From Hypanus sabinus (taxonomy: Eukaryota): 64,000 nt of DNA. Positions 1 through 64,000 of this stretch are shown here, in pieces. Below the pieces are notes generated by a model. It did no database searches. It was not told the DNA's origin and worked only from the letters and a program-made list of their open reading frames with translations. Location of the stretch: contig NC_082712.1 of NCBI RefSeq assembly GCF_030144855.1, forward strand, positions 13,454,001-13,518,000. Reading direction: 5' to 3'. How positions within the stretch are numbered: position 1 is the first letter of the stretch; every line of letters starts with the position of its first letter. Made by a program: the position numbers and the translations under genes.

Positions 1-94
1 AAATGTCAAACGGGTTTTGTGGCTCCCAGTGTTTTCTTTTCTGTGGGAAACAGGTCCAAATGGCTCTTTCAGTGGTAAAGGTTGCCGGCCCCTG
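1..94 (+). mobile_element. 3' end of a hAT DNA transposon (second copy of the element at 48905-51591), cut by the window edge
   Basis: 91/94 nt identical to 51498-51591; ends in TIR GGTTGCCGGCCCCTG; followed by CCCTAAGC, a candidate 8-bp TSD with central TA. Confidence 0.92.
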
Positions 95-1212
95 CCCTAA
101 GCGCTGGTGAAATATAGATGGGGAATTATGGAACCCCTGTGGTAGGGTAGTCCACGTACACTGCTGTCTCTGAAGGGCAAGTGCAAACTTGACCATGACC
201 AAAACCCATTATTTATGTTTAAAACTGAACCATTGTGCTCTTTCATTCTGTTTGAACACTATTTCCGGGTTAGTTGCTACAGTTGGGGCTGTTAACCGAG
301 TCACTTTATTTACCTCTCGATAATCAACCTCCAACTACCATCTGGTTCCCTCACGGGCAATATGGGTGAGTTATTTGTGGAGGTTACTGGCCTCAGTACC
401 CCTTGTTGCACCAAACTCTGTATTCCCTTGCCTACATCTTCCTTTGCTTTTTTGGAAACTCATATTGGTTCGGTGCTTTGGGGTCTGGACCTTGGATGCA
501 CACTCTGCCGGCTATCTTTCCACAGTCATGCTTGTGTCTTGCAAATGCCCCCGAGTTCTGTGCAATAATTTACTGCACCATCTGATCATTGCTCATCTCC
601 CCCGGTTTTATCCACATTTCGTCCATTGTGCAGATTCTATCCAATATTCTCCTGCCGGGATCTGTATGTGGTGTATGTTATTCATGACAGTTGGCATCTG
701 CTAAATCATACAATTAACTGGATCAAAACAAAGCCCCACTTTGGCCAAGTAATCAGTCCCCAGTATGTGTTCCCGCTCCCTGGGTAATTCCACCAGCACT
801 GTTGAATGTTTCGATGCTATGTCTCCTATCCTTAATTCCAAAGTCACACTCACACGTCCCACTTGTGGATGTCTGAGAATCCAATGAGGATAACTCTACC
901 TTGTATCTCCCAATTTACGTTATTTACATTAGTGGTGTTGACGGTGGTTCGGGATCCTCCAGTGTCCCATAAAAAGGTAACAGGGTGGCCTCCGACCCTA
1001 CCAATCACTGGAGGTCTTCTGGCTTCATCCCACCTTGCGTCACACCCATGTTGGTGAGGCCTGACACCATCATTCTGGCTCAGGGTACAATTCCCTGGAC
1101 GGTGGTGTCTCTACCATGTTATTTTGTGGGCTCCATCTTTCTGGCCCCTCCAAGAGCAAACTGCATTGCTCTGCTCTTTCTCATCTCAGGTTTGGACACT
1201 CTCTCTTCCACA
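95..1212 (-). pseudogene. Endogenous retrovirus gag end, protease and RT N-half (degraded, frameshifted)
   Basis: Minus-strand translation gives protease VTFLWDTGGSRTTV (DTG at 966-958) and ILGTDYL, then RT motifs PNQYEFP, GVLRPVTSTNNSPILPVREPDGSWR, DYREVNK, NGFWS and TWTTLPQGFHNSPSIFHQRL (LPQGFHNSP at 145-119). Confidence 0.85.
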
Positions 1213-1219
1213 GTTTCAG

Positions 1220-2762
1220 AGAGACAGACAGACAGACATACTTTATTGATCCCGAGGAAAATTGGGTTTCGTTACAGTCACACCAACCAAGAACAGTGAA
1301 GAAATATAGCAATATAAAACCATAAATAATGAAATAAAAATAAGTTAATTATGCCAAGTGGAAATAGTTCCAGGACCAGCCTGTTGGCTCAGGGTGTCTG
1401 ACACTCCGAGAGAGGAGGTGTAAAGTTTGATGGCCACAGGCAGGAATGACTTCCTATGACGCTCAGAGTTACATCTCAGTGGAATGAGTCTCTGGCTGAA
1501 TGTACTCCTTTGCCTAACCAGTACATTATGGAGTGGATGGGAGACATTGTCCAAGATGGCATGCAACATGGACAGCATCCTCTTTTCAGACACCACCATC
1601 AGAGAGTTCAGTTCCACACTCACAACATCACTGGTCTTACGAATGAGTTTGTTGATTCTGTTGGTGTCTTCTACCCTCAGCCTGCTCTCTCAGCATACAA
1701 CAGCAAACATGATAGCACTGGCCACCACAGACTTGTAGAACATCCTCAGCATCGTCCAGCAGATGTTAAAGGACCTCAGTCTCCTCAGGAAATAGAGACG
1801 GCTCTGACACTTCTTGTAGACAGTCTTAGTGTTCTTTGACCAGTCCTGTTTATTGTCCATTCGTATCCCCAGGTATTTGTAATCCTCCACTATGTCCACA
1901 CTGTCCCCTTGAATGGAAGCAGGAGTCATCAGTGCCTTAGCCCTCCTCAGGTCCACCACCAGCTCCCTAGTCTTTTTCACATTAAGCTACAGATGATTCT
2001 GCTCACACCACATGACAAAGTTTCCCACTGTAGCCCTGTACTCAGCCTCATCTCCCTTGCTGAATCATCCAACTATGGCAGAGTCATCAGAAAACTTCTG
2101 AAGATGGCAAGACTCTGTGTTGTAGTTGAAGTCCAAGGTGTAGATGGTGAAGAGAAAGGGAGACAGGACAGTCCCTTGTGGAGCCCCAGTGCTGCTGACC
2201 ACTCTGTCTGACACACAGTGTTGCAAGTACTGTGGTCTGCCAGTCAGGTAATCAATAATCCATGACACCAGGGAAGCATCCACCTGCATCACTGTCAGCT
2301 TCTCACCCAGCAGAGCAGGGCGGATGGTGTTGAACAAACTGGAGAAGTCAAAAAACATGACCCTCACAGTGCTCGCCGGCTTGTCCAGCTGGGCATAGAC
2401 ATGGTTCAGCAGGTAGATGATGGCATCCTCAACTCCTAGTTGGAGCTGAGAGGCGAACTGGAGGGGGTCTAAGTAGGCCGGAGCTGCTCTGGAACAAGTC
2501 TCTCCATGATGTGGGAGGTCAATGCCACCGGTCTGTAGTCATTGGAGCCACTGGGGTGCGGCGTCTTCGGTACAGGAACTAGGCAGGACATCTTCCTCTG
2601 GAGACTCAGGCTCAGGTTGAAGACATGGTGAAGTACTCCACATAGCTGGGGGCACAGGCTTTGAGAACCCTGGGGCTGAAACCATGCGGGCCTGCAGCCT
2701 TGCTTGGATGGAGACGTTTCAGCTGTCTTCTCACCTGTTCAGCTGTGAAGCCCACCATGGTG
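1220..2762 (-). mobile_element. 5'-truncated Rex1/Babar-type LINE inserted into the ERV gag
   Basis: RT peptides MFFDFSSLFNTI, GAPQGTVLSPFLF, FSDDSAIVG, YKYLG; (TCTG)n-like tail at 1220; 7-bp TSD GTTTCAG at 1213-1219 and 2763-2769. Confidence 0.88.
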
Positions 2763-2769
2763 GTTTCAG

Positions 2770-3720
2770 GTGAGGGAGGGGTGTAGTCATGAGAGCAGGG
2801 TGGGGGGCTGTGAGGAGGGGTAGGAGAGGTATAGCATTTGAATATTCCACCTTCAGTTCTCCCTGTTCCATTTCCATTGCCCTTCCTTGCCCCTTGATAG
2901 GGTGGCAGGGAAGCCTTCGAGGTGTGTCCCCCACCCTCATTTCTCTAGACAGGTGCCCGACTTTTAACAAGCATCACCTTCCCATTAGGGAGTTCAGATG
3001 GTCTCTGTATCTCCTTTTCCCTCGCTCTACACATTTTCCTCAGTGACCGTGCCTCAGTATGTGTGGGTTCAGAAGGATCAAACATTTCCAGTGCCTTTTT
3101 AGATTCAACGGTATATTGAGACGCCAGTATCCACAACCGTCTAAATGGCCACACTCTACTGCTGTTCCTACACTCCTTGGAACACAGTCCATAAATGGGA
3201 AGCAAATGCAATGGGATGTTCCCCTCTCCTCCGGTAAAATCTGTCCAGTGCGTTGACTGGGTCCCCTCTGTTAACACCCTTAGCAGTCAATATTGCGTTC
3301 TTCTGTTCCCCACCATCTCACTGTAGATCCGGCAAAGCCGAGTGAATATTTGGATGGGACACATTATAATCAATCTCCTTTCCTTGAAGTTCTCTCTGAT
3401 GGCTAATTGCTTGGAAAAGATCTTGAGTATCGTCTCTGAGCACACGTGTCCTGATATCCTCAGCAATATCTTTAAGTTGCTGTACACTGAACAGTGTGGT
3501 GTATGTTACAGTCTGAGTTTGATTTGCTGTCCTGCTCCCTCCTCTCTGATAGTAACGAGGGGTGCCAATCGTGCAGACAGTAGCACCGGCTCCCGTTGGG
3601 AGGGTGTCGGTGGGAGTTCCTTGGGAAATGTTGTTTTGTAATTATCGTAACTGTACCCAGTAGCTTCTCCAGCTAAATCATGCCAATCACTATGTCCATA
3701 TTCATGTTCCCCCCGTTGGG
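2770..3720 (-). pseudogene. Endogenous retrovirus gag fragment (capsid region)
   Basis: Minus-strand peptide with ARLAPLVTIREEG and an MHR-like GEHPIAFASHLWTVF (3224-3180); same strand as, and collinear with, pro-RT once the Rex1 insert is removed; several stops. Confidence 0.62.
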
Positions 3721-3739
3721 ACTGGGTTTGCTCTGAGGT

Positions 3740-4072
3740 GAGATCAGAGGGAGACTGGCTTTGTTTTCTGGAGTGACTGAGGTGTGATCGGAGAGTTAGG
3801 TTGTACTGATGAGAGACTGTGGAGAGATCACAGAGACTGGGTTTGTTCTGAATGAAGATCGGACAGACTGGGTTTGGTCTGAGGAGAGATCGGACAGACA
3901 GTGTTTGGTCTGAGGGGAGATCAGACAGACTGGGTTTGGTCTGAGGGAGATCGGACAGATAGGGTTTGGTCTGAGGGGAGATCAGACGGACTGGGTTTGG
4001 TCTGAGGGAGATCGGACAGACTGGGGTTGGTCTGAGGGAGATCGGACAGACTGGGTTTGGTCTGAGGGGAGA
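3740..4072. repeat. Minisatellite, ~30-31 bp unit GAGATCGGACAGACTGGGTTTGGTCTGAGG(G), about 10 copies
   Basis: Direct tandem repeats visible, decaying leftward. Confidence 0.9.
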
Positions 4073-4406
4073 TAATGATAATGACCAATTCGTTTCACAG
4101 CTGAAAAGACTGAACTTGCCTTTTGGGGATGTGGTAAATGAGGAAGTAGCTGGAAATATCTCCTCTTTTATAGTGGTAGGAAGAACAACACAGAACTATC
4201 AGTGACTTGGGCAGGATTATGTTACAGATTCGCTTTAACTGTCAGATATTCATCGAAATAAAGAGTTTCTTGTGTCACAGACAGAGATATACCACATCGA
4301 GCCAAGATGCACCCAGACAGGGTGCTGTCTATGGTGTTTGATAACTCTGGCCTTGTACAATACTGAGAGGCTTAGATAGATTTGACATGGAGAGGGTGTT
4401 TCTGAT

Positions 4407-4851
4407 TGTGGGGAATTCTTGATGATTGAGCTGTGAACAATAACTTTATTAACAGACTGTAAAATAACAAGCCACGGGGGTGGGGGCACAAAACGAGTGA
4501 GACTGAAACTGAACACAACAGGCAACAAGGTCAACTTTAGGCAGGTAGATTGAGGACTGGGAGCAACTATTTGAGGTCAGCTCGTTCGATGAGTGAACAA
4601 GGAGTGTGGAAGGGAGCTGGGTTGAAATAGGCTGCCGGTGACGATTCTGGAACGATCGGCAGGTGAATCCTATTGGCTGGGTAGAGATGCGAAGTGCCTG
4701 AATGTGCAGGCTGGGGTTGTCAATGTGAGTGAGCCTGACACTTTGATCTGCCCTAAACTTGTTGGTCACCCAGAGAAACGAGATGTTCAGTACCTCAGTT
4801 GGAGGGCTGTCCGGTGGGGAAGCCCCTTGAACAGCCTCGAGGCCACTTACA
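4407..4851 (-). mobile_element. LTR-like element (probable solo LTR)
   Basis: Minus strand starts TGTAAG and ends CCACA, with CCAAT, a TATA-like CCTATTTCAA and AATAAA in LTR order; TSD imperfect (TGAT/TGAC); no PBS. Confidence 0.4.
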
Positions 4852-5160
4852 TGACAGTGGTGGTATAATTGCTAAAGATTGGTGAACACTAATTAATGAC
4901 CTGAATATAAAGATTTTGTAGCTTCCTTGTTTGTATATATTTTTAATACGTATGAGGGATCTCAAAAGGGTTTTGAAAACCACCTCTATGTCTACATGTG
5001 TGTGGGGTGTTTCTAATGATTATGTTAACCTGTTGATCTTCTTTGCAATTCAGGGCATTGCAAGAGGGGAGATCAACAGATCGATGTTTCAACCTTACAA
5101 TTTGAAACGATGCTTATTCAAGCTCACCCAACTCAAGAACCACCAGACCTCTGCCCACCT

Positions 5161-5164
<4 letters not shown>

Positions 5165-5238
<74 letters not shown>
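5165..5238. repeat. (GA)n microsatellite, about 37 units
   Basis: Perfect dinucleotide run. Confidence 0.98.
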
Positions 5239-5240
<2 letters not shown>

Positions 5241-5659
5241 TAGTGCAAAGGCCTTCACCAGCCACACCCCCTGACTCAATGTTTCAATCTTTTGCAACGG
5301 TTCAGTTGGTGACACTGCCAAGAAACCCAGTCCACAGGAGCTGTGCAAGACCACAGCCCAAAGATACACGTCTTTCAGGCCACTCCTGGAGATATCAAAA
5401 ATGGGCAGTCAGCAAGCTCTGGGAGCTGGAACCCACTGCCGTGAAGAACTGCAGTTTGAGTGCAGTCGGAGATCATGGACTCCGACAGGACTCCTTCACC
5501 CTTGAAAAGGGAAAAAAGAGATTGGAATTTGAGCTCTTTTGCAGACAAGCTCAAAGAAGTCATTCTCTGGCACCATCTAAGTTCCTCTTTCTGGTTGTCA
5601 CTATTGTAACCAATATTGTAACATGAACGTGTGATCTCTGGTGTGACTAACTTCTGTAA

Positions 5660-6252
5660 TTCACAGTGGAGAGTATGTGGACTGGTCACATCATGACCTG
5701 GTATGGAAACCCCAATGCCCAAGAACCAAAAATCCTACAAAGAGAGCTGGGTACAGCCCCGTCCATCACAGGAGGTGCCCTCCCCACCATTGAACACATC
5801 TACAAGGAGCGCTGCCACAAGAAAGCAGCTTCCATCATCAAGGACCCCCAACATCCAGACCATGCTCACCTCTCACTGCTGCCATCAGGCAGGAGGTACA
5901 GGTGCCTAGGACCCACACCACCAGGTTCAGGGACAGTTATGACCTCTCAACGATCAGGCTCCTGAACCAGAGTGGAATGCTTCATTCACCTCAGCACTGA
6001 ACTGATTCGACAACTATAGACTCACTTTCAAGGAATCTGTAACTCATGTTCTCAGTATTACTTAACTCATTTTTTTGCCCAGTTTGTCTTTTTTTGCATA
6101 TTGGTTGTATGTCTGTCTTTGTTTGTGTGTAGTTTTTCATTGATTCTATTGATTTCTTTGTTCTACTGTGAATGCCTGGAAGAAAATGAATCTCAGGGTA
6201 GCGTCTGGCCACATATTCGTACTTCGACAATAAATTCACTTTGAACTTTGAA
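5660..6252 (+). mobile_element. Rex1/Babar LINE 3' fragment
   Basis: Peptide [12 protein letters not shown]...LLPSGRRYR, then a 3' UTR ending AATAAATTCACTTTGAACTTTGAA. Confidence 0.8.
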
Positions 6253-6699
6253 CCTCTAAGGAAGAGATCGATCAGTTAGGACGTGAAAGGACCTGTAGAC
6301 AAAGTTAATGAGCAAATGAGTTGTCTGGCTTGTGACTTACAAATAACAAAAATACCAATAAAAACCAGGCCGATTACAAATAATCAGAAGGGAACTGAAA
6401 ATCAGAAGAGAGACAGTAAGAGTTTACAGTATTCTTACTCTTCACAGACATCCATGAAAAAAACAGAAGAAGGAAATTATGTAAAATGTTAGCCCCCAAA
6501 GCCCCCCACCCCCTCTACTCCAAAGCAGCCACAAAACATCAACCCTTTCCCCTGTCACTTGTTCCAACAGGAAGGAACAGCCCTCAACAGTGGGATTAAC
6601 CCACTAAATGTGTGTCTTTAGAGTGTGGGAGGAAACTGGAGGAAACCCCCGCGGTCACGAGGCCAACGCAGAGTGGGAAGCGTTGCTCTCTTGTAAAAA

Positions 6700-8780
6700 G
6701 TGAAACAAAAACATTAGAAAGAGGTGGCAGAGGGTCGGAAGGTGTTGAATCATTGTGGATAGAACTAAGGAACTGCAAGGGTCAAAACGGCCTGATGGCA
6801 GTTGTATACAGACGCCCAAACAAAGGTAAGGACATGGCCTACAAATTACACTGGGAGTTAGAAAATGAATGCCAAAAGGGCAATGTTACAATAGTTATGA
6901 GGGAGTTTAATACGCTAATAGAGTGAGAAAATCAGGTTGGTGCTGGATTCCAGGAGGAGGGATTTCCAGGGTGCCTACGAGATGGCTTTTTACATCAGCT
7001 TGTCGCTGAGCCCACCAGAGGATCATCTATTCTGGATTAGGTATTGTGCAATGAACCAGAATTGATTGAGAGCTTAAGGTAGAAGAACCCTAAGGTACAA
7101 GTGATCATAATATAATCAAATTCACCCTGAAATTTGAGAAGAAGAGGTGGAAGCCAGATGTATCAGTATTCCAGTGGAGCAAAGGGGATTACAAAGGCAT
7201 GAGTAAGGAGATGGTCAGATTTGATCGGAAGGAGCTTAAGAAGGAAATTAGGAGAGCCAGAAGGGGCCATCAGAAGGCCTTAGCGGGAAGGATTAAGGAA
7301 AACCCCAAGGCATTCTACAAGTATGTGGAGAGCAAGAGGATAAGACGTGAAAGAAAAGGACCTATCAAGTGTGACAGTGGGGAATTGTGTATGGATCCAG
7401 AGGAAATAGCAGAAATACTTAATGAATACTTCAGTGTTTACTATGGAAAAGGATCTTAGTGATTGTAGTGATGACATGCAGCAGACTGAAATGATTGAGC
7501 ATGTAGATATTAAGAAAGAGGATGTGCTGGAGCTTTTGGAAAGCATCAAGTTGGATAAGTCGCTGGGACCAGACAAAATGTACCCCAGGCTACTGTGGGA
7601 GGCAAGGGAGTTGATTGCTGAGCCTCTGGCGATGATCTTTCAATCATAAATGAGGATGGGAGAGCTTCTAGAGGATTGGAGGGTTGCAGATGTAATTCCT
7701 TTATTCAAGAAAGCGAGCAGAGATACCACAGGAAATTATAGACCAGTGAGTCTTGGATCAGTGGTTGGTAAGCTGATGGAGAAGATCCTGAGAGGCAGTA
7801 TTTATGAACATTTTTATAAGTGACCTGGATGAGGAAGTGGAGGGGAGGGTTAGTAAATTTGCTGATGACTCAAAGGTTGGGGGTGTTGTGGATAGTATGG
7901 AGGGCTGTCAGATGTTACAGTGGGACATTGATAGGATGCAAAACTGGGCTGAAAATGGCAGATGGAGTTCAACCCACATAAGTGTGAGGTGGTTCATTTT
8001 GGTAGGTCAAACATGATTGCAGAATTTAGTATTAATGGTAAGACTCTTGGCAGTGTGGAGGATCAGAGGGATCTTGGGGTCCGAGTCCATAGGAAGCTCA
8101 AAGCAGCTGCGCAGCCGACTCTGTTGTTAAGAAGGCGTATGGTGTATTGGCCTTCATCAGTCATGGAAGTGAATTTAGGAGCCGAGAGGTAATTTTGCAG
8201 CTATATAGGACCCTGGTCAGACCCCCACTTGGAGTACTGTGCTCAGTTCTGGCCGCCTCACTGCAGGAAGGATGTGGGTACCATAGAAATGCTGCAGAGG
8301 AGATTTACAAGATTCTTACCTGGATTGGGGAGCATGCCTTATGAGAATAGGTTGAGTGATCTCGGCCTTTTCTCCTTGGAGCAACGGAGGATGAGAGGTG
8401 ACCTGATAGAGGTGTACAAGATGATGAGAGGCATTGATCGTGTGTGTGGGTAGTTAGAGGCTGTTTCCCAGGGCTGAAATGGTCGCCACAAGAGGACACA
8501 GGTTTAAGGTGCTGGGGAGTAGGTACCACGGAGATGTCAGGGGTAAGTTTTTTGCTCAGAGAGTGGTGAGTGTTTGGAATGGGCTGCCAGCAACTGTGGT
8601 GGAGGCTGATATGATAGGGTATTTGAAGAGGCTTTTAGATAGGTACAAGGAGCTTAGTAAAATAGAGGGCTATAGGTAAGCCTAGTCATTTCTAAGGTAG
8701 GGATATGTTCGGCACAACTTTGTGGGCCGAAGGGCCTGTATTGTGCTGTAGGTTTTCTATGTTTCTATGTTTCTACAATT
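6700..8780 (+). mobile_element. CR1 LINE ORF2 fragments through the 3' end
   Basis: [45 protein letters not shown] peptides with frameshifts and internal deletions. Confidence 0.9.
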
Positions 8781-8789
8781 AGAAAATAA

Positions 8790-10500
8790 GACCATAAGAC
8801 ATTGGAACAGAATTAGGCCATTCTGCCCATTGCGTCTGCTCCATCATTCAATCATGGTTGATACTTCTTGTTCCCTCTTCAGCACTTCTACCCAGCCTTC
8901 TCCCAGTAATCTTTCATGTCATGGTGAATGAAGAACCCACCAATCACCGCCTTAAATACATCCAACATCCTGGTCAGCACAGCTACCTGTGGTTATAAAT
9001 AACACAAATTCATGATCCTCTGGCTGAAGAAATTTCTCTGCACATCTGCTTTAGATGGACACACATCTATCCTGAGGATGTGCCCTCTTGTCCTAGACTC
9101 CCCCACCATGGGAAACATCCTTTCCACATCTACTCTGTCTAGGGCTTTCAACATACTAAAGGTTTCGGTGAGATTCCCCTCATCCTTTTTAAATTCCAGC
9201 GAATACAAGCCCAGAGTCATCAAATGTTCCTCATATGATAACCACTTCATTCCAAGAATCATCCTTGTGAACCTCCTCTGAAGAGTCCCCAATGCCTGCA
9301 CATCTTTTCTTAGATAGGGAGCCCAGAGCTATTCATAATACTCAAGGAGAGGCCTCACCAGTGCCTTATAAAGCCTCAGCATCACATCCCTGCTCTTGTA
9401 TTTTAGACCTTTTGAAATGAATGCTAACATTGCATTTGCCTTCCTCACCACTGTCTCTACCTGCAGGTTAACCTTTAGGGTGTTCTGCACAATGACTCCC
9501 AAGTCTCTTTGCATCTCAGATTTTTGAATTTTCTCCCTGTTTAGAAAATAGTCTGCACATTTATTTCTTTTACCATGCCCATACATTTACCAACATTGTA
9601 TTTCATTTGCCAATTTCTTGCCAGTTTTCCTAACCTGTCTAAATCCTTCTGCAGCCTTCCTGTTTCCTCAGCACTATCTGTCCCTACACCAATCTTCATA
9701 TCATCTGCAAATTTAGCAACACAGCCACTATTCCATCATCTAAATCATTTATATACAGCATAAAAGGAAGCAGTCCCAAATCCAACCCCTGTGGAACACC
9801 ACTAGTCACTGGTAGCCAACAAATAAAGAATCTTTAATTTCCACTCTCTTCCTCCTACCAATCAGCCAATGCCCTAAACATGTCAATAGCTTCCCTGTAA
9901 TACCATGGCTCTTAACTTGGTAAGCAGTCTCACGTGTGACACCTTGTCAAAGGCCTTCTGAAAATCCAAATATACAATATCTACTGCATCCACTTTATCT
10001 ATCCTACATCTAATCTCTTCAAAGAATTCCAAAAGGTTTGTCAGGCAAGATTTTCCCTGAAGGAAACCATGCTGACTTTGTCCTATCTTGTCCTGTGTCA
10101 CCAAGTACTGCATAAGCTCATCCTTAACAATTGACTCCAACATCTTCCCAACCACTGAGGTGACGATAAATTGTCTATTGTTTCCTTTCTGCTGACTCCC
10201 TCCTTTCTTAAAGAGTGGAGTGACATTTGCAATTTTACAGTCTTCCAGAACCATGCCAGAAATATCATTACAAATGCCTCTGCAATCTTTACCATTACCT
10301 TTCAGAACCCTTGAGTGCAGTTCATCTGGTCCACGTGACTTATGTATCTTTAGGTCTCTCAGCTTTTTGAGCATCTTCTCCCTGATAATAGTAATTGCAC
10401 TCGCTTCTCTTCCCTCACACTATCCAACACCTGGCTCAATGCTAGTGTCTTCCAAAATACTCATTTAGTTCACCTGCCATCTCCTTACTATCTCTCTGGC
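8790..10500 (-). mobile_element. CR1 LINE RT and 3' fragment
   Basis: [43 protein letters not shown]. Confidence 0.9.
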
Positions 10501-10899
10501 CTCATTTTCTAGTGGTCCTGTATCTACTCTCATCTCTCTCTTATGTTTTGTGTACTTGAAAACAGCTTTTTCTATCCACCTTGATACTGTTTGCTAGCTT
10601 GCTTTATATTTCATCTTTAACCCCTGATGACTTTTTTAGGTATTTAAAAGCTTCCCAATCCTCTATCTTCCTGCTCATTTTTGCTTTCTTGTATAAGGTA
10701 ACACTTAATTTATCCCAAAGGAAATTATTGTTGCAAGGTTGCTCAGTCAGAAATATAATCTTAAAATACAAAATGTAAGCATTGGGATATTAAAAAATAC
10801 AAAATGTGCATTAAAAATTAACAGCGGAAAATACAGATGAACAATGCAGCCAGATACTAATATAGTTAAGGAGCTGGATTTGTAGAGACTTAGAGCCAG

Positions 10900-11510
10900 A
10901 GGGAGAAAGGATCTCCTGTGGCATTCAGTGATTCACCTCGGTGGAATCACTCTGTTACTAAAGGACCTCCTTTCTTTGTCCCATATGTCATGGAGGGGTG
11001 AGAGGGATTGTCCATAATGCTCCGTAGCTTCAGCATAATCCTCCTCTCAGACAGCCACCAGGGGATCCAGTTCCACACACAGAACAGAACCAGCCTTCCT
11101 AGCAAGCTTATCGATCTTCTAAGCATCAGCTGCTCTCACCCTGCTGCCCCAGCGACCACAATGCAGAGTAGAATGCTGGCCACCACTGAGTTGTAGAAGA
11201 TCTGCAGCAGAGGACTGTAGACGTTGAATGACTGGAGCCTCCTGGGGAAGTATAGTCGGCTCTGTCCCTTCTTGTACTGAGCTACTGTAGTTTTAGTCCA
11301 GTCCAGTTTATTGTCCATGTGAGTTCGCAGGAATCTGTAGTCTTGGACGACCTCCACACCTGTTCCCCTGATGGAGATGGGGATGCAGGGTGCTTTCGCC
11401 TTCCTGAACTCCACCACCAACTCGTTTGTCTTGGTGATGTTGAGCTGCAGGTGATCCAGCCCACACCACTCAACAAAGTTGTCCACCACTCCTCTGTACT
11501 CAGCCTCTTG
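10900..11510 (-). mobile_element. Rex1/Babar LINE 3' fragment
   Basis: LQLNITKTNELVVEFRK, KKGQSRLYF. Confidence 0.85.
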
Positions 11511-11519
11511 CCCTCTCTT

Positions 11520-14500
11520 TTGCTTTTACATTCGCTTTGACTTCCCTGGTCAACCACAATTGTATATTTTGCCATTTGAGATTTGCTTTGTTTTTGGAAT
11601 GCATCTACCCTGCACCTTCCTCACTTTGCACTGAAACTCACGTCATTGTTGCTCTGCTGTCATCCCTGCCAGCTTCTCCTTCCAATTTACTTTGGCTAAC
11701 TTCTCTCTCATACCACAATAATTTCCTTTACACCACTGAAATACTGCTACATCAGACTTTACTTTCTCCCTCTCAGATTTCAAGATGAACTCTCAATCAT
11801 ATTGTGATCACTGTTTCCTCAGGGTTCTTTTACCTTAAGCTCCCTAATCACCTCCAGTTCATTAAATAACACCCAATCCAGTAGAGCTGATTCTCTAGTC
11901 AGCTCAATGACAAACTGCTCTAAAAAGCCATCACTCAGGTATTCAACAAACTCACTCTCTTGAGATCCATTACCAAACTGATTTTCCCGATTGACCTGCA
12001 TGTTAAAATCTCCCATGACTATCATAAAATGGCCTTTTGACATGCTTTTTCTTTTTTCTTTTGTAATCTGTATTCCAAATTCCAACTACTGTTTGGAGGC
12101 CTGTATTTAACTGCCATCAGGGTCCTTTTACCTTTGCAGTTTCATAACTAAACCCACAAGGACTCAACATCTTCTGAACCAATGTCACATCTTACAACCA
12201 TATAACCATATAACAATTACAGCATGGAAACAGGCCATCTCAGCCTGTCTAGTCCTTGCTGAATGTTACTCTCACCTTGTCCCACTGACCTGCACTCAGC
12301 CCATAACCCTCCATTCCTTTCCTGTTCATTTACCTGTCCCATTGTACTTTAAATGACAATATTGAACCTGCCTCTACCTCTTCTACTGGAAGCTCACACA
12401 GCTACCCACTCAATGAATAAAGAAGTACCTCCTCGTGTTACCCCTAAACGTTTGCCCACTAACTCTCAGCTCATGTGTTTTTGTTTGAATCTCCCCTACT
12501 CTCAATGGAAAAAGCCTATCCACGTCAACTCTATCTATCCCTCTCGTAATTTTAAATACCTCTGTCAAGACCCCCCTCAATCTTCTACGCTCCAAAGAAT
12601 AAAGACCTAACTTGTTCAACCTTTCTCCATATCTTAGGTGCTGAAACCCAGGCAACATTCTAGTAAATCTTCTTTGTACTTTCTCTATTTTGTTGACATC
12701 TTTCCTATAATTTGGTGACCAGAACTGTACATAGTACTCCAAATTTGGCCTTACCAATGCCTTGTACAATTTTAACATTACATCCCAACTCCTATACTCA
12801 ATGCTCTGATTTATAAAGGCCAGCATATCAAAAGCTTTCTTCACCACCCTATCCACATGAGATTCCACCTTCAGGGAACTATGCACCATTATTCCTGGAT
12901 CACTCTATTCTACTGCATTCTTCAATGCCCTACCATTTACCATGTATGTCCTATTTTGACCTGTCCTACAAAAATGTAGAACCTCACACTTATCAGCATT
13001 AAACACCATCTGCCATCTTTCAGCCCTCTCTTCTAATTAGCCTAAATCTATCTGCAAGCTTTGAAAACCTACTTCATTATCCACAACACCACCTATCTTA
13101 GTATCATCTGCATACTTACTAATCCAATTTACCACCCCATCATCCAGATCATTAATGTAGATGACAAACAACATTGGACCCTGCACAGATCCCTGAGACA
13201 CACCACTAGTCCCCGGCCTCCAACGTGACAAACAGTTATCCACCACTACTCTCTGGCATCTCCCATCCAGCCACTGTTGAATCCATTTTACTACTTCAAT
13301 ATTAATACCTACTGATTGAACCTTCCTAACTAACTTTCCATGTGGAATCTTGTCAAAGGCCTTACTGAAGTCCATGTAGACAACATCCACTGCTTTACCC
13401 TCGTCAACTTACTTAGTAACCTCTTCAAAAAATTCAATAAGATTTGTCAAACATGACCTTCCACGCACAAATCCATGTTGACTGTTCCTAATCAGACCCT
13501 GTCTATCCAGAAAATTATATATACCATCTCTAAGAATATTTTCCATTAATTTACCCACCACTGACATCAAACTTACAGGCCTATAATTGCTAGGTTTACT
13601 CTTAGAATCCTTTTGAAACAATGGAACAATATGAGCAATACACCATTCCTCCAGCGCCAAACCCATTTCTAAAGACATTTGAAATATTTCTGTCAGAGCC
13701 ACTGCTATTTCTACACGAACCTCCCTGAAGGTCCTAGGGAAACATCCTGTCAGGATCTGGAGATTTATCCAATTTTATATTCCTTAAAAACACCAGTACT
13801 TCCTCCTCTTTAATCATCATTGTTTCCATAACTCCCCTACTTGTTTCCCTTACCTTACACAATTCAATATCCTTCTCCTTAGTGAATACCGATGAAAAGA
13901 AATTGTTCAATTTCGCACACTAGCTGTCCACTGATTCTCTAAGGGACCAATTTTATCCCTCACTATCCTTTTGCTATTAATATAAGTGTAGAAACTCTTT
14001 GGATTTATTTTCACCTTATTGTCAAAGCAACCTCGTACCTTCTTTTAGCTTTTCTAATTTGTTTCTTCAGATTCTTTTTACATTCTTTATATTCCTCAAG
14101 CACCTCATTTACTCCATGCTGCCTATATTTATTGTAGATATCTCTCTTTTTCCAAACAGTTTTCAATATCCCTTGAAAACCATGGCTCTCTCAAACTTTT
14201 AACCTAACAAGAACATAAAGATTCTGTACCCTCAGAATTTCACCTTAAATAACCTCCATTTCTCTATTACATCCTTCCCATAAAAAATTGTCCCGACCCA
14301 CTCTTTCTAAATCCTTTTGCATCTCCTCAAAGTTAGCCTTTCTCTAATCAAAAATCTCAACCCTGGGTCCAGTCCTAACCTTCTCCATAATTATATTGAA
14401 ACTAATGGCATTGTGATCACTGGACCTGAAGTGCTTCCCAACACGTACCTCCGTCACCTGACCTATCTCATTCCCGAACAGGAGATCCAACACTGCCCCT

Positions 14501-15427
14501 TCTCTAGTTGGTACTGCTAGGACTAAACTGTCCTGCACACATTTTACAAACTCCAAACCATCCAGCCCTTTTACAGAATGGGCTTCCCAGTCTATGTGTG
14601 GAAAATCAAAAGCTCCCACAATCACAACCTCATGCTTACTATAAATATCTGCTATCTCCATACAAATTTGCTCCTCCAATTCTTGCTCCCCATTAGGTGG
14701 TCTATAATACACCCCTATGAGTGTTACTACACCTTTCCATTCCTCAATTCCACCCAAATAGTCTCCCGAGACAAGCCCTCTAATCCATCCTGCCAGAGCA
14801 CTGCTGTAATATTTTCTCTGACATGCAATGCAACACCTCCCCCTCTTGTCCCTCCGATTCTATCACACCTGAAGCATGAAATCCAGGAATATTTAGTTGC
14901 CAATCACACTCCTACTGCAACCATGTTTCACTAATATGTACAACATCATATTTCCAGGTATCAATCCATGCTCTAAGCTCATCCAACTTTCTTACAATGC
15001 TCCTAGCATTAAAATAAATACATTTAAGAAATTGTCCACCTCCTCCTCTCTGTTTATCTCTTAAAGTACAAAGAACTTTACTGTCTCCTTTTTCTTGCTC
15101 TCCCATACATCTGTTCCTACACTCTGGTTCCCCTCCCGCCTCATATCTAGTTTTAATCCACTGGAGCCTCTCTCACAAACCTACCTGCAAGAATATTTGT
15201 TACCCTCCAGTTCAGATGTAAACCATCCTGCTGGAACAGGTTCCACCTTCTCTGGAAGACTTCCCAATATCTATAAATCTGAAGCCCTCCCTCTTGCACC
15301 ATGTCTTCAGCCGCATGTTGATCTGCGCTATCTTACTATTTCTAAACCTGCCTGCACGTGGCACTGGTAGGAATCCTGAGATTGCTATCCTGGAGGTCCT
15401 GTCCTTTAACTTGGTGCCTAACCCCCT
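11520..15427 (-). mobile_element. Adjacent CR1 LINE fragments (ORF1 esterase end, endonuclease, RT, 3' end)
   Basis: [61 protein letters not shown]. Confidence 0.88.
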
Positions 15428-15937
15428 TGTCACGTAGCCCGTGATGGGTTAAAGAACCAGCAGAAATAGGAAACACCGTGGTCTGGTACTGCTACAAACC
15501 AAAGCTATTTATTAGTAACTACACAATACAGAGATATAAATGCAGATATATCAAACGGGTTAACAATGATTATATATTTTATATTATATTTATATTATAT
15601 TATATTATATTTTTATCACAGCTTTTCTGCACTGCGAGAGTCACTGATCAATTTCCCCGAATCGATCCTCCAAAACCCCACCTTCCTGTGGGCACAACAA
15701 GCTCATCCAGTGTCCAAAACCGTGTGTGTCCGAGTCCAGCAGCTGACCTGGTATTTACTTCAGCATGCTGAACACCAGCTGTCCATCAAACTGCTCTGCC
15801 CTTCTCTCTCTGTCAGAATGTACAAGCAGCCACTGTCCTTGTGGAAATGAAAACAAACTGCTGAGAAACCATAACATCAATCTTCTGAGCACTCTTCACT
15901 TCTCTCGCTCTTAATAACAAGGTCTCTGTGTTGGACA
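15428..15937 (-). mobile_element. Solo LTR inserted in CR1 (same family as 26712-27525)
   Basis: TG...CA termini; its 3' end (CTGCTGGTTCTTTAACCCATCACGGGCTACGTGACA) resembles the end of the 26712 LTR; CR1 resumes on both sides; TSD unclear. Confidence 0.6.
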
Positions 15938-16700
15938 CCTCCCTCTATCTCTTTCTTTTTAAGAGCATAGTTCATAGGGTCAATTCAGGACCCAGTCACA
16001 CCCTAAAGTCACCTTTCAGGACTTCCTCACTCTTCCTATCCACATCATTGGTCCCTACATGGACCACAACATCCAGTTGCTCACCCTCCCTTTTGAGAAT
16101 ACTGAGAACTCGTTCCTAGATATCGCGGACCCTGGCACTCGGGAGGCAACAGACCATCCAGGATTCTCAATCTCTCCCACAGAACCTCTTATCTGTCCCC
16201 CTAACTATCAAATCCCCTATCACTGCAGCTCTCCTCTTTTCTCTCCTTGCCTTCTGAGCTGAGGGTCCAGTCTCGGTGCCAGAGATGCAACCACTGCAAC
16301 TTGTCCCTGGTCGGTCATCCCTACCATTTGTATCCAAAATGGTACACTTATTATTGAGGGGAACAGGCACAGGGGTGCTCTGCTCATTCTGTCTAACCTT
16401 CCCTCTCCTGACAGTCACCCAGCTACCTGTCTCCTGACTCGGAGGAGTGACGATCTCCCTGTAACTCCTGTTTACTTCTGCCTCTGCCTCCCAAATGACC
16501 CGAAGTTCATTCAGCTCCAGCTCCAGTTCCCTAATCTTTCTACTGATTTGATGCCATTCTTTACCAGTAGAGTCACACCACCCCCTCTGCCTACCTTCAT
16601 ATCCCTCTGATACAACGTGTAACCTTGGACATTCAGCTTCCAACTACAATCATCATTCAGTCATGATTCAGTGATGGTCACAACATCATACCTGACAATC
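15938..16700 (-). mobile_element. CR1 ORF1 fragment
   Basis: KIRELELELNELR leucine-zipper-like stretch and VIGDLIVRGTDKRFC (GDSL-esterase-like start). Confidence 0.8.
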
Positions 16701-17282
16701 TGTAATTGTGAAACAAGATCATCCACCTTATTTCTTATTCTCAGTACATTGTGATATAACACTTTGAGTACTGTATTTGCTTTTCAGACAGGTGAGGCTC
16801 ATCAGCCTTGGACAGCAGCCTGCCGAGGAGAATGAAAACTCTGATTTTAAGTCTTCATTACTTGTGGCCGTACCCACCCACGGGAAAGGCTTCGGGAGTA
16901 AACCCTGAGGAAGAAATCCGTAGCCGGGGTCCTTAGCCGCAGTTTGATGTTGTTTACAACTTCACTCTGGCAACCCCAGCAATGACACTGGTGCCAGGCT
17001 GTATCGGTGTTTGCCCTTCCCTTGGACTCCATCAGTGACGTGGAGATGGGGAACCCGCTGCATGGGCAACAGCTGATTCTTCAAATCTTCCCACCCAGGC
17101 TTACACCCTGGAGAAGACACAGTCCACCAGAGGCACAGACCCATGATCCCCTGAGATTGACGGCTGCCTACTGTATTTGCTACCCTTTTTGATTCTGCAC
17201 CCCTAATACACTGACACTCACCCTGATGGCTGCCTGCCCTTCCTGACAGTCTGACTGCAAGCAATCTTTGCTTTTTTACCAT

Positions 17283-17478
17283 TGTGGTAAACTATGTGTA
17301 TACCTGTCTGGACACGCCCCTCTGCTGACTGCTCCTGTGGCTCCTCCCACAGACCACTGTATAAAGGATATTGGAGGCACTGCTCCTCCCTCAGTCTCCG
17401 AGATGTAGTGGTCATGTTTTCAGCTAATAAAAGCCTATCTTTTGCCTCCCATCTCCGAGAGTTATTGATGTTGCATCA
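17283..17478 (+). mobile_element. Short solo LTR, 196 bp
   Basis: TGTGG...CATCA termini, TATAAAGG and AATAAA inside, perfect 5-bp TSD ACCAT (17278-17282 and 17479-17483). Confidence 0.9.
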
Positions 17479-17483
17479 ACCAT

Positions 17484-18390
17484 TCATCCTATCCTGAGTC
17501 CCTGAAATCCAGTTCCTATCCCCCTGCAAAATTAGTTTAAACTCTCCCCTACAGCTCTAACAAACGTGCCCATGAGAATATTGGTTTCCCTTGAGTTCAG
17601 GTGCAACCCGTCACTTTTGAACAGTGTCATACCTCCCCCAGAAGAGACCCCAATAACCCAAAGCCAAGCCCTGCCCCCTGCCCCAGCTTCTCAGCCACAC
17701 ATTGATCTACCAAATCATCCCGTTTCTACCATCACTGCCGCGTGGCACAGGCAGCAATCCAGAGATTACTACCCTGGAGGTCCTGCTTCTCAGCTTTCTA
17801 CCGAGCTGTCTAAATTCTCTCTTTGCTTCTCTTTCCGATGTCATTGGTGCCAATATGTATCAAAATGTCTGGCTGCTCTCCCTCCCTCTACATAAAGCTG
17901 AGGACGCAATCTGTGATGCCCCTGACTCTGGCACCTGGGAGGCAACATAGCATCTGGGTGTCCTGTTCACATCCACAGAATCTTCTGTTTGTTCCTCTGA
18001 ATATCGGAAGCAGTTTTGGGCCCCTTATCTTAGAAAGGATGTACTGAAACTGGAGAGGGTTTAAAGGAGGTTCATGAAAATGATTCCAGGATTAAATGGC
18101 TTGTCACATTCAGAGTGGTTGATGTCTCTGGGCCTGTATTCACCAGAATTCATTAGAATGAGGAGTGACCTCATTGAAACCTATCGAATGGTGAAAGGCC
18201 TCGATAGAGTGGATGTGGAGAGGATGTTTCCTATGGTGGGGAGTCTAAGACCAGAGGACACAGCCTCAGAATAGAGGGGAATCCTTTTAGAATAGAGATG
18301 AGGAGGAAATTCTTTAGCCAGAGAGTGGTGAATCTGTAGAGTTTGTTGCCGTTGGCAGCTATGGAGGCTGAGTCATTATGTATATTTAAG
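17484..18390. mobile_element. CR1 fragments (ORF1 on -, then 3' end on +)
   Basis: ORF1 esterase-like sequence to ~17990; RMRSDLIETY 3' fragment on + from ~17995. Confidence 0.75.
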
Positions 18391-18595
18391 AGGGGTGTTG
18401 TTCCCCCTCTCCAAGCATCTGATGAACCCAAAGGAATGGCAGAGACTGGTACAGTTTGGCACCAGTTGCATCGAGGAGTTGCCAGTCAGTGTTGAACTTA
18501 ATGTAGATCTGCCTGATGGACTCCAGCTCCAGAATTTCACCTTGGGGGTTTACTCCCGAAGCCTTCCTCATGAGTGAGTACAGTCACAAAGGGTG

Positions 18596-18809
18596 TGATG
18601 CACCATCAATAACTCACACTGAGACGAAAGGCGAGATATCGGCTTTTATTGACTGGAAGAAGGAACCAGGAGTGAGTGTCCATCATACCATGTCCTGGAG
18701 ACTGAGGCCGAGCGAAAGGCCTCAGATCGCCTTTATACAGGGGCCTGTGGGAGGAGCCACAGGAGCAGTCAGCGGGGGGCGTGTCCAGACAGGCACATAG
18801 TTCACCACA
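18596..18809 (-). mobile_element. Short solo LTR, 214 bp, same family as 17283-17478
   Basis: Reverse complement begins TGTGGTGAACTATG and ends GGTGCATCA; perfect 5-bp TSD GGGTG (18591-18595 and 18810-18814). Confidence 0.9.
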
Positions 18810-21117
18810 GGGTGGAGATTTGAGATCAGAGTTTTCCCTCTCCTAGATGAGCTGCCAACCACGGCTGACAAGCCCCATCTGCCCAAAGCAACTGGTTTTA
18901 AAGTTCCAGTAACCCACATATGCCCCTTCACCTGTCATTAGAAACGGTTCCTCTGGGTTTAGTAGCTGAGCCACACGTGAAGGGCAGGAGCTGGAGTTCG
19001 TTGTCAGAGGCCATTTGAGGCAGACGCCATTGGGAGCATTTAATAGGTAGTGGGAGCTTGTCCGTATTACCACTCTCAGCTACAACAACAGTAACCCTTT
19101 ACAACGGGTAGTCAAAACTGCCTAATGCATTGCTGGCAGCAGCCTACCCAGCATCAAACTCATATATACACAGAAATGTGCCAATAAAGACCAGGTAACA
19201 CCATGAATGATCTCACACCCACCCACCCCTCGCTCATGGACTGTTTGTCCCACTCCCATCAGCACCACACTGGGACCACCAGACTCTAAAACAGTTACTT
19301 TCCCCAAGCAGCAAGTCTGATCAACCCCTCCCCTCTCCACACCCCCACCACCATATCTTCATTATTTCCTGACAGTCTCCTTATGTACACACACCCCTAT
19401 GCCTCGTGTCACTTTATGGACACACAACCGATCTGTGTATAGAAACTATCTTATGCGTTTATACTTATTTTGTGTATTTTTTGTATTATTGTGTTCTTTA
19501 TCTCAGTGTTTTTTCGTGTTGCTTTGAACCCAGTGTGACAGTTATTTCATTCTCCTTTACACTTGTCTGCTGGAAATGATCTGAAACAATTTGAATGTTG
19601 AATGTTGAATCCGGGGTTCCTGCAGTGTGTTTTGTTTCCAGCATCTGCAGACTCCTGTGCCCCCGTGATGATGGTCACACTGCCTTCGGTGAAACCCTGG
19701 ACACTAACTCCGCCTGTGTCCAGTTATCTGCAGGACCTCTTCCTCCTGGTCAGTTCTCCCCCTCCAGTCCCTTGCTTTATGGTTTCTTTCCCATTGACCT
19801 CACCCACTAATTTCAATTGCCAGATCCATGTATCTTATCCATGTTCACTCTAGGAATTGGACTGTAAGGTCAGAAGATATAGGAGCAGAATTAGGCTATT
19901 CGGTCCATCGAGTCTGTTCCCCCATTCCATTATGTCTGATTTAGTTTCCCCCTCAACCCCATTTTCCTGTCCTCTATCTGTAACCTTCCTAATGAAGAAA
20001 CTATCAGACTCTGTTTCAAATATACGCAGTGACTTGGCTTCCCACAGTCGTCTGTGGCAATGAATTTCACAGAATCACGACTGTCAGGCTGAAGAATGTC
20101 TGATACCAGATGGTGTGTGATTCAGCTGGGAGGGGGTAAGTTCAAAGGGGGTGTGGGGACAAATTTATCTTTACAGAGAGAGTGGTGGGTGTGCAGAACA
20201 CACTGCCAGGGTTGGGTGGGGGAGACAGATTCCGTAGAGGCGTTTAAGAGACTCTTGGACTGATGCATGAATTGTGGTTTGGGATATAGACTTGGTGTAG
20301 CAGAAGCAGTTAGTTTAGTTAAGCATTCAATTACGAGTTTAAGTAGTTTGTGGACTGAAATGTCTTTTCCCGTGCTATACTGTTCTATGACTTTCTATCC
20401 AGCCTCCTGCAGAATTCTCTGGAAATTCTACAGTTCTATAGCTGGGGTGCCAAAGACTTCTGCAGTTCTGTATTTGTCAACGTGGAGCGGAGAGAGAGTT
20501 TGTAAATCTGGTGGAAGCAAAGGCTGTTGGGAATGGTGAGGATGAAGTGTGGGACAGGGGCAGAGAAGGAGTGCTGGGGCAGGGGATGGTGTGGGTGCAG
20601 ACACCCCCAGACCTGAGACGCCAAGATCATCTGATTCCAAACAACTGTTTTACCGATCACTACACGATGTCTCTCTGGTGTTTCCCGCTCCCTTCCCCTT
20701 TTCCCAGCCATGATTGCCCCCTCCCTGTCCCCTTTCCCACTATCAGTCCACAATCGAGTCCCCTATCAGCATCAGGTTTATCATCACTCACAAATGCCAC
20801 AGAACAGAGAACATTGAAGAGTACAGTGAAGGGACAGGCCATTCGGCCCATAATGTTCACTGAACCAACTAAAAAGTAAATCAACCCCCCCCCACCACCA
20901 TCTCTCCACCTTCCTCACACCCATGCGCCTATCCAAACGTCTCTTAAAAGCCTCCAATGTATTTGCCTTCACCACCCTACCAGGGGGGGCATTCCAGGCA
21001 TCCATCACACACGGAGTAAAAAACTTACCCCTTACGGCCCCCTTGAGCCTACCCCCCTTTCACCTTCAATGCCCTCTGGTATTGGACATTTCAACCCTCA
21101 TCTTAACCCTAATGTCG

Positions 21118-21295
21118 GCAGATCAAGCAGCATCTAGTGACAAGAGCCCAGAGTCAACGTTTCGAGCCGAGACCCTTCTTCAGGATCAAAATGAAAGGGT
21201 CTCAGCCTGAAACATCGACTGTTCACTCCCCTCCTGTCCGACCTGCTGAGTGCCTCCAGCATTTTGTGTGTGTTGCTCTGGACTTGCAGAATCTG
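21118..21295. mobile_element. Penelope-derived short repeat, inverted pair, carrying a minimal hammerhead ribozyme motif
   Basis: Minus strand 21187-21151 reads GATC-CTGAAGA-A-GGGTCTCGGCTC-GAAAC-GTT-GACTC; a truncated + copy follows. Confidence 0.7.
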
Positions 21296-21459
21296 GTGTT
21301 TGCAAATTACTGCAGGACTGTGCAAAAGTCTTTGGCACCAAGCTATATATATGTAAGTGCCTAAGACTTTCCCACAGCATCGTACTTGCATAAAATTTGC
21401 TTCCAGTAAACGCGAAGAGTTTGTAACTACGGTCATGAGAAAGTGCACTGTGTTTGAAA

Positions 21460-21520
21460 TGACTTCCTGCCAGCTACTAACTTCGACAGTGGCTGAGAAT
21501 TTTTTTTTTGAGGAAGTGAA
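21460..21520 (+). promoter_or_regulatory. Candidate leukocyte promoter with two Ets/PU.1 sites
   Basis: ACTTCCTG at 21462-21469 and GAGGAAGTGAA at 21510-21520, about 90-145 bp upstream of the leader ATG in non-repeat sequence. Confidence 0.5.
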
Positions 21521-21606
21521 GCAGCAAATCGAGCAGCTTCTGTATTTCAGCGAGAGAATGAAGAAAGAACTGAAGTGTGAGAGGACTCCACACTGAAGCG
21601 CTGGAA

Positions 21607-21667
21607 ATGCTCTCTCTCCGGGTTTGTCTCTGCACGGTCCTGTTGTCCGTCTCAGTCCGGGGATACA
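21607..21667 (+). CDS. Exon 1: signal peptide [20 protein letters not shown]
   Basis: Hydrophobic core, VRG cleavage-type motif, phase-1 donor A|GTAGGT matching the phase-1 acceptor of exon 2. Confidence 0.75.
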
Positions 21668-24600
21668 GTAGGTGTTTTCCATTGTCCCCTGTCTCCCCGC
21701 TGTCTCTCTCCTAAAGGCTCGTTTTACTTTGTGGCGCAGCGCGATCTATTTGGACGTTGGTTCTGCCAGTGGAGGGTTGGCGTTGGGACCCTGTCCTTCC
21801 CTGAGTGCTGGGCTGGACTGCCTTCTGGTGACGATGAACCCCAGTACTATTGGGAAGAGACGTCCAAGTTTGATCCCAGTTAAAGGCCGGGCACAATTCC
21901 AAGCCTGGGTGGTGATGAATTTGGAGCGAAGCTGTAGTGTGGTGGTTAGCGTGATGCTTTACATTCCCTGTGACCCAGGTTCAATTCTCGCCGCTGTCTG
22001 TACGTTCTTCAGTTCTCAATGCTATTTGCTTATTTTTAACGTTTTCACGATCTTTCCCCTTTGCACATTGGCTGTACGACGGCCTTCAGAATCAGAATCA
22101 AACTTAATATCACCGACATATGTTGTGAAACTTGTTGACTTTGTGGCGGCAGTACGATGCAATTGCTAATAACAGAGAAAAACTGAATCACAGTAAGTGT
22201 ATATATGTGTATAAAGTAGTTAAATAATAGCACCAAAACAGAAATAAAAAAGTAATGAGGTAGTATACAGGGTTCATTGTTCATTCAGAAATCGGATGGC
22301 AGAGGGAAGAAGCTGTTCCGGAATCGCTGAGTGTGTGTCTTCAGGCTCCTGTACCTCCTGCCTGGTGGTAGCAATGAGAACAGGGCATGTCCTGGGTGAT
22401 GGGGGTCCTTAATGATGGATGCTGCCTTTCTGAGGCACCACTCCTCGAAGATGTGTTGGAAACTACGGAGGCTCGAGCCCACGATGGCGCCGAGTAATTT
22501 TACAACTCTCTGCAGATTCCTTCCATCTTAAGCTGTAGCCCCCCACCCCCCATCCCCCATTCCAGGCGGTGATGCAGCCAGTCAGAATGCTCCCCACCGT
22601 ACGTCTGTAGAGATGGGCGAGTCTTTTACGTGACATACCAAATCTCCTCAAACTCCTGGTGAAATATAACCGCTGTTGTACCTTCTTTGTAATCACATCA
22701 ACATGTTGGGACCAGGTTCAGTCCTCCGATGTTTTGAAACACCCTGGAATTTGAAACTGCTCACTCTCTCCACTTCTGATCCCTTGATGAGGATTGGTTT
22801 GTGTTCCCTCGTCTTACCCTTCTGAAGTCCACGGTCAGCTCTTTGGTCTTACTGACGTTGAGTGCAAGGTTGTTGCTGCGACACCACTCCACTAATCGGC
22901 ATATCTCACTCCTGTACGCCCTCTCATCACTACCCGAGATTCTACCAACAATGATTGTATTGTCAGCAAATTTATAGATGGTGTTTGAGCTATGCCTAGC
23001 CATACAGTCATGGGTGTAGAGAGACTAGAACAGTGGCTAAAAACACATCCTTGAGGTGCACCAGTGTTGATTGTCAGTGAGATGGAGATCTTATTAGCAA
23101 TCTGCACAGATTGTGACATTCCGGTTAGGAATTCGAGGATCCAGTTGAAGAGGGAAGTACTGAGGCCCAGTTTCTGTAACTAATCAATCAGGACTGTAGT
23201 AATGATGGGTTCTTTTGGGTTTCTTTGTTCTGTGGCTGCCTGTAAGGAGAGAAATCACAAGGTTGTATAATCTATATATACATTGAACTCTGAACTCTGA
23301 ACTCACTGTGACCTCATGGGTTTCCTCCAGGTGCTCTGGTTTTCTCCCACAATCTACTGGATGGTGGGTTAACTGGTCATTGTGAATTGTCCTGTGATTA
23401 GGCTCGGGTTGTTGGGCATCACGGCTCAAAAGGCCGGAGGGGGCCTATTCTGCATTGTGTCTCAGTAAATGAATATACTTGGGAGGGGAGCCTGCGGGTT
23501 GTGGTGTTCACATCCACCCGATACCCTGATGTGGAGAGGTGGTGGCTGCTGGAATAGCAGGGTGAGTAACTGCGTTGCGTGTTGTAGACGGTGCACACCG
23601 CGGCCACTGTGCGCTGGCGGTGGAAGGAGGGAGTACTGACTGGGTGCTCAAGTGGTCACTGTTGTCCTGGGTTGTGTGATGTTGTAGTTGTACAAGATGT
23701 TGGTGAAGACATATTGAGTACAGAGTTGGGATATTATATTGAAGTTGAATAAGAATAACATAATAATTTATAATACTAAAGAACACAATAAGTATTAGTA
23801 CATTAGACAGCTTATATACGTGGATTGATTGTATATACATAAAGTTCCATATGAATGACAACTTTATCATTTCCTGTCAGTCACCTGAAGTACAGACACT
23901 CCTGAGCCTGGAGTCACTTTATGGACATAAAGTCTATCTGTCAATCTATATATCAATCTATGTATAGAAACTATCATATGTACAGTGTTTATATTTATTG
24001 TGTTATTATTATTGGCTCTTTATTTTATTGTATTTTTGTGCTGCATTGGATCCAGAGTAACAATGGTTTTTTTCTGCTTCACACTTGTGGCCATCTATTG
24101 AATACCAAAAGGACGCAGAGAACACTGGACGGTGCAGCACAGTACAGTCCCTTCAGCTCTCAATGTTGCTCCAATCTTTTATCCTGCCCCAAGATCAATC
24201 TAACCCTTCCCTCCCACATAACCCTCCATTTCTCTTCCATCAGTGTGTCTATCTAAGTGTCCCTAATGTCTCAGCCTCTACGACCACCAGGACGTTCCAC
24301 ATACCCACCACTCTCTGTCGAAAACTTACTCCCTATACTTTCACCAGTCACCTTAAAATTAGACCCTCTCATATTAGCCAGTTCTGCTCTGGGTATGTAA
24401 GTAACTCTGTCTTGTTGGACATGGTCATAGTTTGACCCCCATCTCAACCTCCCAATGAAGCCATGTTGTTGATAGAGTCATTCCAGTCTCACCACCTTCT
24501 GAGTTCCGCTTAAAATTTTCACCTTTCACCCTCTACCTGTGACCTCTGTTTGTAGTCCCACCCATCCTCAGTGGAAAAAGTCTGCTTGCATTTACCCTGT

Positions 24601-27600
24601 CTGTAAAGGATGCAAGATCTGCATTAGGATCTCAGCTTGAAATGTTGACAGTTTATTCCTCTCCATAGGTGCTGCCTGATTTGCCGAGTTCCTCCAGAAT
24701 TTTGTGTTTGTTGCTTGAGATGTCCAGCTTTTGTTTATTGCTTGCCAGAAGCTTTACAAGTTCAATAATCTACCTGACAATAATGGACATTTTGATCGAG
24801 TGCTCTATTGGATTGCTGTTTGCAAAACTGTCACAGGTTCCACTGAAGTGCATTGAAGCGAGAGGTTTTACTGCTTGATGGCATTGAGCACTGGTTGTAG
24901 CCCTTTTAAAAGCCCATTCTGCCCATTGACCTCAGGCTGGCTCCATGCAAAAGCACAAACAGAAAAGATTTGGCAGATGCTGGAAATTCAGAGCCACATA
25001 AAATGCTGGAGAAACAGCAGGTCAGGCAGAATCTATGGAGGGGAATAAACTGTTGAGGTTTTGAGACAAGACCTTTCATCAAATTCCATACAGGCAACTG
25101 TGGGAATTGAACCCAGGTTGCTGGTTCTGTAACAGCATAACTGTAACCACTGTACACTGTAACCACTGTAGCAACTCGCAATTTTAGAAGGATTTATAAT
25201 CCTTCTTCACCCCATTTTCCTGCCTTCTCCACATAACCTTTGATGCCTTTAGAAGTCAAAAACCTATCAACCTCTGCATTAAGTACACCCAATGACGGTC
25301 TCCACAAACTTCTGTGGCAATAAATTCCACAGATTCAACCCCTTCTGGCTAAAGACATCCCTCCTCATCTCCATTCTAAAGGTACATCCCTCTAAGCTGA
25401 AGCTGTGCCCTATGGAGTAACACACTGGAAATGGTGGAGGAATTCAGCAGATCAGCCATCAACTACTGAGAGCAATATACAGTCATCGTTTTGGGCTGGA
25501 AAGGATGGGGACAGTCCACAATATCCTGAAATGGGAGGGTGAGCAGCCAGAGGTCGTGGTACATATTGGTACCAACGACAAAGGCAGAAAAAGGGTGGAG
25601 GTCCTAAAGACAGAATACAGGGAGATCGGAAGGAAGCTGGGAAGCAGGAGCTCGAAGATAGTAATCTCGGGATTGCTGCCTGTGCCACACGACAGTGAGT
25701 ATAGGAATAGAATGAGATGGAGGATCAATGTGTGGCTGAAGGATTTTTGGATCATTGGGACCTGTTCTGGGGCAGGTATGACCTGTACAAAGAGGACGGG
25801 TTGCACTTGAATCTGAGGGGGACCAATATCCTTGCGGGGAGGTTTGCTAAGGCTGTTGGGGAGGGTTTAAACTAGAATTGCAGTGGTGTGGGAACCGAAG
25901 TGAAGAGGCAGAAGATGGGGAGGTTGGAACACAAGTAGAGACAGTAGTGAGTTTGTGAGGAGGGATGGGCAGATGTTAGAGCGAAGTTGCACTCAGCCTT
26001 TTGGTTTGAGATGTGTCTATTTTCATGCAAGGAGTATCATAAACAAGTCTGATTAACTTAGAGCGTGGATCAATACATTGACGTTGTGGTCATTACAGAG
26101 ACTTGGATGCCTCAGGAATAGGAATGGCTGCTGATTATGCCCGGCTTCAGAGGTTTCAAAAAGAACAGAGAGGGAGGCAAAAGAGCTGGGGGCATGACAT
26201 TGCTAATTAGGGATAGTGTCATGGCTGCAGAAAAGGAGGAAGTCATGGAGGGATGGTCTACTGAGTTAGTGTGGGTGGAGGTCACAAACAGAAAGGGGTA
26301 ATAACTCTACTGGGTGTTTTTATAGACCCTGCAATAGTAATGTGGATACTGAGGAGTAGATAGGGAGACAGATTATTCTAATAATAAGGTTGTTGTGATT
26401 GGTGATTTTAACTGTCCTACTATTGACTGGAATCTCCCTAGAGAGAGGGGTTTAATGGGGTGGAGTTTGTTAGGTGTGTTCAGGAAGGCTTTCTGACACA
26501 ATATGTAGATAAGCCAACAAGAGGAGAGGCTGTACTCGATCTGGTATTGGGAAATGAACCTGGTCATGTGTCAGATCTCTCTGTGGGAGAACATTTTGGA
26601 GGTAATGAGCACAACTCTGTCTTCTTCACCATAGCTCTGAAGAGGGATAGGAGCGGACAATTTGGGAAAACACGTAATTGGGGTCGGGGGAAATATGATG
26701 CTGTTAGGCAGTGTGATGAACCCCTAGGTCTATCTTGCCGTGGACTGTCATTTTAAGAGAGAATGCCTGTGAGGTCAGCCACCAGCTTTCTCAGCTCCTG
26801 TTTGATTCTCACTAAGAGAGAGAGAGGGGCAGAACTGTTCACCTCTGCAGCTTGTTTTGATTTAAGCGAGGACACTCACTCACACACAGTCAGTCGCAGT
26901 TGGAGTCGGACAAGGGAAGGAAGCCAGTGACTAAGGGGTCATGGTTGGAACTTCCGAGTGCCCACAAGGGTGGGTTGTGCATTGACCCAGCACGTTGATA
27001 AGTGGCTATCACGTTGTGTGAATGGGGGCAATCTTGTGGAATCTACCTATGTGTTAACCCTTGCCTGGGTGGTAGTTCCATTTGTAGTTCCCTTATCCTT
27101 GTGATAAGCTACTATTGGTGATAATCTGTAAAAGGATTTGGAATAACAATGGATAAATCCTATGGCAATTGTTATCTTGTTTTACCACCATGGAACTTGT
27201 GGAATACGACATAAATGCCCTCTCTCGACATTCACCTTGGATTACAAATCTCTCTCTCACATCATTTAATCTGAGGATGAACTGAACTTTCATACCTCAC
27301 CATCTCACGATTTTAAGCCTGGAGCCCCCCCGCCCCCCGAGCTCAGTAGTTTGGGAGTTATATTTACACATATGGATACTCATAACACTGTTAACTTTTG
27401 ATTATTCTTGTTTACACTGCTATGTTAAGTAGATACTAATAAAGATAGTGGTTTCAACATCAAAACCAGACTACAGGCGTGGTCTATTGCTGCTGGTTCA
27501 TTTAAACCATTATGGGTACGTAACAAACAGGAACTTAGGAGAATAAATTGGGAGATGTTCTCAATGAAATGCACGGCTAAAATGTGTCAAATATTCAGGG

Positions 27601-30600
27601 AAGATTTGCATGGAGTTCTGCATAGGTATGTTCCATTGAGGCAAGGAAAGGTTGGTAGGGTTAATGAACCATGGTGTACAAAGGATGTAGAAAATCTAGT
27701 TAAGCAGAAAAGAAAAGCGTACGAAAGGTTCAAGAAACTAGGTACTGTTAGAGCTCTAGAAAATTCCAAGGTTGCTAGGAAGGAGCTTAAGAATGGAATT
27801 AGGAGAGCCAGAAGGGGCCATGAGAAGGTCTTGGTGAGCAGGATTAAGGAAAACCCTAAACATTCTACAAGTATGTGAAGAGCACGAGGATGACCCGTGT
27901 GAGAATAGGACCCATTAGGTGCGATGGTGGAAACGTGTGCATGGAGAGAGAATGTGCCAGACCTTTCGAAAAGCATAAAGTTAGATAGTTCACTGGGACT
28001 GGATGAGATATAGCCCAGGCTACTGTGGGAAGTGAGGGAGGAGATTGCTGAGCTTCTTGCGATGATTGTTGCATCATCGATAGGAATGGGAGAAGTACCA
28101 GAGTATTGGAAGTTTACAAATGTTGTTCCCTTGATCAAGAAAGGGAGTAGAGATAACCCAGGAAAGTATGGACCAGGGAGTCTGACTTCAGTGGTGGGCA
28201 ATTTCCTGGACAATATCCTGAAAGGCAGGATTTATGAGTATTTGGAGAGACATCATCTGATTAGGGATAATCAGCATGGCTTTGTCAAGGGCAGGTCGTG
28301 CCTTACGAGCCTGATTGAAGTCCCTGAGGATGTAACAAAACACATGGATGAAGGTAAATCAGCTGATGTAGTGAATATGGATTTCATTTGGGCATTCCAT
28401 AAGGTTTCCCATGCAAGGCTCCTTCGGAAAGTCAGGAGGCATGGGATCCAAGGAGACCTTGATTTGTGGATCCAGAATTGGCTTGACCACAGAAGACAAA
28501 GGGTGACGTAGATGGTCCATGTTCTGCATGGAGGTCGGTGGACTGTGGAGTTTCGCCAGGATCTGTACTGGTTTCCGTCCTCCTTGTAATTTTTAAGTGA
28601 CCTGGATGAAGAAGTAGAAGGATGGGTTAGAAAGTTTGCTGATGACACAAAGATTGGAGGTGTTTTGGATAGTGTGGAGGGCTGTCAGAGGCGACAGTGG
28701 GAAATTGATAGGATGCAGAACTGGGCTGAGAAGTGGCATATAGACTTCAACCTGGATAAGTGTGAAGTGGTTCATTTTGGTAGGTCAAATATGATGGCAG
28801 AATATACTATTAATGGTAAGTCTTGGCAGTGTGGAGGATCAAAGAGATCATTGGGTCTGTGTTCATAGGACACTCAAAGCTGCTGCACAGGTTGACAGTG
28901 TTGTTAAGAAGGTATATGGTGTGTTGGCATTTATCAGTTGTCGGATTGAGTTCAAGAGCCATGAGGTAATGTTACAGCGATATAAGACCCTGGTCAGACC
29001 CTACTTGGAGTACTGTGCTTAGTTCTGGTCACTTCACTACAGGAAGAATGTGGATACTATAGAGAGTGTGAAGAGGAGATTTACGAGAATGTTGCCTGGA
29101 TTGGGGAGCATACCTTATGAGAATAGGTTGAGTGATCTTGGCCTTTTCTCCTTGGAGTGACGGAGGATGAGAGGTGACCTGATAGGGGTGTATAAGATGA
29201 CGAGGGGCATTGATCATGTTGATACCCAGAGGCTTTTTCCCAGGGCTGAAATGGCTAAAATGAGGGGGAATAGTTTGAAGGTGCTTGGAAATAGGTACCG
29301 AGGTGATGTCAGGAGTCAGTTTTTCACACAGAGAGTGGTGAGTGCGTGGAATGCACTGTCAGTGGCGGTGATGAAAGTGTACAATAGGGTCTTTTAAGAG
29401 CCCCTTAGGTAGGTACGTGGAGCTTAGAAAAATAGAGAACTATGCGCTAGGGAAATTCTAGGCCGTTTTTAGAGCAGGTTTCCATGGTTGGTACAACATT
29501 ATGCTACGAAGCACCTGCAATGTTCTGTAAATTTCTATGTTCTGTGTTCTAAGACAATATACAAAGGTGGGGGGGAGGGGATGGAGTACAAGATGGTGGT
29601 GAGAGAAGAGACCAGGTGAGAGAGAGGGTGTCTGGGTAGGGCAGTGGAATGAAGTAAGAAGCTAGGAGGTGATAGGTGGAAAAGGTAAAGTGCTGAAGAA
29701 GAAGGGATCTGATAGGATAGGAGAGTAGACCATGGGAGGAAAGGATGGAGAAGGGGAATCAGAGGGAGGTGATAGGCAGGTAAGGAGAAAAGGAGGGCGT
29801 ATCAGAGAGAAGGGAGAAGGGAGGAGAAATTACCACAACTTGGAGAAATCGATGCTGATGCTGTCAGGGTGGAGGCCCCCCCCCCCACCGATGGAATCTG
29901 AGATGTTCTTCCACCAAATGACTATAGGAAAGATGCTCTCCAAATCCATTCTACCTAGGCCTATCAATATTCGAACCGACTACAGGAACAATCCTCTCCA
30001 CATCCACTCTATCTAGGCCTATAGGTTACCTATCAGGTTGCAAAGAGATCCCCCCTCAATGACTATAACCTCTTGATTCTTATTCTCGGTGTCCTTTCCC
30101 CTCCTCCACCCAGGCTAAAGTCATGAAGTTTTGTTGCAGCCTTATAAGACTCTAGCTAGGCCACATCTGGAGTATTGTGTACAGTTCTGGTCACCCCACT
30201 GTAGGAGGCATGTTGAGGCTTTGGAGAGGGTACAGACGAGGTTCACCAGGATGATGCCTGGATTAGAGGGCATGTGCTATATGTTTTCTCTGGAGCGACG
30301 GAGTCTGAGGGGAGATTTGATAGAGTTTGTAAGATTATGAGAGGCACAGAGAGAGCAGACAGAGAGTATCTTCCTCCCAGTGTTGAAATGTCTAACACCA
30401 AAGGGCTGCGTTGAAGGTGAAAGGGGTTTAGAGGGGATGTGAGGGGTAAATGTTTTACACAGACAGTGCCGGGTGACTGGAATGCTCTGCCTGGGGAGGT
30501 GTTACAGGCAGATACATTAGTGGCTTTTAAGAGACATTTTGATCAGCACATGAACAGACATTGGACATTGAAATGGACATTGTGTAGGCAGAGGGGTTAG

Positions 30601-33600
30601 TTTAGTAGGTCACTAATTTAATTGGTTTAGCACAACATTGTGGGCCGAAGGGCCTGTGCCTGTGCTCTACTGCTCTGTGTTGTATGTTCTCATGTTAAAT
30701 ACAGTAAATCTATGGTCATCTGCTACTGAGAAATCCCGGTTGTTGCCTCCCTGGCTCACCAGGTGCCTGTGGTTCACGGAGCCATTCTGTTTCCCATTAT
30801 CAGGTAATAAAAATGAACTTCTGACATCACGATCGACCACAACGTGAGTAACACACAAAATGCTGGAGGATCTCAGCAGCTCAGGCAGCTTCTATGGAGG
30901 GGAATAAACAGTCAATATTTTGGCCTGGGACCCTTCACCAGGACTGGAAAGGAAGGTGAAAGATGCCAGAATCTGGTGGTGAGGGGAGAGGGACTGGCTG
31001 GGTTGTTCTTACACAGGGCCAGTATGAACTCAATGGGCTGAATGTCCTCCTGAATGCTGCAACTGTTCCGTCACTCCGAGTTAATTCCAAGAGCTCTCCT
31101 CTCCGTAACCGGTGCCCCCGATTCTCCAATCACTTCCCCACCTGAAAATGAAGTGGCAGGATTGTAAAAGCCATCGGCCCCAGGGAACAGACGACAATGA
31201 CAAACCCCCGAAACCCTGACTCGACCCTAGCCTGTAACGCTCTATATTTCAATAAGAGTCTGAGGTGAACTGGTTTGTCACCGGAGACACTGGCAAATTT
31301 CTACAGAGATACCTGGGGAGCGTTCTAACTGGCTGCATCACCGTCTGGTCTGGTGGGGCCTCTGCTCAGGGTCAGAAAGACCAGCAGAAAGTTACAAACT
31401 CAGTCAGCTCCATCATGAGCACTGGTGTCCCCAGCACCCAGGACACCTTCAAAATGCAACGCCTCAAAAAGGCGGCATCCATCATTACGGACCCAGCACC
31501 CAGGACATGCCCTCTTCTCATTGCCACCATCAGGGAGGAGGAACAGGAGCCTGAAGACACACACTCACCGATTCAGGAACAGCTTCTTCCCCTCCACCAT
31601 CAGATTTCTGAATGGTCAATGAATCCATGAGCTCTTCCTCAGAATTTTTCCACTCTTTTTGCCCAACTTGTTTATTTCCTTTCCTTAGTTTATATGCACT
31701 GACTGCAATTTATAGGTTTTATTATTATACATTGCCTTGAACTGCTGCCGCAAAACAACAAATTTCATGACATACGCCAGTGATGCAATCTCGTTGTCTA
31801 TTCTATTGTTTCTATATTAAATCTGATTCTGATTCTGACGTAACCCCCACTCCGGTCTCTACAGCACCAGACCGCAGCGTGTAGCCCACTCCTGAGTATC
31901 CATTATTGCACATGTAAACCCCCCAGCCTGGACCCTCCTATGGATCACAGCCTGTTCCCAGTCCTGACTATCCATTACTGATCATTTAGTTGTCAGGCCC
32001 TGCTGGTGTATCTGGAAGATCGCTGAAAGCCTGTGTCAATCAACTGTTGAGAAAGATGAAGGATGTCTTCAATCCTTCACTGCTGCAGTCAGAGGCCCCA
32101 CCTGCTTCAAAAGGGTAACATCAGACCGGTCGGTGCCCAGGCAGAGCAGGGTGAGCTGCCTTAACGACCATCACCCAGTGGCACTCACATCTACTGCCAT
32201 GAAATGCCTTGAGAGGTTGGTCTTGGCTGGAATCCACTCCTGCCTCACGAAGAGCCTGGGCCCATGGCAATTTGCCCGTCACCACAACAGGTCTACAGTA
32301 GATGCAATCTCACTGGCTTCTCACGTGGCCTTGGCTCACCCGGACAACAGCAAAACCTTTGCACTGCTTATCAAATTGAACTTTTATATATATTTATTGT
32401 AAAGTTGGAGGTGAAGTTAATGAAGTCGACGAGCTCAGCATGTGTGCAGGAAGCAGCGCCGATGCAGTCGTCGATATAACGTAAGAAAAGAGGAGTACAG
32501 ATACCGGTGTAGGCTTGGAACATAGATTGCTCCACATGGCCGACAAAAAGGCAGGCATAGCTAGGACCCATGCGGGTGCCCATGGCTACACCTTTAGTTT
32601 GGAGGAAGTGGGAGGAGCCAAGGAGAAATTGTTAAGCGTGACGACTAATTCCGCAAGGCGCAGAAGAGTGGTGGTAGAGGGTGACTGACTGGGTCTGGAA
32701 TCCAGGAAGAAACGGAGAGCTCGGAGACCTTCCTGGTGGGGGATAGAGGTATATAGGGACTGGACGTCCATGGTGAAAATGAGGTGGTGGGGGCCAGGAA
32801 ACTTGAAATCTTTGAAGAGATGTAAAGCATGGGAAGAATCACGGACATAGGTGGGAAGGGTTTGAACAAGGGGAGATAAAACAGAGTCGAGATAGGCAGA
32901 AATGAGTTCAGTGGGGCAGGAGCAAGCAGAGACAATGGGTCTGCCTGGACAGGCAGGTTTGTGAATCTCCATGTCTGTTTCCCAGATTTTTCACCCACTT
33001 TCCCCACCTTCCCCACGCTTGACCCGGTTCCACCTGCCAGACGCATCTCCCCCAGTGGGTCCCATTCTCATCTCAGAGTATCAGGCTGGAGAGTGAGTCC
33101 TTGGTGGTCCTCCCTCAAACAACTGATTACAATCACCTCTCTCCATCTGAATCTCCTTTCCTTCCCTCTTCTCTATCTGTCACCACTTACCACATCTCCC
33201 ATCTCCCTTCCCCCTCCCTACCCAGCACAACCTGCCCTTAACCTCACACCCCACCTCAATCACCTCAGACCCGTCTCACCCCACCTCAATCCTCAATCAC
33301 CTGATACTCCTGTCCCACCCTCCTCAATCTATCGATCACCTCAGTATCCTGTCCCACCCCTCCTCTATCACCTCTGACTCCTCTCTCACCCCTCCTCTGT
33401 CAATCAATCACCTCAGATTCCAGTTTCACTTCCCCTTTCCCTCTGGCCATTCGACATTCCTCTAACAGTTCCGATGCAAACCAAGACTTCAACGTCTTTT
33501 CACACCCACAGATGCAGCTCGACCAGCTGAATTCCTTCAGCAGATTGTTGTTCAAATATGGTCCTCTATCTCTCTCTCTCTCACTCAATTTCTCACTCAC

Positions 33601-36600
33601 TCTCTCTATCACTGCCTCTCTCTCTCCCTCCTCTCTCTATCACTGCCTCTCTCTCTCCCTCCTCTCTCTTTCACTGTTTCTCTCTATCTCACTCTCTCTC
33701 ATTCACTCTCTCACACTCATTCACTATCTCTCTCTGACTCTCTCATTCACTCACTCACATACACTCTCACTATCTCTCTGTCCCCAGACTATTCGATGAA
33801 TGGTTGGACAATGTCCGGCGCTGATGAGGTCTCTGCGGTGGAAGGAGCCTCCGCCGTGTTACCGTGTACTTTCACCCACCCACCTCCTGATGTCGCCCTG
33901 AACGGCTCCGTGATCTGGAACAAGACCGAACCAGGTGCTACAAAACCGGTGTTTAAGTGCACATATCCCGGTTCCGGCCCCTCCGGGTGCGATACAACGA
34001 CACAGGAGGCTGGAGGAGGGCGGTTCGGATTCGTGGGGAACCTCAGTCGGAGAGATGCCTCGATAATGGTGGAGCCTCTGAACCGGAGTGACGGTGGTCG
34101 GTATCGGTGCCGGGTGGAGCTCAATGTTAACAGCTTTCAAACGGTGGTTCCAACAGATCTGTCTGTGAGAGGTGAGGACCGATGTTTAAGCATTGAGTTG
34201 TAAAACTACACTAATCATTTCACATTTTATCTCACTGAAAACTCATTTTATTCATAATGTACAAGTATATTTTGCAGGATGATCATGTCAAATAGATGTG
34301 ATTGTCATGTGCACTAGCACATAGAACAACAGCACCGTACAGGCCCTTCAGCCCACAATGTTGTGCTGACCCTTAAACCTGCTCCAAGATCAATCTCACC
34401 CCCTTGCCTCCCACATACCCCGCCATTTCTATAACATCCGTGTCTCTAAGAGTCTCTCCCCACCNNNNNNNNNNNNNNNNNNNNNNNNNNNNNNNNNNNN
34501 NNNNNNNNNNNNNNNNNNNNNNNNNNNNNNNNNNNNNNNNNNNNNNNNNNNNNNNNNNNNNNNNNNNNNNNNNNNNNNNNNNNNNNNNNNNNNNNNNNNN
34601 NNNNNNNNNNNNNNNNNNNNNNNNNNNNNNNNNNNNNNNNNNNNNNNNNNNNNNNNNNNNNNNNNNNNNNNNNNNNNNNNNNNNNNNNNNNNNNNNNNNN
34701 NNNNNNNNNNNNNNNNNNNNNNNNNNNNNNNNNNNNNNNNNNNNNNNNNGCTGCCATTTCAGTCAGCAATGAAGGGCCTCCATCTCTGGCAGCATTCAGG
34801 GCTTCCTTCATCGTGTCAGTAGCTTCCTCTCGGTTTTCACTGCTGTCAGTCATACAATTCCCGAGTGGGACTCAGGAATACCGTCACACTCAGATGTCGA
34901 AGGATTCTCCATTGCTGTTTCCATAACAACACTGTTTTACCCGTCAGGGTTGTTACCCTGAGCTGAACCCCCGAACCTGGAGGATCAGTGATCCTCTCTT
35001 ACAGAGAATATAGAAACAGAAATCTACAGCACATTCCAGGCCATTCAGCCCACAATGCTGTACTGACCATGTAACCTACTCTAGAGAGATTACCTCTTTC
35101 TTTTTCAATCTTTTTATTATTTTTTATAAAAAAAAACAAAACATAATATTATGTTAAATAGGTTATGAATACAATAGATTTGAAATTAAATTAGTAACAA
35201 GATAACAATATCTTATTAAACTATCAGCGAAAAAAGATCGTACAATAATCAATCTAATCTACATTGATTATACATGAAAAAGATTAAAAATAATCATCAA
35301 AAGAAAAAAAAGTATAAAATACAAGAAAAAATGTATATTTAAGAAAATAATGAAAAAAAAATAAACCTAAACTAACATGGGCAATAATAATAGTTTATAT
35401 GTATATGATAGTGTCAGAAAACTCCGGAACTCCATACCAGAACAAGAATAATAAGAATAAAGGTCCGGAAGAAGCCAAATTAATTCATATGAAAGTGTCG
35501 AATGAATGGTCCCCAAGTTTCTTCAAATTTAATTGATGAATCAAAAATAGTACTTATAATTTTCTCTAAACTTAAACAAGAAATAGTTTGAGAGAACCAC
35601 TGAAATGTGGTAGGAGGATTTACTTCTTTCCAATTTTGTAATATAGATCTCCTGGCCATTAATGTTACAAAGGCAATCATTCGTCTGATTGAAGGGGAGA
35701 ATTGACTATCATCTTCATTTGGTATACCAAAAATTGCAGTGATAAAATGAGGTTGTAAATCAATATTCCAAATTGAGGAAATGGTAGCAAATATGTCCTT
35801 CCAATAGTTATGTAAAGTAGGACATGACCAAAACATGTGGGTCAATGAAGCCACATCTGAATGACATCTGTCACATTGAGGGTTAATATGAGAATAAAAC
35901 CGAGCAAGCTTATCTTTAGACATATGAGCTCTATGTACAATTTTAAATTGTATTAAAGCATGTTTAGCACATATAGAAGAAGAATTAACCATTTGTAAAA
36001 TTTTTTCCCATTTTTCCATTGAAATATTGTATTGAAGTTCTTTTTCCCATTCCTGTTTAATTCTACCCGATACCTCTGGTTGTATTTTCATAACCATATT
36101 ATAAGTAAGAGGCACTAATCTCTTCTGACAGGGATTTAAAGTAAAAATCATATCTGAAAAATCTATCAAAGTTGAATTAGGAAAGGATGGTAAAACTTTA
36201 TGCAAAAAGTTTCTAATTTGTAAATATCTAAAAAAATTAGATTTAGGTAATTTAAATTTGTTAGAAAGTTGATCAAAAGACATCAAACTACCTTCAGAAA
36301 AAAGATCACAAAAACATATTATACCTTTCCTTTTCCATATGCTAAAAGCTTGATCTATTAAAGAAGGTTTAAAGAAAAAATTAAGATAGGGCTATCAAGA
36401 ACAAAGTTTTTTTAGAGTAAAAAATTTACGAAATTGAAACCAAATTCGTATGTATGTTTGACAATAGGGTTAGATATCTGTTTATTAAGTTTAACTAAAT
36501 CAACAGGGAGAGAAGAACCAAGAACAGAAAATAGAGAATATCCTTGTGTATCATTACATTCTAAATTTACCCACTGTGGGCACAATGGTAAATCTAAATC

Positions 36601-39600
36601 TAATTTCCAGTATAATAAATTCCGAATATTATTCGCCCAATAGTAAAATCTAAAATTGGGTAAAGCTAAACCACCATCTTTTTTAGATTTCTGTAACTGT
36701 CTTTTACTTAATCTGGGGTTTTTATTTTGCCACACAAATGAGGAAATTTTGGAATCAATGCTAACAAAAAAAGACTTAGGAATAAAAATTGGTAAGGCTT
36801 GAAATAAATATAAAAATTTCGGTAAAATCATCATTTTAACAGCATTGATCCGACCAAACAATGATAAGGATAAAGGAGACCATCTAGTAGTAAGTTGTTG
36901 AATTTGATGAAGCATAGGTAAAAAATTCAATCTGAATAAATCTTTATATTTCTTGGTAATTTTTATACCTAAATAAATAAAATTGTCAGTAACAATTTTA
37001 AATGGTATCCTGTCATTCAGTAAAGTTTGTGCATTTAAAGGGAAGAGTTCACTCTTATCCAAATTTAATTTGTAACCAGAAAAACTACCAAATTGAACCA
37101 ACAAGGATAGAATAGCGGGAATAGAATTATCAGGATCAGAAATATATAACAACAAGTCATCAGCATAGAGCGATAACTTGTATAATTTCTCATTACGGGT
37201 AATACCAAAAATATTAGGGGATTCACGAATAGCAATGGCTAAAGGTTCTAATGCAATATTAAATAATAAAGGACTTAAGGGACAACCTTGTCTCGTACCA
37301 CGAGATAATTGAAAAAAAGAGGATCTATAATTATTCGTAAGGACAGAAGCAACAGGTTTATAATATATTAATTTAATCCATGATATAAAATTAGAACTAA
37401 AGTTAAAATGTTTCAAGGCATTAAATAAGTATGTCCATTCAACTCTATCAAAAGCTTTTTCAGCATCTAATGAAATAACACATTCTGGGGTTGTGGATGA
37501 GGAAGTGTAAATTATATTGATCAATTTTCTAACATTAAAAAAGGAGTATCGGTTCCTAATGAAACCAGTTTGATCTCCTGAAATAATCTGTGATAGTACC
37601 TTTTCTAACCTAATAGCTAAAATTTTTGTAAGAATCTTAGAGTCTACATTTAGTAACGATATAGGGCGATAAGATGCACATAAAGTAGGATCTTTATCTT
37701 TTTTAAGAATTAAAGAAATAGTAGCTTCATAAAAAGACTGGGGTAGTCTCTTCTTAATAAATGCATCATTAAAGATTTCACATAACCAAGGGGAAAGCAA
37801 AGAAGAAAAAGTTTTAAAAAATTCTATAATATAACCATCGGGGCCAGGAGCTTTCCCTGAATTCATCGATGAAATAGCCTCTCCTACCTCCGCCATAGAA
37901 ATAGGAGCATCAAATAAACTTCGATCTTCATCTGTCAGTTTGGGAATATTCAAATTGTTAAAAAAATTATCCATCATAGACATATCACCATCAAATTCTG
38001 ATTGATATAAAGATTTATAAAAATCTTGGAAAGTATTATTAATTTCTTTATGATCAATAGTCAGATTACCGTCTTGTTTACAAATTTTAATAATTTGTCA
38101 CTTAGTCGAAATAGCTTTTAATTGATTAGCTAACAATTTACCAGTTCGATCACTATGAATATAAAATTGAGCCCTGGTCTTAATTAATTGATTCTCAATT
38201 GAAGAAGATAACAGTAAGCTATGTTCCATTTGCAGCTCAACTCTCTTCTTATAAAGTTCCTTGGTAGGAGTAACGGAATAAATCTTATCAATTTCTTTAA
38301 TTTTATCCACCAATAAAGCTATATCTAAATATCTTTGTTTTCTTTTCCCAGCAGAATGTGAGATAATTTGTCCATGAATAAAAGCCTTAAAAGAGTCCCA
38401 AAGTATTCCTCTGTCAATCTCTTCGGTATAGTTTGTTGAAAAAGAGAGATTACCTCAGGGCTCTTGAACTCAATCCCACAGCTGATGAATGCCAGTACAC
38501 CAGACACCTTCTTAACACCACTGTCAACCTGTGCAGCAGCTTTGAGTGTCCTATGGACAGAGTCCCCAAGATCCAGCTCATCCTCCACACTGCCACCAGT
38601 CTTACCATTCATATATTCTGTATTCAAATTTGACCTACCAGAATGAATCACTTCACACTTATCTGGGTTGAACTCCATCTGTTCTACACACCCTCCACTC
38701 TGTGTGTAATGAACCTGCCTCTGACCTCTGACATCCCCCCAATACTTTCCAGGAAAAGTCTCTGGCTGTCTGCTCGATTATGCCTCTTATCATCTTGTTC
38801 ACCTCTATCAAGTCACCTCTCATCTTTCTTCACTCCCAAGAGAAATTCTCCAGCTCGCTCAACCTTTCCTCATTAAACATCCTCTCTGGTCCAGGCAGCA
38901 TCCTGGTCGATCTCCTCTACATCCTCACGAAAGCTTCCTCATCCTTCCTGTAATGAGGTGAGTGGAACTGAACTTACTTGCTGCTGCAGGGATGATTTTC
39001 ATTGCATGTCTGCCTACGTGTCTGCACAGGTACAGTGAAAATCCAGTTGCCGTAGCAACACAGGCACAGAGCGTTGCATCAGAAAAGCAGCAATCAAGGT
39101 CAAGTTTATTGCCATCTGACTGTACACAGATACAGAACGTCAAGGTGTCTTGTACATCAGTCAATGAAAGTAAGCATGCAGGTACAGCAGGCAGTGAAGA
39201 AAGCTAATGACATGCTGGCTTTTATAACAAGAGGAATTGAGTATAGGAGTAAAGAGGTCCTTCTGCAGTTGTACAGGGCCCTGGTGAGACCTCACCTGGA
39301 GTACTGTGTGCAGTTTTGGTCTCCAAATTTGAAGAAGGACATTCTTGCTATTGAGGGAGTGCAGCGTAGGTTCACAAGGTTAATTCCCGGAATGACGGGA
39401 CTGTTATATGTTGAAAGATTGGAGTGACTGGGCTTGTATACACTGGAATTTAGAAGGATGAGAGGGGATCTGATTGAGACATATAAGATTATTAAGGGAT
39501 TGGACATGCTGGAGGCAGGAAGCATGTTCTGGCTGATGGGTGAGTCCAGAACTAGAGGCCACAGTTTAAGAATAAGGGGTAGGCCATTTAGAACTGAGAT

Positions 39601-42600
39601 GCGGAAAAATTTTTTCACCCAGAGAGTGGTGGATATGTGGAATACTCTGCCCCAGAAGGCAGTGGAAGCCAAGTCTCTGGATGCACTCAAGAGAGAGTTA
39701 GATAGAGCTCTTATAGATAGCGGGGTCAAGGGATATGGGGGAGAGGGCAGGAATGGGGTACTGATTGTGTATGATCAGCCATGATCACAGTGAATGGCAG
39801 TGCTGGCTAGAAGGGCCGAATGGCCTACTCCTGCACCTATTGTCTATTGTAAACTCGGGATTGCAGCCTGTGCCACGAGACAGAGAGGGTAGGAACAGGA
39901 AGTTATGGCAGATGAATGCGTGGCTGAGGAGTTGGTGCAGGGGGCAGGGGTTCAGGTTTCTGGATCATTGGGATCTCTTCTGGGGACGGTCTGACCTGTA
40001 CAAAAAGGACGGGCTGCACCTGAACTGGAAAGGGACCAATATCCTGGCGGGCAGGTTTGCTGGAGCTGTTGGGGAGGGTTTAAACTAGTTTGGCAGCGGG
40101 GTGGGAATCAGAATGTGAGTGCAGAGATTAAGGTAGAAGGACAAGGGCATGATGCTATGTGTTCTGAGTTGGTGAGGAAGGACAGGCAGGGGACAAAACA
40201 TAAATGTAGCCAGTTAGAGGGGTTGAAATGTGTCTATTTCAATGCTAGGAGTATTAGGAATAAAGGGGATGAACTTCGAGCATGGATCAGTACATGGAAC
40301 TACGATGTTGTGGCCATTACTGAAACTTGGCTGGAGGAAGGACAGGATTGGCTGATGCAGGTACCAGGATTTAGCTGTTTTAAAAGGAACAGAATGGGAG
40401 GTAGAAAGGGGGAGATGAGTAGCATTACTGGTCAGGGATAGTATCACGGCTATAGAAAGGGAGGACGCTGCAGAGGGAATGTCCACTGAGTTGGTCTGGG
40501 TGGAAGTCAGAAATAGGAAGGGATCAATCGCTGTGCTGGGAGTAGTCTATAGGCCCCCAAATAGCCCTCAGGACACCGAGGAGCAGATAAGCAGGCAGAT
40601 TTTAGAATGGTGCAGGAAATACAGGGTTGTAGTTATGGGTGATTTCAACTTCCCACACATTGACTGGCATCTCCCGACTGCAAGGGGGATAAATGGGGCT
40701 GAATTTGTCAGGTGTGTTCAAGAAGGATTCCTGACAGTATGTGGACCGGCCGACGAGAGGAGAGGCCATACTGGATCTAGTTCTGGGTAATGAACCTGGT
40801 CAGGTGACAGACCTCTTGGTGGGGGAGCATTTGGTGAGAGTGACCACAACTCCCTTAGCTTCAGCATAGCTATGGAAAAGGATAAAAACAGACAAAATGG
40901 GAAAGTGCTTAACTGGGGAAGGGCTAACAATGAAGGGATGAGGCAGGAACTAGCGAGAGTAAATTGGAAACAGATGTCCAAGGGTGAAAACACAGAAGTA
41001 ATGTGGGAGAAGTTTAGGGACCACTTGTGCTGTGTTCAGGATAGGTTTGTCCCACTGAGACAAGTTTAAAATGATAGGAAAAGGGAACCATGGCTGACAA
41101 AACACGTGAGGCAACTCATCCAGAGGAAGAAAGAAGCATATGTTAGATATAAGAAGCAGGAAACAGGGGGGGCTCATGAGAAATATAGGATAGCCAGGAA
41201 GGTGCTTAAGAAAGGACTGAGGAGAGCTCTAAGTCTTGGCATGTCGGATTAAGGAGAACCCCAAGGCGTTCTACACGTATGTGAAGAACAGAAGGATGAA
41301 TAGAACAAAGGTGGGGCCACTAAAGGATAAGGAGGGCAATATGTGCTTGGAGGTGCAGGAGGTTGGGGAGGTCCTAAATGAATACTTTGCTTCAGTATTG
41401 ACAAGTGAAAAGGACCTTGATCAGGGTGAGATCGAAATAGAGCAGGTCTGTGCACTGGACAATGTGGAGATTAAGGAAGAAATATTGGATCTTCTTAAAA
41501 ACATCAAAATTGATAAGTCCCCAGGACTGGATGTGATATACCCCAGGTTGCTGTGGGAGGTGAGAGAAGAAATCACTGGAACAGTAGCTATGATCTTTGA
41601 ATCCTCTTTGGCTGCAGGGGAGGTGCCGGAGGATTGGAGAATGGCAAATGTAGCTCCCCTTGTTTAAAAATGTTAATAGGGAGAATCCTGTGAACTAGAG
41701 ACTGGTGAGTCTTACGTCGGTGCTCTGAAAACTATTGGAAAGGATTCTTAAGGATAGGATCTGTGAGCATTTGGAGAAGTCCAGTCTGCTCAAGGATAGT
41801 CAACATGGCTTTGTGAAGGGAAGGTTGTGCCTCACCAGCCTGACTGAGTTTTTTGAAGAGGTAACAAAAGAAATTGATGAGGGTAGGGCAGTAGATGTGG
41901 TCTACATGGATTTTAGCAAAGCATTTGTCAAGGTCCCCCATGAGAGACTCATCCAGAAAATCATGAGGCGTGGAATCAATGGAACCTTGGCTGTTTGGAT
42001 AAAAAATTAGTTTACAGGAAGAAAGCAGAGGATCGTAGTGGAAGGAAAGTATTCTGCCTGGAGGTCGGTGACTAGTGGAGTGCCACAAGGATCTGTCCTG
42101 GGACCCCTACTCTTTAAGTATAACTGAGAATGCATGTAGTTTGCAGCACAGGTAAACAGTAAACAGCTCAGTGCACTATCTTTGTAGAAAGCAGGGTTCA
42201 CTGTAGAATTCCTTCTCAAACACACCAGCTCAGGCTGTAGAACACTTTCAGTACAGTAAGTATTACACTGGAGAGGGTTCACTGTAGAATTCCTTCTCAA
42301 ACACACCAGCTCAGGCTGTAGAACACTTTCAGTACAGTAAGTATTACACTGGAGAGGGTTCACTGTAGAATTCCTTCTCAAACACACCAGCTCAGGCTGT
42401 AGAACACTTTCAGGACAGTAAGTATTACACTGGAGAGGGCTCAGTGTAGAATTCCTTCTCAAACACACCAGCTCAGGCTGTTGAACACTTTCAGTACAGT
42501 AAGTATTACACTGGAGTGGGTTCACTGTAGGATTCCCTTTCAAACACACCAGCTCAGGGTGTTGAACACTTTCAGTACGGTAAGTATCACACTGGAGTGG

Positions 42601-45600
42601 GTTCAGTGTAGATGAAGATACAGATGAAGATGAAGATGAAGTACAGATGAAGATCATGTTCATTGTCGTCTGAGTGTACATCTCCACAACAAAATGTAAC
42701 AGTGTTCCTCTGGATCACGGTGCACCCAGAAAACATCTACAGTCTCACATCACACACAGCTCATAATGCAAAATATTCCCTCAGCTGAGTTAATAGGTTA
42801 GTGACTAATGCCATTACACAGGACTGACTGGTGTTGTTATACTGTATTGATCAGTATTATTACTCTGTATTGATTAGTGTTGTTTCAGTACAGTGACTAG
42901 TGTTGTTAAACAATACTGACTGGTGTTGTTTCATTGTGGTGATTGTGTTGTCACACTGTACTGATTAGTGATATCACACTGTACAGATCAGTGTTGTTAC
43001 ACTGTACTGATTGGTGTTGCTGCAGTGTATTGATTTGTGCTGTTTCCCTGTAATGGCCAGTGTTACACTGTACTGGTCGTTGTTGTTAGACTGTACTGAT
43101 TGGTGTTGTTACACTTCACTGATTAGTGATGGTGTCAATTGGTTCAACAACCAAATGATTGAAGGGAATTAGCTGTTCCTGAACGTGGTGGTGTGAGATT
43201 TAGGCTTCTTGATCTCCTGCCCGATGGGACTGATTTATGTTCTAAAGAGTTTCCCTAGTTTGAATGGACTTTAATGAGTGAGACACATGTGGGGCCGTTT
43301 TCATTCAGGAGGGTGCTGTGGGGAGTTTTTATTATTTTGTTAGCTGGAAATTTTGTCAGTGTTAAACGTTTTTGCTGAGGGTTAACCGATTTATTCTGGC
43401 ACCTGTCCTTCCCTCAGCTCCCAATGAGAGTGTCTCTGTGATGACTGGAACTGAGGGAGCTTCGGCCACGTTACCCTGTGTGTTCACACGGCCTCGGCAG
43501 AGCCTCACCGCACACACGGTGACGTGGATGAGGAAGGATCCCTACCGAATCATCGTCACATTCAGGCACCATGGAAATGGATCGTGGGTAGCGGAAAACG
43601 GAGTGACTCGGTACGAGCTCGTCGAGGACCTAGAGCTGGGAAGCGCCTGGATCAGGATAAAGCAGCTGAGAGTGGAGGACAGTCACAGCTACCTGTGTCT
43701 GGCTGAGTTCAGGAACATGAAGCATGATTATTCATCCGACAGAGAGCACATCACACCTCCATTTATACATGTGTTCCAGAGTGAGATCCGGTTGCAGGTC
43801 AGACCAGGTAAGAAATCATTGACACATTCTGCAGGGCATGGGGAGGGTTTTGGGGGGGGGGTGGGGTGGGGGGTAGCCTGCTACCATTATCCTTCCTCTA
43901 ATCAACCCCACCCCCGGGTTTATCTGTCTGTCCCCGAGTGAGATCTGACTGTAGATCAGACCCGGAAAAGAACCCGTCACCACATTCAAGTTCAAGTTTA
44001 ATTGTCAATCAGCCACACGTGCGTACAGCAAAACAAAACAGTGTTCCTCCAGGGACAAGCTGTAAAGCAGAGTAGCAACAGCACACAGTACACATTGTTA
44101 TGATGGCAGAAAAGCATACAGTCACAAAAAGACATAATATTGCCCAAGTTCCTGAGTGGTCTGGATTGGAGCTGGATGGTAGATTGGATATTGTCCTGGT
44201 CCAGCTTGTCTCTCACTAAGTGAACACTGGGGGGCAGCACTGAGCAAAAGAGGAAGGCAGCACCGATGGGAGTGGCCTGTCCCCAACCCACGACGGACTC
44301 CAGCACGTTCACAGAGGCCTCTGCTCTCTCCCACACCATCTCGGCATCTTCTGCAGTGTTCAGGGATGGGTCAGAACCTCCAGCACCCACTGTATTCTGT
44401 GTCCAGACTCTGGGGATGAATGGTATATCGGCCACTCCCAGCCTCAGCTGGTGATGAGTTCCATTTCCCCACCACAACTCCATCTCAGACGGTCCCTCAC
44501 ACAGGGCGGCCCCCAGATTTCAACGGGCCCCCTGGCGGGGCCTTGCCTGAGCCTGGGAGGAATGAGTGGAGTTCTAACGGAGGATCAGGAATCTTCCCAG
44601 AGAAGATGCACACTCAGCGTTTCAGGAAGAGCTTCTTCCTTCCTGCTGTTTTCTGAATGGACAATCAGAAAAGTGAGGGCCATCTCACTTTTTTCCCTAT
44701 TTTTCCCTCTTTTGTGCTACTTATTTAATTTAAAATTATACATGTAGGTATATATTTCTTATTGAAATTTACAGTTTTTTAATTAATATGTATTGCAATG
44801 TATAACGGGGTGTCAGGGTGAAGATACGTCTTTACCAAAGGAGGTGTAAGACACTCCTTCCCTCCACTAGTCTTCACTTTACCCTTGGGCGAGGTGTAGC
44901 CCCTGCTTCGCCCCTGATCAGGGTCACGTGAATCCATGGGATCAGGTGGTGGATGGTTGTATGAGCAGCTGGTGCAGATCACAAATTCTGGTTATGTGAC
45001 CACTGACACCAGGCAGACAATCTCTGAAGATTATTGACAATGGCTGGGCTCACCCATCCCGGACAGACACTGCTCAGAAGAAGGTGATGGAAACCCCTTT
45101 TGTAGAAAAATTGCCAAGAACAATCATGGTCATAAACAGGAAAATATCTGCCGTTGCTGGAAATCCAGAGCAACACACACAAGATACTGGAGGAGCTCAG
45201 CAGGTCGGGCAGTGTCTATGGGGAAAGGATCAAAGGTTCATTTTATTGTCAAAGTTTGCATGTAGAATACAACTCTGATATTCATCTTCTCCAGATAACC
45301 ATGATATCCAGATAAACCATGGGATTCATTACAAGAAAAGACATCAATACCCCCACACGAAAAGGAAAAAGAAAAATCTCGCAAACCTCAAACCCCCTCC
45401 CCGTCCCCCACCTCCCTCCCTCGCACAAAAGCCAACAGATCGCCCACCTGGAAGACGATCGTCAGAAGATCGAAACCCTCAAGCCCCCAACCCCTCCCTC
45501 TCAAAAAATACAGTGCTGACAACACCAAACCCAACACCCTCTCCCCACACAGATCACCCACACAGAACAGTCAACAGGAACATCAGACACCAAACCCTAA

Positions 45601-48600
45601 CCCCTCCCTCACACAAAAACAATACATCGTCCCTCTAGAACCCCAACCCACCAATCAGCAACAAGAAAGAAAACAGAAACTGAAGGAGAGCAAAATAAAC
45701 TACAGCCCAACAGCCACATCAGTCTCAGAATTTCAAACATTCCTCCCACCAGAATTGAGTAAACAGTCGATGTTTTGTGCTGAGACTCTGCATCGGAACT
45801 CATGAAAGGGCCTGTTCTGCACGGTGTGAGTCCTGATGAAGGGGTCAGCCTGAAACGTCAGCTGCTTACTCTTCCCCAGAGATGCTGCCTGGCCTGCTGA
45901 GTTCCTCCAGCATTTTGTGTGTGTTCATCATGGTTACGAGACTGTGATTGCCCACATCACACAACACAGCACATACCGATGATGATGATCGCAATGTACT
46001 GCTACACAAAACACAAGCCGGTGAAATTATCCTAATCCCGATTGCGATTCTGCAGAATGTCAGGGGGAGGAGGCAGACAGGACACGTTTACAGGGCTCAA
46101 CCTGTCACATTGATCCATAAGAAGTTAAGAAATAGGAGCAGGATTCGGCCATCCGGCCCATTGAGCCTGTCCCGCCATTCGATAAGATCATGGCTGATCT
46201 GTCCGTAAACTCAGCTCCATCTACCTACCTTTTCCCCAAAACCCTTAATTCCCTTACTATGTAAAAACCTATCTAACTGTTTCTTAAATATATTTAGTGA
46301 AGAAACCTCAACTGCTTCCCTGGGCAGAGAATTCCACAGATTCACCACTATCTGGGAAAAACAGTTTCTCCTCATCCCCATCCTAAATCTTCTCCCCGAA
46401 TGTTGAGGCAATGTCCCCTAGTTCTAGTCTCACCTACCAAGGGAAACAACTTTCCTGCTTCTATCGTATCTATCCCTTTCAAAATTTTGTATCTTTCTAT
46501 AAGATCCCCTCTCATTCTTCTGAACTCCAGAGAGTATAGTCCCAGGCGACTGAACCTCCCCTCACAGGTTAACCCCTTCATCAAGACAGAAGCCAGCCTC
46601 CCACCATGGATTCTGTCTGCACTTCTCACCGTCTCTGTGAAACAGAATGCAAAATCAGAGACCCTCCCATCCACCCTGGACATCCTCTCTTCGGCCCTCT
46701 CCCACTGGGCAGAAGGTACAACAGCCTGGACGCACGGACCACCAGGCTGAAGGACAGCTTTTATCCTACAGTTATAACTACGGAGTGGTCCCCCAGTACG
46801 ATAAGATGGACTCTCCACCTCATTATTTATTTGTTTATTCATTTAGAGATACAGCACGGAACAGGCCCTTCCGACCCAACGAGCCACACCACCCAGAAAC
46901 CCACCTATTGAACCCACGACGATTTACAATGACCAATTAACCGACGAGCCGGTCCATCCCTAGACTGTGGGAGGAAACCGGAGCACCCGGAGGAAACCCA
47001 CGCGGTCACAGGGAGAACGTACAAACTCCTTACAGACGGTGCAGGAATTGAACTCTGAACTCCGACACCCGGAGCTGCCATAGTATCATGCTAACGGCTG
47101 TGCTACCGTGGCAACCCACTTAATTATGGCCCTGCACCTCACTGCCTGCCCACACTGAACTTTCCAGTAACTGTCACACTTTATTCTGCACTCTGCTGTT
47201 GTGTCCCCTGTACTGCCCCAGTGTGATGATGTGATGAAATGATCTGCTCAGACAACAAAGTTTTTCACTTCCCAAACTACTTGTGTCAGTAAAGAATCGA
47301 CGACCAATTCACCTCTCGTGCTTGCTGAAGTCTTGCTGAATCTCCGGACCTGCAATGCTGAGGGTGGCTTTTCCTCTATGGACGCTGGCTGACCCACTGA
47401 GCTCCTTTGGCAGGTTGCTTTTCCACTCGATGTAGAACTGTAGGTTCAGAGCTTTGACCGGTGACCATTTGGCGTTTGGGATTGATCAGTTCGAGCAAAT
47501 TGGAGGAAGGCAGGGACACGAGCAGTGGCCATCGTCACAGCGGCCATTGTCTGAGTGGACAGTCGGACTGGTGATCTTGAGGCTTTAGCTCTTTGAAGCT
47601 TCCGTGAGGAGAGGCTTCACTCAGAGAAAGCAAAGGAAAGAAAAGCTCAGGTTTCTCCATCTCGTCTTTATATCTGGTGAACTGAGACAATGGAGATGCC
47701 CGGCAGGATAGTGGAATTCTCCTCTTGTGGGATGTGGGAAGGCAGGGAGACCTCCAGTGTCCCTGACGACTACAACTGTGAGAAGTGGATCCAGCTGCAG
47801 CTTCTAACCATCCGCGTGAAGGAGTCGGAGCTGGAACTGGATGAACTCCGGATCATCCGGGCGGATGAGAGGGTGATGGATAGGTCACACAGAGAGGCAG
47901 TTACACCCAAGGTGCAGGAGAGTACCCCTGTGGCCATCCCCCTCAAAGTGGTATACTGTCATGGGGAGGGGAGTGGGTGGAGAGGGATGACATAACAGAG
48001 GAAAGTCACATTGGTTGGGTCTCTGGCACTGAGTCAGCCTCTGTGACTCAGAAGGGAAGGGGGGGAGAAGAGGCACACTGTGGTAATGGGGGATTCATTA
48101 GGGGAACGGACAGGATGTTCTGTGGTGAGAACAAGATTCCTGGATGGTACTTTACCTCCTGGGTGCCAGGGTCCGGGATATCTCAGATTGGGTCCTCAGC
48201 ATTCTGGAGTGGGAGGATGAGTTGCCAGAGGTCGTGAAGCATGTAGGTGCCAATGACATGGGTAGGATGAGTGTCCGGGTTCTGCATGGGGAGTCAGGTA
48301 TTACGTTGAAGGGCAGGAACTCCAGGGTTGTGATCTCAAGATTGCTACCTGTGCCACATGCTACTGAGGCTAGAACTAGAAAGATTATACAGTTCAATAC
48401 TTGGCGAAGGAGTTGGTGGAGGAGAGTGGGCATCAGATTTTTGGATCATTGGGCTCTTTTCCGGGAAAGTGGACCTGTACAGAAGGGACAGTTTGCACCT
48501 GAACTGGAGGGAGATTAATATCCCTGTGGGAAGGTTTGTTAACGCTGCATGGTAGGTTTAAACTGGAGTTGCAGGGGATGGGAACCAGAGTGCCAGAACA

Positions 48601-51600
48601 GTTAGTGGAGAGGTTGTGGAGGCAGATGTTCATAAAACCTCAGACAAAGATAGGTTGAGCATGGTGTGACTTGTATCCTGAGCTGAGTATATGTTGAATC
48701 ATTGTGGAAAGAGCTAAGGAACTGCAAGTGTCATAAGACCCTGATGGGAGTTGTATACAGACCCCCTGAACAGTAGTAAAGATGTGGTCTTCAAATTACA
48801 ACGGGAGAAAGAAAATGCATGTGACAATAATCACGGGGAATTTCAATGTGCTGGGAGATTGGGAAAATCAGCTTGGTGCTGGATTACAGGAGGAAAGTCT
48901 AGAGCAGGGGTCGGCAACCCGCGGCTCCGGAGCCGCATGCGCCTCTTTCATCCCTGTGCTGCGGCTCCCTATGGCTTTGGAAAATAAATGATGAGTATTT
49001 AATTAAAATGTATTTTATGTTAGTTTGTTAGTTTTTGAAATGTAATTCTAAATTCGAAGATTATGGTGAACTTTTACAATCTAAATAAAACGTGTTTTTT
49101 GTCGCTATTAATATAAGTCAGCACGGCCAATGCCTGACACCCGCTAGTGCGCGATTTCTTTAATTTTTCGATCGAAGGTAGGCTAACTATGGAGAATTCT
49201 AAAAAAAGAAAAGTGACTGAAGAAAACAGAACTTTTAATGATACGTGGACAGATTCATTTGCTTTCACTGCTGACGAGACTGGTTTACCGGTATGCTTAA
49301 TATGCAATGAGAAACTAGCAAACAACAAAAAGTCAACAGTCGCAAGACATTTCCAGAATAAACACGCAGCCTTTGCTCAAAAATATCCGGATGGAGATGA
49401 GAGAAAAAAAGCCGTTTCAGAACTGATGTGGAAGGTTGATCCGAGCAAAAATCATTTCAAGAAGTGGATGATGTCTGAAAATCAATGACATATGCTAGTT
49501 TTGTTGCCGCTCAGGAAATAGTCAGGCACAGGAAGCAGTTTACAGATGGCGAATATATAAAAGAATCTTTCATTAAGATTTCAGAACATCTATTCACGGA
49601 CTTTAAAAACAAGAGTGAAATTGTGCAGAAAATCAGGGATATGCCCCTCTCTGCAAAGACTGTCAAAGACAGAACCATAAAAATGGCAGAAGACATCAGA
49701 AGACAGTAAATTAAAGACATCAATTCAGCTGTGGCCTACTCGATTGCCTGTAACGAGTCTAAAGACAAAGGTGATATTGAACAAATAGCGCTGTTCTGCC
49801 GGCATATAAACTCTGCCGGGCCACAGGAAGAAATGATTGAGTTGATACCTCTAAAAGACCAAACACGGGGGGAGGACATCTGTGAGGCTGTCTTGAATTG
49901 TTTAAGAGCCAAAGTAATAAAGACCACCCACCTGGTGTCAGTAGCTACTGATGGGGCACCGAATATGACGGGAACGCACAAGGGATTTGTGGCTTTACTG
50001 CAGAAGTCACTGGACAGAAAGCTGCTGAGTTTTCACTGCATCTTGCACCAAGAGGCACTGTGCGCTCAAACATTTCCTCCGAAATGCACAGAAGTAATGG
50101 ATGTTGTCATTCAGATTGTCAATAAAACAATGGCAAAAAGTTTAAATCACCGTCAATTCCGTTTGTTACTGGACGAGCTGGAAAGCGCATATTCTGATCT
50201 CCTGCTGCACAACAAAGCCCGGTGGCTGTCAAGAGGGGAGGTGCTGAAACGCTTTGTCGCGTGTCTGGAAGAAGTGAAAACTTTCCTGGGCCGCAAAGGT
50301 CTCACCTTTCCTGAGCTGGAACAGCCAGAGTGGCTGGAAAAGCTACACTTCATGGTAGACATGACAGCGCACCTGAACACGCTAAACACAGCTCTTCAGG
50401 GGAAAGGACGCACAGCCCTGCACATGTTGGAGGATGTTTTGGCATTCCAGCGCAAGTTGACAGTGCTTGCCAGAGATTTACAGAAAGGCACATTGTCTCA
50501 CTTCCCCAATTTGAGAGAGTTCAAACAAGCTCACGACATGATAAATTCAGAGTATTTACATTCTGCAATCAATGCAATGCAAACATCGTTTGGGAAACGC
50601 TTCTGTGAGTTCAGAGAGGTAAAAAAACACATTATCCTTCCCGGTCACTCCCCTAAGCATCGATCCATCCCACTGAATACGACTGCATTGGCAGGTGTGA
50701 GTCAACCTGATCTTGAGATGGAACTGGCCAACATAGCCGACAAAGACATATGGGTGTCCAAGTTTAGACGCTTGACAGCAGACCTTGAAGATGTTGCCCG
50801 TCAGAAGGCCGTTCTTGCTCAGAATCACAAATGGAGTGATATTGAAAACCTCCCCAAGCCGGACAAACTTGTGTTGGAAACATGGAATGCTATCCCCGAC
50901 ATTTATGTAAACATTAAAAAGTATGCGCTTGGTGTCCTGTCGATCTTTGGATCCACATATGTGTGTGAGCAGGTGTTCTCCAACATGAACTTTATTAAAA
51001 ACAAACATCGCGCACGCCTCACAGATGACAGCTTGTGATCCTGTGTAAAGATGAAGGTGATGTCATACAGCCCTGATGTGCAGGCGCTGTGCGCTGAGGT
51101 CCAGGAGCAGAAATCCCATTAACCAAGTATGATAAATATTTTAATTGCCTATTATTTTACGTATATTCATATTTTTTCATTGTTCAGTGAAATAGTCCTT
51201 TTATTTTTCAGGTTGACAGCTGGCTGATGTTATTTTTGGTTTGCTGCTGGCGGACAATTTAAGTTCAGCATTTTTCATAAATACAAGAAGGACTCAAATA
51301 GACATTGATTATTTTACTTAAAAGTAAACTTCAACCCAACGTCTTTTTTTCGGAGTTCAAAATGTTTTTGTTGCATGCAGAAATGTAATTTCATTTTCTC
51401 TGCAGGAGTTCATCGATTTCATAAATGCAACACATTATAGTTTGCTTATACATAGCATAAAGGCAAAAAAACGTTGTATGCACTATTATTTCATTTTAAA
51501 TGTCAAACGGGTTTTGTGGCTCCCAGTGTTTTCTTTTCTGTGGGAGACGGGTCCAAATGGCTCTTTCAGTGGTAAAGGTTGCCGACCCCTGGTCTAGAGA

Positions 51601-54600
51601 CTTAGGGGAAAGTGAAAGCTTTTAAAAATCAACAGAAAGCAACTAAAAAGTCATTATGAAGGTAAAGATGAAATATGAAAGTAAGCTAGCCAATAATATT
51701 AATGAATATACCAAAAGTTTCTTCAGATATTTGAAGTGTAAAGGAGAGGCGAGAGTGGATATTGGACCACTGGAAACCGATGCAGAAGAGGTGGTAATGA
51801 GGGACAATGAAATGGCGGATGAACTGAATTAGTATTTTGCATCAGTCTTCACTCAGAAGATGGTATCAGTATGGTGGAAGTTCCAGGAGCCAGGGGTCAT
51901 GAAGTCTGTGAAGTTACCATTACTAGAGAGAAGGTTTTTGCGAAACTGAAAAATCTGAAGGTAGATAAATCACCTGGACCCGATGCTGTACCTCCCAGGG
52001 TACTGAAAAGGGTGGCTGAAGGGATTGGGGAGGCGTTACTAATGATCTTTCAAGATTCACTAGATTCTGGAATGGTTCTGGAAGATGGGAAAATTGCAAA
52101 TGTCTCTCCAATATTCAAGAAGGGAGAGAGACAGAAGAAAGGAAACTATAGGCGAGTTAGTTTGATCTCAGTGGTTGGGAAGATGTTGGAGCTGATTATT
52201 AAGGATGTGGTCTCACATCCTTAATACTTGGAGGCACAAGATAAAATGGGCTGTAGTCAGCATGGTTTCCTTAAGGGAAAATCTTGCCTGACAAATCTGT
52301 TGGAATTCTTTGAAGAACTCACAAGCAGGATAGACAAAGGAGAATTGGTGGATGTTGTGCATTGGATTTTCAGAAGCTCTTTGACAAGGTGCCACATATG
52401 AGGCTGCTTTACAGGTGATGAGCCCATGGTATTCCAGGAAAGATACTCACTTGGATAAAGCAGGGGCTGACTGGCAGGAGATAAAGAGTGGGAATAAAGG
52501 GAGCCCTTTCTGGCTGGCAGCCGGTGACTAGTGGTTTTCGACAGGGGTCTGTGTTGGGACCGATTCATTTTACATGATGTGTCAATGACTTGGATAATGA
52601 AATTGATGGCTTTGTTGCAAAGTTTGCAGACAATATGAAAATATGAGGGGCAGGTAGTTTTGAGGAGGTAGAAAGGCTGCAGAACGACTGAGACAGATGA
52701 GGAGAATGAGCAAAGAAATAGCAGATGGAATAGTGTCGGCAGGTGTATGGTTGTGCACTTTGGCAAAAGAAATGAAATGACTGACTATTTTTTAAATGGA
52801 GAGTAAATACAAAAACGGAGGCAGAAAGAGATTTTGAAATGCTTGTGCAGGATTCCCTGAAGGCTAACTTGCAGGTTGAGTCTGCGGTGAGGAAGGCAAA
52901 TGCAATGTTCACATTCATTTCAAGAGGAGAATATAAAAGCAAGGATGTTTTCACTAGAATTCAAAAGAATGAGGTGTTTCCTTATTGAAACCTTTTGAAT
53001 GGTGAAAGGCCTTGATGGAGTGGATGTGGAGGGGATGTTTCCGATGGTGGGAGAGTCTAAGACCAGAAGACACAAGCTCAGAATCGAGATGCGTACTTTT
53101 AGAACAGAGATGAGGAGCAATTTCTTTAGCCAGAGAGTGGTGAATCTGTGGAATTCTTTGCCATAGACAGCTGTGAAATCACAGTAAGTTAGTTACAATA
53201 AGAAATATCTAAAAATGAATAAGTAGTATAAAAGGAGGGCAAAATGGATGTAGTGTTCACGGGTTCACAGACCGTTCATAAATCTGATGGCAGAGGCGAA
53301 GAAGCTGTTCCTGAAACATTGAATGTGAGTTTTCAGGCTCCTGTACCTCTTCCCTGATATTAGCAATGAGAAGAGGACGTGTCCTGGGTGGAGGGGGTCT
53401 GTGATGATGAATGCCGCCCATTTTAAAAGACAGAGGGACAGGTACTGTTCATGGATGGAATCACAAGCAAGATAATTATCACACAACTATTTTGTGAAAT
53501 TTGTCATTTTGTGGCAGCAGTGAAGTGTAGGAAATAAAAATTACCACAAGATACAAAATTAAATGAATAAATAGTATGAAATAGGAATGATTTGGAAGGT
53601 TATGGGCCAAACGCTTGCAAATAGGACCTTGGATGATGACCTTGGTCAGTTGGGCTGTACAGTGTGTCTCCACAACTCAGGTATCGATCGGGAGAAAACC
53701 CCTAGGGCACAGAGAAAATGGAAGCACTGTACTGAGGTCTGGTGTTAAAGCTGCTCTCTGTCTCACAGCTAACTCAAACTCAAACTCTCTCATTTACGTG
53801 CTGGTCGTTCTGGTTCTCCTGCTCCCAGTCTGTGTCCTCCTGGCAGTCTCCTGGAAGAAGAAAGGTGAGCGGAGAACTGGCTGGCAAGTGAAGATGACTG
53901 TTCCTCTCTATGAAGGAGAGTGGCTGATGGGGGGAGAGTCGGTGGGCTGTGGGAGGCGATTCAGTGGGTGATGGGGAGAGTTGGTGGACTGTGGGAGGGG
54001 ATTCAGTGGGTGATGGGGGAGAGTCAGTGAGCTGTGAGAGGGGATTCAGTGGGTGATGGGGGGAGAGTCAGTGGGCTGTGGGAGGGGATTCAGTGGGTGA
54101 TGGGGGAGAGTCAGTGAGCTGTGGGAGGGGATTCAGTGGATGATGGGGGAGAGTCGGTGGGCTGTGGGAGGGGATTCAGTGGGTGATGGGGGGAGAGTCG
54201 GTGGACTGTGGGAGGGGATTCAGTGGGTGATGGGGAGAGTTGGTGGACTGTGGGAGGGGATTCAGTGGGTGCTGGGGGGAGAGTCGGTGGGCAGTGGGAG
54301 GGGATTCAGTGGGTGATGGGGGAGAGAGTCAGTGGATGATGGGGGAGAGTCGGTGGGCAGTGGGAGGGGATTCAGTGGGTGATGGGGGGGAGAGTCGGTG
54401 GTCAGTGGGAGGGGATTCAGTGGGTGATGGGAGAGAGTCAGTGGGCTTTGGGAGGGGATTCAGTGGGTGATGGGGGAGAGTCAGTGAGCTGTGGGAGGGG
54501 ATTCAGTGGGTGATGGGGGAGAGTTGGTGGACTGTGGGAGGGGATTCAGTGGGTGATGGGGGAGAGTCAGTGGGCTGTGGGAGGGGATTCAGTGGGTGAT

Positions 54601-57600
54601 GGGGGAGAGTCAGTGGGCTGTGGGAGGGGATTCAGTGGGTGATGGGGGAAGAGTCGGTGGACTGGGAGGGGATTCAGTGGGTGGGGGAGAGTGTCTGTGG
54701 GATGTGAGAGGGGATTCAGTGGTGGGAGTGGGCAGAGTTCCTTTTGTCTACGAACCTTTCGTACTCTGCACTTCTTGGTGCACAACACGGATTTCAGTTT
54801 TTAAGTACAGTAATGATTGTCTTTTTATTTCTTCAGTTCACATCTGGCTGATGGGTTTCATCAGAGGTACGAAAAGGTAAGGTGAATCGATACGGAGACC
54901 AGGCTGGGGTTGAATGGGAGGTCCGTCACCCACAGGTTGAGCACAGCATGCTGACCTTGTTCAGAGATCTGATTAGTCACTGGAGGCCTGTGACTAGTGG
55001 AGTCCCACAGGGATCGGTGCTGGGTCCACTGTTAGTCATCTCTATCATCTGGATGATAATGCGATTAACTGAATCAACAAATTTGCAGATGACACCAAGA
55101 TTGGGGGTGAAGTGGACAGTGAGAAAGACTATCACGGCTTGCAGAGGGATCTGGACCAACTGGAAAAATGGGCTGAAAAATGGCAGCTGGAGCTTAATGT
55201 AGACAAGTGCGAGCTGTGGCAGTTTGGGAGAACCAGCCAGTGTAGGCCTTACATGGTGAATGTACGGCAGTGAGGAGTGTGGTAGATCAAAGGGATCTGG
55301 GAATACAGGTCCATAATTCATTGAAAGTGGCATCACCTGTAGTAATGGATGCAAAGAAAGCTTTTGGCAAATTGGCCTTCATAAATCAATGTAGTGAGTA
55401 AAGGAGATGGATGTTATGTTGAAGTTGTATAAGACATCAGTGAAGCCTAATTTGGAGTATTGTGTGCAGTTTTGGTCACCAAAATACACGAAAGATGTAG
55501 ATAAGGTTGAAAGAGTACAGAGAAAGTTTACAAGGATGTTGCCGAGTCTGGAGGACCTGGGTTATCGGGAACATAGAAGATTGAGAGGAGATTTGATAGA
55601 GTTATACAAAATTACGAGGGGTACAGATAGGGTAAGTGCAAGCAGGCTTTTTCCACTGAGGTTGAGTGAGACTGAAGCTAGAGGTCATGGGTAAAGGGTA
55701 AAAGGTGAGAAGTTTAAGGGGAACATGAGGGAAACATCTTCATTCAGAGGGTGGTGAGAGTGTGGAACGAGCTGCCAGCACAAGTGGTGCATGTGGGTTC
55801 AATTTCAATTGAAGGGCTTTGGTTCAGATGCAGGTCGATGGGACGAGGCAGATTACTGGTTCAGCATGGGCTCGATGGGCCAAAGGGTCTGTTCTGTGGT
55901 GTACTGTTCCTTGACTCCATGACTATCAGCTTTATTTGTCACAGGCATGACGAAACATACAGTGAATGTGTCATTTGTGTCAATAACCAACACAGTCCGA
56001 GATTGCGCTGGGGGCAGTCGGCAAGTGTTGCCGTGCTTCTAACGCCAACATAACATGCCCACAACTTACTGACCCTAACCTGTATGATTTTGGACTGTGG
56101 GAGGAAACCGGAGCACCCGGAGGAAACCCACAGGACAGGCAGTCAGGATGAAACGAAAAACTTGCTTACAGAGGATGCCAGAATTGAACTCTGAACTCTG
56201 ACACCCCGAGCTGTATCTTCACAACCCTGTCTAGCTGTGACACCACTTTCAGGGAATTAAGGGTCTGTGTTCCCTCATTGCTCTGTCCTGCCACACTCCT
56301 CAGAACCTGAGGTCTTGCATTTTGTCATATTAAATTAAACCTGATCTGCTGTTCCTTGGCCCACTGGGTCCGTTGTAATCTTGGATAACCACAACTGGGA
56401 TCATGCTGTGATTTCATGATATCGGTTCTTTTCTCAACAGGAATGTTCCACCTTCGACCCGATCGGAGCAGGAACAGAAGCCGCCTCAGTCAGGTACTGA
56501 GCTGACAGCGCGAGGGGGTGAACCAGTCACGGCTCCCAGGGGAACGATCAATAACAAATCTAGAACAGGCAGGGAGCTCCACCAGCCGAGGAAAGAGCAG
56601 AGCAGCTTCGGGTTCACTGGAACGTTAAAGCCATGTCCTCTTGTACTGAGCAGTGGTGCCCTGGGGAAGAGGTTATAGAAATTATAGACCAGTGAGTTTT
56701 ACCTCAGTGGTTGGTAAGTTTTATGGAGGATTTTAAGCAGGATTTATGAACTTTCGGAAAGGTATAATATGATTAGGAGTAGTCAGCATGGCTTTGTCAA
56801 AGGCAGATCGTGCCTTACAAGCCTGATTGAATTTTTTGAGGATGTGACTAAACACATTGATGAAGAAGAGCAGTAGATGTAGTGTATATGGATTTGGGCA
56901 AAGCATTTGATAAGGTACCTCATGCAAGGCTTATTGAGAAAGTAAGGAGGCATGGGATCCAAGGGGACATTGCTTTGTAAATGGAGAACTGGCTTGCCCA
57001 CAGAAGGCAAGTGGTTCTAGATGGGTCATAATCTGCATGGAGGTCGGTGACGAGTGGTGTGCCTCGGGGATCTGCTCTGCAACCCCTACTCTTTGTGGTT
57101 TTTATAAATTACCTGGATGAGGAATTGTAGGGATGGGTTAGTAAATCTGCTGATGACACAAAGGTTGGGGGTGTTGTGAATAGTGTGGAGGGCTGTCAGA
57201 GGTTACAGTTGGACATTGATAGGATGCAAAAATGGGCTAAGAAGTGGCAGATGGAGTTCAACCCAGATAAGTGTGAGGTGGTTCATTTTGGTAGGTCAAA
57301 TATGATGGTAGAATATAATATTAATTGTAAGACACTTGGCAGTGTGGAGGATCAGAAGGATCTTGGGGTCCGAATCCATAGGACATGCAAAGTTGCCATG
57401 CAGGTTAAGAAGACATACAGTGCATTGGCCTTCATCAATCATGGGATTGAGTTTAGGAGCCGAGAGGTAATGTTGCAGCTATATAGGATCTTATCAGTCT
57501 CCACTTGGAGTACTATACTCAGTTCTGGTCACCTCACTACAGGAAGGACGTGGAAACCATAGAAAGGGTGCAGATGAGATTTACCAGGATGCTGCCTGGA

Positions 57601-60600
57601 TTGGGGAGCGAGCCTTATGGGAATAGGTTGAGTGAACTCGGCCTTTTCTCCTTGGAGCGATGGAGGATGTGAGGTGACCTGATAGAGGTGTACAAGATGA
57701 TGAGAGGCATTGATCGTGTGGCTAGTCAGAGGTTTTTTCCAGGGCTGAAATGGTTGCCACAAGTGGACACAGGTTTAAGGTGCTTGGAAGTAGGTACAGA
57801 GGAGATGACAGGGGTAAGTTTTTTACACAGAGAGTAGTGAGTGCATGGAATGGGCTGCTGGCGATGGTCACAGAGGCTGATACGATGGGGTCTTTTAGAG
57901 ACTCCTGGATAGGCACATGGAGCTTAGAAAAATAGAGGGCCATGGGTAGCCCGATGTAATTTCTAAAGTAAGGGCGTGTTTGGCACAGCTTTGTGGGCCG
58001 AAGGGCCTGTATTGTGCTGTAGGCTTTCTGTGTTTCTGACATAACCACTTAACACCATAAGACATAGAAGCACAAGTAGGCCATTCAGCCCATCAAGTCT
58101 GCTCTACTATTCAATCACGGGCTGATTCAATTCTTCTGGTCATCCCCACTCCCCTGCCTTCTCTCCGTACCCTGGCTAATAAGAACATATTTTTCTCTGC
58201 CTTAAAGACACCACAGCTGCTCGTGGCAACAAATTCCACAGATTTACCACCCTCTGACTAAAGTAATTTCTCCTCATCTCTGTTCTAAATGGACATCCTT
58301 CATTCCTGAAGTTGTGCCCGCTTGGCCTGGACTCCCCTACCATGGGAAATAACTTTGCCATATCTAATCTGTTCAGGCCTTTTGACATTCAGAATGTTTC
58401 TATGAGATCCCCTTCATTCTCCTGAACTTGAGGGAACACAGCCCAAGAGCTGCCAGACATTCCTCATCCGGTAACCCTCTCATTCCCTTGCATTCCCATT
58501 CTGATGCTCTCAGGAGAGTGAGAGTAATGGATATAAGAATGTCTCTCTCTCTGAAGGGTGACTGCGATCTGCTGTCCCTTCTGATCAGAATGAACACTAG
58601 ACTCAGCAGACGATTGACAGTTGAGCGTCAATAACTTTTCGAGGCTGCCTGTCAGTGGGAAGTAACCATCATTTGAAAGCCATGCCAGACCGTGACCATT
58701 GCCACCAGGAGTCTGACCGTCTGCCTCGTTGTCACGGTGAGCACCAGTACAATTCAACCCAGGAGTGGAGGAATGGCAGATTCTGTCACAGTGAGTGTTG
58801 GCGATGACTCAACCCAGGGGCAAAGGACCGGCAGACTCCGTCATTGTGAGCACTGACGACAACTGAACCCAGGAGTGAGCGAATGGCAGACTCTGTCACA
58901 GTGAGTGCTGACAATGACTCAAACCAGGAGCGGAGGAACAGCAGACTCTGTCATGGTGAACGCCGGCGTGACTGAACCCAGGTGCTCCCATGAAGAGACG
59001 GAAACAAGGGATTAGACATAGGAATACCAACAGAGTATCAGAGAGACGATCGAGTGACACTGTGAGACTAATCATTCTCCACAAACACAAGCACTCCACT
59101 CAGCACTAAATGAGAGTCCCCTTTCAATAATCATGGAAAGCAGAAAGCCCGTTCCAGTCACAATTAACTTGACCAGATTAAACAGAAAACACAAGGCCAA
59201 GGTAACGTGCCTGAATGACTGGCGTCCTGTTGCACTCACATCAGTAATAAGCAAATGCTTTGAGAGGCTGTTCAAGGACAACATCTGCAGCTTGCTACCA
59301 CCCACATCGGACCCCCTACAATTCATCCACCGACACAACCAATCAACTGATGATTCAACAGCCACAGCTCTACACACTGTCCTTACACATCTGGAGAAGA
59401 AGGATGCTTATGTGAGAATGCTGTTCTTGGATTACAGTTCAGCATTCAACACAGTAATCCCGCCCATCCCTCCACCAGGCTCGACAAGGAGCCTAGAGAC
59501 CTCGGCCTTCACCCTGCCTTGTGCAGCTGGATCCTGGACTGACTGTCAGATTGCCAGCAGGTGATAAGAGTGGGCTCCCTCACCGGCACCCCTCTGACCC
59601 TCAACACAGGTGCCCCTCAGGGCTGTGTACTAAGGCCTCTCCTTTACTCTCTGTCAACCCATGACTGTGTCACTACCCAGAGCTCCAATCTGCTGATTAA
59701 ATACGCTGACGACACTACCACGATGGCCTCATCTCAAGCAGCTTTAAGTTCCTCAGCATAAACATCACCAAGCATCTCACGTGGTCTGTACATACCAGCT
59801 ATGTGGTGAAAAAGGCACATCAGCACCTCTTTCACCTGAGACAGTTGAAGAAGTTTGGTATGGGCCCCCAAATCCTAAGAACTTTCCACAGGGGCACAAT
59901 TGAGAGCATCCTGACTGGCTGCATCACTGACTGGTATGGGAACTGTACCTCCTTTAATCGCAGGACTCTGCACAAGTTCACCATGGTGTGGGCACAGTCC
60001 ATCCTCCAGGAGATCGGGAGCGATCACTGCCTGCTGAGGAGGTTCTACTTTAGTGGGTGGTGGAAGGGCTGGGATGGGGGAACGTTTGGCCACAATATGG
60101 AAAGAGGGTGGAGAGTTTTTGATAAACACAAGAGATTCTGCAGATGCTGGAAATCCAGAGGAACACACACAAAATGCTGGAGGACACAGATGCCCCTCAG
60201 GCCTGTGTACCAAGTCCCCTCCTTTACTCTCTGTATACCCATGACTGTCGCCACCCACAGCTCCAATCTCTAATTAATTTTGCTGACAACATTACACTGA
60301 TTATCTCAAATAATAATGAGGCAGCCTGTAGATGTGAACTTCCATCTATTCAGGACATTTACAAAGACAGGTGTGTAAAAACAGCCCAAAGGATCATTGG
60401 AGACCAGAGTCATCCCAAACACAAACTGTTCCAGCTGCTACCATCTGGGAAATGGTACCGCAGCATAAAAGCCAGGAACAACAGGCTCCGGAACAGCTTC
60501 TTCCACCAGATCATCAGACTGATTAATTCATGCTGACACAACTGTACTTCTATGTTATATTGACTATCCTGTTGTACATAATATTACTATAAATTACTAT

Positions 60601-63600
60601 GAATTGCTCATTGCTCATTTGGATGGAAACGTAACGTAAAGATTTTTACTCCTCATGTATAGGAAGGATGTAAGTAATAATGTCAATTCAGTTCAGTTCA
60701 ATTCAGGAACTCAGCACCTATCTACTCTCCTGTCTGTTACACCACTGAGGTTTCGGGCAGCAATGGCGGTCCTCCATCTCTGGCCTACTTCATCATATCG
60801 GTAGCTTTCACAACTGTCACTCACGCAAGTCCCAGGTGGAGACTCAGGAATACCATCGCGCTCAGATGTAGAAGGATCCTTCACTACTGTTTCCATAACA
60901 GATTTGATTGACCAGTCAGGGTTGTTAGCCCTGAGCTGAACCCCAAAACTGGAGAACCAGTGGACCTCTCTCAGACTGGCCTCTGCCCTTTGACCTGTTT
61001 GGCATGGCTGACCCTACCAAGAGCCAAAGCATAAAACCTGAACTCCAGCCAACATAGCTTTCCGAGTCATTGAGGTACACGGGCCTCCGAACCCTATGAC
61101 AAGGTTGTGATCCTCTTAGAAGAGGCAGCATCTCTGGAGAGGAATAAACGTTTGATGTTTCAGGATGAGACCTTCATTCCCCTCCATAGATGCTGCCTGA
61201 CCTGCTGAGTTCCTTTAGCATTTGAGTGTGTTACTCTGGAGAGGTTTTAGACTCAGATATGTAAGGCCTACAGAAACAAACAGCCCGAACATTTCAGCTA
61301 ATTCACAGAGGAAAAAGCAAGTCCCATGGAACGAGGACCCAGAATAAACTCCAAGGGCCAAACTTCCTTCTGTCCTGTGACCATCCTGTGTTTTGTGACA
61401 GCACAAGACAATGGCAGTGTGTACGACAGCGTTCTCTTCAATCGCAGTGAGAGAGCTCAACATCACTGCCTCATTTGCTGAGGAATTTTGTCTAATTTGT
61501 ATTCAGAACTTAAGCAGATAATCAACAGAACCTTTCGATTTTCTTAAAGGTGCTGAAACAGTGGACAGTCGGTGATTCAGAATATCGTATTTACACTCAG
61601 TGGTCACTTTATTAGGTAGACCTGTACACCTGACTCAGTACTTTGATTTATGAAAGCTATTGTATAAAACTCTTTTGGAAACACTATGTACCTGTGGACA
61701 CCACTCTCCAAGGTCTTGTACAGTCTGTAGGTAGTTTAAGGCTCCATATAAATGTGAGCTGCTAGGTGTTGTAATATTTCTTGCTTTCAGACATTAGTCG
61801 ACTCGGACTAATCACTCTCCTCCTTACAGAGCAGTCAGATTCCTTCACTTATGCCAACATTTCAACAGGACTTGGGAAGGCAAGAAAACCTCAAACTGAA
61901 GATCAAGGTACAGTCTCCATTTACCGTTCACCATTTTTCAGACTGCCTGCTGACCATCAAATATTGAAAACCTAGATAGGGCAGAATTGGAGAGCATGTT
62001 TCCGAAAGTGGGGGAGTCTAGGAGCAGAGGATACAGCCTCAGAATGGAGGGATGTCGTTATAGAACAGAGATGAGGAGGAATTTCTTTAGCCAGAGGGTG
62101 GTGAGGAATTCGCCACAGACGGATGTGGAAGCCAAGTTACTGGGTTATTACCAAGTTATTTAAAGCAGATGTTGATAGGGTCTTAATTAGTCAGAGTGTC
62201 AAAGATTATGGGGAGAAAGCAAGAGAATGGGGTTGAGAGGGAAAATAAATCAACCATGATGGAATGGTGAAGCAGACTCGATGGGCTGAATGGCCTGCTC
62301 CTCTGTTTTATGGTCTTATGCTTTCTTTAAACATTTTATCTTTACACTTAACCTATGGCCTCTAGTTCTAGTCTCATAGAAACATAGAAATCTACAGCAC
62401 ATTACAGGCCCTTCAGCCCACAATGTTGTGCCGACCATGTAACCTACTCTAGAAACTGCCTAGAATTTCCCTACTGCATAGCCCTCTGTTTATCTAAGCT
62501 CCATTTACCTATCTAAGAGTCTCTTAAAAGACCCTATTGTATCCACCTCTAACACCTTTGCTGGCAGTGCATTCCACGCACCCACCGCTTTCTGTCTGTG
62601 AAAAACTTACCCCTGACATTTCCTCTGTCCCTACTTCCCAGCACCTTAGGACTGTGCCCCCTCAGTGGGTTTTCTCACCCAACCTCAGTGGAAAAAGCCT
62701 GCTTGCATTTATCTTATTACTACCCCTCATAATTTCACATGCCTCTATCAAATCTCCCTTCATTCCCCTACACTCCAGGGAATAAAACCCAACCTCTTTA
62801 ATCTTTCCCTATAACTCAGGTCACCAAGTTCTGGCAGCATCCTTGTAAACTTCCTCTGCACTCTGCACTTTCAATCTTATTCATATCTTTTCTGTAGTTA
62901 GGTGACCAAATCTGCACACAATACTCTAAACTGGGCCTCACCAATGCCTTATACAGCTTCAACATAACATTGCAACTCCTGACTTTGATTTGCTGTCGGT
63001 TCAGACGAATCCCTCTCCTTACAGAGCAGCCAGATTCCTGCACTTACGCCACTATTTTGATGAGAGGTGAGAAGGGAAGCAAACCACAAGCTGAAGATCA
63101 AGGTACAGTCTCCGCTTACCTTTCACCATTTCTTGGATCACTTCGAGGTCATCCTGCTGACTAACAGAAAGTTCTTCTTCAATTCCAGGTGGGCAGAAGC
63201 AGGAAGCTGGACCTCCAGGTGAGGCTTTCTCTCAAGGTATTCTTGAAAATGATCTCCTTCAACTGCTCCATTCACCTGTCCCTCCCACTCACAGGGTGTG
63301 TGTCTGGCTGTCGCTGGGTCCTGCAGTCCACCTCAGTGAGACTGGAGGGAAGGATTGGAGAAGCAGTGAAGAGTGGGAGAGGAGAGGGGAGGGAGAACGA
63401 AAGAGAGGGGGGAAGGGGAGAGAGGGTGAGGGAGGAGAAAGGCGATAAAAGAGAGCGAGGACGAGGAGAGAAGGAGAGACAGAAGGGGTGACGGAAAGGC
63501 AGATGGGGAGTGGGAGAGGGAGAGGGACAGAGAGGGGAAGGGAGATGAAGGGTGAGAGTGGGGTGAATGGAGGGAGAGACGGAGAGGGATAGGTGGGAAG

Positions 63601-63778
63601 GAGAATAGTTAAGGGAGGGGGAGAAAGAGTGAAGAATGGAGGACAGGGGAAGGGGGAAATTGAGGGAGGAGGAATGAGGAGGAGGTGTGGGAGAGGGAGA
63701 AAAAGGAAGGGGAGGGGGAAGAAGAGGAGGGAAGCAAACTTTGTTTGCTCTTGTTGCACAGGTGAGGACACTAGCTAG
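21607..63778 (+). CDS. Siglec-15-like Ig-superfamily type I receptor, join(21607..21667,33788..34171,43418..43807,53769..53864,54837..54876,56441..56493,61402..61446,61830..61907,63025..63102,63762..63778), 413 aa
   Basis: All ten exons have AG/GT boundaries and compatible phases, 1242 nt total with no internal stop; architecture SP-V-V-TM-tail with Tyr motifs. Ig and TM exons are secure; the small cytoplasmic exons are less so. Confidence 0.75.
22085..23165 (-). mobile_element. Rex1/Babar LINE 3' portion
   Basis: [38 protein letters not shown]; (TTCTGA)n-like tail near 22090. Confidence 0.85.
23310..23460 (+). mobile_element. V-SINE/HE1-like SINE fragment
   Basis: V-domain-like GGGTTTCCTCCAGGTGCTCTGGTTTTCTCCCACA; related copies near 6610, 46950 and 56090 on the - strand. 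Confidence 0.65.
25500..29540 (+). mobile_element. Long CR1 LINE remnant (ORF1 esterase to 3' end), interrupted by an LTR
   Basis: [46 protein letters not shown]. Confidence 0.9.
26712..27525 (+). mobile_element. Solo LTR, 814 bp, inserted in CR1
   Basis: TGTGATG...CGTAACA termini, AATAAA near the 3' end, CR1 sequence continuous across it, imperfect TSD GGCAG/AACAG. Confidence 0.7.
30110..30680 (+). mobile_element. CR1 3' fragment
   Basis: [21 protein letters not shown]. Confidence 0.85.
31255..32360 (+). mobile_element. Two Rex1/Babar fragments (31255-31820 3' end; 32030-32360 RT start)
   Basis: [17 protein letters not shown], (TTCTGA)n tail; [20 protein letters not shown]. Confidence 0.75.
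32400..32970 (-). mobile_element. Penelope-like element RT fragment
   Basis: [41 protein letters not shown]. Confidence 0.88.
33540..33780. repeat. CT-rich low-complexity tract directly upstream of the exon 2 acceptor
   Basis: Degenerate (CT)n/(CACT)n. Confidence 0.85.
33788..34171 (+). CDS. Exon 2: V-set Ig domain 1, Siglec-15-like
   Basis: [26 protein letters not shown]...[31 protein letters not shown]; acceptor TCCCCAG|, donor G|GTGAGG, phase 1-1. Confidence 0.93.
34465..34749. other. Assembly gap, 285 N
   Basis: Run of N. Confidence 1.
35097..38442 (-). mobile_element. Young 5'-truncated L1-clade LINE (ORF2 RT and C-terminal Cys-rich domain), 3346 bp
   Basis: 523-aa RT ORF ([20 protein letters not shown]) plus 268-aa ORF with [12 protein letters not shown]; A-rich tail; 14-bp TSD AGAGAGATTACCTC at 35083-35096 and 38443-38456. 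Confidence 0.95.
38457..42118. mobile_element. Cluster of CR1 fragments (- 38457-38960; + 39150-39850; + 39860-42118)
   Basis: [53 protein letters not shown]. Confidence 0.88.
42194..42611. repeat. Tandem repeat, 81-bp unit, about 5.2 copies
   Basis: Exact 81-nt periodicity (CCAG|CTCAGG at 42229, 42310, 42391, 42472, 42553). Confidence 0.95.
42780..43140. repeat. Degenerate short-period repeat (GTGTTGTTACACTGTACTGATTG-like)
   Basis: Repeated imperfect units. Confidence 0.6.
43418..43807 (+). CDS. Exon 3: V-set Ig domain 2
   Basis: [32 protein letters not shown]; acceptor CCCTCAG|, donor G|GTAAGA, phase 1-1. Confidence 0.92.
44800..45135 (+). mobile_element. RTE/BovB-like 5' UTR-type fragment
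   Basis: AGAAGGTGATGGAAACCCC...TTGCCAAGAACAATCATG resembles the BovB 5' UTR motif as recalled; no ORF follows. Confidence 0.35.
45770..45925. mobile_element. Penelope-derived inverted repeat pair with a hammerhead core
   Basis: + strand GAGTC-CTGATGA(45833-45839)-AGGGGTCAGCCT-GAAAC-GTC; degenerate - copy upstream. Confidence 0.7.
46950..47115 (-). mobile_element. V-SINE/HE1-like SINE with tRNA-like head
   Basis: Reverse complement has GTTAGCATGA..GAGTTCAATTCC A/B-box-like motifs, then the V domain GGGTTTCCTCCGGGTGCTCCGGTTTCCTCCCACAG. Confidence 0.75.
47450..48896 (+). mobile_element. CR1 5' UTR, ORF1 and endonuclease fragment
   Basis: [28 protein letters not shown] esterase-like motif. Confidence 0.82.
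48905..51591 (+). mobile_element. Full-length hAT DNA transposon (Charlie/Buster type), 2687 bp
   Basis: 15-bp perfect TIRs CAGGGGTCGGCAACC / GGTTGCCGACCCCTG; 8-bp TSD GTCTAGAG at 48897-48904 and 51592-51599. Confidence 0.97.
49189..51122 (+). pseudogene. hAT transposase (GTF2IRD2/EPM2AIP1-like family), disrupted
   Basis: Zn-finger-like [31 protein letters not shown]; two frameshifts (~49470, ~50620), stops at 49707 and 51036; first catalytic Asp position reads N (CNES). Confidence 0.92.
51600..53170 (+). mobile_element. CR1 ORF2 fragment
   Basis: [30 protein letters not shown]. Confidence 0.88.
53769..53864 (+). CDS. Exon 4: transmembrane exon [32 protein letters not shown]
   Basis: About 21 hydrophobic residues with no charge, then KKK stop-transfer; acceptor TCTCACAG|, donor G|GTGAGC, phase 1-1. 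Confidence 0.9.
53925..54725 (+). repeat. G-rich minisatellite, ~43-bp unit GGGGGAGAGTCAGTGGGCTGTGGGAGGGGATTCAGTGGGTGAT, about 18 copies
   Basis: Direct tandem repeats with small variants. Confidence 0.95.
54837..54876 (+). CDS. Exon 5 (40 nt, phase 1-2): [13 protein letters not shown]
   Basis: Acceptor CTTTTTATTTCTTCAG|, donor AAG|GTAAGG. Confidence 0.65.
54965..58490. mobile_element. CR1 fragments (+ 54965-55920; + 56680-58030; - 58040-58490) surrounding exon 6
   Basis: [33 protein letters not shown]. Confidence 0.85.
56441..56493 (+). CDS. Exon 6 (53 nt, phase 2-1): [18 protein letters not shown]
   Basis: Acceptor TTCTTTTCTCAACAG|, donor CAG|GTACTG; phase complements exon 5. Confidence 0.65.
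59130..60700 (+). mobile_element. Rex1/Babar LINE fragments
   Basis: [48 protein letters not shown]. Confidence 0.88.
61402..61446 (+). CDS. Exon 7 (45 nt, phase 1-1): [15 protein letters not shown], canonical ITIM
   Basis: Acceptor TGTTTTGTGACAG|, donor A|GTGAGA; SVYDSV fits (S/I/V/L)xYxx(L/V/I). Confidence 0.7.
61830..61907 (+). CDS. Exon 8 (78 nt, phase 1-1): [25 protein letters not shown]
   Basis: Branch-like CTAAT, acceptor CTCCTTACAG|, donor AAG|GTACAG (weak). Confidence 0.7.
61960..62970. mobile_element. CR1 3' fragments (+ then -) between the duplicated exons
   Basis: [14 protein letters not shown]-type 3' sequence; [15 protein letters not shown] on -. Confidence 0.8.
63025..63102 (+). 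CDS. Exon 9 (78 nt, phase 1-1): [25 protein letters not shown]
   Basis: Paralog of exon 8 (61/78 nt identical) with the same splice contexts. Confidence 0.7.
63340..63735. repeat. Purine-rich (GA) low-complexity tract
   Basis: Almost only G and A on the + strand. Confidence 0.85.
63762..63778 (+). CDS. Exon 10: GEDTS-stop
   Basis: Acceptor TCTTGTTGCACAG|, phase 1, TAG at 63776-63778. Confidence 0.5.
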
Positions 63779-64000
63779 GAAACAGTGGCGTACGAGACAG
63801 GAATCGGGAATGGTGAGCTGACTGCACAGGCCCTTTGAGCTTCCTGTTCCTCAGAGAGCCCTGGCCAGTCTCCGACTCAGATTCACGTATTTATCACACA
63901 TACATCGAAACATACAGTGAAATGTCATTTGCGTAAAGAACCAACACAACACAAGGATGTGCCGGGGGCAGCCCGCAAGTGTTACCACACGTTCTGGCAC

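What the first reader, a model, noticed from the sequence alone, without database searches (positions are those of the whole stretch)
95..3720. Foamy-like or loki-like endogenous retrovirus reassembled from under two insertions
Seen: minus-strand gag (MHR-like GEHPIAFASHLWTVF), protease (FLWDTG) and RT (QY..P, GVL.P..S..NSP..PV..PDG.WR, DYREVNK, NGFWS, WTTLPQGFHNSP) in the correct order. None appears in the ORF track because the pieces lack Met starts. Established: prototype foamy virus has WDSG in protease and PDGRWRMVLDYREVNK, NGFWAHP, WTRLPQGFLNSP in RT, and foamy-like and lokiretrovirus lineages are known from fish. Inference: this is a deep-branching spuma-related ERV of a cartilaginous fish, a poorly sampled lineage, rather than a gypsy element.
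Basis: partly seen in the sequence, partly recalled or inferred. Interest (0 to 1): 0.7.

Follow-up and report, generated by a model that had tools for sequence, protein, structure and literature searches.

The report
Snakehead-grade fossil retrovirus, not foamy
This is a real but dead retrovirus fossil, cut by two later transposon insertions, likely of the snakehead-retrovirus/ERV-L grade already known in sharks rather than a foamy or loki virus; a related envelope gene elsewhere in the genome is intact and possibly kept by the host.

Summary
Window 95-3717 (minus strand) is broken retroviral gag-protease-RT. A Rex1/Babar-type LINE (about 1216-2829) sits in the gag zinc knuckle and a hAT transposon cuts RT. 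It is one insertion, copied about 12 times with a roughly 100-kb unit.

Fuller dispersed copies are about 8.5 kb: LTR, tRNA-Asn primer site, gag (coiled coil, MHR pattern, CCHC), pol (tether plus RNase H, integrase), env, LTR.

The label fails. RT lies inside Retroviridae (100/98), outside loki and gypsy. AU tests reject grouping with foamy (p=0.014) and loki (p=0.029). RT identity is 59% to frog ERVs, 54% to snakehead retrovirus, 37-40% to foamy. A Cys-His box is present and the foamy PPT/LTR motif is absent. Best filed under clade Huo/class III, known and abundant in cartilaginous fish; deep support is weak, and no fish or shark foamy-like sequence was in the tree.

Two extras: the integrase leans towards loki (86/93, unstarred), and env looks paramyxo/pneumovirus F-like (weak). 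A sister element on C28 keeps an intact 733-codon env beside a decayed pol, with pN/pS 0.25-0.33 against one public contig: a candidate captured gene.

The parts
1..94 (+). End of a hAT-type DNA transposon remnant (2,687 bp, mostly before the window) inserted in RT; terminal inverted repeat 80-94
   Evidence: Spin-doc zinc finger E 4e-7 and hAT dimerisation domain E 0.002 in L011; inverted repeats and 8-bp target duplication (window 95-102 = L011 7400-7407)
95..470 (-). Reverse transcriptase, N-terminal part up to LPQGF; several stops and frame switches; cut by the hAT before YVDD
   Evidence: groups with the other copies of the family 100/98
471..1069 (-). Aspartic protease (FLWDTG about 975-958) and PR-RT linker, broken
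   Evidence: Asp_protease_2 E 0.0015; 77-79% amino-acid identity to the open frames of L027
1070..1215 (-). Gag C-terminus after the knuckle, ending in a TGA in frame with pol (1072-1070)
   Evidence: in-frame TGA in 5 of 7 copies where the junction motif was found
1216..2829 (-). 5'-truncated LINE of Rex1/Babar type (type recalled from motifs) inserted in the gag zinc knuckle, microsatellite tail at about 1216-1240
   Evidence: RVT_1 E 2e-12 and ALKBH8_N-like C-terminus E 3e-12; junctions; shared by 10 of 10 array copies examined, this one included
2830..3717 (-). Gag capsid/nucleocapsid region: MHR-pattern motif about 3233-3192 and first cysteine of the knuckle at 2836-2834
   Evidence: 68-79% DNA identity to 9 dispersed copies; zf-CCHC E 1e-8 to 2e-9 in L027 and L014
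3834..4073 (.). 31-bp tandem array where the gag N-terminus, leader and 5' LTR would lie; these parts are absent from the window
   Evidence: no LTR or leader hit in the window

Best explanation
The stretch is a dead copy of an LTR-gag-pol-env retrovirus family, cut by a LINE and a hAT transposon, and likely belongs to the snakehead-retrovirus/ERV-L grade (clade Huo, class III), nearest to frog and coelacanth ERVs annotated 'NYNRIN-like'. Shown in other copies: about 820-bp TG...CA LTRs, polypurine tract, tRNA-Asn primer site, Gag with coiled coil, MHR pattern and one CCHC knuckle, protease, YVDD RT, tether plus a second RNase H, H2C2 integrase, and an env with polybasic cleavage site, hydrophobic segment and transmembrane helix. 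Inferred life cycle: Gag-Pol made by reading through the in-frame TGA, priming on tRNA-Asn, env from a spliced RNA, and entry by a paramyxo/pneumovirus-F-like fusion protein. History: germ-line invasion long ago (LTR divergence 0.06-0.11 in three other copies), decay, two transposon insertions, an inverted partial duplication, then passive multiplication with a roughly 100-kb host unit that carries a B7-like IgV exon. The window copy has no function of its own (inferred).
For: RT tree of 68 rows: inside Retroviridae 100/98; outside loki (98/99), gypsy (100/99) and gamma/epsilon (100/99); in a 90/85 group with frog, coelacanth and two unnamed Pol proteins; beside SnRV and ERV-L-like rows at an open fork. 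AU rejects +foamy (p=0.014) and +loki (p=0.029) on a 30-row tree. RT identity: frog 59, coelacanth 57, SnRV 54, ERV-L-like 39-44, foamy 37-40, loki 36-39, gypsy 24-29%. Domains, LTR pairs, primer site against host tRNA-Asn genes. CCHC intact in 5 of 9 dispersed copies plus one variant; in-frame TGA in 5 of 7. Array: 12 listed near-full matches at 97-100% (11 on C25, 1 on C2488), many about 100 kb apart, and both insertions in 10 of 10 examined. Clade Huo is defined as related to SnRV, ERV-L and class III (PMC6001957, PMC8922424, passages); coelacanth ERVs are mostly SnRV-like (PMC4977317, passages).
Against: The Huo-like grouping has support of only 29 in the quick tree, and a sister pairing with SnRV alone is borderline rejected (p=0.049). 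The tree holds only two mammalian foamy viruses: no fish FLERV, no shark CmiFLERV or frog XtrFLERV, no Odin, no class II. Among solved structures the best RT and RNase H matches are foamy, though no SnRV-like structure appeared in those lists. The tRNA-Asn primer site and a 4-bp target duplication (1 of 2 copies read) are shared with some foamy-like elements. Integrase and tether score higher to loki than to SnRV. The F-type env call rests on low-confidence models (pLDDT 43 and 40) and mostly non-significant matches. The host class is inferred, not shown.
Confidence: 0.75

Rival explanations
1. It is a basal foamy-like ERV of the shark/frog FLERV type (CmiFLERV/XtrFLERV) that kept a zinc knuckle.
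For: Shark FLERVs exist and cluster with a frog element (PMC5512871, passages), as this family clusters with frog Pol proteins. tRNA-Asn primer site as in salamander NviFLERV-1. Best PDB matches of RT and RNase H are foamy. Feline foamy Env ranks third in the viral fold search, E 0.0012.
Against: AU p=0.014 against grouping with two mammalian foamy viruses. Cys-His box present, GGGTG junction absent, no room for accessory genes, no Spuma_A9PTase hit. Tether score to foamy is the lowest of all labelled groups (52-53 bits).
Confidence: 0.1
2. It marks a distinct transitional lineage (shark, frog, coelacanth, turtle) that pairs a retroviral RT with a loki/CGIN1-type integrase, a little-decayed tether and an F-type env, and merits its own clade rather than 'SnRV-like'.
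For: Integrase tree groups the family, the frog/coelacanth/turtle rows and loki (86/93), apart from SnRV, foamy, ERV-L and gamma/epsilon. Integrase scores 132-136 bits to loki against 90 to SnRV; tether 119-125 against 84. Pairing with SnRV alone is borderline rejected. Loki integrase is reported closest to CGIN1 (PMC7947760).
Against: The branch is unstarred, includes one row labelled gypsy, and the outgroup is not one clade. Slowly evolving lineages can look alike by shared ancestral states. Compatible with the best explanation, since clade Huo is broad.
Confidence: 0.3
3. It is a lokiretrovirus, filling the reported gap in cartilaginous fish (0 of 6 genomes).
For: Dual RNase H, coiled-coil Gag N-terminus, F-like env layout and loki-leaning integrase; loki absent from 6 chondrichthyan genomes screened (PMC7947760 supplement).
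Against: RT, the defining character, excludes it: loki is a separate 98/99 clade, AU p=0.029, identity 36-39%; the family has LPQGF where published loki RTs have CPFGY or LPFGY.
Confidence: 0.04
4. It is a Ty3/gypsy or epsilon-like element.
For: Strong RT_RNaseH (gypsy-like tether) hits, E 1e-19 to 1e-25; the RT thumb/tether best matches MLV among solved structures.
Against: A second RNase H follows the tether and an env follows integrase; RT is outside gypsy and outside the 100/99 gamma-epsilon clade.
Confidence: 0.02

Closest known systems
Snakehead retrovirus (SnRV) and SnRV-like ERVs, including elephant shark CmiERV lineage I (PMC4422223); clade Huo / class III (PMC6001957)
   Same: Highest RT identity among labelled viruses (54%); shared RT motifs; tether plus RNase H; reported in cartilaginous fish
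   Different: Not resolved as sister to SnRV (AU p=0.049); integrase nearer loki; about 8.5 kb with no accessory genes seen, against 11.2 kb with accessory frames for SnRV (PMC12193657, passages). CmiERV-I itself was not compared at sequence level.
Frog and coelacanth ERV Pol proteins annotated 'NYNRIN-like' (P0001, P0003, P0004, P0037, P0039)
   Same: Best named matches in every Pol domain tested; 90/85 group in the RT tree
   Different: Only 54-59% RT identity; their gag and env were not examined
Foamy viruses and fish/amphibian FLERVs (PMC5210030, PMC5512871)
   Same: tRNA-Asn primer site (minority state there), 4-bp target duplication in one copy, RNase H likeness, probable F-type env
   Different: Cys-His box and MHR pattern present, GGGTG junction absent, gag stop in frame with pol, no accessory genes, RT grouping rejected
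Lokiretroviruses (PMC7947760)
   Same: Dual RNase H, well-kept tether, integrase affinity, coiled-coil region, env with polybasic site and F-like layout
   Different: RT lies inside Retroviridae, not sister to it; no PF00523 hit
Captured env genes: syncytins and teleost captured env clades (PMC12813294, abstract start and a blank term search)
   Same: The C28 sister env is intact beside a decayed pol and shows excess synonymous change
   Different: Likely cartilaginous-fish host and probable F-type fold; expression and function not shown

Membership tests
Foamy viruses / FLERVs | RT groups with foamy viruses | tested here: not met
   AU p=0.014. Only two mammalian foamy viruses were in the trees.
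Foamy viruses / FLERVs | RT groups with fish, shark or frog FLERVs | not testable with these tools
   No stored sequence could be labelled CmiFLERV, XtrFLERV or teleost FLERV; none found in the supplements searched as text
Foamy viruses / FLERVs | Gag lacks Cys-His boxes (PMC5210030) | tested here: not met
   CCHC intact in 5 of 9 dispersed copies, one more with a single change; zf-CCHC E 1e-8
Foamy viruses / FLERVs | GGGTG motif at the PPT:LTR junction (PMC5210030) | tested here: not met
   Absent in 2 of 2 junctions read cleanly
Foamy viruses / FLERVs | Spumavirus A9 protease (PF03539) | tested here: not met
   No hit in protease frames; feline foamy control 298 bits. Divergent fish FLERVs might also miss this model.
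Foamy viruses / FLERVs | Accessory genes between env and 3' LTR | tested here: not met
   In L028 the env frame ends directly before the polypurine tract (translations printed)
Foamy viruses / FLERVs | pol expressed separately from gag | tested here: inconclusive
   In-frame TGA between gag and pol in 5 of 7 copies points to readthrough; no transcript data
Foamy viruses / FLERVs | Primer tRNA-Lys, or Asn in a minority | tested here: met
   tRNA-Asn site; not exclusive to foamy elements
Lokiretroviruses | RT in the loki clade, sister to all other retroviruses | tested here: not met
   (p=0.029)
Lokiretroviruses | Tether plus second RNase H | tested here: met
   shared with all retroviruses
Lokiretroviruses | Env similar to paramyxo/pneumovirus F (PF00523) | tested here: inconclusive
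   No Pfam hit. F proteins head the fold lists but weakly: best PDB E 0.046; two viral-library hits at E 2e-4 and 4e-4, one unnamed and one a Canya virus glycoprotein
Lokiretroviruses | Integrase of loki/CGIN1 type | tested here: inconclusive
   86/93, unstarred; scores; no CGIN1/NYNRIN gene in the tree
Clade Huo / class III (SnRV- and ERV-L-related) | RT inside Retroviridae, outside gamma/epsilon, foamy and loki | tested here: met
   class II not sampled
Clade Huo / class III (SnRV- and ERV-L-related) | Supported clade with SnRV and ERV-L | tested here: inconclusive
   One side of a branch with support 29; sister pairing with SnRV alone p=0.049
Ty3/gypsy (Metaviridae) | Single RNase H and RT in the gypsy clade | tested here: not met
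Epsilon-like ERVs | RT in the gamma-epsilon clade | tested here: not met
   Outside the 100/99 branch

The most novel reading that the evidence does not exclude
The family belongs to an undescribed shark-frog-coelacanth retroviral lineage that joins a retroviral RT to a loki-type integrase and an F-type (paramyxo/pneumovirus-like) envelope, and the host has captured a sister element's envelope (G000:C28:118004210-118006408) as a working gene: a captured F-type fusogen in a cartilaginous fish.
Probability: 0.35. Interest if true: 0.75.

Novelty: new member of a known kind. Interest (0 to 1): 0.42.

Why it matters
The window element is an ordinary dead fossil of a kind already counted in the thousands in cartilaginous fish. 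It does not extend foamy or loki host range. Its value is comparative. If the F-type env and loki-type integrase hold, F-like fusion proteins span loki, foamy and this class III grade, which bears on the open question of which envelope and integrase the first retroviruses had. The intact sister env makes a second question testable: whether sharks or rays, many of them live-bearing (own knowledge), have captured a retroviral fusogen. My searches listed no such report, but the main survey of vertebrate co-options (Wang and Han 2020) was not held and may already list it.

Tried and rejected
Lokiretrovirus: my first reading from the domain layout; dropped after comparing RT with the published loki rows and the trees.

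Viral contig scan with the RT: 5 pattern matches, none confirmed. PF00523 search of the genome: 0 matches under a stricter first look, and nothing rang in the controls, so uninformative. Env profile against long proteins: none among 7,993 candidates. Env against PDB sequences: only weak gp41 stem/TM likeness, E 0.07-0.1. Protein atlas: no usable hit. VIA-align wide search: only helical bundles, best Z 8.1. The second model (post-cleavage part) was no better, best E 0.41.

No chondrichthyan-named Pol appeared among the 36 and 120 listed RT relatives. No run on record as RNA holds the intact env. The repeat at 1214-1220 and 2763-2769 is not a target duplication, since the LINE frame continues to about 2830. 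An immunoglobulin-cluster reading of the array was dropped: the V exon best matches CD276 and no recombination signal was found. CmiERV-I could not be compared through motif searches of its supplement. Earlier findings of this scan: nothing in three look-ups. Three rows I labelled epsilon-like fell with gamma; this does not affect the placement.
Full report
Observation. Window 95-1215 hits stored Pol proteins at E 1e-23 to 6e-6, against 0.014 at best in 20 shuffles. The inner insertion is a 5'-truncated LINE (RVT_1 E 2e-12; Rex1/Babar type by recalled motifs) spanning about 1216-2829; about 20 bases of the host element are missing at the junction. It lies inside the gag zinc knuckle. The second insertion is a 2,687-bp hAT remnant with terminal inverted repeats and an 8-bp target duplication; it ends at window 94 and cuts RT before YVDD.

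Genomic setting. The window lies on C25 of a 4.04-Gb genome. A DNA search scored 40 of 1,793 candidates and listed 43 matches: 12 near-full copies at 97-100% (11 on C25 between 11.6 and 13.5 Mb, one on C2488), some partial ones, and dispersed copies at 79-85%. Both insertions are present in 10 of 10 array copies examined, this one included, and many neighbours lie 98-111 kb apart. The array is therefore one old integration multiplied by host duplication. The window also holds an IgV exon best matching CD276. The 10 kb before the window carry the RNase H end, integrase, env and 3' LTR of the same element, plus an inverted 90-93% duplicate of gag-PR that lacks the LINE. The 5' LTR, leader and gag N-terminus are absent from the window.

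Family anatomy. Nine dispersed loci were fetched, 20 kb each. Gag and pol pieces lie 18-25 bp apart in 9 of 9. Three loci show LTR pairs at 84-91% identity around an element of about 8.5 kb; K2P distances are 0.06-0.11. With the rates assumed in PMC10699275 (0.5e-9) and PMC4422223 (2.2e-10) this gives about 60-110 or 140-240 million years, a rough range for those copies only. LTRs run TG...CA; one of two copies read has a 4-bp target duplication; the primer site matches tRNA-Asn genes of this genome. Pfam on 75 natural frames finds zf-CCHC, aspartic protease, RT, RT_RNaseH (tether), a second RNase H, H2C2 and rve. The knuckle is intact in 5 of 9 dispersed copies; a TGA separates gag from pol in frame in 5 of 7 copies where the junction was found. 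That TGA-CGG is a readthrough signal, and that the Q-x3-E-x4-F-x2-RL pattern is the MHR, are recalled.

Placement. Two protein searches gave 147 stored Pol proteins. I labelled P0043 as SnRV and P0063 and its kin as loki by eye against data set S2 of PMC7947760. The foamy rows carry source names; gamma, epsilon, ERV-L and gypsy labels are mine, from motifs and source names. A careful tree of 68 rows (65 of the 147 proteins plus three family rows, the window copy read with X at breaks) puts the family inside Retroviridae (100/98), outside loki (98/99), gypsy and gamma/epsilon (100/99), in a 90/85 group with frog, coelacanth and two unnamed proteins, beside SnRV and ERV-L-like rows at an open fork. 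On a 30-row tree AU rejects family+foamy (p=0.014) and family+loki (p=0.029). Family+SnRV alone is borderline (p=0.049) and the broad Huo-like set has support of 29. So 'not foamy, not loki' is tested, while 'clade Huo' is the best fit rather than a shown clade. Fish, shark and frog FLERVs were not available; that is the main gap. Foamy markers listed in PMC5210030 (no Cys-His box, GGGTG junction) fail.

Results against a simple SnRV label. Integrase scores 132-136 bits to loki, 90 to SnRV and 81-88 to foamy; the tether 119-125, 84 and 52-53. The integrase tree (42 rows) groups the family, frog/coelacanth/turtle rows and loki at 86/93, unstarred, with one gypsy-labelled row inside and a broken outgroup. 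Foamy proteins are the best solved matches for RT and RNase H, MLV for thumb and tether.

Envelope. No Pfam family matches significantly. The cleavage site is followed by a hydrophobic segment, long helices, a cysteine-rich region and a transmembrane helix about 400 residues later, far longer than a gamma-type TM (recalled). A search of 1.84 billion representatives gave 14 homologues; 10 were looked up, 7 carry names, all sharks of four species. This is the only support for the host class. Models are poor (pLDDT 43 and 40). Even so, the first 10 PDB ranks for the full model are all pneumovirus F chains over about 420 columns (best E 0.046), with measles F and foamy Env further down. The viral library lists an unnamed protein (2e-4), Canya virus glycoprotein (4e-4), feline foamy Env, paramyxovirus and baculovirus F, and also walleye epsilonretrovirus Env. 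F-type is likely, not shown. Foamy Env sharing a core with paramyxo/pneumovirus F is reported in PMC11468914 (passages).

Side finding. An env search listed 150 of 151 matches, among them seven related loci on C28 at 117.6-118.4 Mb, 40-55% amino-acid identity to this family. All seven lie behind a decayed pol. One keeps a 733-codon frame with signal peptide, polybasic site and TM, and a splice-acceptor-like site just before the ATG; the other six are broken, with pN/pS 0.51-0.91 against it. No gag, RT or LTR-like repeat was found upstream in the four flanks tested. One contig of run X1 (organism A; RNA is a guess) covers the frame from 6210 to 8096 without gaps, at depth 29.5 against 3-4.5 on the pol remnant; contig depth is a poor measure of expression. 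Of 43 differences counted, 40 were shown: 20 synonymous codons, 18 non-synonymous, no stop; pN/pS 0.25-0.33, p 4e-5 to 7e-4. Runs under three organism labels hold half or more of its words. This fits a captured gene but rests on one contig, and 1 intact copy in 7 is also what late decay would leave.

Literature seen. PMC7947760: parts 1-3 of 4 and supplement parts 8 and 68 plus term searches. PMC4422223: part 1 of 2 and supplement term searches. Passages only: PMC6001957, PMC5512871 (plus supplement term search), PMC5210030, PMC11089739, PMC4977317, PMC10699275, PMC12193657, PMC11468914, PMC12440569, PMC8922424, PMC9447858, bioRxiv 2023.10.26.564294. PMC12813294: abstract start and a term search with no hits for shark terms. 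Not held: Wang, Chen and Cui 2023 (title only) and Wang and Han 2020; their supplements may bear on novelty. SnRV-like ERVs in elephant shark and 2,843 clade III loci in 6 chondrichthyan genomes show the kind is known.

Verdict. Real; a new member of a known kind; the foamy/loki label is not supported. Interest 0.42, lifted by the integrase and envelope leads and the candidate captured env.

Noticed in passing
L045:6210-8408 minus (G000:C28:118004210-118006408): Intact 733-codon env of a sister ERV beside a decayed pol, in an array of seven copies of which six are broken; pN/pS 0.25-0.33 against a gap-free contig of run X1. Candidate captured F-type envelope.
   Followed up: partly
window 43366-43938 (+): IgV exon best matching CD276/B7-H3 (E 1e-10); likely the host gene of the roughly 100-kb repeated unit on C25 (11.2-13.5 Mb).
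   Followed up: partly
L011:4864-6701 (+): Inverted duplicate (90-93%) of the window's gag-PR-RT start together with the 31-bp tandem array, lacking the LINE; no match to the RT palm, thumb or tether was seen at this locus.
   Followed up: partly
L028:700-1600 and L013, L020, L025: Several copies lack the cleavage-site/fusion-peptide part of env, as does the named shark protein P0148: a possible internally deleted subfamily.
   Followed up: no
L026:5010-5040, L014:5175-5200: Four bases separate the LTR end from the primer site, as also seen by eye in the published Loki-Bsp sequence.
   Followed up: no
G000 C1442, C1020, C310, C2701, C2552, C236, C2354, C733, C447: Nine matches with the same length and near-equal scores on separate contigs suggest a second duplicated array of this family.
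   Followed up: no
window 35483-38454 (-): AT-rich LINE with long open frames (561 and 303 aa; RVT_1 E 5e-40, zf-RVT), probably young.
   Followed up: no
window 49138-51035 (+): Second Spin-doc zinc-finger hit followed by a 442-aa frame, probably another hAT-type remnant.
   Followed up: no
P0160: A horn shark protein annotated as an fbxo15 isoform ends in an env stem and TM of this type (weak Baculo_F hit, E 0.001); gene-model fusion or exonised env.
   Followed up: no
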